A program made the translations under genes and the position numbers. Positions 1 through 64,000 of a stretch of DNA of 64,000 nucleotides are shown piece by piece. The stretch lies in NCBI GenBank assembly GCA_965223265.1, contig OZ244999.1, positions 5,856,001 through 5,920,000 on the forward strand, given 5' to 3'. The stretch's first letter is position 1, and every line of letters begins with the position of its first letter. Origin of the DNA: Planctomycetota bacterium (GTDB taxonomy: Bacteria > Planctomycetota > UBA8108 > SXIK01). Below the pieces are notes generated by a model, which did no database searches, was not told where the DNA came from, and was given only the letters and a program-made list of their open reading frames with translations.

Positions 1-74
1 CAGCCTACCCAGCTCGTCTGCCCGTCGCACACTCTGACCGTCGCGTCTCGCGCGCGGGGCGCGACGCCGGCTTG

Positions 75-141
75 GCGACGCTCCAGCGACGCTCCAGCGA
101 CGAACTCAGAGACGAACTCAGCGACGAATTCAGCGACGATC
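75..141. repeat. Short imperfect 11-12-bp tandem repeat (CAGCGACGAACT-like, ~5 copies)
   Basis: gcgacgctcca gcgacgctcca gcgacgaactca gagacgaactca gcgacgaattca gcgacgatct read directly. Confidence 0.6.
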
Positions 142-300
142 TGATAGCGCCCGCCCGAAAAGTTCACGGCAGGCGCAGAGGATACAAAGCCCATCTCAGA
201 AGACGCACGCGCTTCCGAGATAGGAACTCTAACGTCAGTTCCGCCGCGCCGCAAAAAAACTTTCCGCGCGCGTCCGCGGAGGCGAATGACCACCAGATCG

Positions 301-3168
301 TCAACCTGTAATCCGCATCCCCGCAGCGATGCCGTGCACAGAAAGTCGCAAAACCTCTTTTAATTCGTCCTCATCCGCGCTCGAAATTCCTGCTGCTCGA
401 GCGCGTCGCAAGAGCTCTATCTGAATCAAGTTCAACGCATCCACATAGGTGTTGCGGTATTCGATCGATCGGAGCAACCAGGGAGTCGACTCCAAGAGCT
501 CATCACTCCCCCTCAGATGATGGAGTGAAGCTAACGTCCTCTCATAGTCGCTCAAAATCGACGACCAGATCACCTCGCGTATCTCGTCATCTTCAACCAG
601 CTCTGCGTACTTCCGAGCTACGCTGCGCTCCGCTTTGGCAAGAGCGAGCTCAGCATTCTCAAGAACCGAGCGAAAGAAAGGCCAAGCGTCATACATCTCG
701 CGAAGCGTCTTCTGATCGGCCTTGGAGAGGTTGCTCAACGCTGCGCCCAGACCGTAGATCGCCGTCAACATGTGCCGACTCTGCGTCCAGGCGAATGTGT
801 ACGGAATCGCTCGTAGGCCACTCAGGTCATTCGTCGCTCGTCGCCGACTTGGGCGTGAACCGATGCAGAGCTCTTCGATCGCCTGGATCGGCGTCGCGGT
901 GCGAAAGTAGGAGAGGAAAGCGTCACTTTCGAGCAGAGAACGATACGCATCGCGGGACCGGGCCGCGAGATCCTCCATGAGATCCGGCCACTCGCTCTTT
1001 GGCGGCGCCTCAGTGCCGCTGGCGCGGAGTACAAGCGCAGCCGAAATCACCTGCTCGAGATGACGCAGGGCAATCTGCGGATCATCGTAACGCTCAGCGA
1101 GAACCTCTCCTTGCTCGGTGATGCGCATGGTACCCGAGAACGAACGTGGTGGCAGGGACATGATGCTCCGCGCTGCCGGGCCGCCGCCGCGCCCCAGTGA
1201 ACCACCGCGCCCGTGAAAAAAAACGATGTCGACCTCATGCCGACGCGCGACAGCAGCGAGCGCTCGCTGTGCTTCGTAGAGCTTCCACGCGCCGGCCAAA
1301 TAGCCACCGTCCTTCGTGCTATCAGAGTACCCGATCATGCATGTCTGTGCAGAACCGCTGCGCTGTAGTTCGGCACGGTACGGCGGACATGACAGCAGCG
1401 CATCGAGCACACTGCCGCAGTTCGTTAGATCGATGATGGACTCGAAGAGCGGCGCAATGCGAAGCGGTGCTGCGTCTTCGCAGCTCGCCGTCACACGCTG
1501 AAGCCAGCGGACAGCGAAAACATCAGCGGCGCACGACGAACCACTGATAACAAAAAAGCCGACCGCGCCGTCGCCATACGCTCTCGTGCACTCTTCGAGG
1601 GTCTTCAGCAGATCGACGGTTGCTCGCGTCGCCGGGCTGACCGCGTCGAGCGCGCCCGGAGCGGGCGCCGCTGGACAGAGTAGAAACTCATCCCTCTCGT
1701 CTGACGCCAAGCCGGCGTAGTCAGTCTCGAGTTGAAGCGTCGCTGCTATTTCGGCGACGGCTTCATGGATCGCTTCGGCATGCTCTCGAACGTCGAGTCG
1801 GTAAAGGTGAAAACCAAAGACGCGGACGAGGTCGATCCAGCGCCGGATTTCCATCTCCTCCAAGTCGATATGCCCCGTGTTACGCAAGCTCTCAGCGACG
1901 ATCTCGAGATCCGCCTCGAGATCACGGGGATTGCGATACGACTCCGGCGGCGGCGAAGCGCCTGGTGACACGTTCGCCGTGGCTTCGAGGCGCGCGTGAA
2001 TCACCTGCAGCCAACGGCGGTAGATATCGTGGACGCTCCAGCGTTCTAGACAGCTTTGCAGTTGCGGCCAGCGCTCGGTGGCGCCGCGTAGCGTGTCGGT
2101 TAATCGCGGCGACGGGGTGTGACGACGCGTCGACAGTGTGAGGACGTTTAAGAGCCGCTCGCACTCGGCGAGGTGACGCTGCATCGCCTCCTGGCGCAGG
2201 AGCCAGAGGGTCTCGCGCGTCACCTCGGCATCGACGAAGGGATGGCCGTCACGATCGCCCCCGATCCACGAACCGAAGCGCAGGGGTCGTACGCGCTCGG
2301 CGGCTTCGTCACTCGGAGTGGCGCGCACCGAATCGCCAGCGGTAGGAGGCTCAAGCTCGGGAGCGTCAGCCACTGTAGCCGACGCACGCGCAGCGCGCAT
2401 CTGATGGCGAAAGGTCCGCGCAATCTTCGGCACGGTCTCCCAAAGCGTGTCGACGATCGCGATGCCGCGCCGCACTTCGTCGAGCACCGAGGGGCGCTCG
2501 TCCCGGAGCACATCGGTTTCCCAGAAGCGAGCGATGTCACCACGCAGGCGCGCCAGCAGCTCCGTCTTCTCGCGGGGAATCAAGCGCGGATCGTCCAGCT
2601 TGGCGACCGTTTCGCGCAGCCGCTTGAGCGTCAAACGCGCAGTTTGCCGCTTCGCCTCGGTTGGGTGGGCGGTAAAAACGAGCTCGATGTCAATGCTCTG
2701 CGCCAGAGACAGGATCTCGTCAGCGCCCAAGCCACGATCCCTGAGCGATACGAACGCAGCCTCAATCGATTCGCTGAGCGGCTGATCCGGCTGTGTTCGA
2801 CGCCGCTCGCGCAAGACGCGAATGCGGTGACGATCCTCGGCGAGATTCACCAGGTCGAGGAACGAACCAAGACACGAGATGAGTGACTTCAGCCCGTCAA
2901 CATCGAGGCCTTGAATGCGTGCCTCGAGTGCAGCCCCGGCGCTCGCATCGCCCTCGCGTCGAAGTCGAGAAAGACGGCGCACATCTTCGACGAGCTCAAA
3001 GACTTCTTCACCGCTGAAAGCGCGAATGACACTGCCCAGCTCACGGCCGAGCCAGCGGATCTCGTCGCGCAGGGGATCGGAGGGTTCGACCGCGACGGTG
3101 GTGGCACCGTCGGTTGGCTTAGCTGACTTCGCTCCTTGCTCGACCATGACTTCACTTGGCTTCGACAT
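301..3168 (-). CDS. ppc: Phosphoenolpyruvate carboxylase
   Basis: Motifs FTAHPTE, GSWIGGDRDG, MIGYSDSTKDGG, FHGRGGSLGRGGGP, LRAIPYTFAWTQ, C-terminal IAAGMRITG; ATG at 3168 preferred to the ORF-track start. Confidence 0.97.
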   Translation of the reverse strand: MSKPSEVMVEQGAKSAKPTDGATTVAVEPSDPLRDEIRWLGRELGSVIRAFSGEEVFELVEDVRRLSRLRREGDASAGAALEARIQGLDVDGLKSLISCLGSFLDLVNLAEDRHRIRVLRERRRTQPDQPLSESIEAAFVSLRDRGLGADEILSLAQSIDIELVFTAHPTEAKRQTARLTLKRLRETVAKLDDPRLIPREKTELLARLRGDIARFWETDVLRDERPSVLDEVRRGIAIVDTLWETVPKIARTFRHQMRAARASATVADAPELEPPTAGDSVRATPSDEAAERVRPLRFGSWIGGDRDGHPFVDAEVTRETLWLLRQEAMQRHLAECERLLNVLTLSTRRHTPSPRLTDTLRGATERWPQLQSCLERWSVHDIYRRWLQVIHARLEATANVSPGASPPPESYRNPRDLEADLEIVAESLRNTGHIDLEEMEIRRWIDLVRVFGFHLYRLDVREHAEAIHEAVAEIAATLQLETDYAGLASDERDEFLLCPAAPAPGALDAVSPATRATVDLLKTLEECTRAYGDGAVGFFVISGSSCAADVFAVRWLQRVTASCEDAAPLRIAPLFESIIDLTNCGSVLDALLSCPPYRAELQRSGSAQTCMIGYSDSTKDGGYLAGAWKLYEAQRALAAVARRHEVDIVFFHGRGGSLGRGGGPAARSIMSLPPRSFSGTMRITEQGEVLAERYDDPQIALRHLEQVISAALVLRASGTEAPPKSEWPDLMEDLAARSRDAYRSLLESDAFLSYFRTATPIQAIEELCIGSRPSRRRATNDLSGLRAIPYTFAWTQSRHMLTAIYGLGAALSNLSKADQKTLREMYDAWPFFRSVLENAELALAKAERSVARKYAELVEDDEIREVIWSSILSDYERTLASLHHLRGSDELLESTPWLLRSIEYRNTYVDALNLIQIELLRRARAAGISSADEDELKEVLRLSVHGIAAGMRITG

Positions 3169-3542
3169 CGTACCCTCGAACGCCCTTCGACCTCTGACAC
3201 GCCGACAGCGTAACGCCACGAACGTCGATGGGCGTCACGCCCGGGCGTGAGACGAGCTTAGCCAGTCGCCTGAGCGTTGGAAAGTCAGTTATCACCCAGG
3301 AGAGGCATCTTCATCGGGGTCGATGACACGGCTGTCGACGTTCATTCTATAGATGAGAGTAGAGGACACTCGACCGGACGGGAGGTCGATGACGCTGCGA
3401 CGGTGGGAGCGAGTCCAATCAAACAGTTCAGCATCGACCGCAGACTCATCCGGCGCGATTCGCCTTGACCAAGTAGATGGGTGTGCCTATCGTCAGTGGA
3501 AGAGCGTGCCACCGCCCGCGATCCAGTCCAGAGGCCCACGCC

Positions 3543-4499
3543 ATGAGACGGTCAGCATTCGTGCTCCCCCTGCTGTTGGCGGCACTCAGTACGCCTGCAG
3601 TCTACGGCCAAGCGGAAAATCCCTGCGCCGACGCCGACGTCGCGGTGATATTCCAAGAGCGTCCGCTCGTCTATTCGCCGGATCTCTTCGCTGGTATGCC
3701 GCCGCTTCGGGAGGGCTATCCGCCGACGAAGCTCGTGCTGAGCCCCGGTGAGAGAGATCTCTATGTGGCTCTGGTGTCGAACCTGTCGGAAGTCGGGATC
3801 CAGGGCTGGTTAGTGACGTTCGACGCGCTGGGCGACGTCGACGTTTTCGCGGCGCGCTGGGAAGGCGTCGCAGAAGTGCTCGAGTTCGCCGGCATTACGC
3901 CGCTCGGCGATGAAATCGGAGCCGGTCAGTTCGAGCAAGGGTTCACCGCTGCAGCGATTCTCTCCTTTGACGTGCTCGTGACGCTTCAGCCCGTCGGCAC
4001 ATTCACGACGCTAGCGTTCACCGTGCGGGGTGAAGCTGGTGCGAGTGCGGATTTCGTTTGGTTATCCGATCAAAACCGACCACCCGATGCGACGCAGGCC
4101 TCGTCACCCAAAGGCGGCACAGGCGGTACGGCACCGTACAACCCCAGCATCGCCACAATTCAGGGTCGCTCACACAGGATGTGCGAACTGTCGATGCAAG
4201 TCATCTTCGACAATGCAGCAGCCAGCGATTTCGTTCGCTGCGAAGCGAATGGCGACGGAAGTCTCGACATCGCTGATGGCATCTTCATCTTGAACGACCT
4301 CTTCACCGACGTCGACGCCCCCTGCCCGGCGGCGACCGACTGCAACGACGACGGCAGCCGCGACATCTCCGACGCGATCTATGCGTTCACTTTCCTCTTC
4401 GTCGATGGCTCGCCGCCCCCGGCACCGTACCCAGAATGCGGAGGTTCGACCAAAATCGAGGCTGTCGACTGCCCTGTCCTGTCGACGTCGTGCCCGTAA
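3543..4499 (+). CDS. Secreted protein with C-terminal dockerin-like (double EF-hand) domain
   Basis: Signal peptide MRRSAFVLPLLLAALSTPAVYG; C-terminal FVRCEANGDGSLDIADGIFILNDLF...DCNDDGSRDISDAIYAFTFLF..PPPAPYPECG. Confidence 0.8.
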   Translation: MRRSAFVLPLLLAALSTPAVYGQAENPCADADVAVIFQERPLVYSPDLFAGMPPLREGYPPTKLVLSPGERDLYVALVSNLSEVGIQGWLVTFDALGDVDVFAARWEGVAEVLEFAGITPLGDEIGAGQFEQGFTAAAILSFDVLVTLQPVGTFTTLAFTVRGEAGASADFVWLSDQNRPPDATQASSPKGGTGGTAPYNPSIATIQGRSHRMCELSMQVIFDNAAASDFVRCEANGDGSLDIADGIFILNDLFTDVDAPCPAATDCNDDGSRDISDAIYAFTFLFVDGSPPPAPYPECGGSTKIEAVDCPVLSTSCP

Positions 4500-4547
4500 C
4501 AGCCCAGCTCTATGTCGCACATCGATCCGATTGACAGAGAAAGGACC

Positions 4548-5525
4548 ATGGGGATACGCCCTCACACGAGAGCATTTCACGTTCTTTTTGTAGTTGGCAT
4601 GTCATGCAGCGCAGCGTCTCGACCCCTCAGCGCTCAGATCGCCGATTGCTGCAGCGCCGAGTATCGACTCGGATTCTCCGCCGAGCCGATCGCCAGCATC
4701 GAGCCGGGCGAAGGGATCCTCGAAAGCGCCGAAGGTTGCGTCGGTCAAGGCGCCGTTGTCACTGTGGTTGGCCCAGTCAAGATGTACGTCAACTTCGTCT
4801 CGCAAGCGGAAGTCGGACTGCACTCATGGCAGCTCAACGTAGGCGCCTTCGGCGACCTTGAGATCATCGATGCAACACTCGAGGGCACGAGCTCGATGTC
4901 GTCGCCCGAGCCGGCATTCAAGTGGCTCGAACTCGTCAATCCGCCCGACTTCCTCGTCGGCCCCAGTGCTGTGTTTGCCGCCGTGGCGTTTTGCGTCGGG
5001 TGTCCGACGCTTGACCCGGTCGGCACTGAGTCGGTTCTGGCGTTCACAGTCGACGGAAAGGAATCGGCTGGAGAGGTAGCGATCGGCGAGCTCAAGACTC
5101 TCAACGACATTTGTAGCCTGCCGTCGTACGACTGTGCGACAAACATAGAGACGCGAACGAAAGCGTTCACGCCGGGGCGAGCTGTCGGCATCTGCAATAA
5201 AGACCGAGTCACTTTGGACCTCACGCTCACGAAAGACGATTCAGTCGCCAGCGATTTCGTGCGCTGCGAGGCCAACGGCGATGGCGACCTCGATATCGCA
5301 GACGGCATCTTCATCTTGAACGACCTCTTCACCAACGTCGATGCACCATGCCCTGCTGCGACCGATTGCAACGCCGATGGCAGCCGCGACATCTCCGATG
5401 CGATCTACGCTTTCACTTTTCTCTTCGTCGATGGACCAGCACCGCCCTCACCCTATCCGGAGTGTGGCGGCAGCGCGCTCGTGCGAGCGGAAGACTGCCC
5501 GCCACTCTCGACGTTGTGTCCGTGA
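4548..5525 (+). CDS. Secreted paralog with near-identical dockerin-like domain
   Basis: AAGGA RBS before ATG 4548 (alternative start 4512); signal-like N-terminus; C-terminal domain nearly identical to that of the upstream gene. Confidence 0.8.
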   Translation: MGIRPHTRAFHVLFVVGMSCSAASRPLSAQIADCCSAEYRLGFSAEPIASIEPGEGILESAEGCVGQGAVVTVVGPVKMYVNFVSQAEVGLHSWQLNVGAFGDLEIIDATLEGTSSMSSPEPAFKWLELVNPPDFLVGPSAVFAAVAFCVGCPTLDPVGTESVLAFTVDGKESAGEVAIGELKTLNDICSLPSYDCATNIETRTKAFTPGRAVGICNKDRVTLDLTLTKDDSVASDFVRCEANGDGDLDIADGIFILNDLFTNVDAPCPAATDCNADGSRDISDAIYAFTFLFVDGPAPPSPYPECGGSALVRAEDCPPLSTLCP

Positions 5526-5577
5526 CACCCGCGACGGGAGGTGAACAGATCGGTTTGCGGCACCTCGCCAACATGCA

Positions 5578-6645
5578 TCAGGTCAAGATCGCAACATTTT
5601 CCCCCGCGAAGATGCGCGTTTGCGCCCGAATGCCGATCACGAACGCGGCCTCAGGACTGACGATTTCCTCGACGACTCGCCCCTCGAGGTCGCGGATGAA
5701 CGCCAGCAACTGACCGGCGGGTACGCGATCCCCCGGCCGCACCTGCGGCCAGATGAGACCGGACTGCGTCGCGTTGAGCGCCTTGTCGACATTGCCCGCA
5801 CCCGAGACCTCCACAGGCTCGTAAGGCTGCGGCAGGCCCGCCAGCGGCAGCGCCGCGATCTCAAGAAACTCGAGCAGGTTCGCGAGACCGCGCGTGTAGC
5901 AGTCCACGTCCTCGGGGCGCGCGTGGCCGCCGCCGTGTGCTTCCGTATAGAGCGACGGTATACCGAGATCGTTCGTCGCACTCAGGGTTCTGCCGCGCGC
6001 CTCGGGGTCGTAGGGATGTTCCCAAATGACTGGCGCACCGAAGCACTTTGCGGCCGCACGGGCGGTGTCAGCCTGCTTGCCGACCTCACAAAACCCGCAG
6101 AGCGTCACCCAGTGGGCGACACGTCCTGAGCTGTGTAGATCGATATAGAGATCGGCGTGGCGCAACACGCGATCGAGAAGTCGCGCAGCCAGTCGTTCGC
6201 TGGGGCTTCCTTTCGCCGAACCGGGGAAGACACGCGCCATGTTGCGACCGTCCACCGGATTGACTCGCGTTGCGGTCCAAAACGCCGGCAGCGTCACCGC
6301 CGGAACGGCCACGAACGTCCCCTGCATCGCAGCTGGATCGAGCGCGGCGAACACCCTGTGAATCGCCTCCATGCCCTCGTACTCGTCGCCATGAATGCCC
6401 GCCGTCGCCACCAGCGTCTTGCCGGGCCGAGCGCCACGCGCCGCGAGCACCGGAGTTGAAAGCGTTCCCTGGTCGCAGTGTCCTTCAATCTGGCGTTGAA
6501 TCACATCGCCGCTAGCGAGGTCGCCGGCGACGAGCTTGACCGTTTCGACGATGTTCCCGTCTGCTGCCCCCTCAACTGACATTCGATAGACGCCCTTCGC
6601 AGCTTGGGGTAGTCCGTCAATGTCGAACTCAGGGCGCACGCTCAT
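5578..6645 (-). CDS. Succinylglutamate desuccinylase/aspartoacylase (M14-like) family protein
   Basis: AGIHGDEYEG, NMARVFPG, IDLHS, TEAHGG, C-terminal biotinyl-like hairpin; GGAGGT RBS before ATG 6645. Confidence 0.9.
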   Translation of the reverse strand: MSVRPEFDIDGLPQAAKGVYRMSVEGAADGNIVETVKLVAGDLASGDVIQRQIEGHCDQGTLSTPVLAARGARPGKTLVATAGIHGDEYEGMEAIHRVFAALDPAAMQGTFVAVPAVTLPAFWTATRVNPVDGRNMARVFPGSAKGSPSERLAARLLDRVLRHADLYIDLHSSGRVAHWVTLCGFCEVGKQADTARAAAKCFGAPVIWEHPYDPEARGRTLSATNDLGIPSLYTEAHGGGHARPEDVDCYTRGLANLLEFLEIAALPLAGLPQPYEPVEVSGAGNVDKALNATQSGLIWPQVRPGDRVPAGQLLAFIRDLEGRVVEEIVSPEAAFVIGIRAQTRIFAGENVAILT

Positions 6646-6813
6646 GATCACCTCCGCTGATGCGATGGGACGAAATCCATGACTCGACGGCGTCGCCACA
6701 CGAAGGCACGACGCACGAGACAAAAATCCTCGCCCAAGCAGCAGCGGGCGTCAATCGTCCGCAAGGGGGTAACGCGTCGGGGCAAAATTACAAGGGAATC
6801 ACCCGCTTGGCGC

Positions 6814-7032
6814 TCACGCCTCTTCACGCGGCGCATGCCGTCCCGAGCTGGCGACCTGCGGCAGTACCGCCCATCGCTCACGCTCGCTGTCATACACTCC
6901 GCCGCATCGCCTGGCACATTGTGCGCAAACCACCGTAGAGGCCGACGGATAGTAGTTGCGAACATCCTCTGCGTCGATGTCTTCACCACAAAGGAGACAC
7001 ACGTCACTGGCGTTCGCCTCGCTCTCTCTCAT
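6814..7032 (-). CDS. Small putative Zn-binding protein (CxxC...CxxC)
   Basis: CLLC and CAQC pairs in 72 aa; GGGAG upstream. Confidence 0.55.
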   Translation of the reverse strand: MRESEANASDVCLLCGEDIDAEDVRNYYPSASTVVCAQCARRCGGVYDSERERWAVLPQVASSGRHAPREEA

Positions 7033-7078
7033 TTCTCGTTCTCCCTGAGTTGCGATTGGAAACGTGTCAAATGCCGTT

Positions 7079-7408
7079 CTATGAAGTAGAAGCGGTGTCG
7101 GTGCGCGCTGTCGGCTCCGTCACATGGTCGTAGTTCTTCAGCACGATCTCTTTGAACTTAGAGACGCGTTCGTCCGCCCTAGTCGAAGCATTGCTGGCAA
7201 GTTCTTGATACATAGCATCAATCTCCTGCGCCGCGGTCTCCGCCCAACGCGTAGAACGCTCAAAGAAGTGGCATCCGAACGATTCGTGCGGCGAAAAGGA
7301 TGCGTTCGAATCAACGACGAAGAGCTCGACGTCAGGTTGCTCGCAGACGCCGAATTCCCGCTTCTTCAGACCTTGCTTCCACCAACGACAGTGACGGCAG
7401 ATGTTCAT
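7079..7408 (-). CDS. Small Cys-rich hypothetical protein (CxxCxWW...GxC...FGCxFF)
   Basis: Four spaced Cys in the N-terminal 50 aa; GGAG RBS upstream of ATG. Confidence 0.6.
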   Translation of the reverse strand: MNICRHCRWWKQGLKKREFGVCEQPDVELFVVDSNASFSPHESFGCHFFERSTRWAETAAQEIDAMYQELASNASTRADERVSKFKEIVLKNYDHVTEPTARTDTASTS

Positions 7409-7636
7409 GGACGCTCCACCAGCATGACCCCAAGGGCCGGCATCACCTCGCGCGATGCATCATCCAGGAAACATGCAAACGTCTGGCCACGGCGTCACGT
7501 GTAGAGCAGCCTCTGCAGTCGTCTGGGCTCGAATCGACCCCTCGCTACTCCCCAAGCTCGACACGAAATTTCTCGCTCGAGGGGCATCTTTTCGCGCCTC
7601 GTGTTCGATCCAGCTGTCCGAGACGAGCGACTTGAC

Positions 7637-8626
7637 TCACGCCGTCGGGTCCAGCACTGCGGTGCCCATCAAGTCGCCGCGGCGGAGACGTTCCAGAGCT
7701 TCTCGGCCCTGCGCCAACGGAAAAACCGACACCGCGCCGCGCAGCCGGATCTCCGCCGCCAAGCGGAGAAAATCCTCGCCGTCGCGGCGCGTCAGGTTGG
7801 CGACCGAGCAGAGCGTCCGTTCGCGCCACAGGTCGGCATAGGGAAACGCTGGAATATCGCTCATGTGGATTCCACCACAGACGACGCGCCCGCCAGGCTC
7901 GACGGCACGCAGCGCCACCGGTACGAGCTCCCCGACCGGCGCAAAGATGATCGCCGCGTCGAGAGCTGTCGGCGGCGACGCGGTCGAGTCGCCCGCCCAG
8001 GTGCAGCCAAGCCTGAGCGCCTCCTTCTGCGCACCCGTGTCGCCCGGCCTCGTGAAGGCGTACACCTCGCGCCCTTGGTGTCGAGCGACCTGGGCCAGAA
8101 GTCGACCTGCGGACCCGAAGCCGTAGATACCCAGCCGCTGCGCGTCGCCAGCTTTCACGAGCGATCGATAACCGATCAGTCCGGCGCACATGAGCGGCGC
8201 GGTCTCAAAGGGCGAGAGCTCGGCGGCAAGCGGAAAAGCGTAGCGCTCGTCGGCGACCGTGTACTCGGCAAAGCCACCATCGAGGGTGTAGCCGGTGAAG
8301 CCCGGCGACGTGCACAGGTTTTCACTGCCGCGCGCGCAAAACCGGCAGTGTCCGCACGTCGATCCGAGCCACGGGACGCCGACCCGTTGCCCGAGAGCGA
8401 AACGTGACGCACCGTCACCGGCCGCCTCGACGACGCCGACAATCTCGTGGCCAAGAACCAGCGGCAACTTCGGCTCGGCGAGGTCTCCATCGAAGACGTG
8501 AAGATCGGTGCGGCAGACGGCACAGGCTTCGACACGCAGCAGAACCTGGCTGCGGCCAGGCGATGGTGTGGGAATCTCCTGGATCTCAAGAGGCCCCCCG
8601 ATCTGCTGCAGCACGAGAGCTCGCAT
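7637..8626 (-). CDS. Zinc-dependent alcohol dehydrogenase (AdhP/AdhA-like)
   Basis: VCRTDLH, GHEIVG, CGHCRFC...C structural Zn site, GIYGFGSAG Rossmann motif. Confidence 0.95.
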   Translation of the reverse strand: MRALVLQQIGGPLEIQEIPTPSPGRSQVLLRVEACAVCRTDLHVFDGDLAEPKLPLVLGHEIVGVVEAAGDGASRFALGQRVGVPWLGSTCGHCRFCARGSENLCTSPGFTGYTLDGGFAEYTVADERYAFPLAAELSPFETAPLMCAGLIGYRSLVKAGDAQRLGIYGFGSAGRLLAQVARHQGREVYAFTRPGDTGAQKEALRLGCTWAGDSTASPPTALDAAIIFAPVGELVPVALRAVEPGGRVVCGGIHMSDIPAFPYADLWRERTLCSVANLTRRDGEDFLRLAAEIRLRGAVSVFPLAQGREALERLRRGDLMGTAVLDPTA

Positions 8627-8805
8627 GCATGCATCCGACTCACTGTTGGCGGTGTCGTCAAGAAGAACGTATCCATCGTGCCTAACGCTAAAGACGACGG
8701 ACGTCGAAGCTGCAGCCAGCGACGATCGCCAAATTTGACGTGAACGCCGAGACTCACCTAACGAAGACGTTGAGAGCCACGCCGGAGCCTTGCGCCGAAC
8801 GCCGT

Positions 8806-9885
8806 TCATTCAACGGCCGGAGGCGTGATCGATCGCTTCGGACCACGCCGAAACGACTTTAACCGCGTCTGCCATCGCATGAATCCGAAGCGTGCGGCAC
8901 CTGCCTTGTAGTCGTTCTGTACAACAGCGCTCGTCGCCTCAAGAACAACCCCCGTCCTGGCATCGAAGACGATCACCTCGCGAAGACGTCGTCCGCTAGC
9001 GTCCGGTTTCGTGGAACCTGCAGCACGCACGCGGACTCGGCCACGCGTGGCCTTCACCTCAAGAATGTCGTACGTCACGCCGTCGACGGCGAAGTTCGCC
9101 CCTCGTCGAACTCGTGAGAGATCACGCGACGCCGGCACCGACACGACGCGTGCCAACGCGTCTTGAAAAAACCTCTCGATTCTCGGTCGCAGATCCTTCG
9201 GGTAACGCGCGGGCAGCGCGCGGTCGAGAAGTGTCGCGAGGTCCACGAAAGCAGGCTGCCCCGTCGAGGAGTCCAGGCTGATGCGAATCTCCACGTCGTT
9301 CAGGAGTACAACGGCCGCCCCGAGGAGCTGCTCCTCGAGCATTTCACGTTCGAGCTCATCGCGCAGGGAAGGACTCCAGGCGCTACTGGTCGACTCGATG
9401 ATTGCCTCGGCTCGGACGCGAGAACCCCTCTTCGCACCCGAGATCGTCCAGTCTCGACCGCGATCGTCGAAGTAGCGCACGCGGCTGACGGCCGGGACGA
9501 TCGTGAGCGTGCGGTCCGTGTTGGCCTCGCAGCGCAGGTTCATGTCGACGAAGAGTGGATCTTCGGCTCGCGGGACCGGCTGCATGGCTGGCTCAGTCGC
9601 CGTTGTTTCGCTTGGACCTTTTCGCAACTTCGTGCCGCTGGGGCTCTTTCGAAACGCTGCGAGCTCGGCGGGAGTCAGCGGCGCTCCGGGCCAAGATCGT
9701 CCGTCGACGTGGACACTCGCGACTTCCCAGGCGTTCGAGTACTTGAGATCGACGGTGAAACGGTCTCCCGGCCGCAGCGTAGGTCGCACGGGCGCCGCGC
9801 GCGACGTCTCCTCGGCGAGAACCGCGACTCCTGGAACAACAGAAACCCAAAGCATTTGCCCGAGCAAGACCATGGTAATCCGCAT
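8806..9885 (-). CDS. Secreted hypothetical protein
   Basis: GGAGGT RBS before ATG 9885; hydrophobic signal ending VLA-EE; no motif recognised. Confidence 0.6.
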   Translation of the reverse strand: MRITMVLLGQMLWVSVVPGVAVLAEETSRAAPVRPTLRPGDRFTVDLKYSNAWEVASVHVDGRSWPGAPLTPAELAAFRKSPSGTKLRKGPSETTATEPAMQPVPRAEDPLFVDMNLRCEANTDRTLTIVPAVSRVRYFDDRGRDWTISGAKRGSRVRAEAIIESTSSAWSPSLRDELEREMLEEQLLGAAVVLLNDVEIRISLDSSTGQPAFVDLATLLDRALPARYPKDLRPRIERFFQDALARVVSVPASRDLSRVRRGANFAVDGVTYDILEVKATRGRVRVRAAGSTKPDASGRRLREVIVFDARTGVVLEATSAVVQNDYKAGAARFGFMRWQTRLKSFRRGPKRSITPPAVE

Positions 9886-9962
9886 GGTTGACCTCCGGAG
9901 GCGGGCCCTGGTCTCTCCGCTTTTCGATGAGAGATACGCATGGCGTGCCTGGATCATTCAAA

Positions 9963-10715
9963 TCAATCGAGGAACCACTCAAAAAGTCCGAACGGATCGG
10001 CCCAAATGAAGGCCCCGCCTGCCGTCCAGGTGAGGAGTGGAATCAAGATCGGCAGGAGAATTCTCTGAAGCATCCTCTCCCTTTCGAGCAGGTCCCAGAA
10101 AAGGGTCATGAGGTTGGTGGCGACGTTGCTCGCGGCCACCAAGGGGGCGCATTCCCACAGAAGGCTCAATATCGAACGAGCGGGAACCACGACTGAGCTA
10201 TGTTTCACTTCGTCGATCGACCACGCCGAAAAGAGAAGGAGTAGCCACGCGAGTGGGTAAAGCCCGATCACGACGGGCGTCAGTCGGTACACTTTCTGGC
10301 CGAGCCGTCGCCTCCCCCAAGTCCATGGCTCCGTCTTGGCAGCCTCGATCTTCTGCGCACGAGCGTCCAGCAGCGTCACAAGAGCGGCGTAGGCACAGGG
10401 AACCACGCACCAGACGATCATCGGTGCCGGTGTCCATGCAACATCAACGCAGTAACCGAGCCACGAAATAACACCTCCGCTTGGTGCGCAACTCGCGGCC
10501 AGACGGCCTGCAGAAATGCCGCTGGCACGGGCAGAGAGGTACGCGCCGAGGAAATAGGAAAGAGGGAATACGGCGGCGAACGTCGGCAAGCCCCAGGGGT
10601 AGTAGTCACGCGCGCTCCCCCATGAATCAACCCAAAAGCCCACGACAAAACCGAAACAGAAGCAGACGATGGGGAGATAAGGCGTGAGTGCGCGGATTCG
10701 CATGGGAGCAACCAT
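9963..10715 (-). CDS. Integral membrane hypothetical protein (about 7 TM)
   Basis: Several hydrophobic segments; starts 8 bp after the A2M stop codon, so probably co-transcribed. Confidence 0.65.
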   Translation of the reverse strand: MVAPMRIRALTPYLPIVCFCFGFVVGFWVDSWGSARDYYPWGLPTFAAVFPLSYFLGAYLSARASGISAGRLAASCAPSGGVISWLGYCVDVAWTPAPMIVWCVVPCAYAALVTLLDARAQKIEAAKTEPWTWGRRRLGQKVYRLTPVVIGLYPLAWLLLLFSAWSIDEVKHSSVVVPARSILSLLWECAPLVAASNVATNLMTLFWDLLERERMLQRILLPILIPLLTWTAGGAFIWADPFGLFEWFLD

Positions 10716-11984
10716 GGGTATGTTAGCGATCCACGACTTCGACACGATCGAAGGTTCCGCGCCCGAAGACCTCCGGTTCGTACATCGCCTCAACTCTCGC
10801 TGCCGGCGTCAAGAAGAGACCTGGGGTCGTCGCGCGGACGAGGTATTCATGCACGTAGAATCCTTGCGGTAGCGACGTAACAAAAACCTCGGCCCGATCG
10901 TCGTGATGCTTTGACGCGGAGAAACGGAGACGCGTCAGCTCACCAGGTCCCCCCTTCAAGCGGCGAGACCACCGGGGCAAATCGCGACCCGCCTCGAATC
11001 CGGCAGGATAGGGATCGACGAGCGCGACATGACGTCGGCTCCGCGGCGTCATGAGGAATAGTCGCACGCGCACGAGCGCACCAGCCTTGACGCTTGCTCT
11101 GCCATCCGCGAGAAACTCGACATCCGACGGGTCATGGGCACCTTCGTAGCGGCGCGACACTTCGAAGCCGGCTGCAACTGCCGGGACGTCGACGTGTCCG
11201 AGCGCGTACTCGAGACGCAACCAGTAGAAAAGACGCCCCATTCCCTCTTGGGCGATCGTCAGCGACGCGACGTTGCCAGCCCCGGTTGTCAGATAGGAGC
11301 CGGGGACGTTCAACATCTGCGCGGGCGCCTGTCGCCCCTCGAAGACTCGCTCACCGAGAAACTTCTCGCCCAGCCAAGTACGCGCAACAAAACGCGGTGA
11401 CTCACGCTCAACCGCCGCGAAGTACCGACCAAGGGCCACGAGAGCGAACGCGTTCTCTTCGGTTGTACGCCACCGGCCCTGCTGCTGTCGACGAACGAGA
11501 CCGTCGGCGAGCTTGCCGACCAGTTCGTCTTCAGGATCACCGCCAGCAAGAACCTCAAGAAAAACCGCATGCGCCCGCAGTGGCGACGGGAGCACGCTTT
11601 CCCACGATGCATCCATCGCAGTCTCGATCTGGGCGCCCCGTGCCGTCTCGTACACTTGATTCTCCAGGTAGCGACGGATCTCAGCAGCCACGTCGCGTGC
11701 GTGTTCGTCGCACTGAAAAACCTCCAGAAGCCAGGCAAGCGCCTCTGCAGGATACCGATCCATCGGCGTCCTCAAAAACCACGTTCGAGCACCGCGACGC
11801 AGTGGAGTAGCCGCCGCAGAAGTAACGCCCCGACGAAGATGCTGGACATAGAAAGCGTACGATCGGATCAGCAACACTTCGGCCGAAAGGGACGATACGT
11901 CGTCAGTAGGCCGAAGGGTTGTGGGCGCGACGGTGTGTGTGTCCGACGGTGTTTGTGAGGCTGGGGTCGGTTGCGCTCCCGCCT

Positions 11985-12150
11985 CGGTTTGCGTGGGCGT
12001 TTGCGTGGGCGTTTGCGTGGGCGTTTGCGTGGGCGTGGGCGTGGGCGTGGGCGCGTGCGTGGGCGCGTGCGTGGGCACGTGCGACTGCGATTGCGTGGGC
12101 GATTGCGTGGGCGATTGCGTGGGCGATTGCGATTGCGTGGGCGTGGGCGT
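11985..12150. repeat. 6/12-bp tandem repeats encoding a Pro-Thr/Gln-rich linker in the A2M frame
   Basis: (GCGTGGGCGTTT)n, (GCGTGG)n and (GCGTGGGCGATT)n translate as TPTPTQSQSPTQ... on the minus strand. Confidence 0.9.
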
Positions 12151-12171
12151 ATTCGTAACGCTATCCGCGTG

Positions 12172-12345
12172 CGCCTCTGCCTCTGTCTCTGTCTCTGCCT
12201 CTGTCTCTGCCTCTGTCTCTGTCTCTGTCTCTGTCTCTGTCTCTGTCTCTGTCTCTGTCTCTGTCTCCGTCTCTGTCTCTGTCTCTGTCTCCGTCTCTGT
12301 CTCTGTCTCTGCCTCTGTCTCTGTCTCTGTCTCTGTCTCTGCCTC
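12172..12345. repeat. Hexanucleotide microsatellite (GTCTCT/GCCTCT)n, ~29 units, encoding (Glu-Thr/Ala)n; segment 1
   Basis: Read directly; the same repeat resumes at 14000-14052 and 15722-15806. Confidence 0.95.
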
Positions 12346-12396
12346 AGAAACTATGGGCCGTCCTCGTGTACCATAGTCTTTTTTAGGAGTGAAGAG

Positions 12397-13524
12397 ATGG
12401 CAACAAGAACGACCCAGGGACAGCTTACCGACATGAGCGAAGTTCTTCACGTGGCAATTGACGTTGGCAACACAACGTGGAAGCTCGTCAGCGGTGTTGC
12501 GGGGAGCCGGCCGCGCTGCAGGACGGTCGAGGCGGGAAACCTTGCGGAGTTTCAGGAAGAGCTCTCGAAAGCCAAGGCGCGCTTGCGCCTTTCGCCGCAA
12601 GCTGAGGTGGTGAGCTGCTACGAAGCTGGCCGCGATGGATTCTGGCTGCACCGTTGGCTCGTAGACAGTGGGATCCACAACGCCGTCATTGACCCGGCTA
12701 GCTGCGAGGTCGATCAGCGCGCCAAGCGTCAAAAGACCGATCGCCTCGACGGAGAGAAGATGCTCGATCTTTTGATCCGTCACCACGGCTCGTCGCGCAG
12801 CCCACTGCGCGTTGTCAACGTGCCGAGCGTGCAGATCGAGGACGAGCGCCGCCTGCCAAGAGAGCGTCAGCGCCTTGTCAAGGATCGCACTCGGCACATC
12901 AATCGCCTCAAGGACATGTTGATCAAGTTCGGCATCCGCGCCCGCCTCAAGAAGCTGCCTGAAATCATCGACACGTTACGCGGCCCCGATGGATCTGCGA
13001 TCCCCCCGCATGCCAAGGCAGGCATGCTACGCGAGCACGCTCGGCTGCAGCTTGTCGAAGAGCAAATCGCTGAGATTGAGGCCGAGACTCTCGAAACGCT
13101 CACCAACTCGCCGGAGGCCTGCAAGAAAGTCGGCAAGCTCAACAGCCTGCGCGGCATCGGCATGTACACTGCCGCAACGCTCTACTACGAGTTCTTCTGG
13201 CGTAAGTTCAACAATCGCCGTGAAATCGGAGCCCTGGCAGGAATGGTGAGCGTTCCCTGGCGCAGTGACAACATCAAACGCGAGCAAGGAATCAGCAAGG
13301 CTGGCAACGGGCGTGTACGCACACTCATGGTTCAGGCTGCCTGGAACTGGCTGCGCTTTCAGCCACAGAGCCAGCTATCTCAATGGTTCTGCCAGCGCTA
13401 TGGGCCAGGCACCAAGCGCTCGCGCAAGGCGGGAATCGTCGCCTTAGCCAGAAAGCTGCTCATTTCGCTCTGGCGATTCCTCAGCACTGACGTACCACCT
13501 CCGTTGGCACGGCTCAGTTCCTAA
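12397..13524 (+). CDS. IS110-family DEDD transposase/recombinase
   Basis: AIDVG, YEAG, KTDRLD (DEDD); LRGIG, WRSD, ISKAGNGRVR, ALARKL; AGGAG RBS before ATG 12397. Confidence 0.95.
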   Translation: MATRTTQGQLTDMSEVLHVAIDVGNTTWKLVSGVAGSRPRCRTVEAGNLAEFQEELSKAKARLRLSPQAEVVSCYEAGRDGFWLHRWLVDSGIHNAVIDPASCEVDQRAKRQKTDRLDGEKMLDLLIRHHGSSRSPLRVVNVPSVQIEDERRLPRERQRLVKDRTRHINRLKDMLIKFGIRARLKKLPEIIDTLRGPDGSAIPPHAKAGMLREHARLQLVEEQIAEIEAETLETLTNSPEACKKVGKLNSLRGIGMYTAATLYYEFFWRKFNNRREIGALAGMVSVPWRSDNIKREQGISKAGNGRVRTLMVQAAWNWLRFQPQSQLSQWFCQRYGPGTKRSRKAGIVALARKLLISLWRFLSTDVPPPLARLSS

Positions 13525-13977
13525 TTCGATGACCAGCAACAGGCTCAACACACCAACCCAACTCAAACGGAGGGACCTGCAGGGCTGACTCGGATTCTTG
13601 GCCGACTGTAGGACGCGTTCGAGCAGAGGCTGGGCTGGCTTTCCAAGCCGCCGTGCTTCTCAGAAGGAACCGTCCTTGTCGGTTCGCCTGCCGCGATGCG
13701 AACGCAGTATCAGGTGATCCGCCAGAGAGCGGACACGCATAGGAGTTGGCCGCGAGGCGCTTTGCCGCCCCGGCGCTCAGAGCGAACCGAACACTTGGCT
13801 TCTTTACCGCCAGCCCAAAGACAACACAGCACTACTACGAAAATGATCTCTCCCGCGTGCGGTACCTTCCGGGCTGCACAGAGCCCGGGGGCGCTCTACC
13901 CGCCGCCCCCCGGACCCCCAGGCAACCCAACTGCCCCACGTCGGATTGAAGACAATCAAGAAAAGAAAGCTCCCCCG
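13525..13977 (+). ncRNA. Putative bridge/seek RNA region of element A
   Basis: Downstream non-coding position typical of the IS1111 group; GCAGAGGC (13623-13630) is the reverse complement of the right target flank 14001-14008; structure not verified. Confidence 0.55.
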
Positions 13978-13999
13978 TTGACAACAGTCGGACCATAGG

Positions 14000-14052
14000 T
14001 GCCTCTGCCTCTGTCTCTGCCTCTGCCTCTGTCTCTGCCTCTGTCTCTGCCT
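14000..14052. repeat. Microsatellite segment 2 trapped between the two IS elements
   Basis: tgcctctgcctctgtctctgcctc..., reading AETEAETEAEAETEAEA on the minus strand. Confidence 0.95.
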
Positions 14053-14076
14053 TCCATGAGAAGGCCAAAAAGTCAA

Positions 14077-14554
14077 GAGAGGCGAACGTGGTCGCCGCCC
14101 GAGCGCAGCGAGGTCAATCGTTCTCTGCGCCGAGCGTAGCGAAGGTCAGTTGTAGGGTGGGCGGTCTACGCGGCAGGGAGGGGCCCGCGAGCGGCAATGA
14201 GTCCGCACGCGAAGCGTCTCGTTTGGCGGCCAGGCAGCAAATGCCCTTGCTGCCTGGCCAAGACCGTTTTGGTGCGCTGAGGTTTCCTGAGATTCTCGAA
14301 AGAGTCTATCGCGCGGTTGAAGCCAGCCTTCCATACGCACTTTGGGTGAGGAGTCTGTCCTGGAGTCCTCTGTGCAAGTTGGGGTCCGAACCGTCGTGGT
14401 GCTGCACACTCTGTCGCGAACTCCTGGTATGATCGAAGGAAATTTGGACGCCCTCGATCGGTTCAGTGCAGAGGTCGCAGTCACCAAGACGAGACTTTTC
14501 ACGCGGGTAGATCCTTCAGAGGCTTTTCAGTCGCCTCGTAATGACACAGGCGGC
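14077..14554 (-). ncRNA. Putative bridge RNA region of element B
   Basis: Guide-like GCGACAGAG (14409-14417) matches the target flank 8/9 and lies between two stems; ATGGAAG (14328-14334) is identical to the element end plus core. Confidence 0.7.
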
Positions 14555-15631
14555 TCAGGCCGAGCGACGCGTCGAGCGCGAGGCGTTGTAGAGTGGATCG
14601 TAGCGCTCGCCGCTGGCCCAGAGGTGATGCATCAGCACGGCGAGCTTTCGTGCCACGGCGACCGTGGCTTGCTTTTTGCCCCTGGCAGCGCCGCGCTGTC
14701 CCAGCCGCTCACCGAAGCGCCTTAGATCGCAGTCCTCCCCGAACGGCCCCAAGATATAATGCGCGCTGCCGACAAGCAGTCGGCGTAGGTAGCCGTTGCC
14801 ATACTTCGAAATACGAAGCTGTGGAGTCCTCGACGAAGAGTCGTGCTGCTTCGGGACGAGTCCGAGATAGGCCCCGACCTTGCGGCTCTTGGAGAAACGC
14901 TCCGGGCTCTCCAGGCTCAAGACAAACGCCAGTGCCGTCAGTGGCCCTACGCCGTTGATCTCTTGAAGGCGCTTGGTCTCTGGGTACTTCTCTGAGAGCG
15001 CCTTGATCTCTCTGTCGTAGCTGCGCACCGTGGCGCTAAGCTGTCCGATCTGCTCGAGCATCGGTAGCACCGCCGCCTCGAGCTCCTCGGGAATATCCTC
15101 CCTGACTTTGTAGTGGAAGGCGGCGCTTGAGCAGCTCTTGAGGCGATACCCGCTCGACTTGACGAGACCTCGCACGCTGTTGATCAGTGTCGTGCGAGTG
15201 CGCACTACTGCGTCACGGGCACGGATGACTGCCAGGTCGTTTTGGGCTGAGAGCTGGCGGTGACGAACCGGTCGCAACAGGCGCGGGCTGCCCCAGCCCA
15301 GCGTCGCCAGGGTGACGGCGTCGAGCTCGTCGTTCTTGCGACCGTTGGCGGCAAGAGCACGCCCTGCGCAGACAGGATTGGCAACGATCACCTCGAAGCC
15401 GAGCTCTTCGAGCACCGCACTGACCCACGGCGAGTGCGTGCCCGCCTCGCAGACCACGCGCGAGCCTCGCGGGAACTCATCAAAGCGCCTAGCGAGCGCC
15501 GAGCGTGTCGTCGCCACGCGCTCGTTGGCGAGGATCTCTCCATCGAGCGTTATCGCCACCAAGTGGCTAAGGCGGTCGCCGAGATCAAGGCCGATAGACA
15601 ACATACGCTGTGTTTGATTACTTTGGGACAT
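14555..15631 (-). CDS. IS110-family DEDD transposase/recombinase
   Basis: GLDLG, CEAG, KNDELD (DEDD); INGVG, YLGLVP..HDSS, ISKYGNGYLR, AVARKLA. Confidence 0.96.
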   Translation of the reverse strand: MSQSNQTQRMLSIGLDLGDRLSHLVAITLDGEILANERVATTRSALARRFDEFPRGSRVVCEAGTHSPWVSAVLEELGFEVIVANPVCAGRALAANGRKNDELDAVTLATLGWGSPRLLRPVRHRQLSAQNDLAVIRARDAVVRTRTTLINSVRGLVKSSGYRLKSCSSAAFHYKVREDIPEELEAAVLPMLEQIGQLSATVRSYDREIKALSEKYPETKRLQEINGVGPLTALAFVLSLESPERFSKSRKVGAYLGLVPKQHDSSSRTPQLRISKYGNGYLRRLLVGSAHYILGPFGEDCDLRRFGERLGQRGAARGKKQATVAVARKLAVLMHHLWASGERYDPLYNASRSTRRSA

Positions 15632-15721
15632 GGTCAGTCTCTCCTTCTGGGTTCAAAGCCCGGTTAATGTTGCAGATCCTTCTTCGGATACTGCGTGGAG
15701 GGACTGGCCTTCTCATCCCAT

Positions 15722-15806
15722 CTCTGTCTCCGTCTCTGTCTCCGTCTCTGTCTCCGTCTCTGTCTCTGTCTCTGCCTCTGTCTCTGTCTTCGTCTCCGTC
15801 TCCGTC
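15722..15806. repeat. Microsatellite segment 3 (GTCTCY)n
   Basis: Encodes TETETKTETEAETETETE at the end of the A2M N-terminal ORF. Confidence 0.95.
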
Positions 15807-18800
15807 CCCTCCAACTCAAAACCCCGCTCCGCGAACTCCTCCCATCGATCGAGGACACCGGCATTCACGGACAAGCCGGCACGTTCGGCGCGCACGAGAG
15901 CGTGGGCGACGTGACAACTGAGATACGGATCCACCTCGCCGCCTTGCCAGTACGGCCAGCCTCCGCCGCGCTGCAATCTTTCGAGTCGAAGGATATCGTC
16001 TTCGATGCGACTGCGAAGATGCTCCGCGCTCGGGAGTCCCATGAGCTCGAACGCCGCAGGAAACTCCAAAAACGCGGTCATGCCGAGCAGTCGCGATGCG
16101 ATCTGTTCGCCACAGTCATATGGATACTCGCCGAGGTAGCGCAGCGACTCAGCCAGTGTCTCTAGTCGCGTCGCCGTCAAGCGCACACTAAGGCCGCCGC
16201 GGTTCGCAAGCGCTGCGTTTGGTCGTGCGAGCGCCTCGCGCACCACGGCTGCTTGATCACCCATCGCCTCCAACTCTCCAGTGGCGACGACGGTCTCGAC
16301 GGGCGTGGGTTCGTGCACGGGGAACGACAATTCCGCTGCGTCCGAGAACTCTGCTGCAGTCGCCGCAGCTTGGACGATCGCCCTGCCGCCCTCCATGGCA
16401 AGCGCCGGAAACCGCACCTCGCGGCGGTCACGTGCGGCAACAGCGACTCGACTGCCGATCAAGTCTGGCAGGCTTTCGCCGTCGTCAGGCTTGGCGCGCC
16501 ATGAAATGCCGCGTGCCCGCATTGCCAAGTCGACGTTCAGTGTTTCGTCGGTGGCGTTCTGCAGGACGACGGTCATGTCGAACCGATCGCCGCGCCGCAC
16601 GAATCGCGGTGGCGATGGCCGCACAGCCAGCGGCAAGGTCGCTGTGACAACGGCAGAACCACTGCCGAATCGCTTCGTCGTGGCAGCGACCGCAGTGATT
16701 CGATAGCGGGTCAGAGTCCCTGGCAACGTCAAGGTCACGACAGCCTTGCCGTTTGCATCCGTCTGCACTGCAGGTGCGAAGAGTGCTGTCGCACGAAAGT
16801 CGCGCCGCAGTGCGATCGGCACGTCGCCCCCACTGGAGAGCGACGTCAAGACGGCACGCGCACCGGGAACGGCGTTAGGGTCTTCGGAGTCGAGCGCCAA
16901 GTTCGGAGGGCGGAAAATTCGTGATTCGCGGACGAGCTCGGACGCTTCTTTTGATGACGGCTCGAGGAACGACGCCATGCTCCAATGGCCGCGCACTTTC
17001 GTGTACGGGTAAGGATGGAACGTATCCACGAGGTCCGGTGCCTCGTAGTGTGCCAAGGCATGTATGGAATCATCGACGACGAGCACGCACACCTCCGCGT
17101 CGGAGACAGGACGCTCTCGGTGGTCTCGGACGGTGACATCGATCGTGGTCGATGCACCGGGAGCGAGCGCAGGATCATGCGGTGCGACATCGACGTGTAG
17201 ACGTCGCGATGCAAGCGAAACGTTCAGCGTCACAGTCGCGACGAGTGATGTCGGCCTGGTGGGTGCGGTCGCATCTTGAAGCTGCCTCGCATCGCGCGGC
17301 AGTGTCGCCAGTACGTCAACGTGCAGAAAAAGTTGAGGCAAGTGCTCTTCGCCGATCAAAAACTCGAGCGTGTGATTCGCGCCGTCCATGTCGAAACGCT
17401 GTGTCGACAGAAGGCCACTTCGGATCAAGGTCGCGACGCCCGACGCTGGAGAATAGGGCGACTTCACCAGCACACGCGCGATGTCACCTGGCTCATAGAC
17501 CTGTCGGTCAGGGACGAGCTCGAGTCGTTCAAGACGTGGCGTGCGCGGAGCATGGCGCTCGATTCCAGAGACCCAGAGAGTGCGCTCGGCAACAGCCCTG
17601 CGGCCGTCCGGATCGACGGTCTCGGCGCGGACGACGTGGGTTCCGGCGCGCTGAGGAATGAAATCGACGCTGACCGGTTGGTCGGCGGAGATGACCCGTG
17701 TTGCTTGCTGGTCCGACTCCACCCGTAGGCGGCCATTCGGCCCATCAACCCATTCGGTCCGCACCATCTCGAACGCGATCGGCACACCGGACTTCGTCTT
17801 CCCCGCCGGATCGACAACGACGGCCTCGAGCGGCACCGACGCGCCGGCGGCGACAAACGATTCACTGGTGCGCAGTCCAACCAGCCTAGAGGACGGAAGG
17901 ACGACGAGCTCAGACCAGGTGCGCCTCTCGAATCGGGTCACATCCAAAACTCTTGCCGTCAGGTAGACCGACATAGGCTCCGATGAACGTACGTGCGCAA
18001 AGTCGACGCGCAGTCGATGGATGCCGGTCGCGTCCGTTCGCCCGCTGAGCTCGACCTCATGAACAGTCCCCTCCGAGTGGAACTCCTCATCGAAATCCCC
18101 CCACCAGGGCGACCAGCGGCCAAAGGTGAACGAATCCCATCCTGGGATAGAAACCTGCGCCGGGGACGAGCTCGCCTGCCAGCGGACGAACGCGTTCGCG
18201 AGCGGCCCGGACGACAGATAGTGCGCGGCCAGCGTCACCTCGGCGGACCCGCCGCTAAAATGTGGCCCGGGGTCAGGAATGCAGGATATCTCGAATTCAG
18301 GACGGCGGTACTCTCGCACGATCACGTTTCGCGACGCAACCTCCTCGCCGCGAGCGAACACCTTGACCTTGGGCCATTCGTTACCCGTTGGTAACCGAAA
18401 GGAAAAATCGAAACCACCGAGCGGCGTGAGGGCCGCCGCTCCTTCGCGCGTATGGCTCTCGCCGGCGATCACGTAGCGCACCTCGTGGATGTCTGTCGGA
18501 AGCCCGACGTCACCGCCGCGCCGGTGGTCTACGCGCCGTAGCCATCCCTTGACGTGGACCTCGTCTCCGGGGCGATAGACTCCGCGATCGAGGAGAAGCT
18601 CGCAGCGGTCAGATCGATGCGGCACCTCGTCGAAGCGCCAGGCGGAACGGCCGCCGTAGTCGTAGGGATCCAAGAACGCCGAGTCGTCTCGCAAGCGTGC
18701 GACCAGAAGAGGCGGTTCGCCGATCATGCCAGCGAGGTCGAGCGTCGCGAAGTCGCCGTCGGTCACACCAGCTGCCGACGTCGGCGGGTAGAAGGAAACC

Positions 18801-21313
18801 GCTGCGCCATCGACGTTCGTCCGATCGCTTAGTCGCGTCACCCATGCAGTCAACTTCGATGGATCCCAAAGCGCTAGCAGTTGTAGCTGGGTGCGTTCGA
18901 GCCAAATGGCCCGAGGCCGAGTGTCGTAAGCTCGCTCAAACTGCGGGGCGTTGACACGAACAACCGCGACTGCATGGCCAACCCCGCCCGGAAATGCACG
19001 CGTCAAGTTCAGCCGCGTCTCAACGAGCTCATTGACATGCCCGCGCACTGAGATGCGCTCACTGAAGAGGTGAACACCGGGAACCTGTAGTGCGCGATCA
19101 CGCTGCAATTCCTCGTCGCGATCGACTTCCTCGAGCCACTCACGGTAGCGAAGAAATCGCCCCCAATCCGCAACTTCCACGCGGTACACGGAGAGGTCGA
19201 TCGATTCGAGGTTGATCGCATAGCAAGAGAGCCCCGGCGGCCTGTCGGGGTCGAGGACGACTTTCTTTTCCGAACCCACGAAGTGGAGCCCTGGTCGCTC
19301 GCGCGTTTCGTCGAAGTGCAGTGTCACGTCGCCGCCGAGGGTCCGCCCCTGATGGTCACGGAGGCTGCTGGGAAGGGTCACTTGAAACGCTGTGGCGTCG
19401 GTGTCGTCGATGACGATCGTGAGGCTCTGACGTTCTACCTCGATGCGACTCGAGGTCACAGCCGGGCAGATTCCAATCCTTGAATGATCGCCAAGGGATG
19501 ATGGATCGAGCGGTGCTGTGAACGAGATTCCAAGCTCGACTCGATCGAAGCCGTCGGCGCCGTGGTACTCGACCGCGAAATCGTCACGTTTCTTCTCGCG
19601 GTACACCTCGAAGCGAAGACGCTCAACGCGATCGCTGACCTGCTCGCCGACGAGGGAACGAACTCCAGGTTTGAGCTCGACGTCGACGTGATCCGAAAGC
19701 AACTCGGGGACTCGGTAAGCAACCCAGTTCCCAGGCCGCACAGCCCTCCGAACCGACCCCCTTTGGGGATTCAACGGTTGCTCCCAGTCGTTGCTGTCCG
19801 ACTGAAGCTCTCGCTGCTTCAAAGAGTAGTGTTCCTCGACGTCTTCCCACGTCAAACGCTCTACTGCGACCCGCTTCCCCTCGCAGCTCACAACCAGTCG
19901 CTCCTGCACCGAAGCTACATCGATCGGCTGGTTGAAGACGAGAACGATGGGTGCATTGCTGTCGACGCGCCAGTCGGATGGATGAAAACGTACGAGCCGG
20001 GGCGGGGCTGTTGAAAACTCGAAGACTGCCGTCTCTTCGAGCAGGGCTCCCGAAAGTGACGTGAGGGAGCGAGGCACTTCGACGCGATAGCGCGTCGCCA
20101 TCGGAAAAAACCGTTCCTGCGGTGTAGTGCCAGGGACGAAAAGAAGTGTCCGTGTGTCCAACCACCTCCAGTTTCCTACCGCATGCGGCTTCAGCTGCAG
20201 CGACGGCGCGGAAGAAGGAACGAGCTGCATTCCAAGCGGCACCATCGGCTGCGAGAAGGTGACCCGGATATGATCCGCGCGTTCGACACCCCCCTGCGGG
20301 GAGAAACGTACGATGCGAAGAGGCTCGCGTGCGTCTGCGTTTCCAGACACGTCCTCGGCGCCGCGGCGAGTCGTGTTCGACGCCAGACCGACGCGGCGAG
20401 ACGGCGGCGTTGTCGAAGGTGAGGCGGGAAGAGGTCGCTGCTCGGTCGGTAGCTGCAGCAGCGCGTCCTGCTTCTTCTCTGGAGCCTTCAGATGCGGCAG
20501 GCGGTAGAAGATGCTCGCAGCCTTGGAAGAGGCGAGCGGTTCGGGAGTGCATGGCGCGGCGCGGTCTCGATGCAACGAGCCGACAGTGGGAGGCCTCGCA
20601 GGCGCCGACGCCGACTCGGAGAGTCGAAACGGCGGTTCATCCGCATCGCTCTCAATGGGCCAACCGAACGCCGCTTCGAACGTCGCTCCGAGCGTCACCG
20701 CCACCAGAGAGGAGAGAAACCAGGGAAAGGATGCGCGTCGGCTGCAGTCTGGCCGGAGCCCCCGTCGAAGTCGCCGTCGAGGTCGCCGAGATCGCCGTCG
20801 CATCGCGCCCTCCTGGAACTTCTCCATCCCTGAAGCTTTCGACTCAATGCTTCAGTGTAACTGCGCACGGTCACGGAACTGTCATGAAAAGAAAAACGCT
20901 GCCTCTTGGCTTCTTGAGCGGGGAGAGAAGTCGAGCACTGCGCGAGGACGACGCAAATTCGGACGGCACTCACGGCGAGCTTTCGAGAGCCAAAGGCCGA
21001 CACCATCTCCGGTTCCGCTTCGGTCTCTTTCTCGAACTCCGAGTTCGTGTCGGTTCTATGTCCGTAATCCGACTCCGTCCCCCGATACCTACCCCAGAAT
21101 GGCAAGTAAGAACGCCGAAGAGCGCACTACGGAGACCCAAAACTGCTGGTGCCCCCGTTCGAAGAGTGAAAACGACTGATGTCTACTCTACATTTCGCAG
21201 GCTGGGAGTTTATCTCGCAGTCGCGCAGGTCGTTCTGCCGTTCCGCGAGTGCCACACAACTCTTTATATGTCGCCTTCTGTCACAGGCCGGCATCGGAAG
21301 CTCAAAAGCGATA

Positions 21314-22591
21314 TCAAGGAGTCGATTGTTTCGTGTCGGCTGCCGGCAAGCTGGTATTGAGTCGTCGATTCAAGAGTTGTCTCACCGCCGGAGTTGGAGC
21401 CAATTCGAGTGCCGTATTCATATATCTGGCCGCCGCATCGGAGTTTCCACATCGCCGATGCAGATCTGCGAGTACGGCAGCCCACATGTAGGAGTTACTC
21501 AGCCACGTTGGCGGTTCAAAGCCGCTTAGAATGGCGAGACCCGCCTCGGGTCCATCGCACTCTGCGACCGCTATAGCCCGGTTCAGTTTGTGTACTGGGG
21601 AGGGTGAAACTAGCTCCAGCAACGAATAGCAGTCCACGACTCTGCTCCAACGGGTCGCATGGAACGAAGGTGAGAGGCAGTGCTCCGCAGCGACTCCTGC
21701 CTCAGCGTGGTAACGAGAAAAACAGTCCCCTTGCGCCGACTTCGCTAGCCACTTCAATCCAGATTGGATTTGATCTCGGTCCCACAGTGCCCGGTCTTGC
21801 TCCTCCAAGAGAAGCAATCCGCCAGACCCGTCCTCACGAGCAGCCATCCGAGCCACGTGAAGATGCATCAACGCCAGAAGTGCGAACGTCTCTGGACTCT
21901 GACCTACCGGATGTTCAGCCAAGGCGGAAGCCAGGCGTATCGCTTCTTCGCAGAGCTCCAGTCGAGTCGCGTGCTCTCCGTGAAAGGAAAGGTAGCCTTC
22001 TGTAAACAGTACATAGAGGGTCCGATTTACCGCAGGTAATCGCCAAGAATACTGGGCACCAGAGAGCTCGCCGAGCTGTGGCGGGTCCTGCCGCAGACGA
22101 GAGCGGGCTCGACTGAGACGTTTGTATACGCTGGTTTCGCTCGCAAACAACCGAAGCGCAATCTCTCGAACCCCGAATCCGCAGAGCACTTTCAGCGCCA
22201 GCACTAACTGTGATTCCTGCGGAATGGCATCGTCGCAACAGACAAATAGCATTCGCAGCAGGTCGTCTCGCATCTCCCCAACAAAAGAGCACTCCGGACT
22301 GTTTTCCGGAGTGCCCAGGCCTTCGTGTCCGAACTGCTCGAGAATGCGTCCGCGCCGCGTTCGTTGCCGCAGCTCAGTCATGAGGTCGTTGTGCGCCACC
22401 CGAAATAGCCAAGCTGACGGGTTATCGGGCGCCGCCGCGGCCGTCCACTCCTCAAGCGCCTTCATCAGGGCGGACTGAACCGCGTCCTCTACGGCCTCGA
22501 TGTGCTGTACTCCGACCCGGTGCGACAGCGCGGCAACGAGACGACTGTACTCATGCCGGAAGAAGTGCTCGACCAGTTTCGGCGTGCTCAA
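21314..22591 (-). CDS. ECF sigma factor with C-terminal TPR/DUF6596 extension (ECF42-like)
   Basis: EDAVQSAL, PSAWLFRVAHN, DDLLRMLFVCC, LFTEGY, LLEEQDRALWD, LNRAIA; TTG start overlaps the stop of the DGPF gene. Confidence 0.9.
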   Translation of the reverse strand: MSTPKLVEHFFRHEYSRLVAALSHRVGVQHIEAVEDAVQSALMKALEEWTAAAAPDNPSAWLFRVAHNDLMTELRQRTRRGRILEQFGHEGLGTPENSPECSFVGEMRDDLLRMLFVCCDDAIPQESQLVLALKVLCGFGVREIALRLFASETSVYKRLSRARSRLRQDPPQLGELSGAQYSWRLPAVNRTLYVLFTEGYLSFHGEHATRLELCEEAIRLASALAEHPVGQSPETFALLALMHLHVARMAAREDGSGGLLLLEEQDRALWDRDQIQSGLKWLAKSAQGDCFSRYHAEAGVAAEHCLSPSFHATRWSRVVDCYSLLELVSPSPVHKLNRAIAVAECDGPEAGLAILSGFEPPTWLSNSYMWAAVLADLHRRCGNSDAAARYMNTALELAPTPAVRQLLNRRLNTSLPAADTKQSTP

Positions 22592-22935
22592 GGAGTACGA
22601 ATCTCTCTGACTTCTACGCTTGAACCGGGCATAACGACGCCCGGAGATTCTTGAGCCACTTCGACCGCCTCTTCCAGACTTTCTGCCTCGATAATCATAT
22701 ACCCGCCGACCACCTCCTTCGCCTCCACGAATGGCCCATCCGTTGCACCTGCTAAGGTGACTACTTTTCCGTCTCCCAACTTCCCGCCCATGTCGACGAG
22801 GTTCTCCTGGAACTTCTCCTTCCATGCATTGAACTTGGCATACATCTCTTCCATGCGTGCGGGAGACGGTCGTTCGCAGTTCGCCTGTTCGGCCGGCTGG
22901 GCTCGTTGGATACAAAGGTACTTTCGCTTTGACAT
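22588..22935 (-). CDS. YciI/DGPF-domain protein
   Basis: TDGPFVEAKEVVGGY, SVEVREI; GGAGGT RBS; canonical ECF42 partner. Confidence 0.92.
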   Translation of the reverse strand: MSKRKYLCIQRAQPAEQANCERPSPARMEEMYAKFNAWKEKFQENLVDMGGKLGDGKVVTLAGATDGPFVEAKEVVGGYMIIEAESLEEAVEVAQESPGVVMPGSSVEVREIRTP

Positions 22936-23342
22936 CGTGACCTCCTTTGGTCGTTGCGTTGTGGCGTCGGTCGGACTCAGCCGACACCACATGACGCATG
23001 GGCACGCTCGTTTTGGACACACCAGCGCGCCTTTTTTCGGAGTTCGTCGTAAGTCACTGGAAAGTAACCAATTATGAGCGCCGAGTCGGCTGCAATGTTG
23101 GCCACGGTTCTAACTTTATACCGAATAGCCGGTTCCGAAAAGACTCCGTACTTCGGCCGCCTCCCCGACGAAGATGGATTCTACCCACAGAATCTTTGGT
23201 GTTAGAGGTGGCGACCCCCAGGCAGGCGCCAGAGTTCCGGACCAGAGAAGGTCCGGAGAAAGAGAAGAGTACCTCGTCCGCACGAGCTCTCGACCAGGGG
23301 CGCAGATGGCACGTCACAACCGCTCGGGTACCACTGCGCCCA

Positions 23343-23888
23343 TCATCGAAAAAACAAACGAGTGAGAATCCACCTCCAGAGACGATAGATCCACCACCCC
23401 TCCGACCACCACCACAGCCGATCGCCCGCCCTATCGAGATCCTCACGGTACTGCTGACGCTGCGCGATCGCTTCAACCTCGTAGCGCGCCAGGACCTCGC
23501 GCGTCAAAGGGCTGAGCTCATCTTCCGCCTCACCTGAGGAATCGGGCACGTCCTCGGCCTCTGATAGCGCGTCCAGCTCGCCGTCGTCGAGCCAGACGAA
23601 CGAGCACGTCGGACAGACGTCCAGCTCGAGGGAGTCCTCGTCCTCTTCGTCCACCTTGTAGACGGCCATCTGCTTGGTACATACCGGACAGGCAACACCG
23701 TGACGCGATTCCTGCGCCCGAGCCGACTCCCAAATCTCACGCACCGCTTCAGAAGACGCGCTTTTGCGCAGCACGCCAACCGAGACCCCGTGTCCACCGC
23801 AATCGGGGCACGTCCAGGCGAAACCGTTCGGGCCACGGACACGCTCCAGATGGAGCGAGCAGCGCGGACAGAGAAAAGTCGCCGACAT
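23343..23888 (-). CDS. Double zf-TFIIB-like zinc-ribbon protein
   Basis: CPRC..CPDC and CPVC..LDVCPTC.FVWLDDGEL; Trp-rich C-terminus. Confidence 0.8.
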   Translation of the reverse strand: MSATFLCPRCSLHLERVRGPNGFAWTCPDCGGHGVSVGVLRKSASSEAVREIWESARAQESRHGVACPVCTKQMAVYKVDEEDEDSLELDVCPTCSFVWLDDGELDALSEAEDVPDSSGEAEDELSPLTREVLARYEVEAIAQRQQYREDLDRAGDRLWWWSEGWWIYRLWRWILTRLFFR

Positions 23889-24082
23889 CTCTTCAGAGTA
23901 CCTCGCAACGACCCGGATAGACTCCCCGAACGACTCTCCTCCCGCAACGACGTCGATCTACATGCCAAGGCTAGCGTAACCTCACGCGGTCCTTGCATCA
24001 ACACGACGAGCCAGTCCGGTTTGACAACTCTCGCCTTGGCAGCCCGTCCCTACAGTCGCACATCCAAGTCGAGGACTTAGCG

Positions 24083-25687
24083 TTAGGGCTCCCACACCAG
24101 CACCTGCCCATCTCTTCTTAAGATCCTTTGGAGCTCGGCCACATCGAGGTCCTGCAGCGCGACGTTCCTGTCGATCGCCATGCAGGCGGCAGTCGCGGCA
24201 GACTGACCGAGGACCATGAACACTGGCTCCATGCGAATGGACCCGAAGGCGATGTGGGAGGCGGCAACACAGACAGGCACGAGCAGGTTCTCGCACTCCT
24301 TGCGTCGCGGGCGGATCGAGCGGTAGGCAATGGGATAGGGAGAGAATCCTCCGACCTCTACGTCACCTTCGTTCCAGACGCGGCCGTCCTTTACGTAGCG
24401 CTGCACATGGTGAGAGTCCATCGTGTAGGCGGCAAGGCCAATTGCGTCGTCGATCTCAGCACGTCCCTCACAGTCGTGCTGCGTCATGACGTAGTCCGAA
24501 ACCATGCGACGCGCCTCGCGAACGTAGAGTTCGTGTGGCCATCCCCCGTTGTCAATGAACTCGTCTTTGGGGAGGCCCCACTGTCTCACTTCATCTTGAA
24601 ACGCCGACGGTACTCGAGGATCATTCGCGAGGAACCACATCAATCCTTGTTGGTAGTTCTTGTGCTCCTCAAAGATGCGCGCTCGAGTGTCGTAGTCACC
24701 TTCGGGATAACCGTAGTTCATGCCGATGTTGTCGGTCGCGAACGCGCCTTTGTTGTTCGTGTCGGTTTTTTGGTTCGGCATCGCCTTCGATAGCTTCAGA
24801 ACAGTCCAGTGTCCCGCCTTCAGATAGCGCAGCAGCAACTCATAGCGCAGTGGATCGTAGGAGTCCGGTTTCGGAAACGGCAAGCGATTGTCCGGAGCAT
24901 TCGTCAGACACATGCGGAAGCAGTAAGCCTGAACCCGGTGGTCGCCGCTTCCTTCCTCGCCTGGACCCCCGGCTTGAATTCCCGGCAACAGACCGCTGCT
25001 CGCGTCGCCGGGAACGATATACGGGTCTATGGCACATTCAAACTGGTGGTATTTCGCATTCCTGGTTTGAACCCCGTTCAACGTCTCGCCATAAACCAGG
25101 TTGGATTCGCGGCCCACGTGGTATGAGACGCCGGCTTTCGCCATCAGATCCCCTTCGTAGGTGGCGTCGACAAACATCTTTCCTGCGAAACGGCGACCAC
25201 TCTCCATGGTGATGTTGACGATCCGGCGGCCACGTGTTTCGACGCCGCTTCTGAGATCCAGACGCTCCTCGAGGACGACCGAGATCCCTTCTTCTCTCAC
25301 CATTTCGTTGTAAGTGTCTTCGGCGACGTGAGGTTCAAAGGTCCAGGATTCGCTTTGACCGTAGTGCTTTCCAAGGCGTTGATAGAACTCGCGGGAAATC
25401 CCGCCGATCGCCTTTTTGTTGCCGATGTCCGTTGCGCCCAGACCGCTGGCGGTCAAGCCGCCAAGGTGTTTTCCAGGGTGAACGATGACTACAGTCTTCC
25501 CCAGACGCGCGCTCTGAACCGCAGCCACGACGCCGGCGGAGGTGCCACCATAGACAACAACGTCATAGGAGTTCGCCGCAACGGCCGCTTGGGGAGCGTC
25601 TGCGGTTGGCGCACTCTCGGACAGTTCGCACGAGGCCGTTAGAAGGACCAGCGCCATCAGCGTGCTGGCTTGTGCAAGTCTCCCCAT
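24083..25687 (-). CDS. FAD-dependent oxidoreductase (FAD_oxidored family), predicted lipoprotein
   Basis: VVVYGGTSAGV, DATYEGDL, LYVREARR, ASHIAFGSIRMEP; lipobox-like LTASC. Confidence 0.9.
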   Translation of the reverse strand: MGRLAQASTLMALVLLTASCELSESAPTADAPQAAVAANSYDVVVYGGTSAGVVAAVQSARLGKTVVIVHPGKHLGGLTASGLGATDIGNKKAIGGISREFYQRLGKHYGQSESWTFEPHVAEDTYNEMVREEGISVVLEERLDLRSGVETRGRRIVNITMESGRRFAGKMFVDATYEGDLMAKAGVSYHVGRESNLVYGETLNGVQTRNAKYHQFECAIDPYIVPGDASSGLLPGIQAGGPGEEGSGDHRVQAYCFRMCLTNAPDNRLPFPKPDSYDPLRYELLLRYLKAGHWTVLKLSKAMPNQKTDTNNKGAFATDNIGMNYGYPEGDYDTRARIFEEHKNYQQGLMWFLANDPRVPSAFQDEVRQWGLPKDEFIDNGGWPHELYVREARRMVSDYVMTQHDCEGRAEIDDAIGLAAYTMDSHHVQRYVKDGRVWNEGDVEVGGFSPYPIAYRSIRPRRKECENLLVPVCVAASHIAFGSIRMEPVFMVLGQSAATAACMAIDRNVALQDLDVAELQRILRRDGQVLVWEP

Positions 25688-26928
25688 CAGGCATGACCTC
25701 GTAGTCTAGAGTTGGGCGTCGCGGCAGCAGCAAGCATTCTCGGGCGCGCCAGAAATTCCACGCTGTGGACGATCGCCTCGCGCATCGCTTGGCCAAGAGG
25801 GCTTTGCTGCGGATAGGAAAGAAACTCCAGGTCAAGCTTGAGCCGACTCGAGACTTCAAGGGCGAGGATCGGCCAAAGGACACCGATGTCGCCGATGACC
25901 GGGATACTACCCGGCAGCCGAGCGAAACCAGACATCTCCATACGAAACGGGATGTTGAGCAATTTGGTCTTCGGCAATCCTTGGTTGATCGCTTCCTGCA
26001 CTGTCGCCGAACCACGCTCTATCTCGCACACCGTCTGCAAATTGGCGTCAAGGTCGAAACGCACGAGCGTTTTGCCCTCCAGTGAGTAGGTAGGGTGCCC
26101 ATCCCAATCGGCCCAAATGCCGTGACCGGTGAACGTTTCAAAGGGACCGTCGTGGATCTCCTGGGTGAGGGCCACGGCCGACTCGATGATGACCTCGGAT
26201 TCAGAGAGAGTCTTCGCGACGCGTGCGGCGCGCTCGGTGATCGAGATGCTGTCGCCGATCGCTAGCCCGACACCGCCGCCACCGACCAGTTGTGGGATCG
26301 AAACGAGCACCGGGACGCCCGCGCGGTAGCCGGCGCCGACCATCGTTCTCGGGTCCGCGCCGCGACCGGCGATCTCCTCGAAGGGTCGACCTTCCATTTT
26401 GGCTCGCTGCAGCACCTCGGCAGAGATTCGCTCAGTGCGATACCCCAGAGGATAGGCCATGTTGCCCGCAGCCTTGATGATTTCGTCGCCCTCTGCGGCT
26501 CGGAGAACATCGATGAGCTCGCCATCCAGTGGGAGCTCCTGCTGAATCGTCCGCAGCTGATCGCCTTCGAGTAGCGACAACTCGAAATGACCGCCCAGAG
26601 GCAGCTTCTCAGGCGGCAATCCACAGCGCGCGCCGTCGACTCGCTTGACACGGTCGAGCGTCCCGGCCATCTCGTGCGCGACGACGGCAGAACTGGTAGT
26701 CACTCCGTCGACGATGCCAACGCGGATCAGTTCCGCGATCAGGGTCGTCACCCCTTCGTGCAGATTCGGCCCACTTCCGGTGACTACGGTCACCTTGCCG
26801 CCGGATTCTTTAGCGTCAACGATGCGATCGATCGCCGCCTGCAGATGGTCTCTCGCGTCTGGGGACAGCGCGCCCTTGAGCTCGGCAATCGCGGCGCGGT
26901 CTATACGGTTGAAAAACTCTGGCATCAC
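25687..26928 (-). CDS. Conserved hypothetical protein, possible deoxyhypusine-synthase-like fold
   Basis: GSGPNLHEGVTTLIAELIRVGIVDGVTTSSA resembles the DHS N-terminus; abuts kdsB and overlaps the FAD gene start. Confidence 0.6.
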   Translation of the reverse strand: MMPEFFNRIDRAAIAELKGALSPDARDHLQAAIDRIVDAKESGGKVTVVTGSGPNLHEGVTTLIAELIRVGIVDGVTTSSAVVAHEMAGTLDRVKRVDGARCGLPPEKLPLGGHFELSLLEGDQLRTIQQELPLDGELIDVLRAAEGDEIIKAAGNMAYPLGYRTERISAEVLQRAKMEGRPFEEIAGRGADPRTMVGAGYRAGVPVLVSIPQLVGGGGVGLAIGDSISITERAARVAKTLSESEVIIESAVALTQEIHDGPFETFTGHGIWADWDGHPTYSLEGKTLVRFDLDANLQTVCEIERGSATVQEAINQGLPKTKLLNIPFRMEMSGFARLPGSIPVIGDIGVLWPILALEVSSRLKLDLEFLSYPQQSPLGQAMREAIVHSVEFLARPRMLAAAATPNSRLRGHA

Positions 26929-27687
26929 TTACTCCAGTCCACGCTCTTTCAACATGGCTTCTCCTCGCTTGATGTCATCTGGCGTATCGATGCTGAAACC
27001 GCTGAGCTCGCTATCCTTCGAAGCCGTGACAACACAACGCAATTTGTAGCCGTGCTCGATCACCCGCAGTTGCTCCAAGCCTTCAACACGCTCAAGCAAG
27101 GTCTGCGGCAGTCCGGCGAGCGTTGCAAGAAAGTCACGGCGATAGACGTACAGTCCCACGTGCTCGTACACCTGATGGGCGACGTCGTTGTGCGGCGCCG
27201 GTATGAGCGACCTCGAGAAATACATACCGTTTCCTTGCACATCGACAACCGTCTTGACGACGCCCGGATCGGCAAGATCTTCCGCTCGATGAATCGGATG
27301 GATCAACGTCGCCATGGGTAAGTCGGGATCATCGAGTAGCGGCTGCACCGACTCGTCGATCATGACCGGATCGATGAACGGCTGATCGCCTTGAACGTTG
27401 ACGATGATATCACTGCTGTGGCCGCCGGTGGTCTCTGCCGCCTGAGCGAGACGGTCTGTGCCGCTGGCGCAGTCCGGAGAGGTCATGACCGCCTTGCCAC
27501 CGAACGCCTCGACGGCGCCTCGGATCCGCTCGTCATCCGTTGCCACCCAGACCTCGTCGACTGAACGGGCGCGCGATGTCTGCTCGAAGACACGCTGGAT
27601 CATTGATTTCCCCAGGATCGGAGCCAGCGGCTTACCGGGCATGCGAGACGAAGCGTAACGAGCCGGGATCATCGCCACCACTTTCAC
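26929..27687 (-). CDS. kdsB: 3-deoxy-manno-octulosonate cytidylyltransferase (CMP-Kdo synthetase)
   Basis: IPARYASSRMPGKPL, SGTDR, NVQGDQP, YFSRS, HVGLYVY, LEQLR, IDTPDD; AGGAGG RBS then GTG. Confidence 0.95.
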   Translation of the reverse strand: MKVVAMIPARYASSRMPGKPLAPILGKSMIQRVFEQTSRARSVDEVWVATDDERIRGAVEAFGGKAVMTSPDCASGTDRLAQAAETTGGHSSDIIVNVQGDQPFIDPVMIDESVQPLLDDPDLPMATLIHPIHRAEDLADPGVVKTVVDVQGNGMYFSRSLIPAPHNDVAHQVYEHVGLYVYRRDFLATLAGLPQTLLERVEGLEQLRVIEHGYKLRCVVTASKDSELSGFSIDTPDDIKRGEAMLKERGLE

Positions 27688-27763
27688 GGTGAGCCTCCTA
27701 TCACACTGGTCGATCCACCGGACCGCCAACATCGATTGCGCTCTTCACGGCAGCTCTGATACG

Positions 27764-27970
27764 TCATTCACATGCGCTCGGACAACCCGCAATCGACGCA
27801 CAGCCGCTTCCAAGCACAGGCTCCGGTCCAGACGCGAAGAGGTGCAGGAGGGTGTACATAACGTCAGCGAGACCGACCACCATGTCGCCGTTGGTGTCGA
27901 GGAGAAGATCGTTCGCAGCCGCCGTCGTACATGGAAGCTCCGACGCGCCGTGGAAGAGATGGTCGAGCAT
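27764..27970 (-). pseudogene. Orphan 3' fragment of a dockerin-tagged secreted protein
   Basis: LDHLFHG..LPC...LLDTNGDMVVGLADVMYTLLHLFASGPEPVLGSGCASIAGCPSACE parallels the C-terminus of the CotH protein; the first EF-hand is missing. Confidence 0.75.
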
Positions 27971-29460
27971 TAGGGAAACAGTCTTATGGGACGTGGGCAG
28001 CCTTGTGGAGGTGGACGGCAGAGTACCGCCACCCGGCCACGAGGGGGTACTCCGGGCACTGGCGGGCGGGGTGCCGGGCAGCCCGTAAAAGCCCTGGGAT
28101 ACTCGTGAACATCCCTTGCATAGTCATTGCGGTACATGTCGTAGCAGGCCTGGCTCATCGCACAGTCCACCAGCGTCCTGACCCTGGCAACGATCTGCTG
28201 CCTCGCACGTTCGGCTGCAACACGACCGGCCACAATGGGACTGTTCGGCTCTGGTCTTACTGACCTCAGATCGTCAATCAACAGCCTGCGGTGTCGCACC
28301 ATGATGGCATAGGCATCGAGCACGTGTCCTGCTTCATGATCCAGAGTCCACGTGAAAGGACAGCTATTCGCAGGAAAATCGCTCGCGATGTAAATGGTGT
28401 TGTCCACGTTGGGGAAAACCTCTGCGCTCCATAGAGCAACCCTCCAACTTCTACCACTCCGTCTTGGCCTCGTATCTGGAATTGTCGTCATCCGAATGCG
28501 GTGATGCGTCAATCCATAGGCTACGCCTCCTCCGGATCTAGCACCTATTTGACGTGAGCTCTCGGAGTGGTCTATATCGCTCACTGACGAACTGGCTGGA
28601 TGGGCAGTAACGACTGGTTGCCGCTGGATCCGGATCCTGCCCACGTGGCGCGTAACAGGGATTGGCAAGGAAGCAGGACCACCAGGAGCCCGATTTGGGT
28701 CACCCTGACTTTTGACGCCCTTCTGCTGTATCACATGTGCTAGCTCATGCGCCAGTAACCGTCGTCCCTCCCTCGTGCCCGGCGCGTACTGCCCCGCGTT
28801 AAACACAACGTTCTGCCCCACCGTGAAGGCACGGGCCTGAGTCCTTTGTGCCGTCTTCTGTGCGTGGCTGTCGGTATAGATACGTACCTTACTCAAGTCG
28901 TAGCCAAACCGCGGCTCGAAGAAAGCCCGGGCCGATGCTGGCAAAGGCTTCCCCCCACCTCTCAAAGCCTCTATAGGAGCGGTTATCTCCCCTGTTGTCA
29001 GCGGACGTTGTCCCGGTGCCAGTTTGGCCTGCAGCGGCTCCTCTTCTTTTTCTGCTTGCCGCTGTACAGTTGAGGTCCGCCGATCAGGAGCTGCGGCAAA
29101 GGGAGGACCAGGCATGGCCATCACCTGATCGGCAACACGATCCGCTTCCTGCTCGTATTTGTCGCCCGGTTCACCGATGGAGAGCTTGGACTGCGATCCT
29201 GACCCGTGGAGGATCTGGCGCATCTCGCCCCGCTGTGTTTTCATTGACCTCACCTGACAGCGGGGACAGGTGCCATCGCAGGCACATTTCCGTTGGATCG
29301 TCTGAGACTCCAGCAGACGCAAGACGCCCTGGTTGCCGATCGTTCGCTGGGGCTGCAGCACCGCATGTGGCAGTGCAAGCAATCCTACTGTCTTCCTCGG
29401 GCGCGGAGAGCTCTTGTGCAGAGCTGGCTGTATGCTTTTGCTTGCGAATTGAAATCCCAT
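27970..29460 (-). CDS. DUF4157 (eCIS core) domain protein with a second C-terminal HExxH domain
   Basis: IGNQGVLRLL, IQRKCAC, PGDKYEQEADRVADQVM, FEPRFGYDLSKVRIY, ARAFTVGQ, LLAHELAHVIQQ; C-terminal LDHEAGHV. Confidence 0.88.
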   Translation of the reverse strand: MGFQFASKSIQPALHKSSPRPRKTVGLLALPHAVLQPQRTIGNQGVLRLLESQTIQRKCACDGTCPRCQVRSMKTQRGEMRQILHGSGSQSKLSIGEPGDKYEQEADRVADQVMAMPGPPFAAAPDRRTSTVQRQAEKEEEPLQAKLAPGQRPLTTGEITAPIEALRGGGKPLPASARAFFEPRFGYDLSKVRIYTDSHAQKTAQRTQARAFTVGQNVVFNAGQYAPGTREGRRLLAHELAHVIQQKGVKSQGDPNRAPGGPASLPIPVTRHVGRIRIQRQPVVTAHPASSSVSDIDHSESSRQIGARSGGGVAYGLTHHRIRMTTIPDTRPRRSGRSWRVALWSAEVFPNVDNTIYIASDFPANSCPFTWTLDHEAGHVLDAYAIMVRHRRLLIDDLRSVRPEPNSPIVAGRVAAERARQQIVARVRTLVDCAMSQACYDMYRNDYARDVHEYPRAFTGCPAPRPPVPGVPPRGRVAVLCRPPPQGCPRPIRLFP

Positions 29461-29790
29461 GTCGCCGCCCTCCCTCAGGTTGAAGCCACCGTCACGGGGC
29501 TCTTCACATTGTCCCGGAAGTTCGCTTCGCCTTCAAGCAAGAGCTACCTGTACGGAAGACATCTCCTTGTAGCTGTATTGGTGTATACAGACTGCGGTCA
29601 GACGGCCCATGAGAACTCGTCCCAGATTCGTTCTCAAGCGGGTTCTAGCGCGATCGAGAAACCGCCGATTCCCCAATCCGTTGATCCAACCTCTCCGATC
29701 GAAGACAATACCGTCATAGAAGGTATAGTCACGGAGCCCTGTCAGAGCTAGACAAGCAAAAACGGTCGCCGAAAACTGGACGAGGTTAAA

Positions 29791-30660
29791 GTGATCCGTT
29801 GGACTACATGGCAGGAGTTCACGGCGGCGCAGAAAGAGACCGTCCTGGCCGCAAACACTGCAGCTCACATACCGGTCACGATCCGTTTCATCGATGTCGG
29901 CCAAGCGCAGCAGGGCACGGTCCTGCTCATGCACGGGATTCCGACGTGGGGGTACCTCTATCACGCAATCATCCCGCAGCTGGTGCAATCTGGGTATCGA
30001 GTCCTCGCCCCTGATCTTCTCGGTCACGGCTGGTCGGATCGCCGGGATCGTTTCGATCGGTCCTTCCAGGACCAGGCCCGGATGATCTGTGCACTGCTCA
30101 AGGTGCTTGAGCTCGATCGGGTCGACGTGGTTGGGCATGACACGGGAGGCGCGGTTGCACTCATACTCGCGATTGAGCACGCCCAGGCCGTCAGGCGTTT
30201 GGTCATCTCCAACTCGGTCTGCTATGACCGGTTTGACGACGACATGCTCGACTTTGGTCACCCTCTGAGGTGGAAACCCCGTCCGATCATGGACTTGGTT
30301 GACGCTCTGGAGGAGAGTTTGACGGCAGGGATCTCACGACGCGAGCGGCTCACATCCGAGTTTCGGCAAGGGATCATTGCCCCTTGGGCCAGCGAAGAGG
30401 GCAAACTCAGCTTGCTCCGCAACGCGTCTGCGCTCAATGCGAACCAGACCATGGCGCTGATGGACCGGCATGGGGAAATCTCTGCACCAACGATGGTCTT
30501 GTGGGGAATGGAGGATCCCTGGCAGAAGTCGGAAGACGGGAAACAACTCGCCGGAGAGATCCCGGGGGCGGTATTCCGACCGATCGATGGCGCGTCTCAC
30601 TGGGTGCAGCAAGATGCGCCCGATGAGTTCTCGGCTGCGCTGCTGGAGTTCTTGGCGTAG
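29791..30660 (+). CDS. Alpha/beta hydrolase (dehalogenase/epoxide hydrolase-like)
   Basis: HGIPTW, APDLLGHGWS, GHDTGG (Asp nucleophile), ASHWVQQD. Confidence 0.9.
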   Translation: MIRWTTWQEFTAAQKETVLAANTAAHIPVTIRFIDVGQAQQGTVLLMHGIPTWGYLYHAIIPQLVQSGYRVLAPDLLGHGWSDRRDRFDRSFQDQARMICALLKVLELDRVDVVGHDTGGAVALILAIEHAQAVRRLVISNSVCYDRFDDDMLDFGHPLRWKPRPIMDLVDALEESLTAGISRRERLTSEFRQGIIAPWASEEGKLSLLRNASALNANQTMALMDRHGEISAPTMVLWGMEDPWQKSEDGKQLAGEIPGAVFRPIDGASHWVQQDAPDEFSAALLEFLA

Positions 30661-30876
30661 GGTTGTTTGTAGACGCCCCTCCGCGCAAGTACGACCGCAA
30701 AGAACTGGTGGTCTCTCGACTTCTGAGAGCTTGAATTGCCCGACAGGATCAGAAGTCATCTGATTCCACGAATCGCGTCAGTTGATCGGCTCGTGCGCTG
30801 AGTTACAATGCCGCGAGAATGTGCCGTCGTCCTCTCGCTGCATTGTTTTTCTACGGCATGAAATGGAGTGCTTTGC

Positions 30877-31524
30877 ATGGCGACCTTGTTGCGCATTGAA
30901 GTCAGTGCTCGAGTCACGCGCTCGTTGAGCCGTGCTCTGTCAAAAACTTTCTTCGAGACGTGGCAGGCGGAACGCCCGGATGATCAAATCATCCTCCGTG
31001 ATGTAGGCCTCAATCCACCCCCTGCTGTTTCTGAGGATTGGATCGCCGGAGTCTTTGCTGACGAAGCCACGTTGACCGATGTTCAACGGCAGGCCCTTGC
31101 GTCATCCGATGTGTTGATCGACGAACTACTTCAGTCCGACATCATCGTGATTGCAACGCCCATGTACAATTACGGGATGCCGTCATCACTGAAAGCGTGG
31201 TTCGATCAGGTGATTCGAATCAACAAGACGTTCAGCTTTGATCTCGCGCGTGGCGATGAACCGATTGAGCCGATTCAGAGCGGAAAGATCCTGGTTATTC
31301 TCAGTGCGCATGGCGAAGGTGAGTTTTTGCACCGCGGTCGCAATGCCGGTAGGAACCACCTGCATCCGCACATTGTGGAGTGCTGTAAGCTTTTGGGCGT
31401 CGCGAAACACCATGTCGTAGCCATCCAGTACCAAGAATTTCGCGACGAACGCCATACGGAATCAGTGCGAAACGCTCATGCCGCCATTGCGCCTCTGGTG
31501 ACGACCGTCATCAAGGAACTGTAG
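30877..31524 (+). CDS. azoR: FMN-dependent NADH-azoreductase
   Basis: SAR..RSLSR, PMYNYGMPSSLKAWFDQVIRINKTF. Confidence 0.88.
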   Translation: MATLLRIEVSARVTRSLSRALSKTFFETWQAERPDDQIILRDVGLNPPPAVSEDWIAGVFADEATLTDVQRQALASSDVLIDELLQSDIIVIATPMYNYGMPSSLKAWFDQVIRINKTFSFDLARGDEPIEPIQSGKILVILSAHGEGEFLHRGRNAGRNHLHPHIVECCKLLGVAKHHVVAIQYQEFRDERHTESVRNAHAAIAPLVTTVIKEL

Positions 31525-31918
31525 CGCTCCTCGAGACATCGGTCTCGAGGCTGGCGTACTCGGAGCTTGATATTGTCCTACCACCACAACGTGCACCGCT
31601 CGAAAGTCCGGCCTCCCTGCAGAATAGAGAATCACCTGTTTTCTCTTCCGGTTCGCGGAGTCAGCCTCTCCTCCGACCAATCCCACTGACTTCCCTCTTG
31701 GAACGCCTCAGAGACTGAGAAACCCTCAAAAACCGCTCTTCTTTGAAGCAGATCCTCCAGCTCCGAGATCCCAAGATCGAATCCTGATCTCCAACGACCC
31801 CGTGGATCTCCCTCCTTGTCTCGAAGATAATGACGGCATGAAGGAGAGAGTCAGGGTGTTACCGCTAGTTACCGTTGTCTGCCTGCTCGCCCAGCCGGCA
31901 ACTACAGGCCAGGAACGG

Positions 31919-32100
31919 ATCGACTTCCCCCAGAAATCAATCGCTTCACCTGTAACTCCCGGTATCCCGCCGACTCCGAATATTCAGAACCGTATCGACT
32001 TCTTCGAGAAGTCGATACCGTTCTGACGGATCCTTTCTTCGCGGGAGACGCGGAGTTAGCAAAAGAGGGATCAGCTTCTCGGAGAAGTCGATACCTTTTT
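31919..32100. repeat. Three palindromic units ATCGACTTCT-N3-AGAAGTCGAT with ~75-bp period
   Basis: Copies start at 31919, 31994 and 32070; the middle copy extends to a near-perfect 43-bp inverted repeat (31984-32026). Confidence 0.7.
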
Positions 32101-32256
32101 CGTTCGTGGCGGCTTTGATCGACGAATGCACGATCTTCAGATTCGGTGGAGAGATCAACGGGGGAGATTGAGGATTCGGAGCTCGGGTCTCGGCAGCGGA
32201 TCCGACTCACTCTGCGGGTCGAGGCCGAGAATCGACACTACTGCGTTCTGGGTCGG

Positions 32257-32940
32257 CTATTTCTCGCGGAGCCGCATTGCCGACATCTGCGACCCGCTCA
32301 GGGAGTAGTGGTACTCGATACCGGCCTTGTCGATCGACCGCAAGATTTCGAACGGCTCATCCAGTTGTTGGTCGAAGGACACGCGATCTCTGATCAGAAC
32401 GGCGTCTTTGGTCGAAACGCCGAGCAGCTTCGCGTCCTCGCTACTGGGCCGATCGATCTTCAGAGACTCCTCGGCGCGCACCAATACTACTCCGTACTCC
32501 CTTTCATACAGTCGCATCAATCCCGAGATGTCCTTCTCCAGAATCCCCGGGCACCGACGCGGAAGCAGATAAACCTGCTGAATCGCGAATGGCACTCCGT
32601 TGCCTCGACGAAGGCGTCGAATGCTGATCACCTTTGATCTCCGCGGAATCCCAAACGTCTCTCCTACCGAAGGGGGAACTTCCCCGGCGGAAGCCAACTC
32701 GCAACGCAGCACCTCGTTCTCCGGTCGTATCCCCTGCGACGACAGCTGCTCCTGAAATGACAGGATCTCACCCGCGTTCTTCCTGAACAGGGGCGCGCCG
32801 CGCCGGACGAACGTCCCCTTCGCAGGAATTCGTTCGATCAATCGGTCCGCCTCCAAGTCGTCCAATGCCCTCCGGACGGTGCCGCGCGAAGCCGAGTGCT
32901 GTTTCTGGAGGTCCTCCTCTGTGGGCAGTTGGTCGCCCAC
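32257..32940 (-). pseudogene. GntR (HutC/UTRA) regulator, apparently 5'-truncated
   Basis: GDQLPTEEDL..SRGTVRRALDDL..KGTFV plus UTRA domain; an in-frame TAG 12 codons upstream of the GTG removes wHTH helix 1. Confidence 0.75.
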
Positions 32941-33177
32941 CTGGAGTCGCCTGTTGTCTGTGCCGTCGCGACGCTATTCTGTCGTTCGGAGGGTAAGTCG
33001 TGGTTGCGTCTCATGCTGAGCTCCCTCGATGAGATCATGCAACGCATGGCAGCGGGGAACACAAAGCCCCCCATGGGACAAGGGACGAGTTACGGATGAC
33101 GACGCACGCGAGTCCACTGCCACACTAGCGCGTGCATCGTGGCCTTGAAGCGGAAGCGTCCGGTTCGACAGTCTCTA

Positions 33178-33325
33178 TCAGCGACCCGCAGCGTTCCGCC
33201 GATCGCGGCACCGATACTGAATCGCCTCCGCAACGAGGATGGCAGAGACGTGTTCCTCGCCCGCCAGGTCGGCGATGGTGCGGGTGACCTTGAGGGCTCG
33301 GTGTACGCATACGCGCTGGGAGCGC
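33178..33325 (-). pseudogene. comM: 3' fragment of comM/yifB (Mg-chelatase-like AAA+)
   Basis: SAYAY, then a frameshift, then HRALKVTRTIADLAGEEHVSAILVAEAIQYR; matches the ComM C-terminus (SARAYHRILKVARTIADL...AEAIQYR). Confidence 0.8.
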
Positions 33326-33953
33326 GCGGGCGAAGCCGGAGCGCTTGGTTGATGCCGCCGCGCTCTGGAGAAGCCCTCGCTCCAGTGCGCCGTCGCAGGG
33401 TATTCAGTCTGGATGGAAGGGTCTGTTCCCGCAGGGACGAGAGACAAGACGGACACTGGCTTAAGCCAGCAGAGAAGCCCGGAGTTTTTCCGCTCTCCCG
33501 AAAACACAACAGTTGTCTTACCCCGCGAAGATTGCGCGGTTACAAGTTCGGGACAGGTCTGACGTCCGTTCTTCGAGAAGACGCTGCCGCTCTATTCCTA
33601 TCTCTCCCACAGCGTTAGAGATTCGGATATTCTCTCTCCGCTCTCTCGATCACTTCGCTCGTCTATCCCCACGAACGACCTCGAGATAATCGAAGAAATC
33701 CAGGTGACATTCCTCACTAGGTGAGGATGGATCACTTCGAGGGAGACAAGTTTTTCAGATCAACGAGCTTGGAGATTCTGATTTGCAATCTCGTCCTGAC
33801 AGGTTGGGAGGGAAGGTCGATCGGGGCCAGGTGAATCTCGCCGGACTGGAGACGTCGTCCACTTTCGGTATAAACGACGTCTTTGGTAATCCCCGGCGGC
33901 GCTCCATCTGAAACCCATGTTTCACGGAGGCAGTTCGGATCCAGGAGCGCGCC

Positions 33954-34562
33954 CTATGTCAGGAGCCGCCGGATCCGCCGCCTTAGGTAAGGCAGAACCT
34001 CGCTTTCAAACCAAGGGTTGTTCTTGAGCCAAATGTTGTTCCGAGGGCTAGGGTGAGGCAGTGGGATGCGGGCGGGTCTGTACTCCTTCCACGAACGCAC
34101 CGTTTCCGTAAGCGTCTGTTCTCGTCGCCCGAGATGCCAATCAGTGGCGTACTGCCCAATAACGAGCGTTACCTTCACTGAGGGCAAGCGCTCGAGTACA
34201 GACTCTCTCCATGCCTCAGCGCACTCCGGCCGTGGGGCCAGGTCTCCGGATTTCCCAGTGCCGGGGTAGCAGAACCCCATCGGCAGGATCGCGATTTTCC
34301 TGGCGTCATAGAACGTGGCCTTCGATACCCCCATCCACTCACGCAAGCGATCGCCGCTCGGATCAGCGAAGGGCACCCCGGATTCATGCACCCGGCGACC
34401 TGGGGCTTGACCGGCAATCAGTACCGGAGCTTCGGAATGCACCTGGAAGATGGGGCGTACTCCATCCTCCAGGTGCTCTTCGCAGAGGCGGCATGCACGA
34501 ATGTCGCGCAGAAGTTGCGTCAGGCGCTGGTTCGCAGCTCGTGATGGCTTGCTGTGTTTCAC
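33954..34562 (-). CDS. Uracil-DNA glycosylase superfamily protein
   Basis: CRLC, GQAPG, FADPSGDRLREW, MGFCYPG, LPHPSPRN. Confidence 0.92.
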   Translation of the reverse strand: MKHSKPSRAANQRLTQLLRDIRACRLCEEHLEDGVRPIFQVHSEAPVLIAGQAPGRRVHESGVPFADPSGDRLREWMGVSKATFYDARKIAILPMGFCYPGTGKSGDLAPRPECAEAWRESVLERLPSVKVTLVIGQYATDWHLGRREQTLTETVRSWKEYRPARIPLPHPSPRNNIWLKNNPWFESEVLPYLRRRIRRLLT

Positions 34563-34597
34563 TTGCGACGCGTCCCGTGGCTAGCGTCCGCGACGGA

Positions 34598-34948
34598 CTA
34601 CGCCTGGTAGAACTTTTCGGAAACTACCCGCCCGTCATTCCAGCGTCGAACGAGGACCTCTTTCCAGACAATTGGCTCGCCGCCTGCGCCGGTCATGTCG
34701 AAGGTGAACTCGCTCATTGTGAGGTCATCACCCACGCTGTTGCCGTGGAGCGTGGCGCCGTTGAAACTCTTGAGAGACGCGAAGAAGCCACTGAGGTGAT
34801 TGTGCTGAGCCTGCCGACTCTCGCGACGAGAGCCATCGGGTTCCTCGAACACACACTGATCTGCATAAAATTTCTCGAGGGCCGCAAGGTTTTCGCCTTT
34901 GGCAGTCAACTCATCCAACGCAACAACTCTTTGCTCGAGATCACTCAT
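34598..34948 (-). CDS. SnoaL/NTF2-like protein
   Basis: 116 aa, ALEKFYAD..FEEPDG, VRRWNDGRVVSEKFY; GAGGA RBS. Confidence 0.85.
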   Translation of the reverse strand: MSDLEQRVVALDELTAKGENLAALEKFYADQCVFEEPDGSRRESRQAQHNHLSGFFASLKSFNGATLHGNSVGDDLTMSEFTFDMTGAGGEPIVWKEVLVRRWNDGRVVSEKFYQA

Positions 34949-35041
34949 GTGGGGTTCCTCTCGTATAGGTTGGGTGTTACTAAAACATCCGCTGCTTCGT
35001 TCCGGATTGACGGAGCCGGGGATCGCGAGCGCAATTCTCGC

Positions 35042-35416
35042 TCAAGGGACTTCTACGATCTCTGGCTTTAGGCTCTCGGTAAAGCGCAGCACCTCGCCTT
35101 TCTCCCGTTCTGGGACTTCGAAGGTCTCCAGAGCTGCGGTTAGGTGGTCGACCGCGCGCCTCCAGTCTTCTTCGGCGATGCGCATCCCAATATGCGCGGT
35201 CTTCATGTCACGGCCCGTGTAAACCATCGGTCCGCCCGACGATGCGCACAGAAAGTCGACCAACAATTGCTGCTCGCGCGCGATCCCGTCCGCGCCCCGG
35301 TGATCGTAGGAACGGCGCAGTTTGTCGTCATCTTTGATCCGCACCATCAACGCGTCTGTGACGGCAGCAATGGCGTCATACCCGCCCAGGCGTTCGTAAA
35401 GAGACGTGTTCGACAT
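35042..35416 (-). CDS. Group I truncated hemoglobin (cytoplasmic)
   Basis: SLYERLGG, GGPMVYTGRDMKTAH (proximal His); GAGGA RBS. Confidence 0.93.
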   Translation of the reverse strand: MSNTSLYERLGGYDAIAAVTDALMVRIKDDDKLRRSYDHRGADGIAREQQLLVDFLCASSGGPMVYTGRDMKTAHIGMRIAEEDWRRAVDHLTAALETFEVPEREKGEVLRFTESLKPEIVEVP

Positions 35417-35483
35417 GCTGGTATCCTCCCTAAGACGGCTGGTCCGGCCAGATCGAGATGATCGCACCATGGCTCATCCCGAA

Positions 35484-37130
35484 TCACTTGAGTGGGTAAT
35501 CGGTCAACACGTAGTCGTGGCCGACGGAATGGCATCCAAAGCAGCGCGCCACGCCGTTACTGCTAGCACGTGGTGCGCTGGAATCAGTGGTGCTAGTCAC
35601 TTCGTACCAAAACCAGCCCTTGCCACCGTCGCTTTCGTCCTGCGTCTTCAGCATGACGGCCCAGCCTTCGAGCTTGCCGCTAGCATCGAACATCTCCTTC
35701 ACAGCTCCTGCACCCTTGGGGAGCGCTTTCCTGCCAGCCTTGAGCGCGTCGTTCATCCTTGCGTTCATGAAAACCTTCACCGGGCGCCCGAACTTGGAGT
35801 GCGGACCGCTCGAAGGGTGCATTTTCGATTCACTGGCCGGGAAGTTCTTGTACTTCCCATCGACAAGGAATTGGAACAGCGGCTCTTTCCCGGTCGGAAC
35901 GCCTCCGACTGAGCCAACCGGCGTTTCTGAACTGGGTTGTCTCGCCATCTCGCCAGCCATCCTGAGCCGGCGCATGGCTTCTTTACACTCCTTGCATGTA
36001 TTCCTGTCGTGCGACTTAGCTCCTGGTTTGGCTGCTCTCAGGACAGGGTAGTACTGAGTGAATACAAAGTCCTCCGCCGCAGCCTTCTCGTGACACTGGT
36101 TGCAGGCGAGGCGCGACTGCACTTTCGTTGTATTCGCCAGGGGATACTCATGGCCGAAACTAAAGTAGGCCCAATTGCCGGGCTGGTCGGGGAAGTGCTC
36201 CTTGCTCTTGATGGTGACCTCCAGGCCGATGAAGTCCCCCATGAAGTAGCCCGCGCCGCTAACGGCCTGCTTGCTGCCGACGCTGATCAGTTCTTTGATC
36301 AGAGTCGTCCCTTCGCGAAACTCACCTGTCTTCGTATAGTGTGCCCACGAACCACGGTCTATATAGACAGCGTGAAACTCCGGGAACGGTGCTGCCCCGG
36401 CGTTCATATCGTGTGGGGTGAGGGGCGTCCCGACGTAGACCCATTCGCGATAGCCCTCAGGGCGAACAAGCTGCTTGTTCCCGTCGAACTTCGGCCCTTT
36501 CCATTCGGTAGAGGCCGCCTTCGAGCCCTTTGCGGCTCGTAGAACGGGGTAGTACTGTGTGAATACGAAGTCGTCAGACGCCGAGCCCGCATGGCACGCG
36601 TTGCATGCTTGCGACGGGAATCGCTTGGCCGTGTCGGCCAGCGGATACTCATGGCCGAAGCTGAAGTAGGCCCAATTGCCGGGCTCGTCGGGGAAGCGCT
36701 CCTTGCTCTTGACGGCAGCCTCGAGCCCGATGAAATCGCCCATGAAGTAACCTGCTCCGCTAGTGGCCGCCTTACTGCCGACGCTGGTCAGCTCCTTCAC
36801 GAGGACTGTACCCTCGCGAAACTCACCCGTGTTCTTGTAGTGCTCCCAGGACCCCGGGTCGATGTAGACGCTGTGGAACTCCGGGAACGGAGCGTTACCG
36901 TCGTTCATATCGTTGGGAGTGTGCGGCGTGCCCACGTACACCCAGGAACGATAGTCCCTCGGACGGAAGAGTTCCCCTGCCGTGGTAAACTTTCCCGGGA
37001 AACCTACACCCTGGGCGAGAGCCGCCGTGTTTTGTCTGTGATCGACGGTCAGAGCGGCGACGACCAGGGCCACGGCGGCACAGGTCGACAGCACCCACAG
37101 CGATAGACGAATTGTTCTTCGATGGAACAT
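35484..37130 (-). CDS. Three-domain cytochrome P460-family protein
   Basis: Signal peptide; two near-duplicate P460 domains (YRxWVYVGT, FPEFHxVYID, GTxLxKEL, FIGLE, GNWAYF, CNACH/CNQCH); divergent third domain (GAVKEM, GWFWYE, CFGCH); linker CKECK. Confidence 0.92.
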   Translation of the reverse strand: MFHRRTIRLSLWVLSTCAAVALVVAALTVDHRQNTAALAQGVGFPGKFTTAGELFRPRDYRSWVYVGTPHTPNDMNDGNAPFPEFHSVYIDPGSWEHYKNTGEFREGTVLVKELTSVGSKAATSGAGYFMGDFIGLEAAVKSKERFPDEPGNWAYFSFGHEYPLADTAKRFPSQACNACHAGSASDDFVFTQYYPVLRAAKGSKAASTEWKGPKFDGNKQLVRPEGYREWVYVGTPLTPHDMNAGAAPFPEFHAVYIDRGSWAHYTKTGEFREGTTLIKELISVGSKQAVSGAGYFMGDFIGLEVTIKSKEHFPDQPGNWAYFSFGHEYPLANTTKVQSRLACNQCHEKAAAEDFVFTQYYPVLRAAKPGAKSHDRNTCKECKEAMRRLRMAGEMARQPSSETPVGSVGGVPTGKEPLFQFLVDGKYKNFPASESKMHPSSGPHSKFGRPVKVFMNARMNDALKAGRKALPKGAGAVKEMFDASGKLEGWAVMLKTQDESDGGKGWFWYEVTSTTDSSAPRASSNGVARCFGCHSVGHDYVLTDYPLK

Positions 37131-37281
37131 CGCGACGTTCTCCTGGAAGCGGTTCCTTGTCCCGACTGTTGTCCCGGGAGTCGGTAGTTGCGCTGCTCTT
37201 CTTGGGCCCAGAACTGACGAAGCGCTCAGCACCTGCCAACTGCGGATTCAGCCGAGATACGTGCAAAAACTGCCGCGCGAG

Positions 37282-37803
37282 CTACGTACGCTCAACTATG
37301 TCTGGCTTGAGCGTGCCGATGATCGAGAGCAGTTCTCGCTTTTCTTTGGCGGGCACTTCGAACCTGTCCAGAGTATCCACCAGGTGGTTCACAACGACGT
37401 TGAAGTCTGCTTCCGTGATTCCCAGCCCTCCGTGAACGGTTTTGGCAGGTCTGCTGAGGATCTTGCACGGCCCGCCCGTGACGTTGCAGACCAGATTGAT
37501 GTTTTTCTGGATGAACGACTGACGGGTGTCCGTACCCATCCCCTTGAAGAAGGGTCCGACCTGGGGATCGATGAAGAGCTTCGCGGCGAAGTCGTTCACA
37601 ACCGCCGAGACGGCGTCGTAGCCGCCGAGTCGCTCATAGAGCGTGCGGCCGGTCGCGGACGCGCTTGGCTTGGCCGCAGGTGGTACATCCTGGACCGCGG
37701 ATTTGGCGAGGCGCGAGTGGCTCGAGCAGCCTAGCGCCGCCAGAACGACGGCTATGGCTCCGAGGGGCAGCACGAGGCAGCGAGAACGAGTGATCCGGGA
37801 CAT
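37282..37803 (-). CDS. Group I truncated hemoglobin with lipoprotein signal
   Basis: MSRITRSR...VVLAALG-C lipobox; TLYERLGGYDAV, TGGP, KTVH; AAGGA RBS. Confidence 0.9.
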   Translation of the reverse strand: MSRITRSRCLVLPLGAIAVVLAALGCSSHSRLAKSAVQDVPPAAKPSASATGRTLYERLGGYDAVSAVVNDFAAKLFIDPQVGPFFKGMGTDTRQSFIQKNINLVCNVTGGPCKILSRPAKTVHGGLGITEADFNVVVNHLVDTLDRFEVPAKEKRELLSIIGTLKPDIVERT

Positions 37804-37942
37804 GGAATTGGTTTCCTTTCTGAGGTTTGACGTCGCGAGCTGGGGTTGATCCAGATGCCGAGCGGATTGCCTTCACTACCTATAGCTGCGAGAATGGTGG
37901 TCGGATTTGGACAACCACTTGCAGGGTTTCTTGCGGATTTCT

Positions 37943-38551
37943 ATGCGGGATCGTCAATCGAACCAGGTGACAGTTCTTTTGGAAGCGATTCGCCGTGGCG
38001 AGTCGCCGGCAGCAGCTGAACTCCTGCCACTCGTCTACGACGAGTTGCGTAGACTTGCAGAGCGTGAAATGGCGAAGGAGCGCCGAGGGCACACGCTTCA
38101 GCCGACGGCTCTCGTCCATGAGGCCTATTTGCGCCTCGTAGGCGGCGCGGAAGTGCGCTGGGAGGGACGCGTGCACTTTTTTCGTGCTGCGGCTCAAGCG
38201 ATGCGACGGATTCTGGTCGATTCTGCTCGCCGACGGGCGACCCTGAAACACGGGGGCGCGGCCCGGGTACCGCTGTCGGAAGCCAGTGCCGTTGCCGATG
38301 AACCGCGCCCAGCCGAGCTGCTAGCACTCGACGAGTCCCTCGACCGACTGGAACAGCGAGACCCGAGGAAGGCGGATGTTGTGAAGCTGCGCTACTTTGC
38401 AGGGCTGTCCATAGAAGACACGGGGGCAGCCCTGGGCGTGACTCCCCGGACCGTCACCCGTGATTGGACCGCGGCCAAAGCATGGCTATTTCGTGATATC
38501 ACAGGAGATCACGAGCAGGCACACAAAGGGTCCCCGACTAGTGGACGCTGA
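37943..38551 (+). CDS. ECF sigma factor, TIGR02999/kinase-associated type
   Basis: LLPLVYDELRRLA, HTLQPTALVHEAYLRL, RRILVDSAR, RTVTRDW..AKAWL. Confidence 0.93.
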   Translation: MRDRQSNQVTVLLEAIRRGESPAAAELLPLVYDELRRLAEREMAKERRGHTLQPTALVHEAYLRLVGGAEVRWEGRVHFFRAAAQAMRRILVDSARRRATLKHGGAARVPLSEASAVADEPRPAELLALDESLDRLEQRDPRKADVVKLRYFAGLSIEDTGAALGVTPRTVTRDWTAAKAWLFRDITGDHEQAHKGSPTSGR

Positions 38552-41180
38552 TCGCTGGGAACGTGTCTGGTCCGTCTTCCACGCTGCACTGGAACGAGTC
38601 GAGCGGGATCGAGCCGGATTCGTCGAAGAAGAGTGCGGCACTGACAAGAGTCTGCGCATCGAAGTTTTCGCGCTGCTACGCTCGCATGAGAGCGCAAAAA
38701 CGTTCCTCGAAGACCCACTGAATCCACGCCCGGCTTCACCGCAGGCGATGATTGGTCAGCTCGTTGATCGGTACCGACTACGCTCGGTGATCGGTTCCGG
38801 GGGGATGGGCACAGTCTTCCTCGCCGATCAGGAGGAGCCGATCAAACGCGCCGTAGCATTAAAGGTCGTAAAGCTCGGAATGGATACAGCGGAGGTCGTC
38901 GCGCGATTCGAATTGGAGCGTCAGAAGCTGGCAGAGCTTAACCATCCTAACGTCGCTCTAGTGTTCGACGCTGGTGCAACAGAGAACGGTCGACCGTACT
39001 TTGTGATGGAGTACATTCCGGGGATTCCAATCACGGATTATTGCGACGCGAACAGCTTGGGGATCGGCGATAGGATAGAGCTCTTCCTCCCCGTCTGCGA
39101 GGCCCTTGAGCACGCACACCGACGGGGGACTCTTCATCGTGACATCAAGCCGTCGAACGTTCTTGTTGAGGTCGTCGATACTCGAGCGGTCCCGAAAGTA
39201 ATTGATTTTGGCCTCGCGAAAGTCGTCGACGGTCGGACGCGCGTTGCAGCTCCTGATACCGGCTACGGGAGGATGATCGGAACGCCTGAGTTCATGAGTC
39301 CGGAACAGGCATTGGGGGTCTCCAACATAGACGGAAGGACTGACGTCTACTCTCTCGGCATGCTTCTCTACGTGCTACTCGTTGGTAGCCACCCCCTTGT
39401 CAAAGAGCTGCAGAAGGAGTTCCCGGAGGATCTGCGTCGCAAGATTCGGGATTTCGACACTCCACGGCCGAGTGCTCACCTCAAGCAACTTTGTGAGGAC
39501 AGTATCGGAATTGCTGAACGTCGAGCGACGAACGTTCAGTCGCTCGACCAGCAGATCCGTGGTGACCTTGATAACATCGTCATGAAGGCGACGGCCAAGG
39601 AAAGGAACCATCGGTACGGATCGGCATCGGAATTCGCAGCGGACCTGAAACGGTACGCGAACTCAGAACCAGTTCTCGCGGTCCGCAGAGAAAAACGACC
39701 GGCGAGGCTGGCGGTCATCGTGGCTGTCGCTGTACTTGCCGTCCTCGTTGGTGGAGTTGCTGTTGCCATCTTCAAGTCGTGGTCGAGCGAAAGAGTTGCT
39801 CTGGCGGTACTTCCCTTCGCCACCGTCGGAGGAGATTCACGGCAAGATTACTTCAGTGACGGACTCACCACAGAGATCATCTATCGCCTGGGGAGAGTCG
39901 CCCCCGAAGATCTTGTGGTCATCGGTCATACAACGATGCTGCGGTACAAAAACAGCGAGAAATCGACCGACGAAATAAGCAAGGAGTTGAAAGTCGACTA
40001 TCTACTTGAAGGTAGCGTGAAATATGAAGGTGACCGTCTCTGGATCAATGCTCAACTCATCCGAACAAGCGATCAGACTCACTTGTGGGCCGAGAGTTTC
40101 GAGACAACGACCGCTGATGTCATTACGACGCAGCTCAAGCTTGCCCTCAATGTCGCACGGAACCTCGCTGTCGAGGTGCTACCGAAACGAAGTCGGATTG
40201 ATAAGTCTGCCGTCGTCGATCCACTGGCATACAAGGCGCATCTCAATGCGCGCCACTTTCGATCCATGGTCTCCGAGAACGGGCTTCGGAAGGCCATCGA
40301 ACACTTTCAGATCGCACTCGATCATGATTCGAGTTTCGCAGACGCATACGCCGGAATGGCTGCCTGCTACTGCCTGCTTTCGGGTCACGGCCTCGAGGTC
40401 GATCAGCCAAGCGCCTTAATGCCGAAGGTGAAAGACATGGCAGAAGCTGCTCTTGCCTTGGACGATGAACTTTCGGAGGCGCATGGAGCGCTTGGCATGT
40501 CCAAGCTAAAGTACGAATGGGACTGGGAAGGGGCGCGAACGCGGTTCCAAAGGGCAATCGAGTTGGATCCGAACAACCCCTTGTCTCGCATCTGGTATTC
40601 CTTCTACCTGTCCTCCCACGGGCGGCATGACGAAGCCATCGCCCAAGTCGAAACGGCCAGAGAGCTTGATCCGTTTTCAAAGGTCTCCAACGTCAACCTC
40701 GCCTGGCAGTACTACATGGCACGGCGGTACGAGAAAGCGCTCGAAGAGTTCAATCATAGCCTGGAGCTGTTTCCGGAGTTCTGGGTCGCCCTCTGGGGGC
40801 GTGGCCTCGTATATGCCCAACGCGGTCTCAGCAAGGAGGCTGTTGCCGACCTCAAGGGTGCGGTTGAGCGATCCCGAAACGACCAATCAGCTCTCGGCGG
40901 GTTGGGCTTGGTTTTCGCTAAATTCGGAGAGCGAGAAGAGGCTGAAAGAGTTGTCGAGTCGCTGACAGAACTGTCGCAGAACACGCATGTTCCACCGACG
41001 AGCGTTGCTGCGATCTATGGCGCTCTCGGCGATATCGATGAGGCGTTCCAATGGCTCGAGAAGGCTTACAGGATTCGCTCCAGGTCGATGGTCTGGCTCA
41101 GAGTCGGCCACGAGTTCGACCCCTTTCGTGGTGACCCTCGGTATCAAGACTTATTGCGGCGCATGAGACTGAATGACTAG
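38541..41180 (+). CDS. Membrane Ser/Thr kinase with TolB-like and TPR C-terminal domains
   Basis: GSGGMG, VALK, HRDIKPSN, DFG, GTPEFMSPEQ; TM helix; LAVLPF..YFSDGLT; TPRs; GTG overlaps the end of the sigma gene. Confidence 0.93.
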   Translation: MDADRWERVWSVFHAALERVERDRAGFVEEECGTDKSLRIEVFALLRSHESAKTFLEDPLNPRPASPQAMIGQLVDRYRLRSVIGSGGMGTVFLADQEEPIKRAVALKVVKLGMDTAEVVARFELERQKLAELNHPNVALVFDAGATENGRPYFVMEYIPGIPITDYCDANSLGIGDRIELFLPVCEALEHAHRRGTLHRDIKPSNVLVEVVDTRAVPKVIDFGLAKVVDGRTRVAAPDTGYGRMIGTPEFMSPEQALGVSNIDGRTDVYSLGMLLYVLLVGSHPLVKELQKEFPEDLRRKIRDFDTPRPSAHLKQLCEDSIGIAERRATNVQSLDQQIRGDLDNIVMKATAKERNHRYGSASEFAADLKRYANSEPVLAVRREKRPARLAVIVAVAVLAVLVGGVAVAIFKSWSSERVALAVLPFATVGGDSRQDYFSDGLTTEIIYRLGRVAPEDLVVIGHTTMLRYKNSEKSTDEISKELKVDYLLEGSVKYEGDRLWINAQLIRTSDQTHLWAESFETTTADVITTQLKLALNVARNLAVEVLPKRSRIDKSAVVDPLAYKAHLNARHFRSMVSENGLRKAIEHFQIALDHDSSFADAYAGMAACYCLLSGHGLEVDQPSALMPKVKDMAEAALALDDELSEAHGALGMSKLKYEWDWEGARTRFQRAIELDPNNPLSRIWYSFYLSSHGRHDEAIAQVETARELDPFSKVSNVNLAWQYYMARRYEKALEEFNHSLELFPEFWVALWGRGLVYAQRGLSKEAVADLKGAVERSRNDQSALGGLGLVFAKFGEREEAERVVESLTELSQNTHVPPTSVAAIYGALGDIDEAFQWLEKAYRIRSRSMVWLRVGHEFDPFRGDPRYQDLLRRMRLND

Positions 41181-41189
41181 TTGGCGCAA

Positions 41190-41390
41190 ACTCATGCCGC
41201 CGACCCACCTCCACGGCGATCAGATCGTTCTCGGCCGCAAGGGGACATCGGCGCAGGTTGTCGGAGAGCGTTCGAAGAGCTTCTTCAAAACGATCGAGCC
41301 AGTGCGATGCCGTCATCGGCGCAGTCGCGGCAGCACGAAGGTAATCGCTACGCAGATTCGTTCTCACGTTCGCCGTAACGACGACGCGCT
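41190..41390 (-). pseudogene. RelE/ParE-type toxin remnant
   Basis: RVVVTANVRTNLRSDY..APMTASHWLDRFEEALRTLSDNLRRCPLAAEND, truncated; no proper start codon. Confidence 0.65.
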
Positions 41391-41406
41391 CGGCCGAATG
41401 ACGTTT

Positions 41407-41571
41407 TCAACGGGCTGCTAGGCCAGCCTTGATCCCGGCTACAGCCTCATCCTGATCTCGCTGGAAGAGGCGCAAAGGGTGTTCGAGCACAGCCTCACGA
41501 TTCGCAAATCGACCGCTCTCGATCTCTCTCTGAACGAACTCCTCGAGCTCTGGTGAAATGCTCTCTGCCAT
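41407..41571 (-). pseudogene. ParD-like ribbon-helix-helix antitoxin remnant
   Basis: SISPELEEFVQREIESGRFANREAVLE..LRL; ends early, directly upstream of the toxin remnant. Confidence 0.7.
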
Positions 41572-41870
41572 GCCGGGATACCTCTTCAGTCGCAGTGGCG
41601 ACGTATCACTGGCGCTCATCGTAACACTCGGGAGCGTTGACTGCCCCGTTGGTGTCGCGTCGCAAAGCCTTCCGTGCCGCGCCACGACTTAAGGCATCTC
41701 GCGATGAATTTTGCGAAAAATGCGGGTTAGGATGGTCGTAGCAGATCGCCCCGTTTCGCACTGGATCGCATCGGGTTCCGCCGTAAAATGAAACTTCCGC
41801 CTTCCACTGCGTCCTCTCTTCAGCAACGACTTCGGCGGTGTAGGCCGGGAAGGCGACGCAGGGTTGACTC

Positions 41871-44800
41871 ATGTTGCGATGCGGCATTCTCCGGCGCTGG
41901 GGCTTGGTTGTTGGGATTCTGCTCGGCGGTCTCGTCGGCCGACCGGTGGTGGGAGACGAGGTCACGTTCTTCGACTTCGGCAGTGAGTGGAAGTACCTCC
42001 CCGGCCTCACTGAGGCGTCGGAGCCCGACCCCACCGCATGGCGCGAGCCGGACTTTGACGACTCCGCCTGGGCGAGCGGCCGCGCTCCGTTCGGCTACGG
42101 CCGCGGGGGACCGTGGGGTACCGATCTCTCCGAGCTCGACCCGCCGATGTCCGGGAACTATTCCTCGCTCTTTCTTCGCAGCCGATTCGATCTCGCGAAT
42201 CTCGAGCGGCTCATCGAGCTTCACTTCGAAGTCACCTATGACGACGGCTTCATCCTTTGGGTCAACGGGGTCGAGGTGGCGCGGGCGCGCATCCTCGAGA
42301 AGCCCGGGGTCTTCGTCCCGTACGACGCCATCGCTGCATCCGGAACTCCTGGGACCGTCGACGTCCACCTGACGTCCCCCGACGTCCCGATCGCGGCCGA
42401 AGGGAACGTCATGTGCATTCAGGTGTTCAACCGCGGCCTCAGGAACAACGATCTCAAACTGGATGCGCGCGTCTTCGATCCCCTCCACCCGGACCTCGAG
42501 CCTCCGGCGATCGCGCACGTCATCCCACTACCCGGGACGACGGTGCGGAGGCTCTCGCAGGTCGAAGTCTCCTTCGACGAGCCGGTCGAGGGAGTCGACG
42601 CGAGCGATCTCGATATCAACGGCAGAGCGGCCCGCGAACTGACGGAGGTCGACGCCAGCCGCTACCAGTTTACCTTTACCGAACCGCCGGTCGGCACTGT
42701 CCGCTTCGAGTGGATCTCAAACCACTCCATCACCGATCGCGCGGTGGATCGAAATCCGTTCGGCGGCGGAAACTGGTCCTACGACTTCGATCCCAGCGCT
42801 CCCGTCCCGTCGATCTCGATCAGCGAATTCGTCGCCGCAAGCGATGGCTCGCTGGTCGACGAAGAGGAGAGCGAGGAAGACTGGATCGAAATCTCGAACG
42901 ACGGCAGCGAGGCGGTCGCTCTCGGCGGCTGGACTCTGACCGACGACGCCACTGAACCGGACAAATGGCTCTTCCCCGACGTCGTTCTCGCGCCGCAGGA
43001 GCGCCTCATCGTCTTCGCTTCGGGGAAAGATCGGCGCGACCCCGAGGCGGAGCTCCACACGAACTTCAAGCTCGACGCCGAAGGCGAGTACCTGGGCATC
43101 TATCCCGCGGAAATCCCGCGCGTCGCGATCGAAGAGTTCACTCCGAAGTACCCGCACCAGCGGAGCGGTGTTGCCTACGGCAGACAAGATGGCGAGATCG
43201 GCTACCTCGATGCGCTAACGCCCGGCGAGACGAACGATGCCGCGCGGCGCTACTCAAACTTCGCCACCCCACCAAGTTTTAGTGCCCGGCGCGGTTACTA
43301 CGAGCAGCCGTTTCTCCTAGAGCTCTGGGCGCGAACGCCGGGCGCGTCGATCTATTACACGCTCGACGGTGCGACCCCATCGCCCGATACGGCACTGCTC
43401 TACCGCGGCCCGATCGAGGTGCACGGCGAGTCCGAACTCGGTATGGTCATGGTGCGTGCTGCCGCCTTCCGCGAGGATCTTCTCCCCTCGGCGGTCGTGA
43501 CCCACTCCTACTTGTTCCCACGGGACGTACTCCGTCAGCCAGACGATCCGCAGGGGTTCCCGGACCGCTGGGGAAACCAGCCCGCAGACTACGAGCTCGA
43601 CGCGGAGATCATCGACCCGAACCGTGAGATGGCGATCGAAGGTCTCAGGTCGATCCCGAGCATCTCCATCGTCACCGACATGGAACACCTTTTCGGCTTC
43701 GGTACCGGGATCTATACCCGGCCCTCACTCAGTGGTCCCCTGTGGGAACGGCCGACGTCGGCCGAGCTCCTCTTCGCCGACGGCCGCAGGGGATTCCAGA
43801 TCGACTGTGGCATCCGCACGCAGGGGGGAAGCAGCACGAACGATTGGAAGTCCCGCAAGGTGTCGCTTCGTCTTCTCTTCAAGGAGAAATACGGCGCCAC
43901 CAAACTGCGTTATCCGCTCTACGAGGGCTCGACGGTGACGCGCTTCGACACGCTCGTCCTGGACGCCGGTCTGAACTACACCCTCAACCATCCGGGTCAC
44001 TCCGAACGCATTCGAGCGCAGAACGTGCGCGACCAGTTCGTCGCCGACCTGCAGAATGAGGCGGGCGGCTTCGCACCACGCGGCAAGTTTGTGCATGTGT
44101 TTCTGAACGGCGCTCACTGGGGAGTGTACTACATTCACGAACGCCCCGATGCCTCCTACGCGGCCGAACACTTCGGCGGCTCGAAGGACGACTACGACGC
44201 CATGCGTCACCGTCCGACGACGGTGGTGGATGGGGACAACCTCGCGTATCTCGAGCTGACGCGACTCCGCGACCTGGATGACCCAGTGCAGTATGCGGCC
44301 CTGGAGGCACTTCTCGACATCCAAAACTTCGCGGACTACATACTGATCAACAACTACGTCGGCAATACGGATTGGGCGCACCAGAACTGGTACGCCACCA
44401 GGCGTCGCGATCCGCCGGGTCCGTTTCGCTTTCACAGTTGGGATGCGGAGATCGTGCTCCTGAGCCCGACCGAATTTGTCCTCAACAAAAACGACGGCGG
44501 GGGTCCCACCGGCATCTTTACATTCGTGAAGCGCAACCCGGAGTTTCGCGTCCTCTTCGGCGACCGGGTCCACAAGCACTTCTTTGAGGGTGGTATGCTC
44601 TTTGTGAACCCCGACGCGCCGGAGTGGAATCCGGATGAGCCGACCAGCAACATGCCTGCGATGCACTACATGAGGCGCATCGAAGAGATCTATAGCGCGA
44701 TTCTCCTCGAATACGCGCGCTGGGGAGACAATTGGCGGATGCAGTACACGCGCGACGACTGGCTCAATGAACTCGACTGGCTGCTGGTGAACTACTTTCC

Positions 44801-46844
44801 CGTGCGCTCGGCGCGCGTTCTCGACCAGTTTCGCGGCCAGAACCTCTATCCGAGCGTCGAGGCGCCGGTCTTGAGTCGACACGGGGGCGCGATCGAACCG
44901 GGCTTCGAGCTCACCATACAGCTACCGGCGGGCTCGACCGGCACCATGTACTACACGACCGACGGTACCGACCCGCGAGAGGTCGGCGGCGAGGTCTCGC
45001 CCGCGGCGAGCGCGTATACCGGCGCGCTCATCCTCAGTGAAGAGACCGTCGTCAAAGCGCGGAACCTCGGTCTCGATGCGAACGAGGAGATGGGATGGAG
45101 TGCGCTGAGTGAGGCTCGGTTCACGGTGCCGGCCGCTTCTCCGCGGCAGCTCGCCATCACCGAAATCATGTTCAACCCTCGCGGCGGCGGTGACTACGAG
45201 TTCATCGAGATCTCGAATCCAGCGGCCGCTCCGGTCCGCCTCGGGGGCATATCGTTCACTGATGGAATTGGGTTCACCTTCGACGAGGGCGCTTCGATCG
45301 CACCAGGTGGGTCCATCGTCCTGACGAGAAATCCGCAGGCGTTCCGCGATCGCTACCCCGGGGTGAAACCGCTGGGAGCTTACACGGGGAAACTCGCCAA
45401 CGAGGGAGAGCGCGTCGAACTCTCAGGGGCGGATGGAGAGTCGATTTTCGTCGTCAGGTTTCGTGACTCGGGGTTGTGGCCGATCGCCGCGGATGGCTTT
45501 GGGTTTTCACTCGTCCTCGAAGATGTCGCGGCGCCGCCAGAGGACCCACTGTCGTGGCGCGCCAGTGCGCTTGTCGACGGTTCGCCGGGCGCCGCGGACC
45601 CAGCGGCCGAGGTCGGCGGCATTCTGATCAACGAGGTGGCGACAGATGGCGGCGGTGCGGAGCCTGGAGTCGAACTGTTCAATTTCGGCGCCGCAGCCGT
45701 CGACCTGAGCGGCTGGTGGCTGAGCGGAAATCGAGGCGATCTGGAAAGCTTGAAAGCCTTTCGCATGCCGGCGGGAACGAGGATTGAGGCCGGGGGCTAC
45801 GCGGTCGTTCGCGGCGGCGCCGAGTCGTTACCCGTGAGCGCAGGCGGTGGAACGTTATTTCTTACGGCCTTCGATAGCACCGACGAGTTCACCGGCTTCA
45901 TCACGAGTGCCGATTACGGCATCGCAGAGCTCGCGGGTTCGTTTGGTCTCCACCTCACGAGTAACACACTCGATTTCACTCCGCTGCGCACGCCGACGCT
46001 GGGGACGGCGAATGACATTCCCATGGCGGCCGCGGTGGCGATCAACGAAGTTCACTACCACCCGCGGGGAAACGGCACCGAGTTCATCGAACTCTATAAC
46101 CCAAGCGGGGACGCGGTCGACGTTGGCGGCTGGAAGCTGAGCGGCGTCTCCGGCTCCGAGGCGGGGGAGGACTACGTGATCCCGTCCGGCTCCATCATCG
46201 CCCCGCACGGGTTTCTTCTCGCCGTTCCCATGGCACCCGAGCTCTTCCGAGATTTTTATCTGGTTCCGGACGCGGCGCCGATCGTCGGTCCGTACGCCGG
46301 CGCGCTCGATAACGGCGGCGAGAGGCTTGCGCTCTGGATGCCGTCGGCGCGCATCGCAGGATCTTTCGTGCGGGTGGATATGGTTCGCTTCGACGACCGC
46401 ACCCCATGGCCGATCGCGGCGGATGGCGACGGTTATTCCCTCGAGCGAGTTTTGGCGGCTGAGTACGGCAACGAAGTCGAGAACTGGGAGGCGTCCGAGC
46501 TTGAGGGCGGCACTCCTGGTTTCCTCAACAGCGTGACGCCGATCTCCGGGGAAACTCCGAGCGGTCGGCAGGTGCCGGGGGACTTCAATCAGGATGCGCG
46601 GCTGAACATCTCCGATGCGATCGCGCTCCTCCGCGAGCTCTTCTCTGGCGCGATGCCGTTCGTTCCCTGCGGCGGCAGCCTCGAGGCCGAGGGAGCTCGC
46701 GCGCTCCTCGACCAGGACGGCGATCAGGAAGTCGCGCTCTCCGATGCCCTCTTCCTCCTGAGTCACCTCTTCGAGGGCGGGGCGCCTCCGGCACTCGGCA
46801 GGGACTGCACGCCGATCGTCGGGTGCCCTGAGATCTGTCCGTGA
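41871..46844 (+). CDS. Secreted CotH-kinase / lamin-tail-domain protein with Ig-like and dockerin-like domains
   Basis: Signal; YDDGF galactose-binding-like domain; four LTD starts (ISEF, ITEIM, INEV, INEVH); YYTLDG/YYTTDG modules; CotH motifs GVYYIHER, NTDW..QNW, WDAE; C-terminal PGDFNQDARLNISDA. Confidence 0.9.
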   Translation: MLRCGILRRWGLVVGILLGGLVGRPVVGDEVTFFDFGSEWKYLPGLTEASEPDPTAWREPDFDDSAWASGRAPFGYGRGGPWGTDLSELDPPMSGNYSSLFLRSRFDLANLERLIELHFEVTYDDGFILWVNGVEVARARILEKPGVFVPYDAIAASGTPGTVDVHLTSPDVPIAAEGNVMCIQVFNRGLRNNDLKLDARVFDPLHPDLEPPAIAHVIPLPGTTVRRLSQVEVSFDEPVEGVDASDLDINGRAARELTEVDASRYQFTFTEPPVGTVRFEWISNHSITDRAVDRNPFGGGNWSYDFDPSAPVPSISISEFVAASDGSLVDEEESEEDWIEISNDGSEAVALGGWTLTDDATEPDKWLFPDVVLAPQERLIVFASGKDRRDPEAELHTNFKLDAEGEYLGIYPAEIPRVAIEEFTPKYPHQRSGVAYGRQDGEIGYLDALTPGETNDAARRYSNFATPPSFSARRGYYEQPFLLELWARTPGASIYYTLDGATPSPDTALLYRGPIEVHGESELGMVMVRAAAFREDLLPSAVVTHSYLFPRDVLRQPDDPQGFPDRWGNQPADYELDAEIIDPNREMAIEGLRSIPSISIVTDMEHLFGFGTGIYTRPSLSGPLWERPTSAELLFADGRRGFQIDCGIRTQGGSSTNDWKSRKVSLRLLFKEKYGATKLRYPLYEGSTVTRFDTLVLDAGLNYTLNHPGHSERIRAQNVRDQFVADLQNEAGGFAPRGKFVHVFLNGAHWGVYYIHERPDASYAAEHFGGSKDDYDAMRHRPTTVVDGDNLAYLELTRLRDLDDPVQYAALEALLDIQNFADYILINNYVGNTDWAHQNWYATRRRDPPGPFRFHSWDAEIVLLSPTEFVLNKNDGGGPTGIFTFVKRNPEFRVLFGDRVHKHFFEGGMLFVNPDAPEWNPDEPTSNMPAMHYMRRIEEIYSAILLEYARWGDNWRMQYTRDDWLNELDWLLVNYFPVRSARVLDQFRGQNLYPSVEAPVLSRHGGAIEPGFELTIQLPAGSTGTMYYTTDGTDPREVGGEVSPAASAYTGALILSEETVVKARNLGLDANEEMGWSALSEARFTVPAASPRQLAITEIMFNPRGGGDYEFIEISNPAAAPVRLGGISFTDGIGFTFDEGASIAPGGSIVLTRNPQAFRDRYPGVKPLGAYTGKLANEGERVELSGADGESIFVVRFRDSGLWPIAADGFGFSLVLEDVAAPPEDPLSWRASALVDGSPGAADPAAEVGGILINEVATDGGGAEPGVELFNFGAAAVDLSGWWLSGNRGDLESLKAFRMPAGTRIEAGGYAVVRGGAESLPVSAGGGTLFLTAFDSTDEFTGFITSADYGIAELAGSFGLHLTSNTLDFTPLRTPTLGTANDIPMAAAVAINEVHYHPRGNGTEFIELYNPSGDAVDVGGWKLSGVSGSEAGEDYVIPSGSIIAPHGFLLAVPMAPELFRDFYLVPDAAPIVGPYAGALDNGGERLALWMPSARIAGSFVRVDMVRFDDRTPWPIAADGDGYSLERVLAAEYGNEVENWEASELEGGTPGFLNSVTPISGETPSGRQVPGDFNQDARLNISDAIALLRELFSGAMPFVPCGGSLEAEGARALLDQDGDQEVALSDALFLLSHLFEGGAPPALGRDCTPIVGCPEICP

Positions 46845-47095
46845 GGGACAACCCGAAGCAGCACGGAAGAAAAACGCAGCGCGGGCTCCGCCCGCAACCC
46901 AAACGTCGGAAGATCTCATAGGAAAAGACGGCAGAGTCGTACCGATGGAGTCAGCGGCGAAAACCGCCGCTTACTCCATCGGATCAGTCGAGAGCTGAGA
47001 TCCCAAGGTCAAATCTCCCCGCCAACGTCTCCGTGTTCTCCTATCCATTCGAAGAGAAGATCGAACGGAAAGGAGAGAGTCGCGCGATCACTCCG

Positions 47096-48193
47096 TCACG
47101 CCGCGTGAACCTCTTGCCGGCTGGGCGCAGCCCGATCGATGGCTTCCTTGACCAGCGCGGCAAAGCGCCGCGCGGCCGTGAATGACGCCCAGGCGAGGAT
47201 GCGCACGAACCTTGCTTCGTCAACGTCGACGAGATCTTCGACGAGATCCTCGGACACCTGGTAGGGAGCCTTCGCGAGCACGAGCGCCAGTCTGGCGATT
47301 GCTCGCTCTTCTCCCTCCAGGTCGCACACTTCTTCTTCCACCCAGCGGCGACTGATCGGCATGCGCTCGTTTCGCCAAGCGCTCAGATTCTTCGCCACGC
47401 AGTCGCGTACAGCTTGGGAGATGACGCCGTCCGTCTCGCGCGCGACAGTCGCCGTCCAGCGCGCGATCGCGTCGGCGATCCGTGGATTCGGCGCGGCCCA
47501 TGCCAGGTCGTCCGGCAACTCTGCTGGTGGAAGGAGTTCGAGGGCGAGGGCGGGCGCGGCCGAATGTGTCTTCGTACCTTTGAGCTCGACGCCGAACCTC
47601 CGAAGAGCAGCTCCCTTCAGCCCCTGCGGTGTGGCGACAGGTGAACCGTCCATGACAACATGGCTGAAGCGATTGATATCGGCCATAGCCATCAGAGATC
47701 CCAGAACTTCGGGCAATTCGTCGGCGGTGAACGGACTCGGAGGAATGTCCGTCTCTCCTGGCGTCCCGACTGCCTCCACCCATGCGAGACGCTCTCGAAG
47801 TATCGGGTCTTCGATGTCTTCGATGGAACGCTTCAAGATGGCGGAGGCAGCTCGATGCCGATCGCCTGCATGCACCAGGCTGACCAACATGTCCCCACAG
47901 TAAGGACAGTCATTCAGATCGGAGAGGACAGCGCAGATCGCTTCCTTCGTGGTTCGATCAAGGTGATCATCGACCAGCATGGTCTCCCGACCGCCCGTCC
48001 AGATCGCGGCAAGCAAATTCGGCACGCGCGAACGACTCGTCAGAGAGCCGTTGACGAAGAAGTCTTCGTCAATCATGTCATAGACTCGTCTTGTGAGCCC
48101 TGTCGCCTCGCCCCGTGGCACCGCGCCGACGTACCGCATCGTCTTGACCGACAGAGAATCGAAGAGCCAAAGTCGTAGCTTTCTGGGCAGCAT
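47096..48193 (-). CDS. AhpD/carboxymuconolactone decarboxylase-like protein
   Basis: TKEAICAVLSDLNDCPYC; AAGGA RBS before ATG 48193. Confidence 0.75.
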   Translation of the reverse strand: MLPRKLRLWLFDSLSVKTMRYVGAVPRGEATGLTRRVYDMIDEDFFVNGSLTSRSRVPNLLAAIWTGGRETMLVDDHLDRTTKEAICAVLSDLNDCPYCGDMLVSLVHAGDRHRAASAILKRSIEDIEDPILRERLAWVEAVGTPGETDIPPSPFTADELPEVLGSLMAMADINRFSHVVMDGSPVATPQGLKGAALRRFGVELKGTKTHSAAPALALELLPPAELPDDLAWAAPNPRIADAIARWTATVARETDGVISQAVRDCVAKNLSAWRNERMPISRRWVEEEVCDLEGEERAIARLALVLAKAPYQVSEDLVEDLVDVDEARFVRILAWASFTAARRFAALVKEAIDRAAPSRQEVHAA

Positions 48194-48357
48194 GGTTGAG
48201 TCCTTTCTCGAATGGACTTTGTACCGCGCGACGGTCGCGGTTGGTTCGAAGGGGAATGGATCGCAGCGCAAGTTCAGATCCCTTGAGCTTGCGCGGAATC
48301 CGTCTTGCACCCTTCAAGGCGTGAGGGCGGACCTCACGATGTGAGGCGGCGCCGGGT

Positions 48358-50165
48358 TCACAGCTCCCATGCAGTCGCCGTTTCCGGAGAGTAGACGCAG
48401 AAGTGGCCTGTTCGGATAGAGTTAGACAGATGCTGTCCGAGGCGGGGATGGGCGGCGAGGATCTTTTTGATCGCACTTCGAATGCGCCATGTAACCGCCG
48501 ATCTCGCCCGCTCCCCCGCGTCGCCAAGCCGGCGTGATCTCCCGCCCAGACCGGTGGCCTTGACCAGCTCGTCGATGACGGCGTCCAGTTCACTGCGGAT
48601 CCGATCTGTTCGGCCGGGATCGTGGTCGGCCTCCGCGTGCTCGAGCTCGCTCTGCAGCTCCTCGATGCGTCGGCGATACTGTTGACGGGCCTTCGAGTCA
48701 AGCACCTCGAGCGAAGGTTCACTCTTGCGCGGTGCGCCCGTCAACTCGAGGCAATGGATCGATTCACCGGGCTGCGCCAGTAGGCGAGCCAAATCGTGAA
48801 AGCCTTTCAGTTCGATCAGTCTCGCACCTTTTCCTTCGTACGCGATCGACCAGACGTTGCCCTCCTTGAGGAATCGGTTGCCGGGTGGCATGGCGATCGC
48901 AGCGGGACGGACCATTGGTCGCTCGCGCGACCTGAGAGCTTCGTCGACGTCGACTTCGGCAACGCCTGCATCACGCAGAGCGTTGGGCATGTGCTTGGAG
49001 TCTCTGATTCGACGAAACGGCTCGACTTGAACGACCCAGCGGAGCGGCTCGCCTGGTTCTGGCTCGCGTCCGAAAGCGATCTTGTCGCGATACTCGCCAA
49101 GAAACACTTCGTACTCACGCTTGGCACCGAGCAAATCTCCAGCGATCGCGGCGCAGGCGGCGCGATACGCCGCAAAATTGACCACGGTCTCGCCAGCTCG
49201 TGCCAGACACTGAAGCGCCTCTTCATATCGCTTCATTGCGAAGAGATTCCACCCGACGAATCCGAGGTACCAATCAGGGTGCAGCGGGTTCAGTCGGATC
49301 GCCTTTCGAGCCAGCTTGCAGCCTTCCTCAGGTTCACCGTTAAACAGCGTCGCGATGGCGACCTGAATCAACACGTGGGGATCGTTTGGATTCAGAGCCA
49401 TCGCGCGCGCAACGTGCCAGTCGGCCTGCTCGTGTTGATGTCGGAAACGATGAACTCGCGCGAGAACGGCGTGTACCATCGCGTCAGAATCGTCCAGGTC
49501 CACCGCTTTGGCCGCGCAATCGAATGCGTTCCTCTCGCTCTGGTCCCATAGGTGCCACGCCTGACAGGACCACTCATTGAAATAAGAGAGCGAAAGCCCG
49601 GCGTACGCGCGTAGTGTGAGTCGATTTGCAGCGCCTGCTGAAAGAGAGATCGTGACTCTTCGTCGGCTTCGAGAGTACCGCGCTTCAGGTGATGCATCCC
49701 CCGCAGCCAGCAATCGTAGGCGGGCAATTGATCGATCGACCTGCGTTGAGCTCGTGCGAGCTCAACGTCGTCGATCTTGACAGCTAGATTTCCAGCGACG
49801 GTGGCCACAATCTCATCCTGAATCGAGAAGACCTGATCCAGAGCGGCATCATAGCGTTCTGCCCACACAGTTTGCCCGCCATTGACACGGATGAGTTGAG
49901 CGCTGACGCGAATGGTCGAGCGGCTGCGGCGCACGCTGCCTTCCAGAATGTACTGTAGGTCCCACTCGCGTACGACTTCATCAACCGAGCGACCGGCCTC
50001 GCTCAGCGCAAAGGTGCTTTGACTTGCCAAGACTCTCAAAGATCGGAAGCGGGTCAATTCCGCAATCAAGTCTTCCACAAAGCCATTCGAGAAGAACTCA
50101 GTGTCTGGCTCCGAAGACAGATTCCGGAAGGGCATGACGGCGATCGACACAGAGTGCTCTTCCAT
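48358..50165 (-). pseudogene. TolB-like/TPR regulator, frameshifted near 49605
   Basis: Frame 1: SIAVMPF..GFVEDLI..LEGSVR..AYDCWLRG..SHYAR. Frame 2 continues AYAGLSLSY..TPRs..ERARSAVTWRIRSAI..IRTGHFCVY. Junction TACGCGCGTAC fits loss of one CGCG unit. Confidence 0.85.
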
Positions 50166-50617
50166 CTAACCTCGCTCAAACGATCCGCTTCTCTACGCCA
50201 CCCTATTTCGCTGCTATCATCGCAGGCACTTCGCGGTCTGCCAAGAGGCTCCAAAGAGGTGCTCTGGCTTTCACGGCGATGCCATACCGAGTGTTCGGTG
50301 AGCGCCAGGTCTCGCGTGGCTGAATAGCCCGTCGAAAAAGTCAGTCGGCCGAGAACTGGCCTCTTCCCCCCCAGGTCGGCCGCATCAATACTCGCGATCA
50401 CACTTTGAAGAAGACGGCGCGGAGATGACCTGCGCTTGCCGCGGCCAATCTGGACGCGAAGAGATCAGTTCTCGGTTCGAAGGGCCTTTTGATAGCTTGT
50501 TGAAGTCAGCGACCACCGAGAGCCGCTGGCCGAAATCCTTGTTGTTGCGATTGGTGTACCGCTGTCTAATGTTCTGAAGGGCGAAACACGCCGGATGGCG
50601 CTGCTCAGGAGTCAGTT

Positions 50618-53164
50618 TTGTTTTTCCTTTTTTCTTCCCTTCCGAAGCTTCATCGACACGCCTCAGTCGCGTGTCTGTTGTGTGTTTGTGTTTGGCAGAT
50701 CTCAGTGGCGTCTCCACTGGACCACTCGTTGAGGAATTCCCGAGATCGTCACCTAGAAAGCCGGGAGGACTTCTTCGAAAAGCGCATCCGCCCAGTTCTC
50801 ATCGAGCACTGCTACGAGTGCCATGGTGAGAAGAAGGCGAAGGGCGGCCTGAGGCTTGACCTGCGCGATGCACTGCGGCGTGGTGGCGACAGTGGGCCGG
50901 CGATCGTTCCATTCGAGCCCGAGCGCAGCCGACTGATCGACGCGGTACGCTACGGAACTCTCGAGATGCCTCCGAGCGGCAAATTGCCAGAGCGCGTCAT
51001 CAACGATTTGGTGACGTGGGTGCGTCTGGGTGCGCCCGATCCGCGGACCGCCGAGGTGGCGGCCAACGCATCTCGAGAGACCGCGACGGAGCTTGCAGAT
51101 CCTCTCGACCATTGGGCTTTTCGTGCCGTCGAGGCTCCCGAACCGCCGCGCGTTCGCGACGTGACTTGGCCACTCACGAGTGTCGATCGATTCATTCTGC
51201 GACGACTTGAGGAAGCGGGAGTAACGCCAGCGCCCGATGCTGATCGTTACACTTGGCTGCGTCGCGTCAGCCTCGACCTCACCGGGCTGCCGCCGACCGT
51301 CGAAGAGCTGCGTGATTTCCACGCCGATCCTTCGCCCGATGCGTTCGAGACCGTCGTCGACCGACTCCTCGGTTCGCGTGCCTTCGGTGAGCGCTGGGCA
51401 CGGCACTGGCTCGACCTCGTTGGCTACGCCGATCAGATAGGCACCTCCAACAACGTCTTCGCCGAGCACGGCTGGCGCTATCGCGACTACGTGATCGACT
51501 CCCTCAATGCGGACACACCGTTTGATCGTTTCATCCGCGAGCAAATCGCCGGTGACTTGCTGGCAGCGGAATCGGTCGAGCAGCGCGCAGCGGGCGTCAC
51601 GGCGACTGGATTTCTCCTCCTCGGCGATCTCGAAATCGTCGAAGCGGACAAGGCCAAGCTGCACGTCGATGTCATCGACCAGCAGATCGATAAAATAGGT
51701 AAGGCATTTCTCGGCCTGACCGTCGGCTGCGCGCGCTGCCACGACCACAAGTTCGATCCCATCCCGCAGCGCGACTACTACGCGCTCGCCGGCATCTTTC
51801 ACAGCACGCGCTCCATCTACAAAACCGCGCGCGGCGTCTGGAGCGACGTCACTGCCGTCGAGATTCCTGAAACCGAAGATCAGAAAGAAGAACGCCTTGA
51901 GCGTGTTCGTCTTCACGGCGAGAGAGTTGCTGCACTGAAGGACGAGCGCAAGCGCTCCCTAAAACGCCAAGGCGAGCTCGACGAGGTGTTGGAGCGTACG
52001 GACGATGCGGCGACAAGCGCCGACGACCTCAAGTCCTTGCGTGCACAGCGAACCAAAGAGCGCGACGCGCTTGCCACGCAGATCAAACAGATCAACCGCA
52101 GACTCGAACACGCCGAATTCTTCGCACCGTCGCTGCCGCGCACCTACGCGGTCAGTGACCTCGACGATCCGAGCGACATGAGGATCACGATTCGTGGCAA
52201 CCCTCGCGCTCTTGGAGACTCGGTACCGCGCGGCTTTCTGACCGCCGTGTCGACGGTATCTCCGCCACAGATTCCTCCGAACGAAAGCGGCCGCAGACAA
52301 CTCGCCGATTGGATCGCTAGTGCGAGGAACCCACTGACCGCGCGCGTCGCGGTCAACCGCATATGGCAGAAACTTTTTGGGCGCGGACTCGTACCCTCCG
52401 TCGACTACTTCGGCATCCGTGGCGAGAAGCCGTCGCACCCCGATCTCCTCGATGCTCTCGCCATAGCGTTTGTCGAGCAAGGTTGGTCTCAAAAGCGGCT
52501 TATTCGCGACCTCGTTCTCAGTCGAACCTACCGGATGAGCAGCGGGCACAACGCCCGCGCACACGACATCGACCCCGATAATCGACTCTGGTGGCGCATG
52601 CATCGTCGCAGGCTCGATGCGGAATCGATCCGCGATGCCATGCTCGCGGTGAGCGGCCAGCTGCAGCGTTCGCATGGCGGCCCAGCCTTACCGCTGGAGT
52701 ACATAGAGAACGTCGGCAACATAGATCCGAAGAACGTCAACCCGCCGTCGTTTTCCCTCAAGAAGTGGCGGCCATCGCAGGAGTATTTGCGGACAATCTA
52801 TCTGCCGGTGATTCGTTCCGGCCTACAGCCAGGACCGGCAGAACTACGCAACGTGTTCGACTTCACGCAGCCCGCTCTGTTCGCTGGAAAGAGACCGACG
52901 ACGGCCGTGCCGACGCAGGCACTCTTTTTGATGAACAGCGCAGCGGTGAAGAAGCGCGCCGTGGAGCTTGCCGAACGCATCATCCGTGAGAAACTCACCC
53001 GCCCTGAGCGGATCGATTTGCTGTGGCTTTACGCGTTCAGCCGTCCGATCACCACGAAAGAAAGAGAAGATGCTGAGGCGTTCCTTGCCGCGGCGGGCGA
53101 CGAGGCGTGGAAGGAACTGTGCCATGCGATTCTCGGCTCGAACGAATTCTTGATGCGGCTTTAG
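50618..53164 (+). CDS. Planctomycete cytochrome c with DUF1549 and DUF1553 domains
   Basis: FFEKRIRPVL..CYECH, HWAF, GERWARHWLD, CARCHDHKFDP, NPLTARVAVNRIWQ, RRLDAESIRD; exact start uncertain. Confidence 0.93.
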   Translation: MFFLFSSLPKLHRHASVACLLCVCVWQISVASPLDHSLRNSRDRHLESREDFFEKRIRPVLIEHCYECHGEKKAKGGLRLDLRDALRRGGDSGPAIVPFEPERSRLIDAVRYGTLEMPPSGKLPERVINDLVTWVRLGAPDPRTAEVAANASRETATELADPLDHWAFRAVEAPEPPRVRDVTWPLTSVDRFILRRLEEAGVTPAPDADRYTWLRRVSLDLTGLPPTVEELRDFHADPSPDAFETVVDRLLGSRAFGERWARHWLDLVGYADQIGTSNNVFAEHGWRYRDYVIDSLNADTPFDRFIREQIAGDLLAAESVEQRAAGVTATGFLLLGDLEIVEADKAKLHVDVIDQQIDKIGKAFLGLTVGCARCHDHKFDPIPQRDYYALAGIFHSTRSIYKTARGVWSDVTAVEIPETEDQKEERLERVRLHGERVAALKDERKRSLKRQGELDEVLERTDDAATSADDLKSLRAQRTKERDALATQIKQINRRLEHAEFFAPSLPRTYAVSDLDDPSDMRITIRGNPRALGDSVPRGFLTAVSTVSPPQIPPNESGRRQLADWIASARNPLTARVAVNRIWQKLFGRGLVPSVDYFGIRGEKPSHPDLLDALAIAFVEQGWSQKRLIRDLVLSRTYRMSSGHNARAHDIDPDNRLWWRMHRRRLDAESIRDAMLAVSGQLQRSHGGPALPLEYIENVGNIDPKNVNPPSFSLKKWRPSQEYLRTIYLPVIRSGLQPGPAELRNVFDFTQPALFAGKRPTTAVPTQALFLMNSAAVKKRAVELAERIIREKLTRPERIDLLWLYAFSRPITTKEREDAEAFLAAAGDEAWKELCHAILGSNEFLMRL

Positions 53165-53233
53165 CAAGCGACGTGAAGGAAACAGAAAGATGACCGGTCA
53201 ACACGTGCAGACCTGGCAGGAACGAGGTTCCTC

Positions 53234-54667
53234 ATGAAGAGAGTCCACCGTGCGCTCGACCTGAACGGCTGGAGTCGCCGGCGCTGGCTGCAAACGGCAA
53301 CGTGTGGTTTTGGTGGCGTCGCGCTCCAGAGTTTGCTGGCAAGAACCGCCATGGCTCAGAGCGCCGATCTCGCATCGCGGCCTTCACACCATCCAGCGCG
53401 CGCGAAGCGCGTCATCTTCCTTTTCATGGCTGGAGGGCCTTCACAGGCAGACCTCTTCGATCCGAAGCCGCTGATCATGAAGAAACACGGGCAGACCGTC
53501 GAAGCGCCGGTCGACGACCGTCAGATCCGCGTCGGCGTCGACAAGTTCCTCGCCATGGGGCCAGTGGCGCCAGTGCGCCCGCGCGGCGACTCGGGCATGA
53601 TGATGTCAGACCTCTTACCGAACCTCGCGCGCGTCGCAGACGAGCTCTGTCTGCTGCGAGCGGTGCACACGGACAACAAGGCACACGCGCCGGCAACGCT
53701 GCAGTTTCACACGGGGACGCTCTTTGCAGCCCAGCCGTCGATGGGTGCCTGGATCAGCTATGGTCTTGGTAGTGAGAACGACGACCTGCCGAGCTTCATC
53801 ACGATTCATCCGCCCGGCGACGGTCGCACGTATGGCTCGTCGTTTTTGCCCGCCGCGCACCAAGGGACGCCACTCCGCGTGCCCACAGATGAACGCGCCT
53901 CCGCGATCAAGTATCTCGAGGACCACGACGCGGACACTCGAGCGCAACGACGACGTCTCGACTTCCTGCAGCGGATGAATCGACGCCTTCTCGATCGGCT
54001 CGGCACCGACGCTCAAATGGAGGGGATCATCGAATCGTTTGAGCTGGCGTTTCGCATGCAAACGGAAACTCCCCAGCTCGTCGATCTCGCCGGGGAATCT
54101 CAAGAGACGCTCGGCCTCTACGGTGTCGGCGAGAAGAACTCCGACCGCAATGGTCGGGCCTGCCTGTTGGCGCGGCGCCTCAGCGAGGCAGGAGTCCGGT
54201 TCGTACAAGTCACCGTGGGCGGCTGGGACCATCACGGTGGCATCCGTGACGCCCTGCCAAAGAGCTGCGCTGGCGTCGACAAACCAATCGCCGGGCTGCT
54301 CACAGACCTGAAGCGCCGCGGCCTCTTGGAAGAGACCCTCGTTCTCTGGTCCGGGGAATTCGGGCGCTCGCCCTGGAGTCAGGACATATCAGGGACGTCA
54401 CCGATCTCCAAGCACGGACGCGAGCATCAACAGGAAAGCTTCTGCGCTTGGATGGCAGGTGGCGGTGTCAAGCCGGGTTTCGTCCACGGCGCTACCGACG
54501 ACTTCGGTTTCCTTCCCGTGGCCGGCAAGGTGCATCTGCACGACCTTCACGCAACGCTCCTTCACCTCTTGGGACTGGACCACGAACGTCTCACGTATCG
54601 CCACGCCGGGCGTGACTTCCGGCTGACCGATGTCTACGGAAACGTCGTGGACGAGATCATTGCGTGA
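53234..54667 (+). CDS. DUF1501 family protein with Tat signal
   Basis: SRRRWLQ, AKRVIFLFMAGGPSQ, GWDHH, GEFGRSP, HDLHAT, RLTDV. Confidence 0.95.
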   Translation: MKRVHRALDLNGWSRRRWLQTATCGFGGVALQSLLARTAMAQSADLASRPSHHPARAKRVIFLFMAGGPSQADLFDPKPLIMKKHGQTVEAPVDDRQIRVGVDKFLAMGPVAPVRPRGDSGMMMSDLLPNLARVADELCLLRAVHTDNKAHAPATLQFHTGTLFAAQPSMGAWISYGLGSENDDLPSFITIHPPGDGRTYGSSFLPAAHQGTPLRVPTDERASAIKYLEDHDADTRAQRRRLDFLQRMNRRLLDRLGTDAQMEGIIESFELAFRMQTETPQLVDLAGESQETLGLYGVGEKNSDRNGRACLLARRLSEAGVRFVQVTVGGWDHHGGIRDALPKSCAGVDKPIAGLLTDLKRRGLLEETLVLWSGEFGRSPWSQDISGTSPISKHGREHQQESFCAWMAGGGVKPGFVHGATDDFGFLPVAGKVHLHDLHATLLHLLGLDHERLTYRHAGRDFRLTDVYGNVVDEIIA

Positions 54668-54807
54668 CCACTCAGTAAAGGGTTCTCGCTCCGATACACC
54701 GTGCGTCGGAACTCTCGTTCTGCGCAAAGCCGGGGCAGAGCCGCGCGTTCGTGGTGTACAATCGAGAGAAGTTCGCCGTCCATCCGCCCCCGCGTCCCGA
54801 GGCTGCT

Positions 54808-56667
54808 ATGGTGCTCGACACGAACAGGATCGAGAGGCTGATCGCCGAGCTCGAGGCGATTCGCTTGAGCGCGTTCCTCCTCGAAAGTGAGTTCGATGCG
54901 GAACTCGCTAAGGTTGCGGAAACCTCACGCGACGGTAGTAGGAATTTGCTGCACTATCTGGCGCTGCGCCGACGAGATCTCCGTCCGCTTCAGGAAGAGC
55001 TAGCGGTCCTTGGGCTATCTTCTCTTGGGCGCGCCGAGGCGCACGCGATGGGCACCATCGAGTCAGTGCTGACGATCCTCTACCGGCTCGTCGGTAAAGA
55101 GTTCGACCCCAAGGCCGACGGCATGCGAGCGGTTGGTTTCCTCGATGGCAAACGTCGACTCGAAGCACACGCGGACTCACTGTTTGGCACAGCCAAGACT
55201 CTTCCTATCATGGTCACCATGCCGAGAGAAGCAGCGACGACCTACGAGGTGGTTCGCGATCTCGTCGCCGGCGGCATGACGTGCATGCGCATCAATTGCG
55301 CGCATGACGATCGCAACGCCTGGGAAGGTATGATTCACCACCTCCGGCGCGCCCGGGAGGAAACGGGACGCGAGTGCCGTCTGTTCATGGACCTCGCCGG
55401 GCCGAAGATACGCACGGGTGAGATGGAACCCGGCTCGCGCATCATCCGCTGGGAGCCGAAGCGCGACGAGCTGGGACGAATCGTCGCCCCGGCGTCGATC
55501 TGGTTGACACCCGCGGAGACGCCCGAGTTACCGCCTCGAGGGACAACACGTACGCTGCCGATCGCTGGCGACCAGCTCGCGCGGCTCGAGCCTGGATGTC
55601 GCCTGCGATTCAAGGACCTGCGCGGCAGATCGCGCAGCTTGAGGATCGTTGAGCGTGTGGGCAACTCCCTCATGGCGGAGTCGAACCAGATTACGTACAT
55701 AGGGGCCGAGTCCATCCTCTTTCCGCATCCCAAGGGTGCGAAAAAGGAAGAGTCGCCTCCGGGCTTCCGCGCCGACGGCATTCAACCGCATTCGCAGTAC
55801 CTGCGCCTCGGTGCCGGAGACACGCTCGTCTTGACGAAGGATCAGACACCAGGAAAGCCCGTCGTCAGAGATGCTACCGGCCAACTCGTGGAAGAGCCGC
55901 GGATCGGCTGCACGCTTCCCGAGATCTTTCAAACGGTGAAGGAAGGCGAACGCGTACGTTTCGACGATGGCAAGCTCGGCGGCGTGGTGACGTCGGTGAC
56001 GCCCGATACTTTGAGGATTCGCATCACGGAACCGATCTCTGGCTCCAGAAAGAAGCTGAGAGCGTCAAAAGGGGTGAACTTCCCAGACACGGAGCTGCGC
56101 ATCCCAGCGCTGACCAAAAAGGATCTGGAGGATATTCAGTTCATCGTTCAGTACGCAGACATTGTCGGGTTTTCCTTCGTCAATCGCATCGAGGACGTCG
56201 AGCACCTGCAGCGCGAGATCTACCGCGCCGCCTCTCGACCGATCGGTATGGTCCTGAAGATCGAGACGCGCCGCGCCTTCGAAAGCCTGCCGCGTCTCCT
56301 ACTAGCAGCCCTACGCAGCGATCCGGTCGGCGTCATGATCGCACGCGGCGACCTCGCCGTCGAATGCGGCTTTGAGCGCATGGCCGAGCTGCAGGAAGAG
56401 ATTCTCTGGGTCTGCGAAGCGGCGCACGTTCCGGTGATCTGGGCAACGCAGGTGCTCGAGACGTTGAACAAAAAAGGTATGCCTTCGCGTGCGGAAATCA
56501 CGGACGCAGCCATGGCGGAGCGCGCCGAGTGCGTCATGCTCAACAAGGGTCCCCACATCTTGGAGACGGTGCGCGTCCTCGACAACGTGATCGGCCGTAT
56601 GCGGTCCCACCAAGACAAGAAGAGCCCGACGCTGCGTGCCCTGAAGATCTCGCGGCTTGATTCCTGA
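54808..56667 (+). CDS. pyk: Pyruvate kinase (long type)
   Basis: IMVTMP, RINCAHD, DLAGPKIRTG, DDGK, KGVNFP, LKIET, MIARGDL, WATQVLE, AEITDA, MLNKG. Confidence 0.93.
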   Translation: MVLDTNRIERLIAELEAIRLSAFLLESEFDAELAKVAETSRDGSRNLLHYLALRRRDLRPLQEELAVLGLSSLGRAEAHAMGTIESVLTILYRLVGKEFDPKADGMRAVGFLDGKRRLEAHADSLFGTAKTLPIMVTMPREAATTYEVVRDLVAGGMTCMRINCAHDDRNAWEGMIHHLRRAREETGRECRLFMDLAGPKIRTGEMEPGSRIIRWEPKRDELGRIVAPASIWLTPAETPELPPRGTTRTLPIAGDQLARLEPGCRLRFKDLRGRSRSLRIVERVGNSLMAESNQITYIGAESILFPHPKGAKKEESPPGFRADGIQPHSQYLRLGAGDTLVLTKDQTPGKPVVRDATGQLVEEPRIGCTLPEIFQTVKEGERVRFDDGKLGGVVTSVTPDTLRIRITEPISGSRKKLRASKGVNFPDTELRIPALTKKDLEDIQFIVQYADIVGFSFVNRIEDVEHLQREIYRAASRPIGMVLKIETRRAFESLPRLLLAALRSDPVGVMIARGDLAVECGFERMAELQEEILWVCEAAHVPVIWATQVLETLNKKGMPSRAEITDAAMAERAECVMLNKGPHILETVRVLDNVIGRMRSHQDKKSPTLRALKISRLDS

Positions 56668-56927
56668 GAATTTGTCGTTGCCGCGCTGGCTCGAGTTGGC
56701 CATTTCGCGTCGAGCCTGGGAAGGCCAGAAGCGTCGAGGCCAAGGAGCGACTCGGGCGCGATCCGCTGGATCGTGGCGGAGGACGGGCGCAGGCATCGGC
56801 GCTCCTGGCCTTCCCCGAAGGGCCGGACAGGAGTCTTTGAACATGCACAAGGGTTCTCAGGATACGAAGAAGTTCGAAAGGCCTTTGAAACCCCGGCAAA
56901 CTCGTCCGGCCAGGCCGGCGCGAAATG

Positions 56928-58915
56928 GTAGAGTCGAGAGGTGGCGCAGTGGTTTAGGCCAAGGACTTTCCGTTTCCGGCTCTTTCGTCTGCCGGTGCCA
57001 AATAGCCTCAGACCGTGCCCTGTTTCCACCTCCCGCTCATCAAACCGGACGTGCGGTTTTCCCGCATCCGGCTTTCGGACAAGGTTCATACTTTCGCCCA
57101 CGGAAAGTTGCGCGTCCGTTCAGTGAGTCGGACTAGACCGAGTACGCGGTGCAGGTATGTGTCGGGAAATCGTGACGTTCCTCGACTCGGCACTTTGTGT
57201 TTACGGCACAACCACTGACGCAGCCGGTTGCCGGCGTGGAAATCCACGGTGGCATAGGCCTTGCTAACAGGCCCAAGGCGGAAGTAGTTGGCCCATCCGA
57301 TCATGGTTCGGTTGAGTTCAGCTACGAGCTCCTTGGCGTCGCGGGCACTCCAGCGACGGCTGGTCTTTTCACTAATCGTGCGGCAAAGCCCCACGACCTT
57401 CTTCTTGGACGGGCGTGTGCCGATGTAGGCTCGACCCGTCTTAGGCGACCAGCACCTTCCCAGCGTGTAGCCCAGAAAGTCGAACGTTTCGTCCGGGACG
57501 CTGCATTGACGTGTCTTTGACTCGTTCACCGTCAGCTTCAGCCGTTGCATCATGTTCCTCATCACGCGCATGGCCTCGTCGGCACTGTCGCGACAGCAGA
57601 TCACGAAGTCGTCGGCGTAGTTGACAATTCGGGCGCGCAAGCGCCTTTGGTACCCGAGCACCTTCCAACCCACGATGAATCGTCGCATGTAGAGGTTACT
57701 AAGCAGCGGTGAGATCGGAGCGCCTTGCGGACAGCCCCGGCCCTCGTCCTTATTGCGCGTCGTTCGATGTTTTCGACCCCGCTCGTCCGTCTCTTCTACC
57801 GGCGCGACAAGCCACATCTTGATCAGATGCAGTACCTGTTTATCACTGATGCGACGTGCCACCGATTTCATGAGCTCGGTGTGTGGGATCGTGTCGAAGT
57901 AGCCGCTTAAGTCTGCGTCGATGACCTCTGTGTGGCCAGTATTCAGTAGCGAGTGGATCTTGCCTATGGCCTCCAAAGCGCTACGGTTGGGACGGTAGGC
58001 GTACTGCTCCGGCTGCAGGTCTGCCTCGAATATCGCTTCGAGGATCAGCACGGCTGCCGTCTGCACGACACGGTCGCGGATCGTTGGGATACCCAACGGC
58101 CGCTGCTTACCATTCGCCTTCGGAATATACACCCGGCGAACCGCTTGCGGACGATACCTCTTCTCTTTGAGCTCCTTCGTCAGTTCGTCCAACCACCGTT
58201 CGAGACCTTCTCTCTCGATGTCTTCGAAACGCTCGCCGTCCACTCCTGTGGCTCCACCGTTGGCACGGCAGCAGCGGTAGGCGTGTTCGAGAACGTCCGG
58301 TCGATACACCTTGTCGTAGAGGGCATAGAAACGAAAGTTGGGCGATTCCTTCGCTTTGGTATGTAACGCCGCCTGCAGCGTCCGAACCTTTGGTGGGGTT
58401 GGTAGGCTCATGCCAATCTCCCGGCTCTCATGGCTTCTGACGTTAACCTTGAACTAAGGCCCCTTCCCTCAACCGGCATTACCCGGCGTCTGCGGTACTA
58501 CGGGCCTATCCGCCGCCCCGGACGGCCCGGCCGGCTCCTCGCGGAGTTCCGGTTTGGCGCTCACGCCGCGCCACCGTCGGGGTTTCCCGTGTTGCATCGA
58601 ATCTCCGTTGGCACGCATGCCATCGCCACTACCCCGGCAGGAACCATTGGATGCTGTCGCTCTTCTCGTCCATTGGTTGGCAGCCTTCCCCTGTTTAGCG
58701 GAGGGTCGGCTCCTGCATTGACTCTTTCGAGGCCTGCTCGGCGTTCACTCACGTTACGGCCTGCGTGCTCGCTGGGTCGCCCAGCGACCCTTTTCCTGAA
58801 GTACTTCGACGTAGGTCGTTACCTCCCTCCGTCGCTCCGGGTGCTACCGGCTGGAGCGACCAGTTGCCGGGTGGGATTCTCACCCACTGAGGATTCGTGC
58901 CTTTTCACGGCGTAC
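56928..58915 (-). mobile_element. Group II intron (~1988 nt)
   Basis: 5' end GTACG at 58915; domain V AGCCGGATGCGGGAAAACCGCACGTCCGGTT (~57043-57073); domain VI ending CTCGACTCTAC at 56928; RT ORF inside. Confidence 0.92.
57086..58411 (-). CDS. ltrA: Group II intron reverse transcriptase/maturase, no endonuclease domain
   Basis: [50 protein letters not shown]-domain GWANYF; no HNH tail. Confidence 0.96.
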
Positions 58916-58928
58916 GCCAAACTCGAGG

Positions 58929-59885
58929 CTATAGGTCTTCGTTTCGCGACAAGAAGTATTGTCGGACGTACTCCTGGAGCTCAGGTTTCTCCGTGTTCCA
59001 GCACCAGGCGCCAGTGTCGGTCTTCGCGATGTCGCGGCGCGGGTCGAAATCGAACGGCCTTAAACTCTCGTGCCGCTCCAGGTATCTACGATCCTTCATC
59101 CTGCCGTGCCACAGGTGAAAAACGTCGCAATCGACGACAGAGACGCGCCCCTGAACGGACGCGAAGTACTCTCGAGCCCACGAAAGGAAGAACTCCGTTT
59201 GACGTTCATTCATCCTGTGCGAACGCACAGCGTCATCGAACCGTCCGAACGCCGCGCACGCCATGACCGTGTCAGCACCGCCTAGGATGCAGCCATCGTA
59301 GAGGCCATGGCGGTCAAGTACGTCTCGTCGGTAGGCCCAGGCGACCCCTCTGGAGCACGTCGCCTGCTGACGTTGCCTGACCGTTCGAAAGTCGCCGTCA
59401 TCCGCCCTGCCTTGAGTAACGCGAGAGAGCAGTGACTCCTCTCCAAACTCGGAATCGGTCCGTCGAGCGGGTCGCACAGTGTGGCCGCGCGGTAAGTGGT
59501 AGATATGCTTGAAGAGTTGGACGACCGCGAAGTGATCGAGCGCTTTGCAGGCTCGGTCCGCCCAGCGATCGTGGTCAAAAAGAACATCGCTATCGACCCA
59601 CGCGATCTTCTCGCACTCAGCCGGAACTGACCGAAGCGCGACGTTGAGCAGACGCTCCTTTTGCCACATGACGTCACCGCCGCGAAGCTGCACAAGGATC
59701 TCGGCGTCGTCGCTACAAAGCTCAAAATTCCCATCGAAGGAGAGCTCCACGGCAACAAGCGGCACTCCGAGATTCTGTCTGAAGACGCGATAGTTCTTGA
59801 GCCGGCTCTCGTAGCGGACAGGATTGAAATGGCAGGTAATCGCCCAAAGAGGACTGTTCGGTCGATCGGGTGGCGGTCGCGGCAT
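58929..59885 (-). CDS. Putative GT-A-fold glycosyltransferase-like protein
   Basis: WQKERLLNVA, WVDSD (DxD), GVAWAYRR, ILGGAD, HLWHG. Confidence 0.7.
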   Translation of the reverse strand: MPRPPPDRPNSPLWAITCHFNPVRYESRLKNYRVFRQNLGVPLVAVELSFDGNFELCSDDAEILVQLRGGDVMWQKERLLNVALRSVPAECEKIAWVDSDVLFDHDRWADRACKALDHFAVVQLFKHIYHLPRGHTVRPARRTDSEFGEESLLSRVTQGRADDGDFRTVRQRQQATCSRGVAWAYRRDVLDRHGLYDGCILGGADTVMACAAFGRFDDAVRSHRMNERQTEFFLSWAREYFASVQGRVSVVDCDVFHLWHGRMKDRRYLERHESLRPFDFDPRRDIAKTDTGAWCWNTEKPELQEYVRQYFLSRNEDL

Positions 59886-60212
59886 CTCACCTATGAGTTC
59901 ACAGAATTGGCCGTTAGCTTTGAGTCGATTCTACATCGGCTCCCATCGAACGGGCACTTTTTCGCACATGTCTCTCCGGAGCATCGGGAGGAATCTCGCT
60001 TGCGCCTGTCGCGGCCGCGGCGCCGCGCGGTGGAGCGATCAATTCGATTGCGCTGCTCGTCAGCGGCACGTAGGATGGGTGCTGTCTCCTGTGACTGAAG
60101 GCGAGCGAGCAGGCGACGAAGGGTAGCTGGAGACCTGAGCGCCGACGCCGGCGGCGCGCCATCGACAGAGATGGACGACCTCGCGGCATCACGCGCGAGC
60201 GGAGGGACTTTT

Positions 60213-63200
60213 ATGTTGCGCCTCCCTGAGTTTCCCGCTGTTCTGTCTGTTTTTGCCCTCAGCGTGACCACCGCGTACACGGTTCACGCTGCCGACTGCA
60301 ACGGCAATCTCATCGACGACGCCGATGAATTAGCCGCAGCGACAAGCGAAGACTGCAATCGCAACGGCCTGCCGGACGAATGCGAGACACCGCTGCCGGC
60401 GTTCACAATCGACCGCGAGAATCTCTTTCAATCGCGAATTCTGCAGCTCTTCAGCGCCGACTTCGACGGCGATGGCATCGTCGATCTCGCTGCCGGCCGT
60501 CTAGACCAGTTCACGCTCAGACTTCGGGCTCCTGAAGGAGGACCTCGCGAGGTGGAGACACACCCTCACTTCCACCGCTCGTTTCGCATTCAGGCCTGGG
60601 CCATCGGTGACGTTGACGGCGACGGCGACAAGGATGCTCTCGGACTCACCCCTCTTGGACTGTGGCTGCTGCGCAATCGCCTCGATGGTACGTTCGACCC
60701 CATTGTGGAGATCGATGGAACAAACGGCGGCACACATCTGACGCTGGGTGATGCGAACGCCGATGGACTCGACGACGTTTTCGTCGTCAACGGCCGTACG
60801 CAAATTGTGAGGATTCTACTGGTGCGACCGGATGGAAGCCTCGACGCTCAAAGAGAGATGGCCACTGGCGACGGCCCAACGCGGCCCATCGTCGGGGATG
60901 TCAACGGCGATGGAACCATCGATCTTCTCGTTCCGAACCTTGCAAGCCGCGACGTCTCCGTTTTCCTGGGAGCCGGCGACGGCACCTTCTCGACACAAGC
61001 GCCGCTGACGATCGGGCATCGCCTGACGATGATCATCGCTGCGGACTTCAACGGCGACGGCCGCGACGACGTTGCCGTGGCGCATGCAAGGTTCGCGCGG
61101 GTCTACTTTTCGCTCGCTGCCGGTGGTTTCTCCGCTGCTCGAGACCTCGTCGCTTCGAACTCAACGGGTGCATGGATCGCTCCGGTCGATCTTGACAATG
61201 ACGGCGACGTCGACATCGTCGGTTCGTTCACCTCACCGCAAGGAGCTCTCATTTATCTCAATCGCGGCGGTGGCGCGTTCAATGCGGCCCAGCGAATCCC
61301 CCGTTCGACGCTCTCGGGTCCCCTGACCGTCGGGGACTTCGACGGCGATGACCGCGACGACGTTGCCGTCGTCGGATCGCTCAAACGATCTACGGTCGAA
61401 ACCTCCTGGAACGATGGCAGTCAAACCAACGGAGATTCGTTCCTCTTCAAAGAGCGGCGCACTTTGTCGGTCAACGGCATGCCTCATACGATCGCAGCTG
61501 GCGACGTCGATGGAGATGGGGACATCGATTTGGCGACCGGAAATGGAGGCGATGGCAGAGTCTTCACCTTGGTCAACAATGGTGCAGGCGAGTTCCGATT
61601 GGAGCCTCATGCCCTGTTCCCGGCACGTTTCGTGCTTCTCGAAGATCTTGACCACGATGACGACCTGGATCTTGTCGCCCTGTCGGCCGCGAGGACACCC
61701 GCAGGCAGTAACATGCGAATCTATGTCAATGACGGCAAGGGAGCGTTTACACAAAATGGGCCCGGTTTTTACGTCGGGTGCACTGACAACGCGATGGCCG
61801 CGGACTTGGATGGTGACGGGTTCGTAGACTTGATAGCCGGTTTTAACCACTTGGTTGGTAGTGGTGACGCAACTTTCTCTGCCCAAGATACCTTTGAAAG
61901 TTGCAGGTCAGTGACCATCGCTTTCGATGCCGATAGCGATTCGGACAACGACGTGGCGGTTCTCAATCGACACAATCGAATCACCGTCGGCCTGAATGAT
62001 GGTGACGCGGTGTTCGAGTCGACGGCGTTCGACGTTGAAGGCGTCGACTTGGCCGCTGCGGATCTCGACCGCGACGGTTTCCCGGATCTCGTGACGGATC
62101 GAAGCATTCTGTGGAATCGCGGCAACGGAGAGTTCGAGCAACCGGTTCCGCTCGACGAGTCGATGGACTTCACCGCGTTTTCGCTCTTGACGGCGGACCT
62201 TGATCTCGATGGATTCCCAGACGTGGTTGTGACAAGTCAAGCCGGAGAGGCCGCGTATGTCCTCATCAATCGCGGTGATCGCTCGTTCGCAGAGGCAACA
62301 GCCTTCTTTACCGGTTCCGGGCCGCGATTTTCGGTCGTCGCCGACATCGACGGTGACGGCGCCCCCGACTTGATCACGGCCAACCGCGTCGGCGAATCGC
62401 TCACCATCCACCACGGCATCGCAACACACGTCCAACCGACCGACGACTACGTCGAACGTCTCTGCCTCGAGCACGACTTCCGCCGCCTGTCCGCGCCGAC
62501 GTCGACGGCCGCCTCGAGCCCGCGCGCAACGAAGTACATCATCCCAGCACGTGACGACTCGGAGCTGCTGCCGTCGCTCTTTCAAAACGTCAACCGCTTT
62601 CAGCTCCACGAGGAGTTTCTGCGCCGCGCGTTTCCGGATCGGTTTCCGACGCTCTTTCGTGACGAGTTCGAGCGTCTCGTCGGCCGGCGGGCGACGCGCG
62701 ACTATTATGTGGGCGTGCTCCAAGAACGGCCGGAAGACCCTGAGCGGCCAGAGTTTTCCTTCACCGCCTTCGCCGACATCGGTTTCGACCCGCGGGAGAC
62801 TCTGACGCGCGGTGAAGTGACCGCGGTTTATGAACGGCTGCGCCTAGCGTTCACGCTCGGCGAGCTCGTCTACCGCCCCGACTCCGACCCGGCCAGGCGC
62901 GAAGCGGAAAACTGGGGCGCGACGCCTTTCGCGATCGACTTCACTGGCGACGGCGACTCGGCCGCTGCGTACGAGCCGTACACAACCGGGGTGAGCTACG
63001 GCCACGTCCACGTACTCACGCTCGAGGAGTTCGACTCGAGGAGTCGAGGCGGTAGTTTCACGTTCCGCGACATCGTCGTCGTCGATGCGGCGCCGCGCGA
63101 CATCGATAGCGTCGTCGCCGCGCTCGTCACCGCCGCGCCTCAGAACCTGCTCAGCCACACCGCGGTGCGCATGGCGAACCGCGGCACGCCCAACGCCTTT

Positions 63201-64000
63201 CTGGCGAGTGCCCGCTCCCTCTTCGCCCCGCACGCCGGCGAGCTCGTCCGTCTCGAGCTCGGTTCAACCGACTTCTCCCTCGAACCTGCGAGCCTCGAGG
63301 AGGCCGCAAGCTTCTGGGAACGCCGCCGCCCGTCGCTCCCACCACTCCCAGCCGTAGACGCACGCTACGGCGAGCTCGACGCACTGGAGACGATCGTAGC
63401 CGCCGGCGAGCGAGACGGCGTCCCGCTCGAGACACGCGTCGGCGGCAAAGCCGCAAGCTTCGCGCGCCTGCAAGAGACACTCGTGGGCGACTCTGCGTTA
63501 TACCGCGAAGCAGGGTTCGCCATTCCGCTCCGCTACTACCTGGAGTTCATGCGCGACAACTCCGTGGTTCTCGGCGGCGTTCGCCTCAGCTTTCAGCAAA
63601 TCCTCGACACGCTGCTGAACTCACGAGAGCTCGCTGCGGATGCCGCGCAGCGATCGGCTGCCCTGGAATCGTTTCGAGATCTCGTTCGCGCCGAGGGAGT
63701 GGTTGATCCGGCACTGGTCGCCCGCGCCGCGGCAAAGATCGAGGCCGTCTTCGGCTCTACAGCGCGCATGGTCCGCTTCCGTTCGTCGTCGAACGTCGAG
63801 GACCTGCTCGAGTTCAACGGTGCCGGTCTCTATGAGTCGACGTCAGCCTGCGCCGCCGACACACTCGACGGTGTGGTGCGTCCGGGTTCCTTTTGCGACC
63901 TCGAACGCTCGAACGAACGGACGATCGAGCGCGCACTCAAAAAGGTTTGGGCCAGCCTGTGGACGACGCGAGCCCATGAGGAGCGTACCTTCTTCGGTAT
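60213..64000 (+). CDS. Secreted FG-GAP/VCBS repeat protein fused to a PEP/pyruvate-binding (PPDK_N) domain; runs off the window
   Basis: Not in the ORF track (no stop in window). GGAGG RBS, ATG 60213, signal ending VHA-, DCNGN..DCNRNGLPDECE, many DxDGDGxxD repeats, then VGGKAASFARL, GFAIP, RFRSSSNVEDLLEFNGAGLYES, KKVWASLW in the same frame. Confidence 0.9.
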   Translation, partial: MLRLPEFPAVLSVFALSVTTAYTVHAADCNGNLIDDADELAAATSEDCNRNGLPDECETPLPAFTIDRENLFQSRILQLFSADFDGDGIVDLAAGRLDQFTLRLRAPEGGPREVETHPHFHRSFRIQAWAIGDVDGDGDKDALGLTPLGLWLLRNRLDGTFDPIVEIDGTNGGTHLTLGDANADGLDDVFVVNGRTQIVRILLVRPDGSLDAQREMATGDGPTRPIVGDVNGDGTIDLLVPNLASRDVSVFLGAGDGTFSTQAPLTIGHRLTMIIAADFNGDGRDDVAVAHARFARVYFSLAAGGFSAARDLVASNSTGAWIAPVDLDNDGDVDIVGSFTSPQGALIYLNRGGGAFNAAQRIPRSTLSGPLTVGDFDGDDRDDVAVVGSLKRSTVETSWNDGSQTNGDSFLFKERRTLSVNGMPHTIAAGDVDGDGDIDLATGNGGDGRVFTLVNNGAGEFRLEPHALFPARFVLLEDLDHDDDLDLVALSAARTPAGSNMRIYVNDGKGAFTQNGPGFYVGCTDNAMAADLDGDGFVDLIAGFNHLVGSGDATFSAQDTFESCRSVTIAFDADSDSDNDVAVLNRHNRITVGLNDGDAVFESTAFDVEGVDLAAADLDRDGFPDLVTDRSILWNRGNGEFEQPVPLDESMDFTAFSLLTADLDLDGFPDVVVTSQAGEAAYVLINRGDRSFAEATAFFTGSGPRFSVVADIDGDGAPDLITANRVGESLTIHHGIATHVQPTDDYVERLCLEHDFRRLSAPTSTAASSPRATKYIIPARDDSELLPSLFQNVNRFQLHEEFLRRAFPDRFPTLFRDEFERLVGRRATRDYYVGVLQERPEDPERPEFSFTAFADIGFDPRETLTRGEVTAVYERLRLAFTLGELVYRPDSDPARREAENWGATPFAIDFTGDGDSAAAYEPYTTGVSYGHVHVLTLEEFDSRSRGGSFTFRDIVVVDAAPRDIDSVVAALVTAAPQNLLSHTAVRMANRGTPNAFLASARSLFAPHAGELVRLELGSTDFSLEPASLEEAASFWERRRPSLPPLPAVDARYGELDALETIVAAGERDGVPLETRVGGKAASFARLQETLVGDSALYREAGFAIPLRYYLEFMRDNSVVLGGVRLSFQQILDTLLNSRELAADAAQRSAALESFRDLVRAEGVVDPALVARAAAKIEAVFGSTARMVRFRSSSNVEDLLEFNGAGLYESTSACAADTLDGVVRPGSFCDLERSNERTIERALKKVWASLWTTRAHEERTFFG

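Follow-up and report, generated by a model that had tools for sequence, protein, structure and literature searches.

The natural targets known for IS110 and IS1111 elements are dispersed repeats (REP), attC sites, transposon ends and short unique sequences. The closest described systems are ISEc11, ISKpn4, ISPst6 and ISPa11 of the IS1111 family, which, in the accessible text of Siddiquee et al. 2024 (PMC11187229), combine a DEDD transposase and a long 3' non-coding region with sub-terminal inverted repeats and extensions of 7 nt on the left and 3 nt on the right. The same text describes insertion in a single orientation, without duplication, into a short unique sequence, attC sites or REP elements, and a seekRNA guide order of top-strand complement followed by bottom-strand match. 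The two elements described here, A and B, resemble this group in all of these features except the target, which consists of two units of a hexanucleotide microsatellite, often within coding low-complexity tracts.

Both elements lie in a window of 64,000 nt, the whole stretch of DNA analysed (OZ244999.1 positions 5,856,001-5,920,000, forward strand; Planctomycetota bacterium, GCA_965223265.1), from a genome of 9,179,496 bp (~9.18 Mb) assembled as a single contig. They interrupt a large gene for a protease trap, a bacterial alpha-2-macroglobulin whose (Thr/Ala-Glu)n tract is encoded by the minus strand of the hexamer array:

10723..12345, minus strand: 3' part (C-terminal) of the interrupted alpha-2-macroglobulin gene, with the low-complexity tract, the remaining thioester domain and bMG10
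12175..12345: left (CTCTGY)n array, 28.5 units, from a period-6 repeat scan
14000..14052: array between elements A and B, 53 bp, period-6 repeat
15721/15724..15806: right (CTCYGT)n array, period-6 repeat
15724..20827, minus strand: 5' part (N-terminal) of the same gene, with A2M, bait region and MG2

The CGEQ motif is visible in the translation of the N-terminal part. A and B converge, tail to tail, within a single (CTCTGY)n array, and the 53 bp between them bear out the preliminary description, which had placed two IS110 elements with different inverted repeats about 50 bp apart in one hexamer repeat. It had also seen no classical target duplication, and this too holds: in silico excision of 12346-13999 and 14053-15723 joins the flanks in a perfectly periodic sequence and restores a single in-frame ORF of 2259 aa. 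The insertions of A and B into the alpha-2-macroglobulin gene are genuine insertion events. Strict hexamer arrays (at least 4 units) make up 4,956 bp of the genome (0.054%), sequence-similar arrays occur at about 58 merged loci, and the hexamer pattern is counted 469 times here versus 0-104 times in 40 relatives.

Element A comprises the following features:

12346..13999, plus strand: element A, 1654 bp, IS110 family, IS1111-type; 8 genomic copies with identical boundaries
12346..12362, plus strand: left end, 7-nt extension AGAAACT and sub-terminal inverted repeat ATGGGCCGTC
12397..13524, plus strand: tnpA, DEDD transposase of 375 aa, from profile matches and alignment
13602..13751, plus strand: putative seekRNA/bridge-RNA-like scaffold in the 3' non-coding region, from comparison with relatives
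13622..13629, plus strand: predicted guide 1, GCAGAGGC, complementary at 8/8 positions to the top strand of the right target GCCTCTGC
13657..13664, plus strand: predicted guide 2, TCTC-AG-AA, the sense of left flank YCTC plus the first element bases
13739..13746, plus strand: second-loop segment CATAGGAG, matching the right end (CATAGG) plus AG, by eye
13987..13999, plus strand: right end, sub-terminal inverted repeat GTCGGACCAT and 3-nt extension AGG

The eight copies of A are 99.7-100% identical across aligned stretches. The left end is homologous to AGATACT-ATGAGGGC in 36 relatives, and the extensions AGAAACT and AGG correspond to AGATACT...AGA of these clade members (n=36). The inverted repeats ATGGGCCGTC and GTCGGACCAT are 10 bp long with 8/10 positions complementary, shorter and less perfect than the IS1111 definition of about 11-13 bp given in the accessible text of PMC11187229. 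The non-coding sequence measures 51 nt upstream of tnpA versus 475 nt downstream, and a TTGACA -35-like box (13978-13983) lies near the right end. The repeat itself leaves element boundaries ambiguous by multiples of 6.

Element B is organized in the same way on the opposite strand:

14053..15723, minus strand: element B, 1671 bp, IS110 family, IS1111-type; 4 genomic copies
15706..15723, minus strand: left end, 7-nt extension AGATGGG and inverted repeat ATGAGAAGGCC (minus-strand reading)
14555..15631, minus strand: tnpB, DEDD transposase of 358 aa, from profile matches and alignment
14320..14496, minus strand: putative seekRNA/bridge-RNA-like scaffold in the 3' non-coding region, from comparison with relatives
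14465..14474, minus strand: predicted guide 1, CCTCTGC-A-CT, complementary to the right target AG-GCAGAGG with one bulged A
14409..14415, minus strand: predicted guide 2, GACAGAG (minus-strand reading), equal to left flank GACAG plus AG
14326..14334, minus strand: second-loop segment ATGGAAGGC, matching the right end (ATGGA) plus flank AGGC
14053..14066, minus strand: right end, extension GGA and inverted repeat GGCCTTCTCAT (minus-strand reading)

The inverted repeats ATGAGAAGGCC and GGCCTTCTCAT are complementary at 11/11 positions. Non-coding sequence measures 92 nt upstream of tnpB versus 502 nt downstream, and a TTGACT -35-like box lies near the right end. The CT core first noted on each side of B is present on the plus strand and reads AG in the transposase orientation; one of the two copies was counted into the element as its opening dinucleotide.

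Comparative analysis places both elements in the IS110 family. The products of tnpA and tnpB match PF01548 and PF02371, and their scores for NF033542 ('IS110 family RNA-guided transposase'; cutoff 140) are 194 and 197 bits. Residues E76/E62, D115/D101, D118/D104 and S290/S265 (tnpA/tnpB) are invariant in 52/52 aligned clade members, and the first D falls in an I/L-D-V/L-G motif of both proteins, read by eye since the alignment lacks the N-termini. The two elements share IS1111-type ends, with sub-terminal inverted repeats and 7-nt plus 3-nt extensions that are homologous to those of 36 relatives in the A clade and about 50 in the B clade. In each, the longer non-coding region follows the transposase gene, insertion is site- and orientation-specific without target duplication, and a predicted structured RNA has segments complementary to both target strands. 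The recombinases had initially been called unrelated: they are indeed divergent, with no significant nucleotide similarity between A and B (best E = 0.34), but the proteins share 27% identity across about 300 aa (E = 2e-13) and the ends are of one type. As judged from these alignments, A and B are distant relatives.

Neither A nor B has a close sister element among the genomes searched (40 relatives; 400 of the phylum). No tnpA relative at E <= 1e-30 was found in the 40 related genomes, and one of the 400 phylum genomes holds a relative with 47% identity. For tnpB, the 40 related genomes gave one partial match (48%), and the nearest relatives reach 55% over a partial match and 53% near full length. 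A period-6 scan of 161 relative loci found arrays in only two (L128 and L152), plus two N runs, and neither of these arrays adjoins its element.

A whole-genome search located all other copies, and tabulation of their flanks placed none in a non-repeat flank. Element A is present in 8 copies (4 loci) and element B in 4 (3 loci), together with end fragments, and every copy lies within a hexamer array in one orientation and one hexamer phase. With full copies in arrays at 7/7 independent loci, and arrays making up 0.054% of the genome, array targeting lies far beyond chance. The joined sites fit YCTC^TG-YYTYTGY in 8/8 copies of A, with an identical 13-mer in 7/8, and GWCRG^AG-GCRGAGR in 3/4 copies of B, the fourth being 3'-truncated and without a true right junction. 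Bases adjacent to the junctions vary by locus (GCCTC versus GTCTC; GACAG, GACGG, GTCGG). Five A copies stand in tandem at 487-496 kb, where two variants alternate, with and without an 88-bp duplication; two B copies stand in tandem at 5.60 Mb, and one B copy carries a 198-bp right-end triplication. Element C, considered as a covariation test, was dropped; its right end is degenerate, and its guide 1 predicts a right half-site that resembles the left-flank repeat, unlike the actual right flank.

Folds were derived by comparing the 3' non-coding region of each clade with 19 relatives per clade, and guides of A and B were placed only after this alignment, as naive sharing of 6-7-mers between non-coding regions and target gave many ambiguous matches. 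Both clades have a conserved internal-loop fold, whose covariation score was attained by 0/500 shuffles in each. The scaffold of A has 28 pairs (95.5% paired, 14/28 with compensatory change) and that of B has 17 (96.8% paired, 8/17 with compensatory change). Rfam 15 returned no match at E <= 1 in 12100-15900. In 16/20 members of the B clade and 14/20 of the A clade, the first loop strand complements the right flank of its own element, versus 2/378 and 9/372 mismatched guide-flank pairings. RNA guidance, as originally proposed, is thus supported by homology, conserved folds and guide-flank complementarity, all at the level of sequence.

At the guide positions of the fold, A and B carry repeat-complementary sequence on opposite strands. 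In copy B1, guide 2 reads GACAGAG and the flank GACAG^AG, and in B2-B4 guide 2 reads GACGGAG with flanks GACGG or GTCGG^AG. This A/G variant (position 14412) agrees with the flank in 4/4 copies, which represent 2-3 lineages, with an estimated chance match of about 1 in 8 to 1 in 16. A C/T variant in guide 1 (position 14474) falls where the repeat has its variable R, and both variable positions recur in short-read contigs of four runs. Pairing of B guide 1 needs the one-base bulge and has 6 contiguous nt; in B1, its distal C stands opposite an A in the copy's own flank. Guide 2 of A spans just 4 nt of left flank. In the second loop, ATGGAAG versus ATAGAAG tracks the right-end extension among B relatives, and the CATAGGAG segment of A fits the predicted circle junction (read by eye). 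Relatives share a dinucleotide between the start of the element (AG) and its right flank; in A, the flank reads TG, and because its first base is T, the crossover position cannot be fixed. As to copy-to-copy variation, only the 906-kb copy is informative for the crossover dinucleotide, and several registers fit.

It is highly probable that A and B are IS1111-type elements, still active or active until recently, and that RNA guides both to one hexamer microsatellite. Each would encode a DEDD recombinase and a seekRNA/bridge-RNA-like transcript from its 3' non-coding region; this RNA is presumably made, binds the recombinase and directs the reaction. Its target-binding internal loop would hold two short guides, guide 1 pairing with the right half-site on its top strand and guide 2 repeating, in the same sense, the left half-site and the element's first bases. 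The guides of A would read YCTC^TG-CCTCTGC and those of B, on the opposite strand, GACRG^AG-GCAGAGR, each reading amounting to two units of one hexamer microsatellite. Because the guides spell two repeat units, insertion would be orientation- and phase-specific, free of duplication and possible at each unit of any suitable array. After insertion, the array retains intact sites on either side, so elements may pile up, as in the A/B pair, tandem A and tandem B.

A single ancient chance insertion spread between arrays by homologous recombination or gene conversion, without targeted transposition, would also place copies in repeats. Arrays are sequence-similar at the roughly 58 merged loci, and unequal crossing-over of a two-copy unit would produce alternating variants like those in the five-copy A cluster. 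The junction-adjacent bases, however, differ between loci, so the flanks were not co-converted, and phase and orientation are constant. Repeat-complementary sequence also sits exactly at guide positions defined by relatives with unrelated targets, and chance would have had to place first insertions of both A and B into 0.054% of the genome. Spread by recombination is therefore very unlikely. We give equally little credence to the view that the transposase protein or the repeat's DNA structure picks the target and that the non-coding complementarity is incidental. RNA guidance has been established experimentally for the family (accessible text of PMC11187229 and PMC11208160), B guide polymorphisms follow their flanks, and at homologous loop positions 30/40 elements match their own differing flanks versus 11/750 controls, totals that combine both clade alignments with A and B included. 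Points in favour of this view are the shortness of the guide matches (7-8 nt), their imperfection in B and a repetitive target that makes chance complementary words likelier in a 500-nt region, where many 6-mers match.

Repeat-induced misassembly was also considered for the A/B arrangement. Short-read contigs from four runs all end at arrays and bridge no junction, so the junctions lack independent read support. The genome is nevertheless a single 9.18-Mb contig, the host-gene halves flank the A/B pair in correct order, strand and frame, and the same element-array junctions recur at 7 loci. Word depth is about 6-8x for A and 3x for B relative to flanks, roughly fitting 8 and 4 copies, although depth does not equal copy number. 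Given the in-frame restoration of the host gene, misassembly is extremely unlikely.

RNA guidance of A and B to the hexamer repeat therefore remains the preferred reading, and convergent specialisation of this kind on a simple-sequence repeat appears real. The early proposal of two independently programmed lineages fits the guides, which read opposite strands, and the lack of nucleotide similarity between the elements. Such independent use of one repeat on opposite strands would be a natural demonstration of free guide reprogramming, and it suggests a route to multi-copy or repeat-directed insertion by bridge recombinases. The microsatellite is a new target niche for a known RNA-guided mechanism: it offers one site per 6 bp, stays intact on both sides after insertion and often lies within genes, and its variation is wobble-compatible, with guide U or G opposite the R/Y positions of the repeat. 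A link from RNA-guided recombination to the dynamics of bacterial microsatellites, or of genes switching on and off, also becomes testable. A bolder idea, which we consider unlikely, is that the elements also shape microsatellites, with arrays acting as RNA-guided reversible switches and length-variation hotspots. If so, recombination by the recombinase-RNA complex between units of a single array could shorten or lengthen it, recombination between two arrays could cause inversions or deletions, the coding tract would be regained by precise excision, and co-evolution with the elements would account in part for the unusual array abundance.

A literature search, with subscription journals and ISfinder entries outside its scope, returned no description of IS110/IS1111 insertion into microsatellites. 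Papers that pair the two subjects, in their accessible parts, concern Coxiella typing, Neisseria or other genomes. The supplementary target logos of PMC11187229 and PMC11208160 cover hundreds of elements and may hold a similar case.

Comparison with IS621 of the IS110 group (Durrant et al. 2024, accessible text of PMC11208160) shows both likenesses and distinctions. In its bridge RNA, as in the RNAs predicted for A and B, two guide strands form an internal loop flanking a hairpin, and another loop corresponds to the ends of the element; the crossover likewise has a short shared core. The IS621 RNA lies in the left end, whereas those of A and B lie in the right end. Unlike IS621, which has a CT core in transposase orientation and a REP-like target, B shares the dinucleotide AG, and A shares it partly (AG versus TG). 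ISPpu9 and ISPpu10 of Pseudomonas putida, in the available portions of PMC12288879 and 10.64898/2026.03.19.712850, likewise use a multi-copy repeat as a landing pad, with several copies per genome. Their REP target, however, is a dispersed palindrome that insertion splits, whereas the microsatellite array retains intact sites on both sides. Expanded or tandem IS110 loci, as outlined in the accessible part of bioRxiv 10.64898/2026.08.14.744561, show tandem duplication of modules and of transposase-adjacent non-coding units. Their counterparts here are the cluster of five A copies, the 88-bp duplication seen in A and, in one B copy, the triplication of 198 bp at the right end, and the hexamer array offers a simple reason for such pile-ups.

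Two transposase genes lie between three stretches of period-6 repeat, in elements A (12346-13999) and B (14053-15723), which stand tail to tail 53 bp apart.

12175-12345, 14000-14052 and 15721-15806: period-6 repeat stretches of CTCTGY/CTCCGT units, within 12175-15806
12397-13524, plus strand: tnpA of element A, IS110-family transposase, 375 aa
14555-15631, minus strand: tnpB of element B, IS110-family transposase, 358 aa

Both proteins match Pfam DEDD_Tnp_IS110 and Transposase_20, and score 194 and 197 bits with NCBIfam NF033542, "IS110 family RNA-guided transposase" (cutoff 140). Alignment bears out the divergence of the two transposases claimed in the preliminary description, with 27% identity over ~300 residues, and nucleotide comparison of A with B reveals no significant similarity (best E = 0.34). 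Each element has a long non-coding region 3' of its transposase gene, 475 nt in A and 502 nt in B.

Because the window lies inside a single 9.18-Mb contig, the boundaries of both elements can be obtained by comparing copies. Comparison with relatives fixes the ends of A as AGAAACT-ATGGGCCGTC ... GTCGGACCAT-AGG and those of B as AGATGGG-ATGAGAAGGCC ... GGCCTTCTCAT-GGA, homologous to the ends of 36 and ~50 relatives, respectively. These ends, with 7-nt and 3-nt extensions outside sub-terminal inverted repeats, are of the IS1111-family type described in PMC11187229 (section 4). All boundaries are ambiguous by multiples of six because the array is periodic. Most relatives begin with AG and have a right flank likewise beginning with AG; A has TG at the start of its right flank and therefore only part of this shared core, which leaves several candidate crossover positions.

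The hexamer repeat is coding on the minus strand, and its gene appears in the window as two parts.

20827-15713, minus strand: ORF for a bacterial alpha-2-macroglobulin (N-terminal 1704 aa), with A2M, bait region and MG2 matches
12180-10723, minus strand: stretch containing the bMG10 end of the same alpha-2-macroglobulin, by domain match

The CGEQ motif is visible in the translation of the N-terminal ORF. Removing 12346-13999 and 14053-15723 in silico yields a single 2259-aa open frame, with an unbroken (Thr/Ala-Glu) tract of ~45 dipeptides (estimated from an excerpt) followed by (Pro-Thr-Gln/Ser) repeats; A and B are later insertions into an intact alpha-2-macroglobulin gene. The ortholog from the related genome G017, 49% identical, carries no more than ~25 ordinary residues at the tract position, which makes the low-complexity tract an expansion specific to this lineage, within the thioester domain. 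This insertion measures ~190 aa (11900-12345 plus 15724-15810, minus strand; locus L182). A second coding repeat, (GCGTGG/GCGTTT)n at 11987-12150, directly adjoins the (CTCTGY)n array and encodes Pro-Thr-Gln/His-Ala repeats on the minus strand; both repeat types also adjoin each other near other element copies or fragments at 404 kb, 906 kb, 5652 kb, 6414 kb and 9028 kb of the genome contig.

The genome holds eight copies of A (1654 bp, 99.7-100% identical over aligned stretches) and four of B (97.4-100% identical). A occurs in the window, at 743.5 kb, at 906 kb and five times in tandem at 487-496 kb; three of the tandem copies (487257-488999, 490744-492486 and 494267-496009) have 88 bp of their non-coding region duplicated in tandem (window 13842-13929), and the joint of this duplication is also present in contigs assembled from short-read runs X1-X3. 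B occurs in the window, at 402-404 kb and as a tandem pair at 5.604-5.608 Mb. One member of this pair (5604924-5606460) is without its last 134 bp, and thus its right end, and directly abuts an array. In the copy at 402104-404165 the terminal 198 bp are tandemly triplicated, with the repeat junction at an internal AGGCAGCA resembling the right half-site. Short right-end fragments occupy four further genomic places. Isolated right ends of B (64-79 bp) and of A (65 bp, 94% identity) sit beside hexamer arrays, at 9028002-9028079, 5652441-5652504 and 6414623-6414687 of the genome contig, and are probably remnants of older insertions.

The preliminary description had proposed that both elements are aimed at the repeat, and the census of other copies agrees: instead of unrelated non-repeat flanks, each full copy of A or B has a hexamer array on both sides, with constant phase and constant orientation relative to the transposase. 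The joined flanks of A read YCTC^TG-YYTYTGY in all eight copies, with an identical 13-mer, CCTCTGCCTCTGC, at seven sites and two C-to-T changes at the remaining one. Those of B read GWCRG^AG-GCRGAGR in three of four copies, the exception being the truncated one. There are 72 arrays of at least four strict units, which together cover 4,956 bp (0.054% of the genome), and chance cannot account for the location of seven independent loci in arrays.

The majority of arrays have no element. Still-empty A sites number 56 when matched strictly (~1 expected) and 360 with wobble tolerated (~7 expected, from composition), and there are 127 still-empty B sites (~2.5 expected). Some arrays lie within long ORFs, encoding (Glu-Thr/Ala/Ser)n, or (Ser-Val/Ala/Asp)n when the opposite strand is read; for other arrays no long ORF spans the repeat. 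This genome contains 469 occurrences of the (GAGRCR)4 pattern, a count for which a reversed-pattern control gives no contrast because the repeat reads alike backwards. Of 40 related genomes, four contain the pattern, with 1 to 104 occurrences each; it was not found in the three same-family genomes. Essentially no relatives of A and B were found in the related genomes scanned for arrays, so arrays exist without the elements.

Relatives comprise 80 loci from genomes for tnpA (at best 47% identity; chiefly in Burkholderiales, with others in Gemmatimonadota and Pirellulales) and 80 from metagenomes for tnpB (at best 55% identity in a partial match and 53% across nearly the full length). Within each clade, the sequence 3' of the transposase aligns to a conserved scaffold: a closing helix around an internal loop, a variable 5' loop strand (guide 1), a hairpin, and a variable 3' strand (guide 2) with AGAT after it. 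Its 3' part has a second helix and a segment copying the element's right end (ATGGAAG, ATAGAAG or ATAAGAG), which tracks each relative's own right-end extension. The predicted helices are supported by compensatory changes. In the B clade, the fold has 17 pairs, with 96.8% of cells paired and 8 pairs changed on both sides; in the A clade it has 28 pairs, with 95.5% paired and 14 changed on both sides. None of 500 shuffles reaches the observed covariation score in either clade, and sliding the partners leaves 25-51% (B) and 29-48% (A) paired. An Rfam 15 search of 12100-15900 (E <= 1) gives no match, and none of the RNA sequencing runs screened contained the sequence. The loop-hairpin-loop layout is that of the bridge-RNA target-binding loop, as presented in PMC11208160.

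Guides and flanks were compared for A or B plus 19 relatives each, the targets of these relatives being quite different sequences. Across both clade alignments, guide 1 reverse-complements the right flank of its own element, with at least 7 contiguous nt matching in 16/20 (B clade) and 14/20 (A clade), versus 2/378 and 9/372 matches to other elements' flanks. Guide 2 corresponds to the end of the left flank (4-7 nt) followed by the element's first bases. This order, top-strand complement and then bottom-strand match, is as for IS1111 seekRNAs in PMC11187229 (sections 4 and 9). The putative guides of the window copies are as follows.

13622-13629: guide 1 of A, GCAGAGGC, complementing the right flank GCCTCTGC at 8/8 positions
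13657-13664: guide 2 of A, TCTC-AG-AA, spanning only four flank bases
14474-14465, minus strand: guide 1 of B, CCTCTGC-A-CT, complementing AG-GCAGAGG with one extra A
14415-14409, minus strand: guide 2 of B, GACAGAG, equal to left flank GACAG plus AG

Pairing of B's guide 1 requires a bulge; comparable irregularities occur beside the crossover in relatives L094 and L124. The first guides of A and B are mutually complementary, so each element would read a different strand of one double-stranded repeat, in keeping with their opposite orientation in arrays. B's guide 2 tracks the left flank in all four copies, a covariation resting on two or three lineages: GACAGAG with GACAG in the window, and GACGGAG with GACGG, GTCGG and GACGG elsewhere. 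The first base of B's guide 1, which faces the variable R of the repeat, is C in two copies and T in two. Contigs of short-read runs X1-X4 carry both B guide polymorphisms. In both elements, the guide often has a wobble-capable base, U or G, opposite a variable R/Y position, and in the 906-kb copy of A the base opposite the guide G is T instead of C.

The spread of the copies is not accounted for by homologous recombination from array to array: junction-proximal bases differ among loci, and neither the constant insertion phase nor the guide sequences would follow from it. Nor does target recognition by the transposase protein only explain the positional guide-flank rule across two clade alignments. 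A misassembly could appeal to the short-read contigs of all four runs, which break at the arrays and leave the junctions without read-level confirmation, but it fits poorly with the host gene regaining its reading frame once A and B are removed.

Other repeat-associated elements occur in the same genome and among relatives. A 41-bp palindromic unit, AAGACCGGACGGCACACGGGAGTGTGCCTGCTACTTTCAGC, has 50 exact genomic occurrences and 116 BLAST hits of at least 35 nt, nearly always within a second hexamer microsatellite family, (CACGCW)n, and often in regular period-59 arrays. This second small element of the genome's microsatellites has sites outside the window that include 1672817-1673925, 2061827-2062276, 2580641-2581163, 4207195-4207647, 4855453-4856051 and 5650371-5650933. 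Element C, a single-copy IS1111-type element at ~2059850-2061540 (L181), encodes a transposase 43-44% identical to tnpB. Its left flank consists of two GCAAACGAA units, which its guide 2 matches; by its guide 1, the right half-site should resemble the GCAAACGAA repeat, but the actual right flank does not, and C has a degenerate right inverted repeat. Among B relatives, one sub-clade (L143-L169; 40-42% identity; ATGAGTAGGCC as inverted repeat) uses the palindrome GGTGCC^AGGCACC as its insertion site, a motif that recurs in their flanks, as in REP-like behaviour. Another B relative (L130, 51% identity) lies at GACGCAG^AGGCGCAGAGAC, a target resembling B's.

Judged from their sequences, A and B appear to be IS1111-type seekRNA/bridge-RNA elements in mechanism and family, and differ from these in target class, a microsatellite. 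Searches of open-access full texts, main text only, turned up no account of an IS110/IS1111 element that targets a microsatellite. IS110 insertion normally destroys its target, so that target immunity is unneeded, according to a 2026 preprint (10.64898/2026.08.14.744561). Unlike that norm, insertion of A or B into an array regenerates sites on both sides, which accounts for the A/B pair and the tandem clusters.

Follow-up and report, generated by a model that had tools for sequence, protein, structure and literature searches.

RNA-guided recombinases of the IS110 family are under development as programmable DNA-insertion tools. The closest described systems are the seekRNAs of the IS1111 group (ISEc11, ISPa11, ISKpn4, and ISPst6; Siddiquee et al., 2024, PMC11187229) and the bridge RNA of IS621 (PMC11208160, PMC11208158). 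According to these accounts, IS1111 elements encode a DEDD transposase and carry subterminal inverted repeats (7-17 bp in PMC11208160), a long 3' non-coding region, and a -35 box near the right end that provides a potential promoter upon circle formation. Two stretches of their seekRNAs are complementary to the target and overlap at the insertion point. In ISEc11, ISPa11, and ISKpn4, the guide that is complementary to the top strand stands 5' of its bottom-strand counterpart, and natural changes in the guide stretches redirect close relatives (PMC11187229). In IS621, the left end encodes the bridge RNA, ahead of the recombinase gene. This RNA contains four guides, with the target guides ahead of the donor guides, the left guide first within each pair, the core dinucleotide CT within the left guides, and handshake letters within the right guides (PMC11208160, PMC11208158).

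The window analyzed here, a stretch of 64,000 nucleotides from a Planctomycetota bacterium, contains an element (element B, 14051..15723) whose features all lie on the minus strand. Its gene and ends mark element B as an intact insertion sequence of the IS1111 type within the IS110 family; its span includes one copy of the AG core at each end, and its ends are common to four genomic copies. The transposase gene (14555..15631) encodes 358 amino acids that match PF01548 (E 7e-18) and PF02371 (E 8e-18), and the residues D16, E62, D101, D104, and S265 fall in columns that are at least 95% conserved among 99 family proteins. Both the DEDD (RuvC-like) transposase with a C-terminal PF02371 and the longer non-coding region downstream of the gene are features of the IS1111 group: about 90 nt separate the left end from the ATG, vs. 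503 nt 3' of the stop codon. An inverted-repeat search and a comparison of family ends placed the extension ATGGG (RD, 15721-15717) and the repeat ATGAGAAGGCCA (15716-15705) in the left end (15705..15721), and TTGACT (14076-14071), the repeat TGGCCTTCTCAT (14067-14056), and the extension GGA with the core AG (14055-14051) in the right end (14051..14076). The two repeats are 12 bp long, within the range of the IS1111 group, and lie inside the ends at a distance of 5 and 3 nt, respectively, plus the core. The same architecture, LT-AG / ATGGG-ATGAGAAGG ... CCTTCTCAT-GGA-AG / RT, in which LT and RT are the left and right target flanks, was seen in 78 relatives as well as in element B. Of 79 elements, 74 had a TTGAC motif close to the right end. 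Joining of the ends of element B would create TTGACT-16 nt-GAAGAT over the junction, a candidate junction promoter with a weak -10 box, whose putative -35 box near the right end would resemble that of the IS1111 elements (PMC11187229). The transposase shares at most about 34% identity with plasmid-borne IS110-family genes. Its clade is known here from environmental genomes and metagenomes only, and no relatives above 55% protein identity were found in 21 same-order genomes, genome contigs, or metagenome contigs.

Element B is inserted in an alpha-2-macroglobulin gene, within a (GAGNCN)n microsatellite that encodes a linker. Two different IS elements lie within this one repeat. The flanks of element B, as read from the sequence, are GACAG on the left (LT, 15724..15728), followed by the core AG (15723-15722), and GCAGAG on the right (RT, 14045..14050). 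The genome contained four copies of the element that were 97-100% identical, had the same ends, and were all located within (GAGNCN)n tracts, in agreement with the microsatellite target that had been proposed in an initial annotation of the locus. The transposase reading frame was open in all four copies; one copy was 3'-truncated and one had a tandem triplication of its 3' end. The high identity of these copies suggests recent activity. The left side of all four copies reads G[A/T]C[A/G]G-AG, and the right side reads GCAG.. wherever the right end is kept; insertion was site- and orientation-specific in the four copies, as is typical of the IS1111 group. The 13-nt target GACAGAGGCAGAG occurred 28 times at 13 loci, compared with 0.39 occurrences expected from base composition.

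Homology and covariation identify a guide RNA of the IS1111 seekRNA or bridge RNA type in the non-coding stretch 3' of the transposase gene, where the initial annotation had already proposed a guide RNA. The covariance model R1, constructed from 64 relatives with this window left out, matched over its full length at 14496-14319 (67.5 bits, E 1.6e-18; 13 of 13 model pairs standard), and this segment (14319..14496) is taken as the core of the RNA. R1 also matched all four genomic copies, and the score of element B ranked 80 of 82. The family comparison started from 79 elements with both ends, in 75 of which the non-coding region repeated the right end of the same element plus AG exactly (the exceptions were L034, L091, L095, and L097; a later look at L091 gave a match of 4/5). 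L022 was dropped because it had no anchor motif, and the merging of identical regions left 65 sequences. In the MAFFT alignment of these 65 sequences, 93.7% of the cells in the consensus helices were paired, 10 of 17 pairs showed compensatory changes, and 0 of 500 shuffles scored as high; the corresponding values in a model-fitted alignment of 82 sequences were 99.1% and 8 of 13 pairs. The basal helix of the target arm, which was called by RNAalifold, joins TGGTG-A-CTGC (14477..14486) to GCAG-CACCA (14397..14405), with 99% of cells paired and compensatory changes in 6 of 9 pairs (65 relatives, MAFFT). The fold of element B places an upper hairpin (14418..14464) in this arm, closed by GAAC (14464-14461) and GTTC (14421-14418); the family helix was 73% paired with 3 of 4 pairs compensatory, in an alignment where MAFFT shifts one subfamily by 1 nt. 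The hairpin P3 (14336..14376; TGCAC at 14376-14372 with GTGCG at 14340-14336; RNAalifold) was 100% paired in the 65 and in 78 distinct sequences and included one compensatory pair (L082). A further helix around the whole RNA (P1) was visible by eye in several relatives and was left out, its alignment columns being inconsistent and the helix being weak in element B. A single-sequence fold of 14470-14230 was ambiguous (z -2.1) and was not used as evidence.

Both target guides lie in the target arm. The initial annotation had noted that GCGACAGAG (14417-14409) matches the target flank GAGACAGAG (15730-15722) at 8 of 9 positions. These letters were confirmed, and the placement agrees with the family guide columns that track the flanks, but the guide is shorter than the proposed 9-mer: it comprises GACAG (14415-14411) and the core AG (14410-14409), which is GCGACAGAG minus its first two letters (14409..14415). 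Flank positions -6, -7, and -8 matched in 14, 11, and 11 of 54 elements, respectively, and the leading GC of the 9-mer is part of a conserved stem end. The AG core was present in both left guides (target and donor) of 54/54 elements. The right target guide, which the initial annotation had left open, is located directly 3' of GACTGCG at 14465..14473, outside the interval of 14270-14430 to which the guides had been confined. Here, CTCTGC (14473-14468) is complementary to the flank GCAGAG (14050-14045), as is CT (14466-14465) to the AG core, with A14467 bulged between the two. The match to the flank is 6/6 in element B, but the 1-nt bulge is absent from most relatives. CT was found in this guide in 48 of 54 elements, in element B only after the bulge, and it occupied one of three allowed registers in 29 of 34 representatives; these registers (CT at 7, 8, or 9 nt past GACTGCG) are blind to the flank and presume the core complement. 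The guide at 14473-14465 precedes that at 14415-14409, and the same order was observed in relatives, as in the IS1111 seekRNAs.

Covariation of the guides with their flanks, which the initial annotation had named as a check, was evident in the homologs. Five of the 65 sequences were excluded from the permutation tests (L016, L024, L063, L077, and L082; offsets without AG/AG, or flank too short), and the remaining 60 yielded 54 distinct guide strings and 34 representatives with less than 80% RNA identity. Among these representatives, the left target guide matched its flank at 154 of 170 positions (65.2 +/- 7.4 when permuted) and the right target guide matched RT+1..+7 at 155 of 238 (75.4 +/- 7.3), and 0 of 5000 permutations were as good in either case. 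Many relatives are short metagenome contigs, and their flanks may therefore be chimeric. In close sister pairs, the left target guide fitted its own flank better than that of the sister in 6 of 7 cases, and the right target guide did so in 9 of 12 (3 ties, 0 worse). Within the genome, guide position 14412 was A, G, G, and G over the four copies, and flank position 15725 (-2) was A, G, G, and G in the same order; measured against its own guide allele, the left flank of each copy matched at 5/5, 4/5, 5/5, and 5/5. The private guide allele of element B thus fits its own flank, and insertion under the guidance of this allele is the best explanation. Guide letters that change with the target, as in the IS1111 seekRNAs, were found by permutation, in sister pairs, and in the 14412/15725 difference, and these comparative data support natural retargeting of the guides; the RNA may hence be reprogrammable.

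The evidence for donor guides is weaker than that for target guides. The left donor guide is ATGGA with the core AG (14328..14334), and, as the initial annotation had pointed out, ATGGAAG at 14334-14328 recurs at the right end of the element (14057-14051). It occupied the same columns, right after GTGCG-N, in 54/54 scored elements, although the exact match also served to choose the aligned regions. Its three variable letters (GGA, AGA, AAG, and GAA; AGGGA in L020) equaled the right-end extension in 54/54 elements and in one fixed column. The weakest of the four guides is the candidate right donor guide CCCA-A-CT (14377..14383), which is complementary to AG-ATGGG at 6/7 positions. Over the 34 representatives, this guide matched RD at 128 of 170 positions (113.1 +/- 2.7 when permuted; 0/5000 as good), with RD positions 2-5 matched in 25, 28, 33, and 30 representatives, respectively. 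The core complement CT was present in it in 3 of 54 elements, including element B, and CA stood in its place in 38 of 54. In L091, whose end is ATGGA, the right donor guide (TCCATCT) is perfect over 7 nt. The donor guides showed only four or five sequence states, each common to a subfamily, and permutation leaves relatedness among the elements in place. A handshake after the left donor guide was also considered, since the GC that follows ATGGAAG equals the right flank in element B; the family value of 27/102 vs. 23.7 permuted (1005/5000 as good) indicated a coincidence.

The initial annotation had read the region as an IS621-like bridge RNA, with the target loop within the stems GGAGTTC/GGACTCC and TGTGCA/TGCACA, the donor loop in a GTGCG/CGCAC stem, and ATCT (14293-14290) as the right donor guide. 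This version is very improbable. The arms of each of the three stems are complementary in this single sequence, but only 44.2% of their cells were paired in 65 relatives, and 499 of 500 shuffles scored at least as high. Their arms clash with the covarying family helices: the basal-helix strand 14397..14405 overlaps the TGTGCA arm, which is therefore already taken, and both arms of P3 were given other partners in the proposed fold. Furthermore, ATCT is replaced by ACTT in the three other copies despite an unchanged left end. The target guides do precede the donor guides, as in IS621 (PMC11208160), but the gene stands 5' of the RNA, and within each pair the left and right guides have exchanged places. 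What stands of the initial annotation is the letters it reported, the guide RNA, the two left guides, the microsatellite target, and natural retargeting, while the three stems and their fold, the remainder of the IS621 layout, and ATCT do not. On the other hand, that the matches arose by chance in low-complexity sequence and that the region is a mere 3' untranslated tail is scarcely credible. The search with Rfam covariance models returned no match within 11500-16500 at E up to 1, and in dinucleotide shuffles of the 487-nt non-coding region (n = 2000), 159 shuffles contained the flank 9-mer with no more than one mismatch and 23 contained the end 7-mer unchanged. However, both matches appeared together in only 1 of 2000, so they are jointly beyond chance, and the 9-mer by itself weakly so; the R1 match and the covariation of both helices and guides point the same way.

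A third reading, to which we assign a small probability, restricts the RNA to the choice of target, as a short seekRNA that consists of the target arm (14486-14397). The protein would read the ends through the subterminal repeats, and ATGGAAG and CCCAACT would be conserved scaffold of common ancestry with the ends that does not pair with them. The repeat ATGAG[A/T]AGG hardly varies within the family, as expected of a protein-binding site, and an 82-nt short seekRNA is reported to be enough for ISEc11 transposition (PMC11187229). The few states of the donor guides, the small excess of right donor matches (128 vs. 113 of 170), and the missing link between the right flank and the next two or three letters past the left donor guide (27/102 vs. 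23.7) also fit this reading. Against it stand the variable left donor letters, which follow the right-end extension in 54/54 elements in one fixed column, and the perfect right donor guide of L091. Donor loops have also been predicted in IS1111 members by Durrant et al. (PMC11208160). It is likewise doubtful, and somewhat more so, that the RNA of this lineage is decaying and the element poorly mobile or immobile. The bulged right target guide and the low R1 score would agree with decay, as would the truncated and the triplicated copy. The letters after the left target guide would do so too: relatives carry the start of their own left end here (ATG, ATA, or TTA), whereas element B carries TGT and matches at 0/3. 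In addition, the two target guides of element B are mutually complementary (CUCUG with CAGAG), and an unconstrained fold of its RNA pairs them with each other; this self-pairing follows from the target being a repeat. The identity of 97-100% among four copies with open transposase frames, and a private guide allele that fits its own flank, speak against decay.

The reading that we favor, and consider highly probable from these comparisons, is that the 3' region of element B encodes a seekRNA or bridge RNA for its DEDD transposase. In this model, the internal loop of the target arm (basal helix 14486-14477 with 14405-14397) would hold both target guides. The right target guide (14473-14465), on the 5' side of the loop, would pair with the top strand to the right of the insertion point, and the left target guide (14415-14409), on the 3' side, with the bottom strand to the left of it. 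The second hairpin (14376-14336) would be flanked by the donor guides, CCCAACT on its 5' side and ATGGA plus AG on its 3' side, the latter matching the joined ends of the element itself. By analogy with ISEc11 and IS621, a complex of transposase and RNA would then use its guides to pair with both the target GACAG-AG-GCAGAG and the circle junction ..CATGGA-AG-ATGGG.., for which the predicted joint is ..CTCATGGA-AG-ATGGGATGAG.., and strand exchange at the AG core would lead to insertion in one orientation into (GAGNCN)n microsatellites. The model builds on the RNA homology, the conserved helices, the covariation of guides with flanks, and the one guide difference within the genome; transcription, protein binding, DNA pairing, and the chemistry are its predicted steps.

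The RNA of element B belongs to an already known type, that of the IS1111 seekRNAs and bridge RNAs, and the analysis revealed no new mechanism. Element B shares with the described IS1111 elements the DEDD transposase, the subterminal inverted repeats, the long 3' non-coding region, the two target-complementary stretches that overlap at the insertion point, and the natural redirection of close relatives (PMC11187229). In contrast to those elements, whose targets are described as REP, attC, or transposon ends, its target is a coding microsatellite; its clade has the repeat ATGAG[A/T]AGG and keeps the AG core throughout, and donor-matching stretches could be assigned, which the Results of PMC11187229 do not give. 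With IS621, element B shares the four guides, the same strand rules, a core dinucleotide within the left guides, and target guides ahead of donor guides; moreover, the three letters that follow the left target guide in relatives resemble handshake guides, as they match the other DNA partner. According to PMC11208160 and PMC11208158, IS621 differs in that its left end holds the RNA, ahead of the gene, whereas in element B the right end does, 3' of the gene; in that its core is CT instead of AG; and in that the left guide comes first in each pair, whereas the right guide precedes the left in both pairs of element B. Furthermore, the donor guides of element B flank a hairpin at the junction beside the target arm and do not form a separate internal loop, the handshake-like letters of the family follow the left (bottom-strand) guide and not the right guides, and the right donor guide of the family mostly lacks the core complement (CA in 38/54).

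These results add a well-populated environmental clade, with 82 aligned RNAs, to the known guide RNAs of this type. The guide code of the clade is clear, with 5 nt plus AG for the left target, about 5-7 nt plus CT for the right target, and a copy of the right end as left donor guide, and the clade provides a natural case of one-letter retargeting inside a single genome. Coding microsatellites can thus be landing pads for IS elements, which bears on the disruption of repeat-rich linkers in large bacterial proteins. A literature search that combined the IS110 family with microsatellite gave no match, and among the matches for IS1111, tandem repeat, and target site, none was on microsatellite targets by title; the supplements of PMC11187229 and PMC11208160 may list the clade.

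Precise excision is known for this IS family. It is a speculative and rather improbable extension of the model that the self-zipped target loop (CUCUG/CAGAG) inhibits the RNA until protein or DNA opens it, and that insertion in linker repeats of large secreted proteins acts as a reversible on/off switch. If so, a microsatellite would offer many side-by-side landing registers, and the alpha-2-macroglobulin gene with its two IS elements would be an example. As for the limits of the RNA, a promoter and terminator scan returned nothing on the minus strand, and a single-sequence fold showed a 12-bp GC-rich hairpin without a U run at 14228..14259 that is possibly the 3' boundary of the RNA. In most relatives, the non-coding region is shorter than in element B by about 200 nt.

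Element B, read on the minus strand between 15900 and 13900, contained a 358-aa ORF (15631-14555, minus strand) with the IS110-family transposase domains PF01548 and PF02371, preceded by approximately 90 nt and followed by approximately 500 nt of non-coding sequence, and was bordered on both sides by the (GAGNCN)n microsatellite. Four near-full copies (97-100% identity) were present in the genome. Their left flank and end read G[A/T]C[A/G]G-AG/ATGGG-ATGAGAAGGCC and their right end and flank GGCCTTCTCAT-GGA-AG/GCAGAG; the flanks of the four copies therefore fix the element at 15723 to 14051. An AG core was found at each end, together with 12-bp subterminal inverted repeats, traits that are ascribed to the IS1111 group by Durrant et al. 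(PMC11208160) and Siddiquee et al. (PMC11187229). The transposase retained D16, E62, D101, D104, and S265 in columns that are conserved across 99 family proteins. At the sequence level, element B qualifies as a member of the IS1111 group, and its RNA as a seekRNA of that group.

The best relatives of the transposase in the genome and metagenome contig collections were only about 50-55% identical, and a close relative was absent from these collections. Relatives occurred at 32 loci in genome contigs and at 124 loci in metagenome contigs (80 of which were kept). A search of 20 further genomes from this order yielded no transposase relative beyond one partial match, and plasmid-borne IS110-family genes shared only about 34% identity. 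The relatives had in common their subterminal repeat, ATGAG[A/T]AGG, and the arrangement of their ends, which includes an AG core. Both ends and flanks could be defined for 79 elements, including element B, and their 3' non-coding regions showed a fixed order of three matches. The first is complementary to the core together with the right flank; the second, 25-50 nt further on, repeats the left flank followed by AG; and the third, approximately 75 nt beyond the second, repeats the right end followed by AG. GACAGAG and ATGGAAG in the window, which the initial annotation had read as target and donor guides, were the second and the third of these matches. When the 487-nt non-coding region was shuffled 2000 times with its dinucleotides preserved, the flank 9-mer turned up with no more than one mismatch in 159 shuffles, the end 7-mer turned up exactly in 23, and both did so in one. 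Many relatives (L027, L030, L109, L118, L125, and others) were located within short sequences that are palindromic or repeated in tandem, such as GGTGCC-AG-GCACC and taaccg/taatcg repeats; the site of L091 was a GCAGAGAC-type repeat, and its right donor guide was perfect over 7 nt.

A MAFFT alignment of 65 distinct non-coding regions contained invariant blocks that read GACTGCG, GCAGC, GGACCCC, TGCAC, and GAGTGCG in the window. RNAalifold identified two helices in this alignment, a basal helix of the target arm (TGGTG-A-CTGC, 14486-14477, with GCAG-CACCA, 14405-14397, minus strand) and the hairpin P3 (TGCAC, 14376-14372, with GTGCG, 14340-14336, minus strand), to which a hairpin closing the target loop (GAAC, 14464-14461, with GTTC, 14421-14418, minus strand) was added. 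With the closing hairpin included, 93.7% of cells were paired and compensatory changes were observed at 10 of 17 pairs; none of 500 shuffles was as good, and slid controls reached 22-59%. The initial annotation had quoted every letter of its guides and stems correctly, and its three stems are complementary in this one sequence. Across the family they fail, since only 44.2% of cells in the same alignment were paired (499 of 500 shuffles scored at least as high) and their arms belong to the conserved helices. A covariance model trained on 64 relatives, with the window left out, matched the window at full length at 14496-14319 (67.5 bits, E 1.6e-18), as well as all four genomic copies and one further RNA, which follows a transposase of 44% identity at 2.06 Mb. 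Alignment of 82 RNAs to this model, which leans towards the model because it was fitted to it, gave 99.1% of cells paired and 8 of 13 pairs compensatory. The window RNA ranked 80th of the 82 by score and is among the most divergent of them, and its non-coding region exceeded that of most relatives by about 200 nt. No Rfam family matched 11500-16500 at E up to 1. The guide columns were unpaired in the family consensus; the unconstrained minimum-energy fold of the window paired the two target guides (14474-14468 with 14413-14406, CUCUG/CAGAG) and thereby closed the target loop, as the two guides are mutually complementary because the target is a repeat.

Columns of the MAFFT alignment, on which no structure had been imposed, were compared with each element's own flanks and ends and then with randomly dealt flanks (34 representatives with <80% RNA identity, 5000 permutations). 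The left target guide, which in the family consists of 5 nt plus the invariant AG, matched at 154 of 170 positions vs. 65.2 ± 7.4 when permuted, and the right target guide at 155 of 238 vs. 75.4 ± 7.3; in both cases no permutation was as good, so the guides follow their flanks. The three letters that follow the left target guide agreed with the first letters of the left end (86/102 vs. 75.8 ± 2.3, 0/5000), and a short stretch 5' of P3 agreed with the complement of the left end (128/170 vs. 113.1 ± 2.7, 0/5000), whereas 1005 of 5000 permutations were at least as good as the agreement of the letters after the left donor guide with the right flank (27/102 vs. 23.7 ± 3.4). The left donor guide equaled the right end in 54 of 54 scored elements at one fixed column, which includes ATGGAAG as initially proposed; an exact right-end match had also been used to choose the regions, and the evidential weight is therefore confined to the fixed position. 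For the donor guides, the number of sequence states behind the evidence is small. Because permutation leaves relatedness in, disjoint pairs of close relatives with differing guides were also compared. The left target guide fitted its own flank better than that of its sister in six of seven pairs (one worse), and the right target guide in nine of 12 (three ties, none worse).

In the window, the left target guide GACAG+AG (14415-14409, minus strand) matched the flank at 5/5 positions and lay at the family's guide column; the longer guide initially proposed was not upheld, as flank positions -6, -7, and -8 matched only at chance level (14, 11, and 11 of 54). The left donor guide ATGGA+AG (14334-14328, minus strand) also matched at 5/5. 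The right target guide, which the initial annotation had found unclear, was placed upstream of the interval it covered (14270-14430), at 14473-14468 (CTCTGC, minus strand), and was complementary to the flank GCAGAG (14050-14045) at 6/6. Directly after GACTGCG-A, the RNA reads CCTCTGC-A-CT, with one A bulged before CT faces the AG core. The candidate right donor guide CCCA-A-CT (14383-14377, minus strand) was at the family position and complementary to AG-ATGGG at 6/7. ATCT (14293-14290), previously suggested for this role, was rejected, as it reads ACTT in the other three copies despite the same left end. The window RNA was odd in the bulge of its right target guide and also in reading TGT at the place where each relative repeats the initial letters of its left end.

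The copies differed at guide position 14412, the second-last of the left target guide, which was A in the window copy, whereas the three others had G; its predicted pairing partner in the flank (15725 in the window) was A, G, G, and G in the same order, and the left flank matched each copy's own guide allele at 5/5, 4/5, 5/5, and 5/5. The A allele was private to the window copy, and most of the window copy's other differences were shared with copy c4. Such co-variation is expected if a copy's own RNA, or that of its circle, guides the insertion of that copy; as a single site, it is supporting evidence and not proof.

By analogy with ISEc11 (PMC11187229) and IS621 (PMC11208160, PMC11208158, PMC13626964), an excised circle would join the ends of element B as CATGGA-AG-ATGGG. 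The donor guides would hold this junction, the target guides would hold GACAG-AG-GCAGAG, and strand exchange would take place at the AG core. Across the joined ends, TTGACT would moreover stand 16 nt away from GAAGAT, which makes a possible junction promoter of the kind described for this IS family; 74 of 79 elements had TTGAC close to their right end, and a scan found no promoter-like site inside element B. The initial assignment to an IS621 bridge RNA layout failed on two defining features, RNA location and guide order, and the RNA appears to be a further IS1111-type seekRNA, a kind already known. Literature searches turned up no paper that deals with microsatellites as targets of this IS family; published supplements may list the clade. 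The new points are modest and comprise a large clade of environmental origin whose guide code can be read, the use of a coding microsatellite as an IS target, and natural retargeting by one letter within one genome.

The genome contained 59 tracts with five or more GAGNCN units, a good number of which spanned 100-276 bp, and the exact 13-nt site GACAGAGGCAGAG occurred 28 times at 13 loci vs. 0.39 expected from base composition. This load of a single class of hexanucleotide repeat is unusual and presumably codes for Glu-Thr, Glu-Ala, or Glu-Ser linkers. The host gene in the window encodes a bacterial alpha-2-macroglobulin (minus strand, 10723-12897 and 15713-20827), with A2M, bait-region, and MG domains in its upstream part and bMG10 in its downstream part, and was split within a (Thr-Glu)n-coding repeat by two IS elements. 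The other, element A (approximately 12346-13999, plus strand), is an unrelated IS110-family element in the same microsatellite in the orientation opposite to B; its transposase was 27% identical to that of B, with a non-coding region of approximately 470 nt 3' of the gene and TTGACA near the right end.

A third family member (contig C1 of the host genome, 2060044-2061518; L050, L131) had a transposase sharing 44% identity with that of B, and an RNA of its own (72.6 bits). Its left target guide was CACGA+AG+AAT and its flank AACGA-AG-AATGGG, within the 9-bp tandem repeat GCAAACGAA; its right subterminal repeat was not found in the 2.1 kb searched. On the same contig, copies c2 and c4 of element B (5604924-5608201; L002, L004) shared one microsatellite in the same orientation, approximately 62 bp apart, and c4, without its last ~135 bases, passed straight into the repeat. 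In copy c3 (402091-404178; L003, L005, L006), the last ~203 bases were present three times in tandem, and CATGGAAG abutted GCAGCAAGG at each joint, so that the right end is joined to the internal site CCAG/GCAGCA (window 14257-14248). This site is similar to the core followed by the first letters of the right flank, and the triplication looks like the product of recombination between the right end and an internal pseudo-target. Isolated fragments of the last ~180 bases of element B (30-87 bp, 91-98% identity) were found elsewhere in the genome (L007-L009, L012; 9028002-9028085, 1447514-1447629, and 5652428-5652504).

Follow-up and report, generated by a model that had tools for sequence, protein, structure and literature searches.

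A conserved but patchily distributed gene module pairing cytochrome P460 with an exported truncated globin in a planctomycete

Background

A glutamate at the catalytic site determines the activity of cytochrome P460. One P460 of Nitrosomonas sp. AL212, which has the lysine together with an alanine, is inactive, and the same organism also has a Glu-type copy (PMC6457333). P460 forms Fe-NO species and is itself NO-sensitive (PMC5872139), and is thus not simply a NO sink. In Methylococcus capsulatus the genes for P460 and cytochrome c'-beta are non-adjacent (PMC6427953); c'-beta is proposed there to bind NO coming from P460, according to a review (PMC11928373). The role of P460 beyond the ammonia oxidisers, and that of active and inactive forms occurring together, is left open in two of these sources (PMC6457333, PMC11928373).

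Two group I truncated hemoglobins (trHbs) are the nearest described globins. Mycobacterium tuberculosis trHbN is a TrHbN-1 NO dioxygenase with a Tyr/Gln network in its haem pocket. Shewanella benthica HbN, of the TrHbN-2 type, has a TyrCD1 that reacts with peroxide, and no link to P460 is described for it in the part of the source that was available (PMC11904497). On the regulatory side, in the pairs EcfK/PknS and EcfP/PknT an ECF43 sigma factor carrying the QxTA motif stands next to a Hanks kinase that sits in the membrane and has periplasmic TPRs (motif described in PMC13147305). No description of a module combining these elements was found in the literature searched.

Organization of the locus

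The locus lies in a 64,000-nucleotide stretch of a Planctomycetota genome (the window; contig OZ244999.1). As the preliminary description had it, five co-directional genes, contiguous minus-strand open reading frames, diverge from an ECF sigma factor and a kinase (Table 1). The gaps from the exported globin (trHbL) through P460, cytoplasmic trHb and SnoaL to UDG are 151, 64, 93 and 35 bp; the divergent ECF gene lies 121 bp from trHbL. All five genes were recovered on a single short-read contig, with zero differences, in each of three runs, which represent two samples from one study and are possibly the source data of the assembly. Neither a sigma-70 promoter-like site nor an internal minus-strand terminator was found at the locus, and patterns for FNR, NsrR and sigma-54 gave no match. 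The GC3 of the five genes (0.66-0.76) is near the mean of 0.71, so recent transfer is not indicated; no tRNA marking an island was found. The identical five-gene order is absent from all other loci fetched.

Table 1. Genes of the locus, with positions in the window
Feature	Position	Strand	Remarks
Exported trHb (trHbL)	37282..37803	-	PF01152; lipobox LAALG-C
Triple cytochrome P460, 548 aa	35484..37130	-	three PF16694 stretches
Cytoplasmic group I trHb	35042..35419	-	TrHbN-2-like; recurrent accessory
SnoaL-like (SnoaL_2, NTF2-fold)	34598..34948	-	recurrent accessory
UDG-superfamily protein	33954..34562	-	GQAPG motif; loosely attached
ECF sigma factor	37925..38551	+	TIGR02999; QPTA motif
Hanks-type Ser/Thr kinase	38541..41180	+	predicted membrane helix and TPR region

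The triple cytochrome P460

The P460 protein begins with a predicted hydrophobic signal or anchor, followed by three domains. The first two, d1 and d2, are 74% identical to each other, and both have a CxxCH motif and the P460 beta fold. They match the P460s of N. europaea (2JE2) and Nitrosomonas sp. AL212 (6AMG) at about 200 bits, with 49-56% identity in structural alignments, and share with the Nitrosomonas enzymes the Phe cap (F82/F249), the Lys (Lys112/Lys279) and the Glu (Glu137/Glu304). In the alignment K112 and K279 correspond to the Lys through which the Nitrosomonas enzymes form the haem cross-link. Within the triple family the catalytic-site Glu is found in 35 of 36 d1 and 36 of 36 d2 domains. 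The residues needed for the NH2OH oxidation assigned to P460 in the preliminary description are in place in d1 and d2. Unlike the Nitrosomonas proteins, this one has three domains per chain and is linked to globins and a sensor, in a genome where ammonia monooxygenase (AMO) was not found.

The third domain is different. It has CxxCH, a GPH motif and Lys478, with Ala491 at the Glu site; the equivalence of K478 to the cross-link Lys rests on a shared KE motif. Ala occupies the Glu site in 35 of 36 d3 domains of the triple family and in 45/45 d3-type domains matched in the loci. Thus d3 lacks the distal Glu base of a catalytic P460, and its retained K478, invariant in the alignment, also separates it from cytochrome c'-beta. 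The Lys-plus-Ala pattern is that of the AL212 P460 (6AMG), but d3 is too divergent from the P460s in the PDB for any sequence match there. In combining a haem that is catalytic with one that is predicted to bind NO, both within the same fold, the protein recalls the M. capsulatus P460 and c'-beta; here the two are fused and d3 retains the Lys.

The triple P460 was found in none of 40 relatives. Tandem P460-fold domains are not unique to it: in several genomes of the same phylum a single reading frame encodes two or three weaker domains of this fold. The linker sequence CKECK was considered as an NrfA-type CxxCK haem site and rejected, since the fifth residue varies in the HD-x3-CxxC linker.

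The two globins

Both globins have HisF8 and the Gly-Gly motifs of group I trHbs; trHbL is the one that was folded, and its predicted structure has the 2/2 fold (Foldseek prob 1.0). It shares this fold, HisF8 and 32% identity with M. tuberculosis trHbN. Where trHbN has the Tyr/Gln network in its pocket, however, trHbL has Ala at B10, Phe at E7 and Asn at E11, beside Lys at E10. It also carries a signal peptide, and the two cysteines of its CxxTGGPC sequence are predicted to form a disulfide. LysE10 is present in 77/77 trHbL sequences, in which B10 and E11 vary as coupled pairs (Ala/Asn in 61, Glu/Thr in 16). A Cys pair together with export is also seen in many other Acidobacteriota group I globins. 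By pattern, the lipobox following the hydrophobic signal marks trHbL as a lipoprotein. A membrane-anchored globin is not a general feature, as had been supposed, since the lipobox occurs in 3/120 homologues.

The pocket of the cytoplasmic trHb has Met B10, Tyr CD1 and Leu E11. Its top PDB matches are S. benthica HbN, with which it shares TyrCD1 and an apolar B10; HisB13 is absent from it. Neither globin has TyrB10 with the GlnE11/E7 network that marks TrHbN-1. The canonical trHbN chemistry with NO and O2 proposed earlier is therefore not borne out, and, judging from these residues, classic NO dioxygenase activity is unlikely for either globin.

Linkage of P460 with the exported globin

P460 and the exported globin are a conserved pair in several phyla. 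P460 occurs in the same locus as trHbL relatives in 28/80 metagenome loci, with 19 of the 28 having P460 at most 525 bp away. It is present in 10/14 trHbL loci with full flanks, and in 9/23 clusters after clustering at 90% identity. As controls, P460 was within 1.5 kb of other group I globins in 0/27 loci, and a generic trHb was linked to P460 in 0/13 same-phylum genomes holding both (compared by eye). A single sequence, P0247, is a natural globin-P460 fusion, with 63% identity to trHbL in its globin part and 62% to d1 in its P460 part. Distances between globins and between P460s are correlated over 18 loci (rho 0.59), to which kinship contributes.

The pairing is not obligate. Of 40 P460-fusion genomes, 31 yielded no trHbL; in G755 and G136 trHbL is present and a d1-type P460 was not found. 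Frameshifts or IS elements disrupt several copies. The module is thus conserved but patchily distributed, with trHbL as its core.

The divergent kinase and sigma factor

The divergent kinase, missed as a member by the first reading, is linked to the module. Its membrane helix is predicted at aa 392-410, and the TPR-containing region that follows, predicted to be extracytoplasmic, has the sequence CYCLLSGHGLE at aa 609 (about 40365-40397). The general motif, CxCLLxGHGxE, was found in 4/401 Acidobacteriota genomes, three times beside trHbL and once near P460, and there it is carried by a winged-helix regulator; these motif-bearing Acidobacteriota may be close kin. It was found in 0/20 generic paralogues, in 0/371 genomes of another phylum and in no viral contigs. 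When the sensor region was searched against 24 chosen genomes, the best 4 of 154 matches were all trHbL neighbours, at 371-393 bits compared with at most 307 for the others. A kinase/TPR match is found at 7/80 trHbL loci, and the regulators adjoining trHbL in L053 and L056 are without the motif. Modelling the sensor region and trHbL as a complex produced a score of 0.00, which counts neither for nor against an interaction.

The sigma factor has the QxTA threonine and an adjacent membrane Hanks kinase, an arrangement of the kinase-activated ECF43 type as judged by motif and adjacency. It is like EcfK/PknS and EcfP/PknT in this layout, and unlike them in that CxCLLxGHGxE is present, the target genes differ, and the same sensor region is also found on winged-helix regulators. 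The kinase is predicted to be a dedicated sensor and the ECF sigma factor its output.

Nitrogen metabolism of the genome

AMO was not found in the genome (91.65% complete; the search also matched nothing in controls). A gene for an HAO-family octahaem protein lies about 160 kb away. The genome also encodes narGHJI, Hcp and cytochrome c assembly genes. NirK and NosZ were absent from the search of this 91.65% complete genome, and NrfA and NirS had no real match.

Proposed mechanism and alternatives

Periplasmic handling of hydroxylamine and NO under a dedicated sensor is the reading we put forward, at about even confidence. The exported P460 would receive three c-haems, with haem-Lys cross-links in d1 and d2, which would convert 2 NH2OH to N2O via Fe-NO intermediates like the N. 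europaea enzyme. Like the AL212 P460, d3, with Lys and with Ala at the base position, would bind NH2OH or NO without turnover, serving as a buffer or pseudo-dimer partner. trHbL would act next to P460, either binding NO/O2 or serving as a redox partner, and not as a classic NO dioxygenase. Stress would be detected by thiol or metal chemistry at the Cys-x-Cys...His motif within the TPRs' region, and the kinase would phosphorylate the ECF sigma factor, leading to transcription of the divergent genes; in Acidobacteriota the winged helix would stand in for kinase and sigma factor. The cytoplasmic globin, SnoaL and UDG would be add-ons. Possible sources of NH2OH and NO are nitrate respiration by the cell itself and nitrifiers living nearby. 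P460 binds its substrate weakly, which makes detoxification a poor fit. Its assays were done at millimolar NH2OH (PMC6457333).

More tentatively, and somewhat doubtfully, the locus could be a heterotroph's periplasmic NH2OH/NO pathway, so far undescribed, in which a P460 fusion of catalytic and non-catalytic domains passes NO or electrons to an exported globin dedicated to it. Reactive nitrogen would then be sensed directly by a new CxC-x4-H TPR domain, wired to a winged helix or a kinase and sigma factor. If so, such cells would be an overlooked source of N2O other than nitrifiers; with active Glu-type domains, heterotrophs could turn leaked hydroxylamine into N2O. The module would give P460 a role outside nitrifiers that can be put to the test, and it suggests the likely partners of P460, the exported globin clade and the Ala-type domain. 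CxCLLxGHGxE is a candidate new redox-sensing site, and the regulator's inducer could be read by a reporter.

A peroxide or oxygen-stress module is an unlikely alternative. Here a P460 pro-enzyme and the TyrCD1 globin would consume or respond to H2O2, with the CxC motif as a thiol peroxide switch timing P460 maturation. P460 cross-linking needs peroxide (PMC11928373), TyrCD1 of S. benthica HbN is peroxide-reactive (PMC11904497), and neighbouring genes include Msr, catalase-peroxidase and an OxyR-like LysR. However, just 2/11 neighbouring LysR proteins have the GHC motif, and the NH2OH-specific Glu is strictly conserved in d1 and d2. A gas-sensing relay seems similarly improbable: trHbL, possibly His/Lys six-coordinate, would bind NO or O2 and signal to the TPR sensor, P460 being one of several outputs. 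The invariant LysE10 and the coupled B10/E11 pairs are in line with it, as is G755, where trHbL adjoins a motif-bearing regulator and P460 was not found; yet most trHbL loci are without such a regulator, and the sole fusion found couples the globin with P460, not with a sensor.

That the genes are incidental mobile cargo with no common process is very improbable, given that the linkage is reciprocal and backed by negative controls, that globin and P460 occur fused, and that the sensor motif is confined to these loci. Variable gene order, frequent IS elements and the lack of a triple P460 in the 40 relatives point the other way, and this explanation applies largely to UDG.

Accessory genes

The other proposed members fared differently: the cytoplasmic trHb (6/80 trHbL loci) and SnoaL (4/80) recur, but UDG (0/80) does not and is adjacent in one other genome. 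The UDG family, which is uncharacterised, is common, being present in 24/40 P460 genomes, and lies near P460 in only 4 of these 24. DNA repair is thus not an integral part of the system as first proposed, and UDG is only loosely attached to the module. The UDG-like protein scores 19.8-23.9 bits against curated cut-offs of 125-250 for UDG family 4 and UdgX, and its nearest structure is 3IKB, an uncharacterised protein. The SnoaL copies are 46-53% identical and lie within about 2 kb of trHbL.

The gene cluster

The preliminary description had proposed five co-directional genes, and all five were found on the minus strand, in the order and at the positions listed in the table, separated by gaps of 151, 64, 93 and 35 bp. 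Short-read contigs from three runs of one study cover all five with zero differences. The host genome is a single contig of 9.18 Mb (91.65% complete). It holds one further copy of a cytoplasmic-type globin elsewhere, and no P460 besides the triple protein was found in it; a search of 40 relatives found the triple form in none. The sigma-factor type and the names of homologues point to a probable planctomycete.

Coordinates of the cluster, its neighbors and other features (window positions unless a locus or contig is named)
Feature	Position	Strand
trHbL, exported group I truncated hemoglobin	37282..37803	-
Triple P460, domains d1, d2 and d3	35484..37130	-
HD-x3-CxxC motif in P460 linker (aa ~374-383)	35960-36010	-
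Cytoplasmic globin	35042..35419	-
SnoaL-like protein	34598..34948	-
UDG-superfamily protein	33954..34562	-
ECF sigma factor	37925..38551	+
Predicted sensor, Hanks-type Ser/Thr kinase	38541..41180	+
HAO-family octaheme gene (L136)	G000:C1:5730626-5733879	
Phe-type P460-cytochrome c fusion, L056	L056:4682-5788	
Phe-type P460-cytochrome c fusion, L061	L061:1813-2715	
Protein with eCIS core domain	27970-29460	
Three-copy repeat	31919-32098	
Hairpin in the repeat	31984-32026	
35-bp element	41389-41423	

Cytochrome P460

Domains d1 and d2 share 74% identity, are close to the Nitrosomonas P460 enzymes and retain the capping Phe, cross-linking Lys, distal Glu and CxxCH. Domain d3, assigned to the P460 superfamily by both Pfam and Atlas, keeps Lys478 and has Ala491 in place of Glu. 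Among 36 full-length triples including the window copy, picked from the best 120 of 565 matches, the catalytic position holds Glu in 35 of the d1 and all 36 of the d2 domains; in d3 it holds Ala in 35 cases. In the part of PMC6457333 available, the distal Glu is required; enzymes with Ala, Gln, Asp or Leu there still bind NH2OH and NO but show no turnover. More often the protein is a two-domain d1-d3 fusion, recorded from Acidobacteriota, Bacteroidota, Pseudomonadota, Gemmatimonadota and others; at loci lacking d3, a Lys-plus-Phe partner encoded apart from the Glu-type gene is frequent (14 domains). Because of these fusions and partners, the pairing of a predicted active-type heme with a predicted inactive-type heme is a recurring design. 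An AlphaFold model of the triple protein shows three beta-sheet domains (mean pLDDT 76.7).

The HD-x3-CxxC linker motif, a possible metal site or disulfide, occurs in 33 of 120 homologues. At the trHbL loci L085, L089, L101, L105, L112, L131 and L066 a P460 has Asp at the Glu site, a change that was inactive in AL212, and several of the globins there are of the GluB10/ThrE11 type. At L056 and L061 a Phe-type P460 shares one chain with a class I cytochrome c, possibly a built-in electron acceptor; a Glu-type P460 and both globins are encoded there too. In genomes G243, G269, G308, G156 and G230, one family of the same phylum, frames of 540-580 aa match the P460 fold weakly in two or three domains.

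The globins and their linkage to P460

In homologue comparison trHbL sits in a tight clade. Among its 120 best homologues, the N terminus is extended by at least 20 residues in 114, the CxxTGGPC Cys pair is present in 117 and a lipobox in only three, so membrane anchoring, proposed from the window copy, is not a general trait. Phe E7, Lys E10 and His F8 are present without exception in 77 trHbL locus copies, where B10/E11 is Ala/Asn in 61 and Glu/Thr in 16. The cytoplasmic globin matches S. benthica HbN best among PDB entries; both have TyrCD1, linked in that HbN to peroxide reactivity in the portion of PMC11904497 seen. The same portion ties enzymatic O2 chemistry to TyrB10/GlnE7/GlnE11, a set found in neither globin, and the classic NO/O2 handling first attributed to them was not borne out.

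Of 51 P460-seeded genome loci, 7 contain trHbL, 4 UDG and 3 a SnoaL match. The trHbL-seeded metagenome set, the best 80 of 125 loci and many of them short, contains P460 in 28, the cytoplasmic globin in 6, SnoaL in 4 and UDG in 0. The synteny initially suggested thus recurs for the P460/trHbL pair, extends at a few loci to the cytoplasmic globin and SnoaL, and includes UDG at the 4 P460-seeded loci only. Within the same best 80 of 125, P460 is present at 21 of 38 loci with a 3 kb flank, at 10 of 14 flanked by 2 kb on each side, and in 9 of the 23 clusters formed at 90% identity. As controls, P460 lay within 1.5 kb of other Acidobacteriota group I globins in 0 of 27 cases, and 13 same-phylum genomes holding both families had them together in none. 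Among P460-fusion genomes, 9 of 40 have trHbL, with several of the copies broken; the rate in phylum samples was 2 of 301 and 3 of 401. Protein P0247, one sequence on two contigs, joins a signal peptide, a trHbL-type globin (63%) and a Glu-type P460 (62%) in one chain; both Cys of its globin part are replaced by Ala. The link is not obligate, because trHbL was not found in 31 of the 40 P460 genomes, nor d1-type P460 in two trHbL genomes. DUF488, LysR regulators not of the OxyR type, a lactonase-like propeller and DoxX are repeated neighbors of trHbL at L102, L113, L116 and L121.

The UDG-like protein scores far under the family 4 and UdgX cut-offs, and its nearest structure is 3IKB, an uncharacterized protein. 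In genome G136 the closest of the homologues found (72%) follows immediately after a lipoprotein trHbL, without P460, which is one point in favor of membership. The family is present in 24 of the 40 P460 genomes and near P460 in 4, two of those congeners. With this count and its absence from the 80 trHbL loci, the idea of DNA repair as an integral part is not supported, and UDG is better regarded as an extra that joins the module now and then.

The predicted sensor

In the kinase, a predicted membrane helix precedes a TPR-containing region of a type abundant across Acidobacteriota. Among 154 matches to this region in 24 chosen genomes, the four best all adjoin trHbL and have in common CxCLLxGHGxE, which occurs in 0 of 20 generic paralogues and once in the host genome. 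A pattern search found the motif in 4 of 401 Acidobacteriota genomes, of which one was the search centre and another already known from the P460 search. Three of the four are those with trHbL, the motif gene adjoining it each time; the fourth has a broken d1-d3 P460 ~6 kb from the motif. The motif is not universal to the module, and a search of 371 genomes from another phylum found it in none. The region is joined to a winged helix in the motif-bearing Acidobacteriota and to the kinase in the window, where the adjoining sigma factor has the QPTA threonine of the ECF43 type (PMC13147305, in part).

Nitrogen metabolism and possible function

The host genome encodes narGHJI, Hcp and cytochrome c assembly; AMO, NirK and NosZ were not found in it. 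Behind Rieske and cytochrome b genes lies an HAO-family octaheme gene (eight CxxCH), whose product has as nearest structures 4QO5, the closest, and 6H5L, both of which we take to be reductive enzymes. NO or NH2OH could plausibly arise inside the cell.

The best reading of the gene content would be that NH2OH is oxidized and NO buffered in the periplasm under a dedicated sensor, a reading to which we give an even chance. P460 cross-link formation needs peroxide (PMC11928373, in part), which speaks for a peroxide module, on balance improbable; a globin-based gas-sensing relay is equally so. Since cross-linking needs peroxide and P460 is NO-sensitive (PMC5872139, in part), these readings overlap. 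Incidental clustering is the least likely.

The component families are already known; what appears undescribed is their conserved combination, together with the trHbL pocket and the sensor motif. No P460-globin cluster is described in the titles and abstracts of the literature searched, which covered openly available papers. The abstract, part of section 4 and sections 25 and 26 of a 2025 review (PMC11928373) contain zero words beginning globin, operon, fusion or domain, a count that 'hemoglobin' would escape. In the available part of PMC6427953, the P460 and c'-beta genes are non-adjacent.

Elsewhere in the window are a protein with an eCIS core domain (PF13699) and, 3' of a GntR gene, three related copies spaced 75-76 bp, enclosing a hairpin with 20-bp arms (95% paired). 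The 35-bp element has ~155 matches across the genome and sits within a short ORF that we take to resemble a ParE-type remnant, next to a presumably ParD-like ORF.
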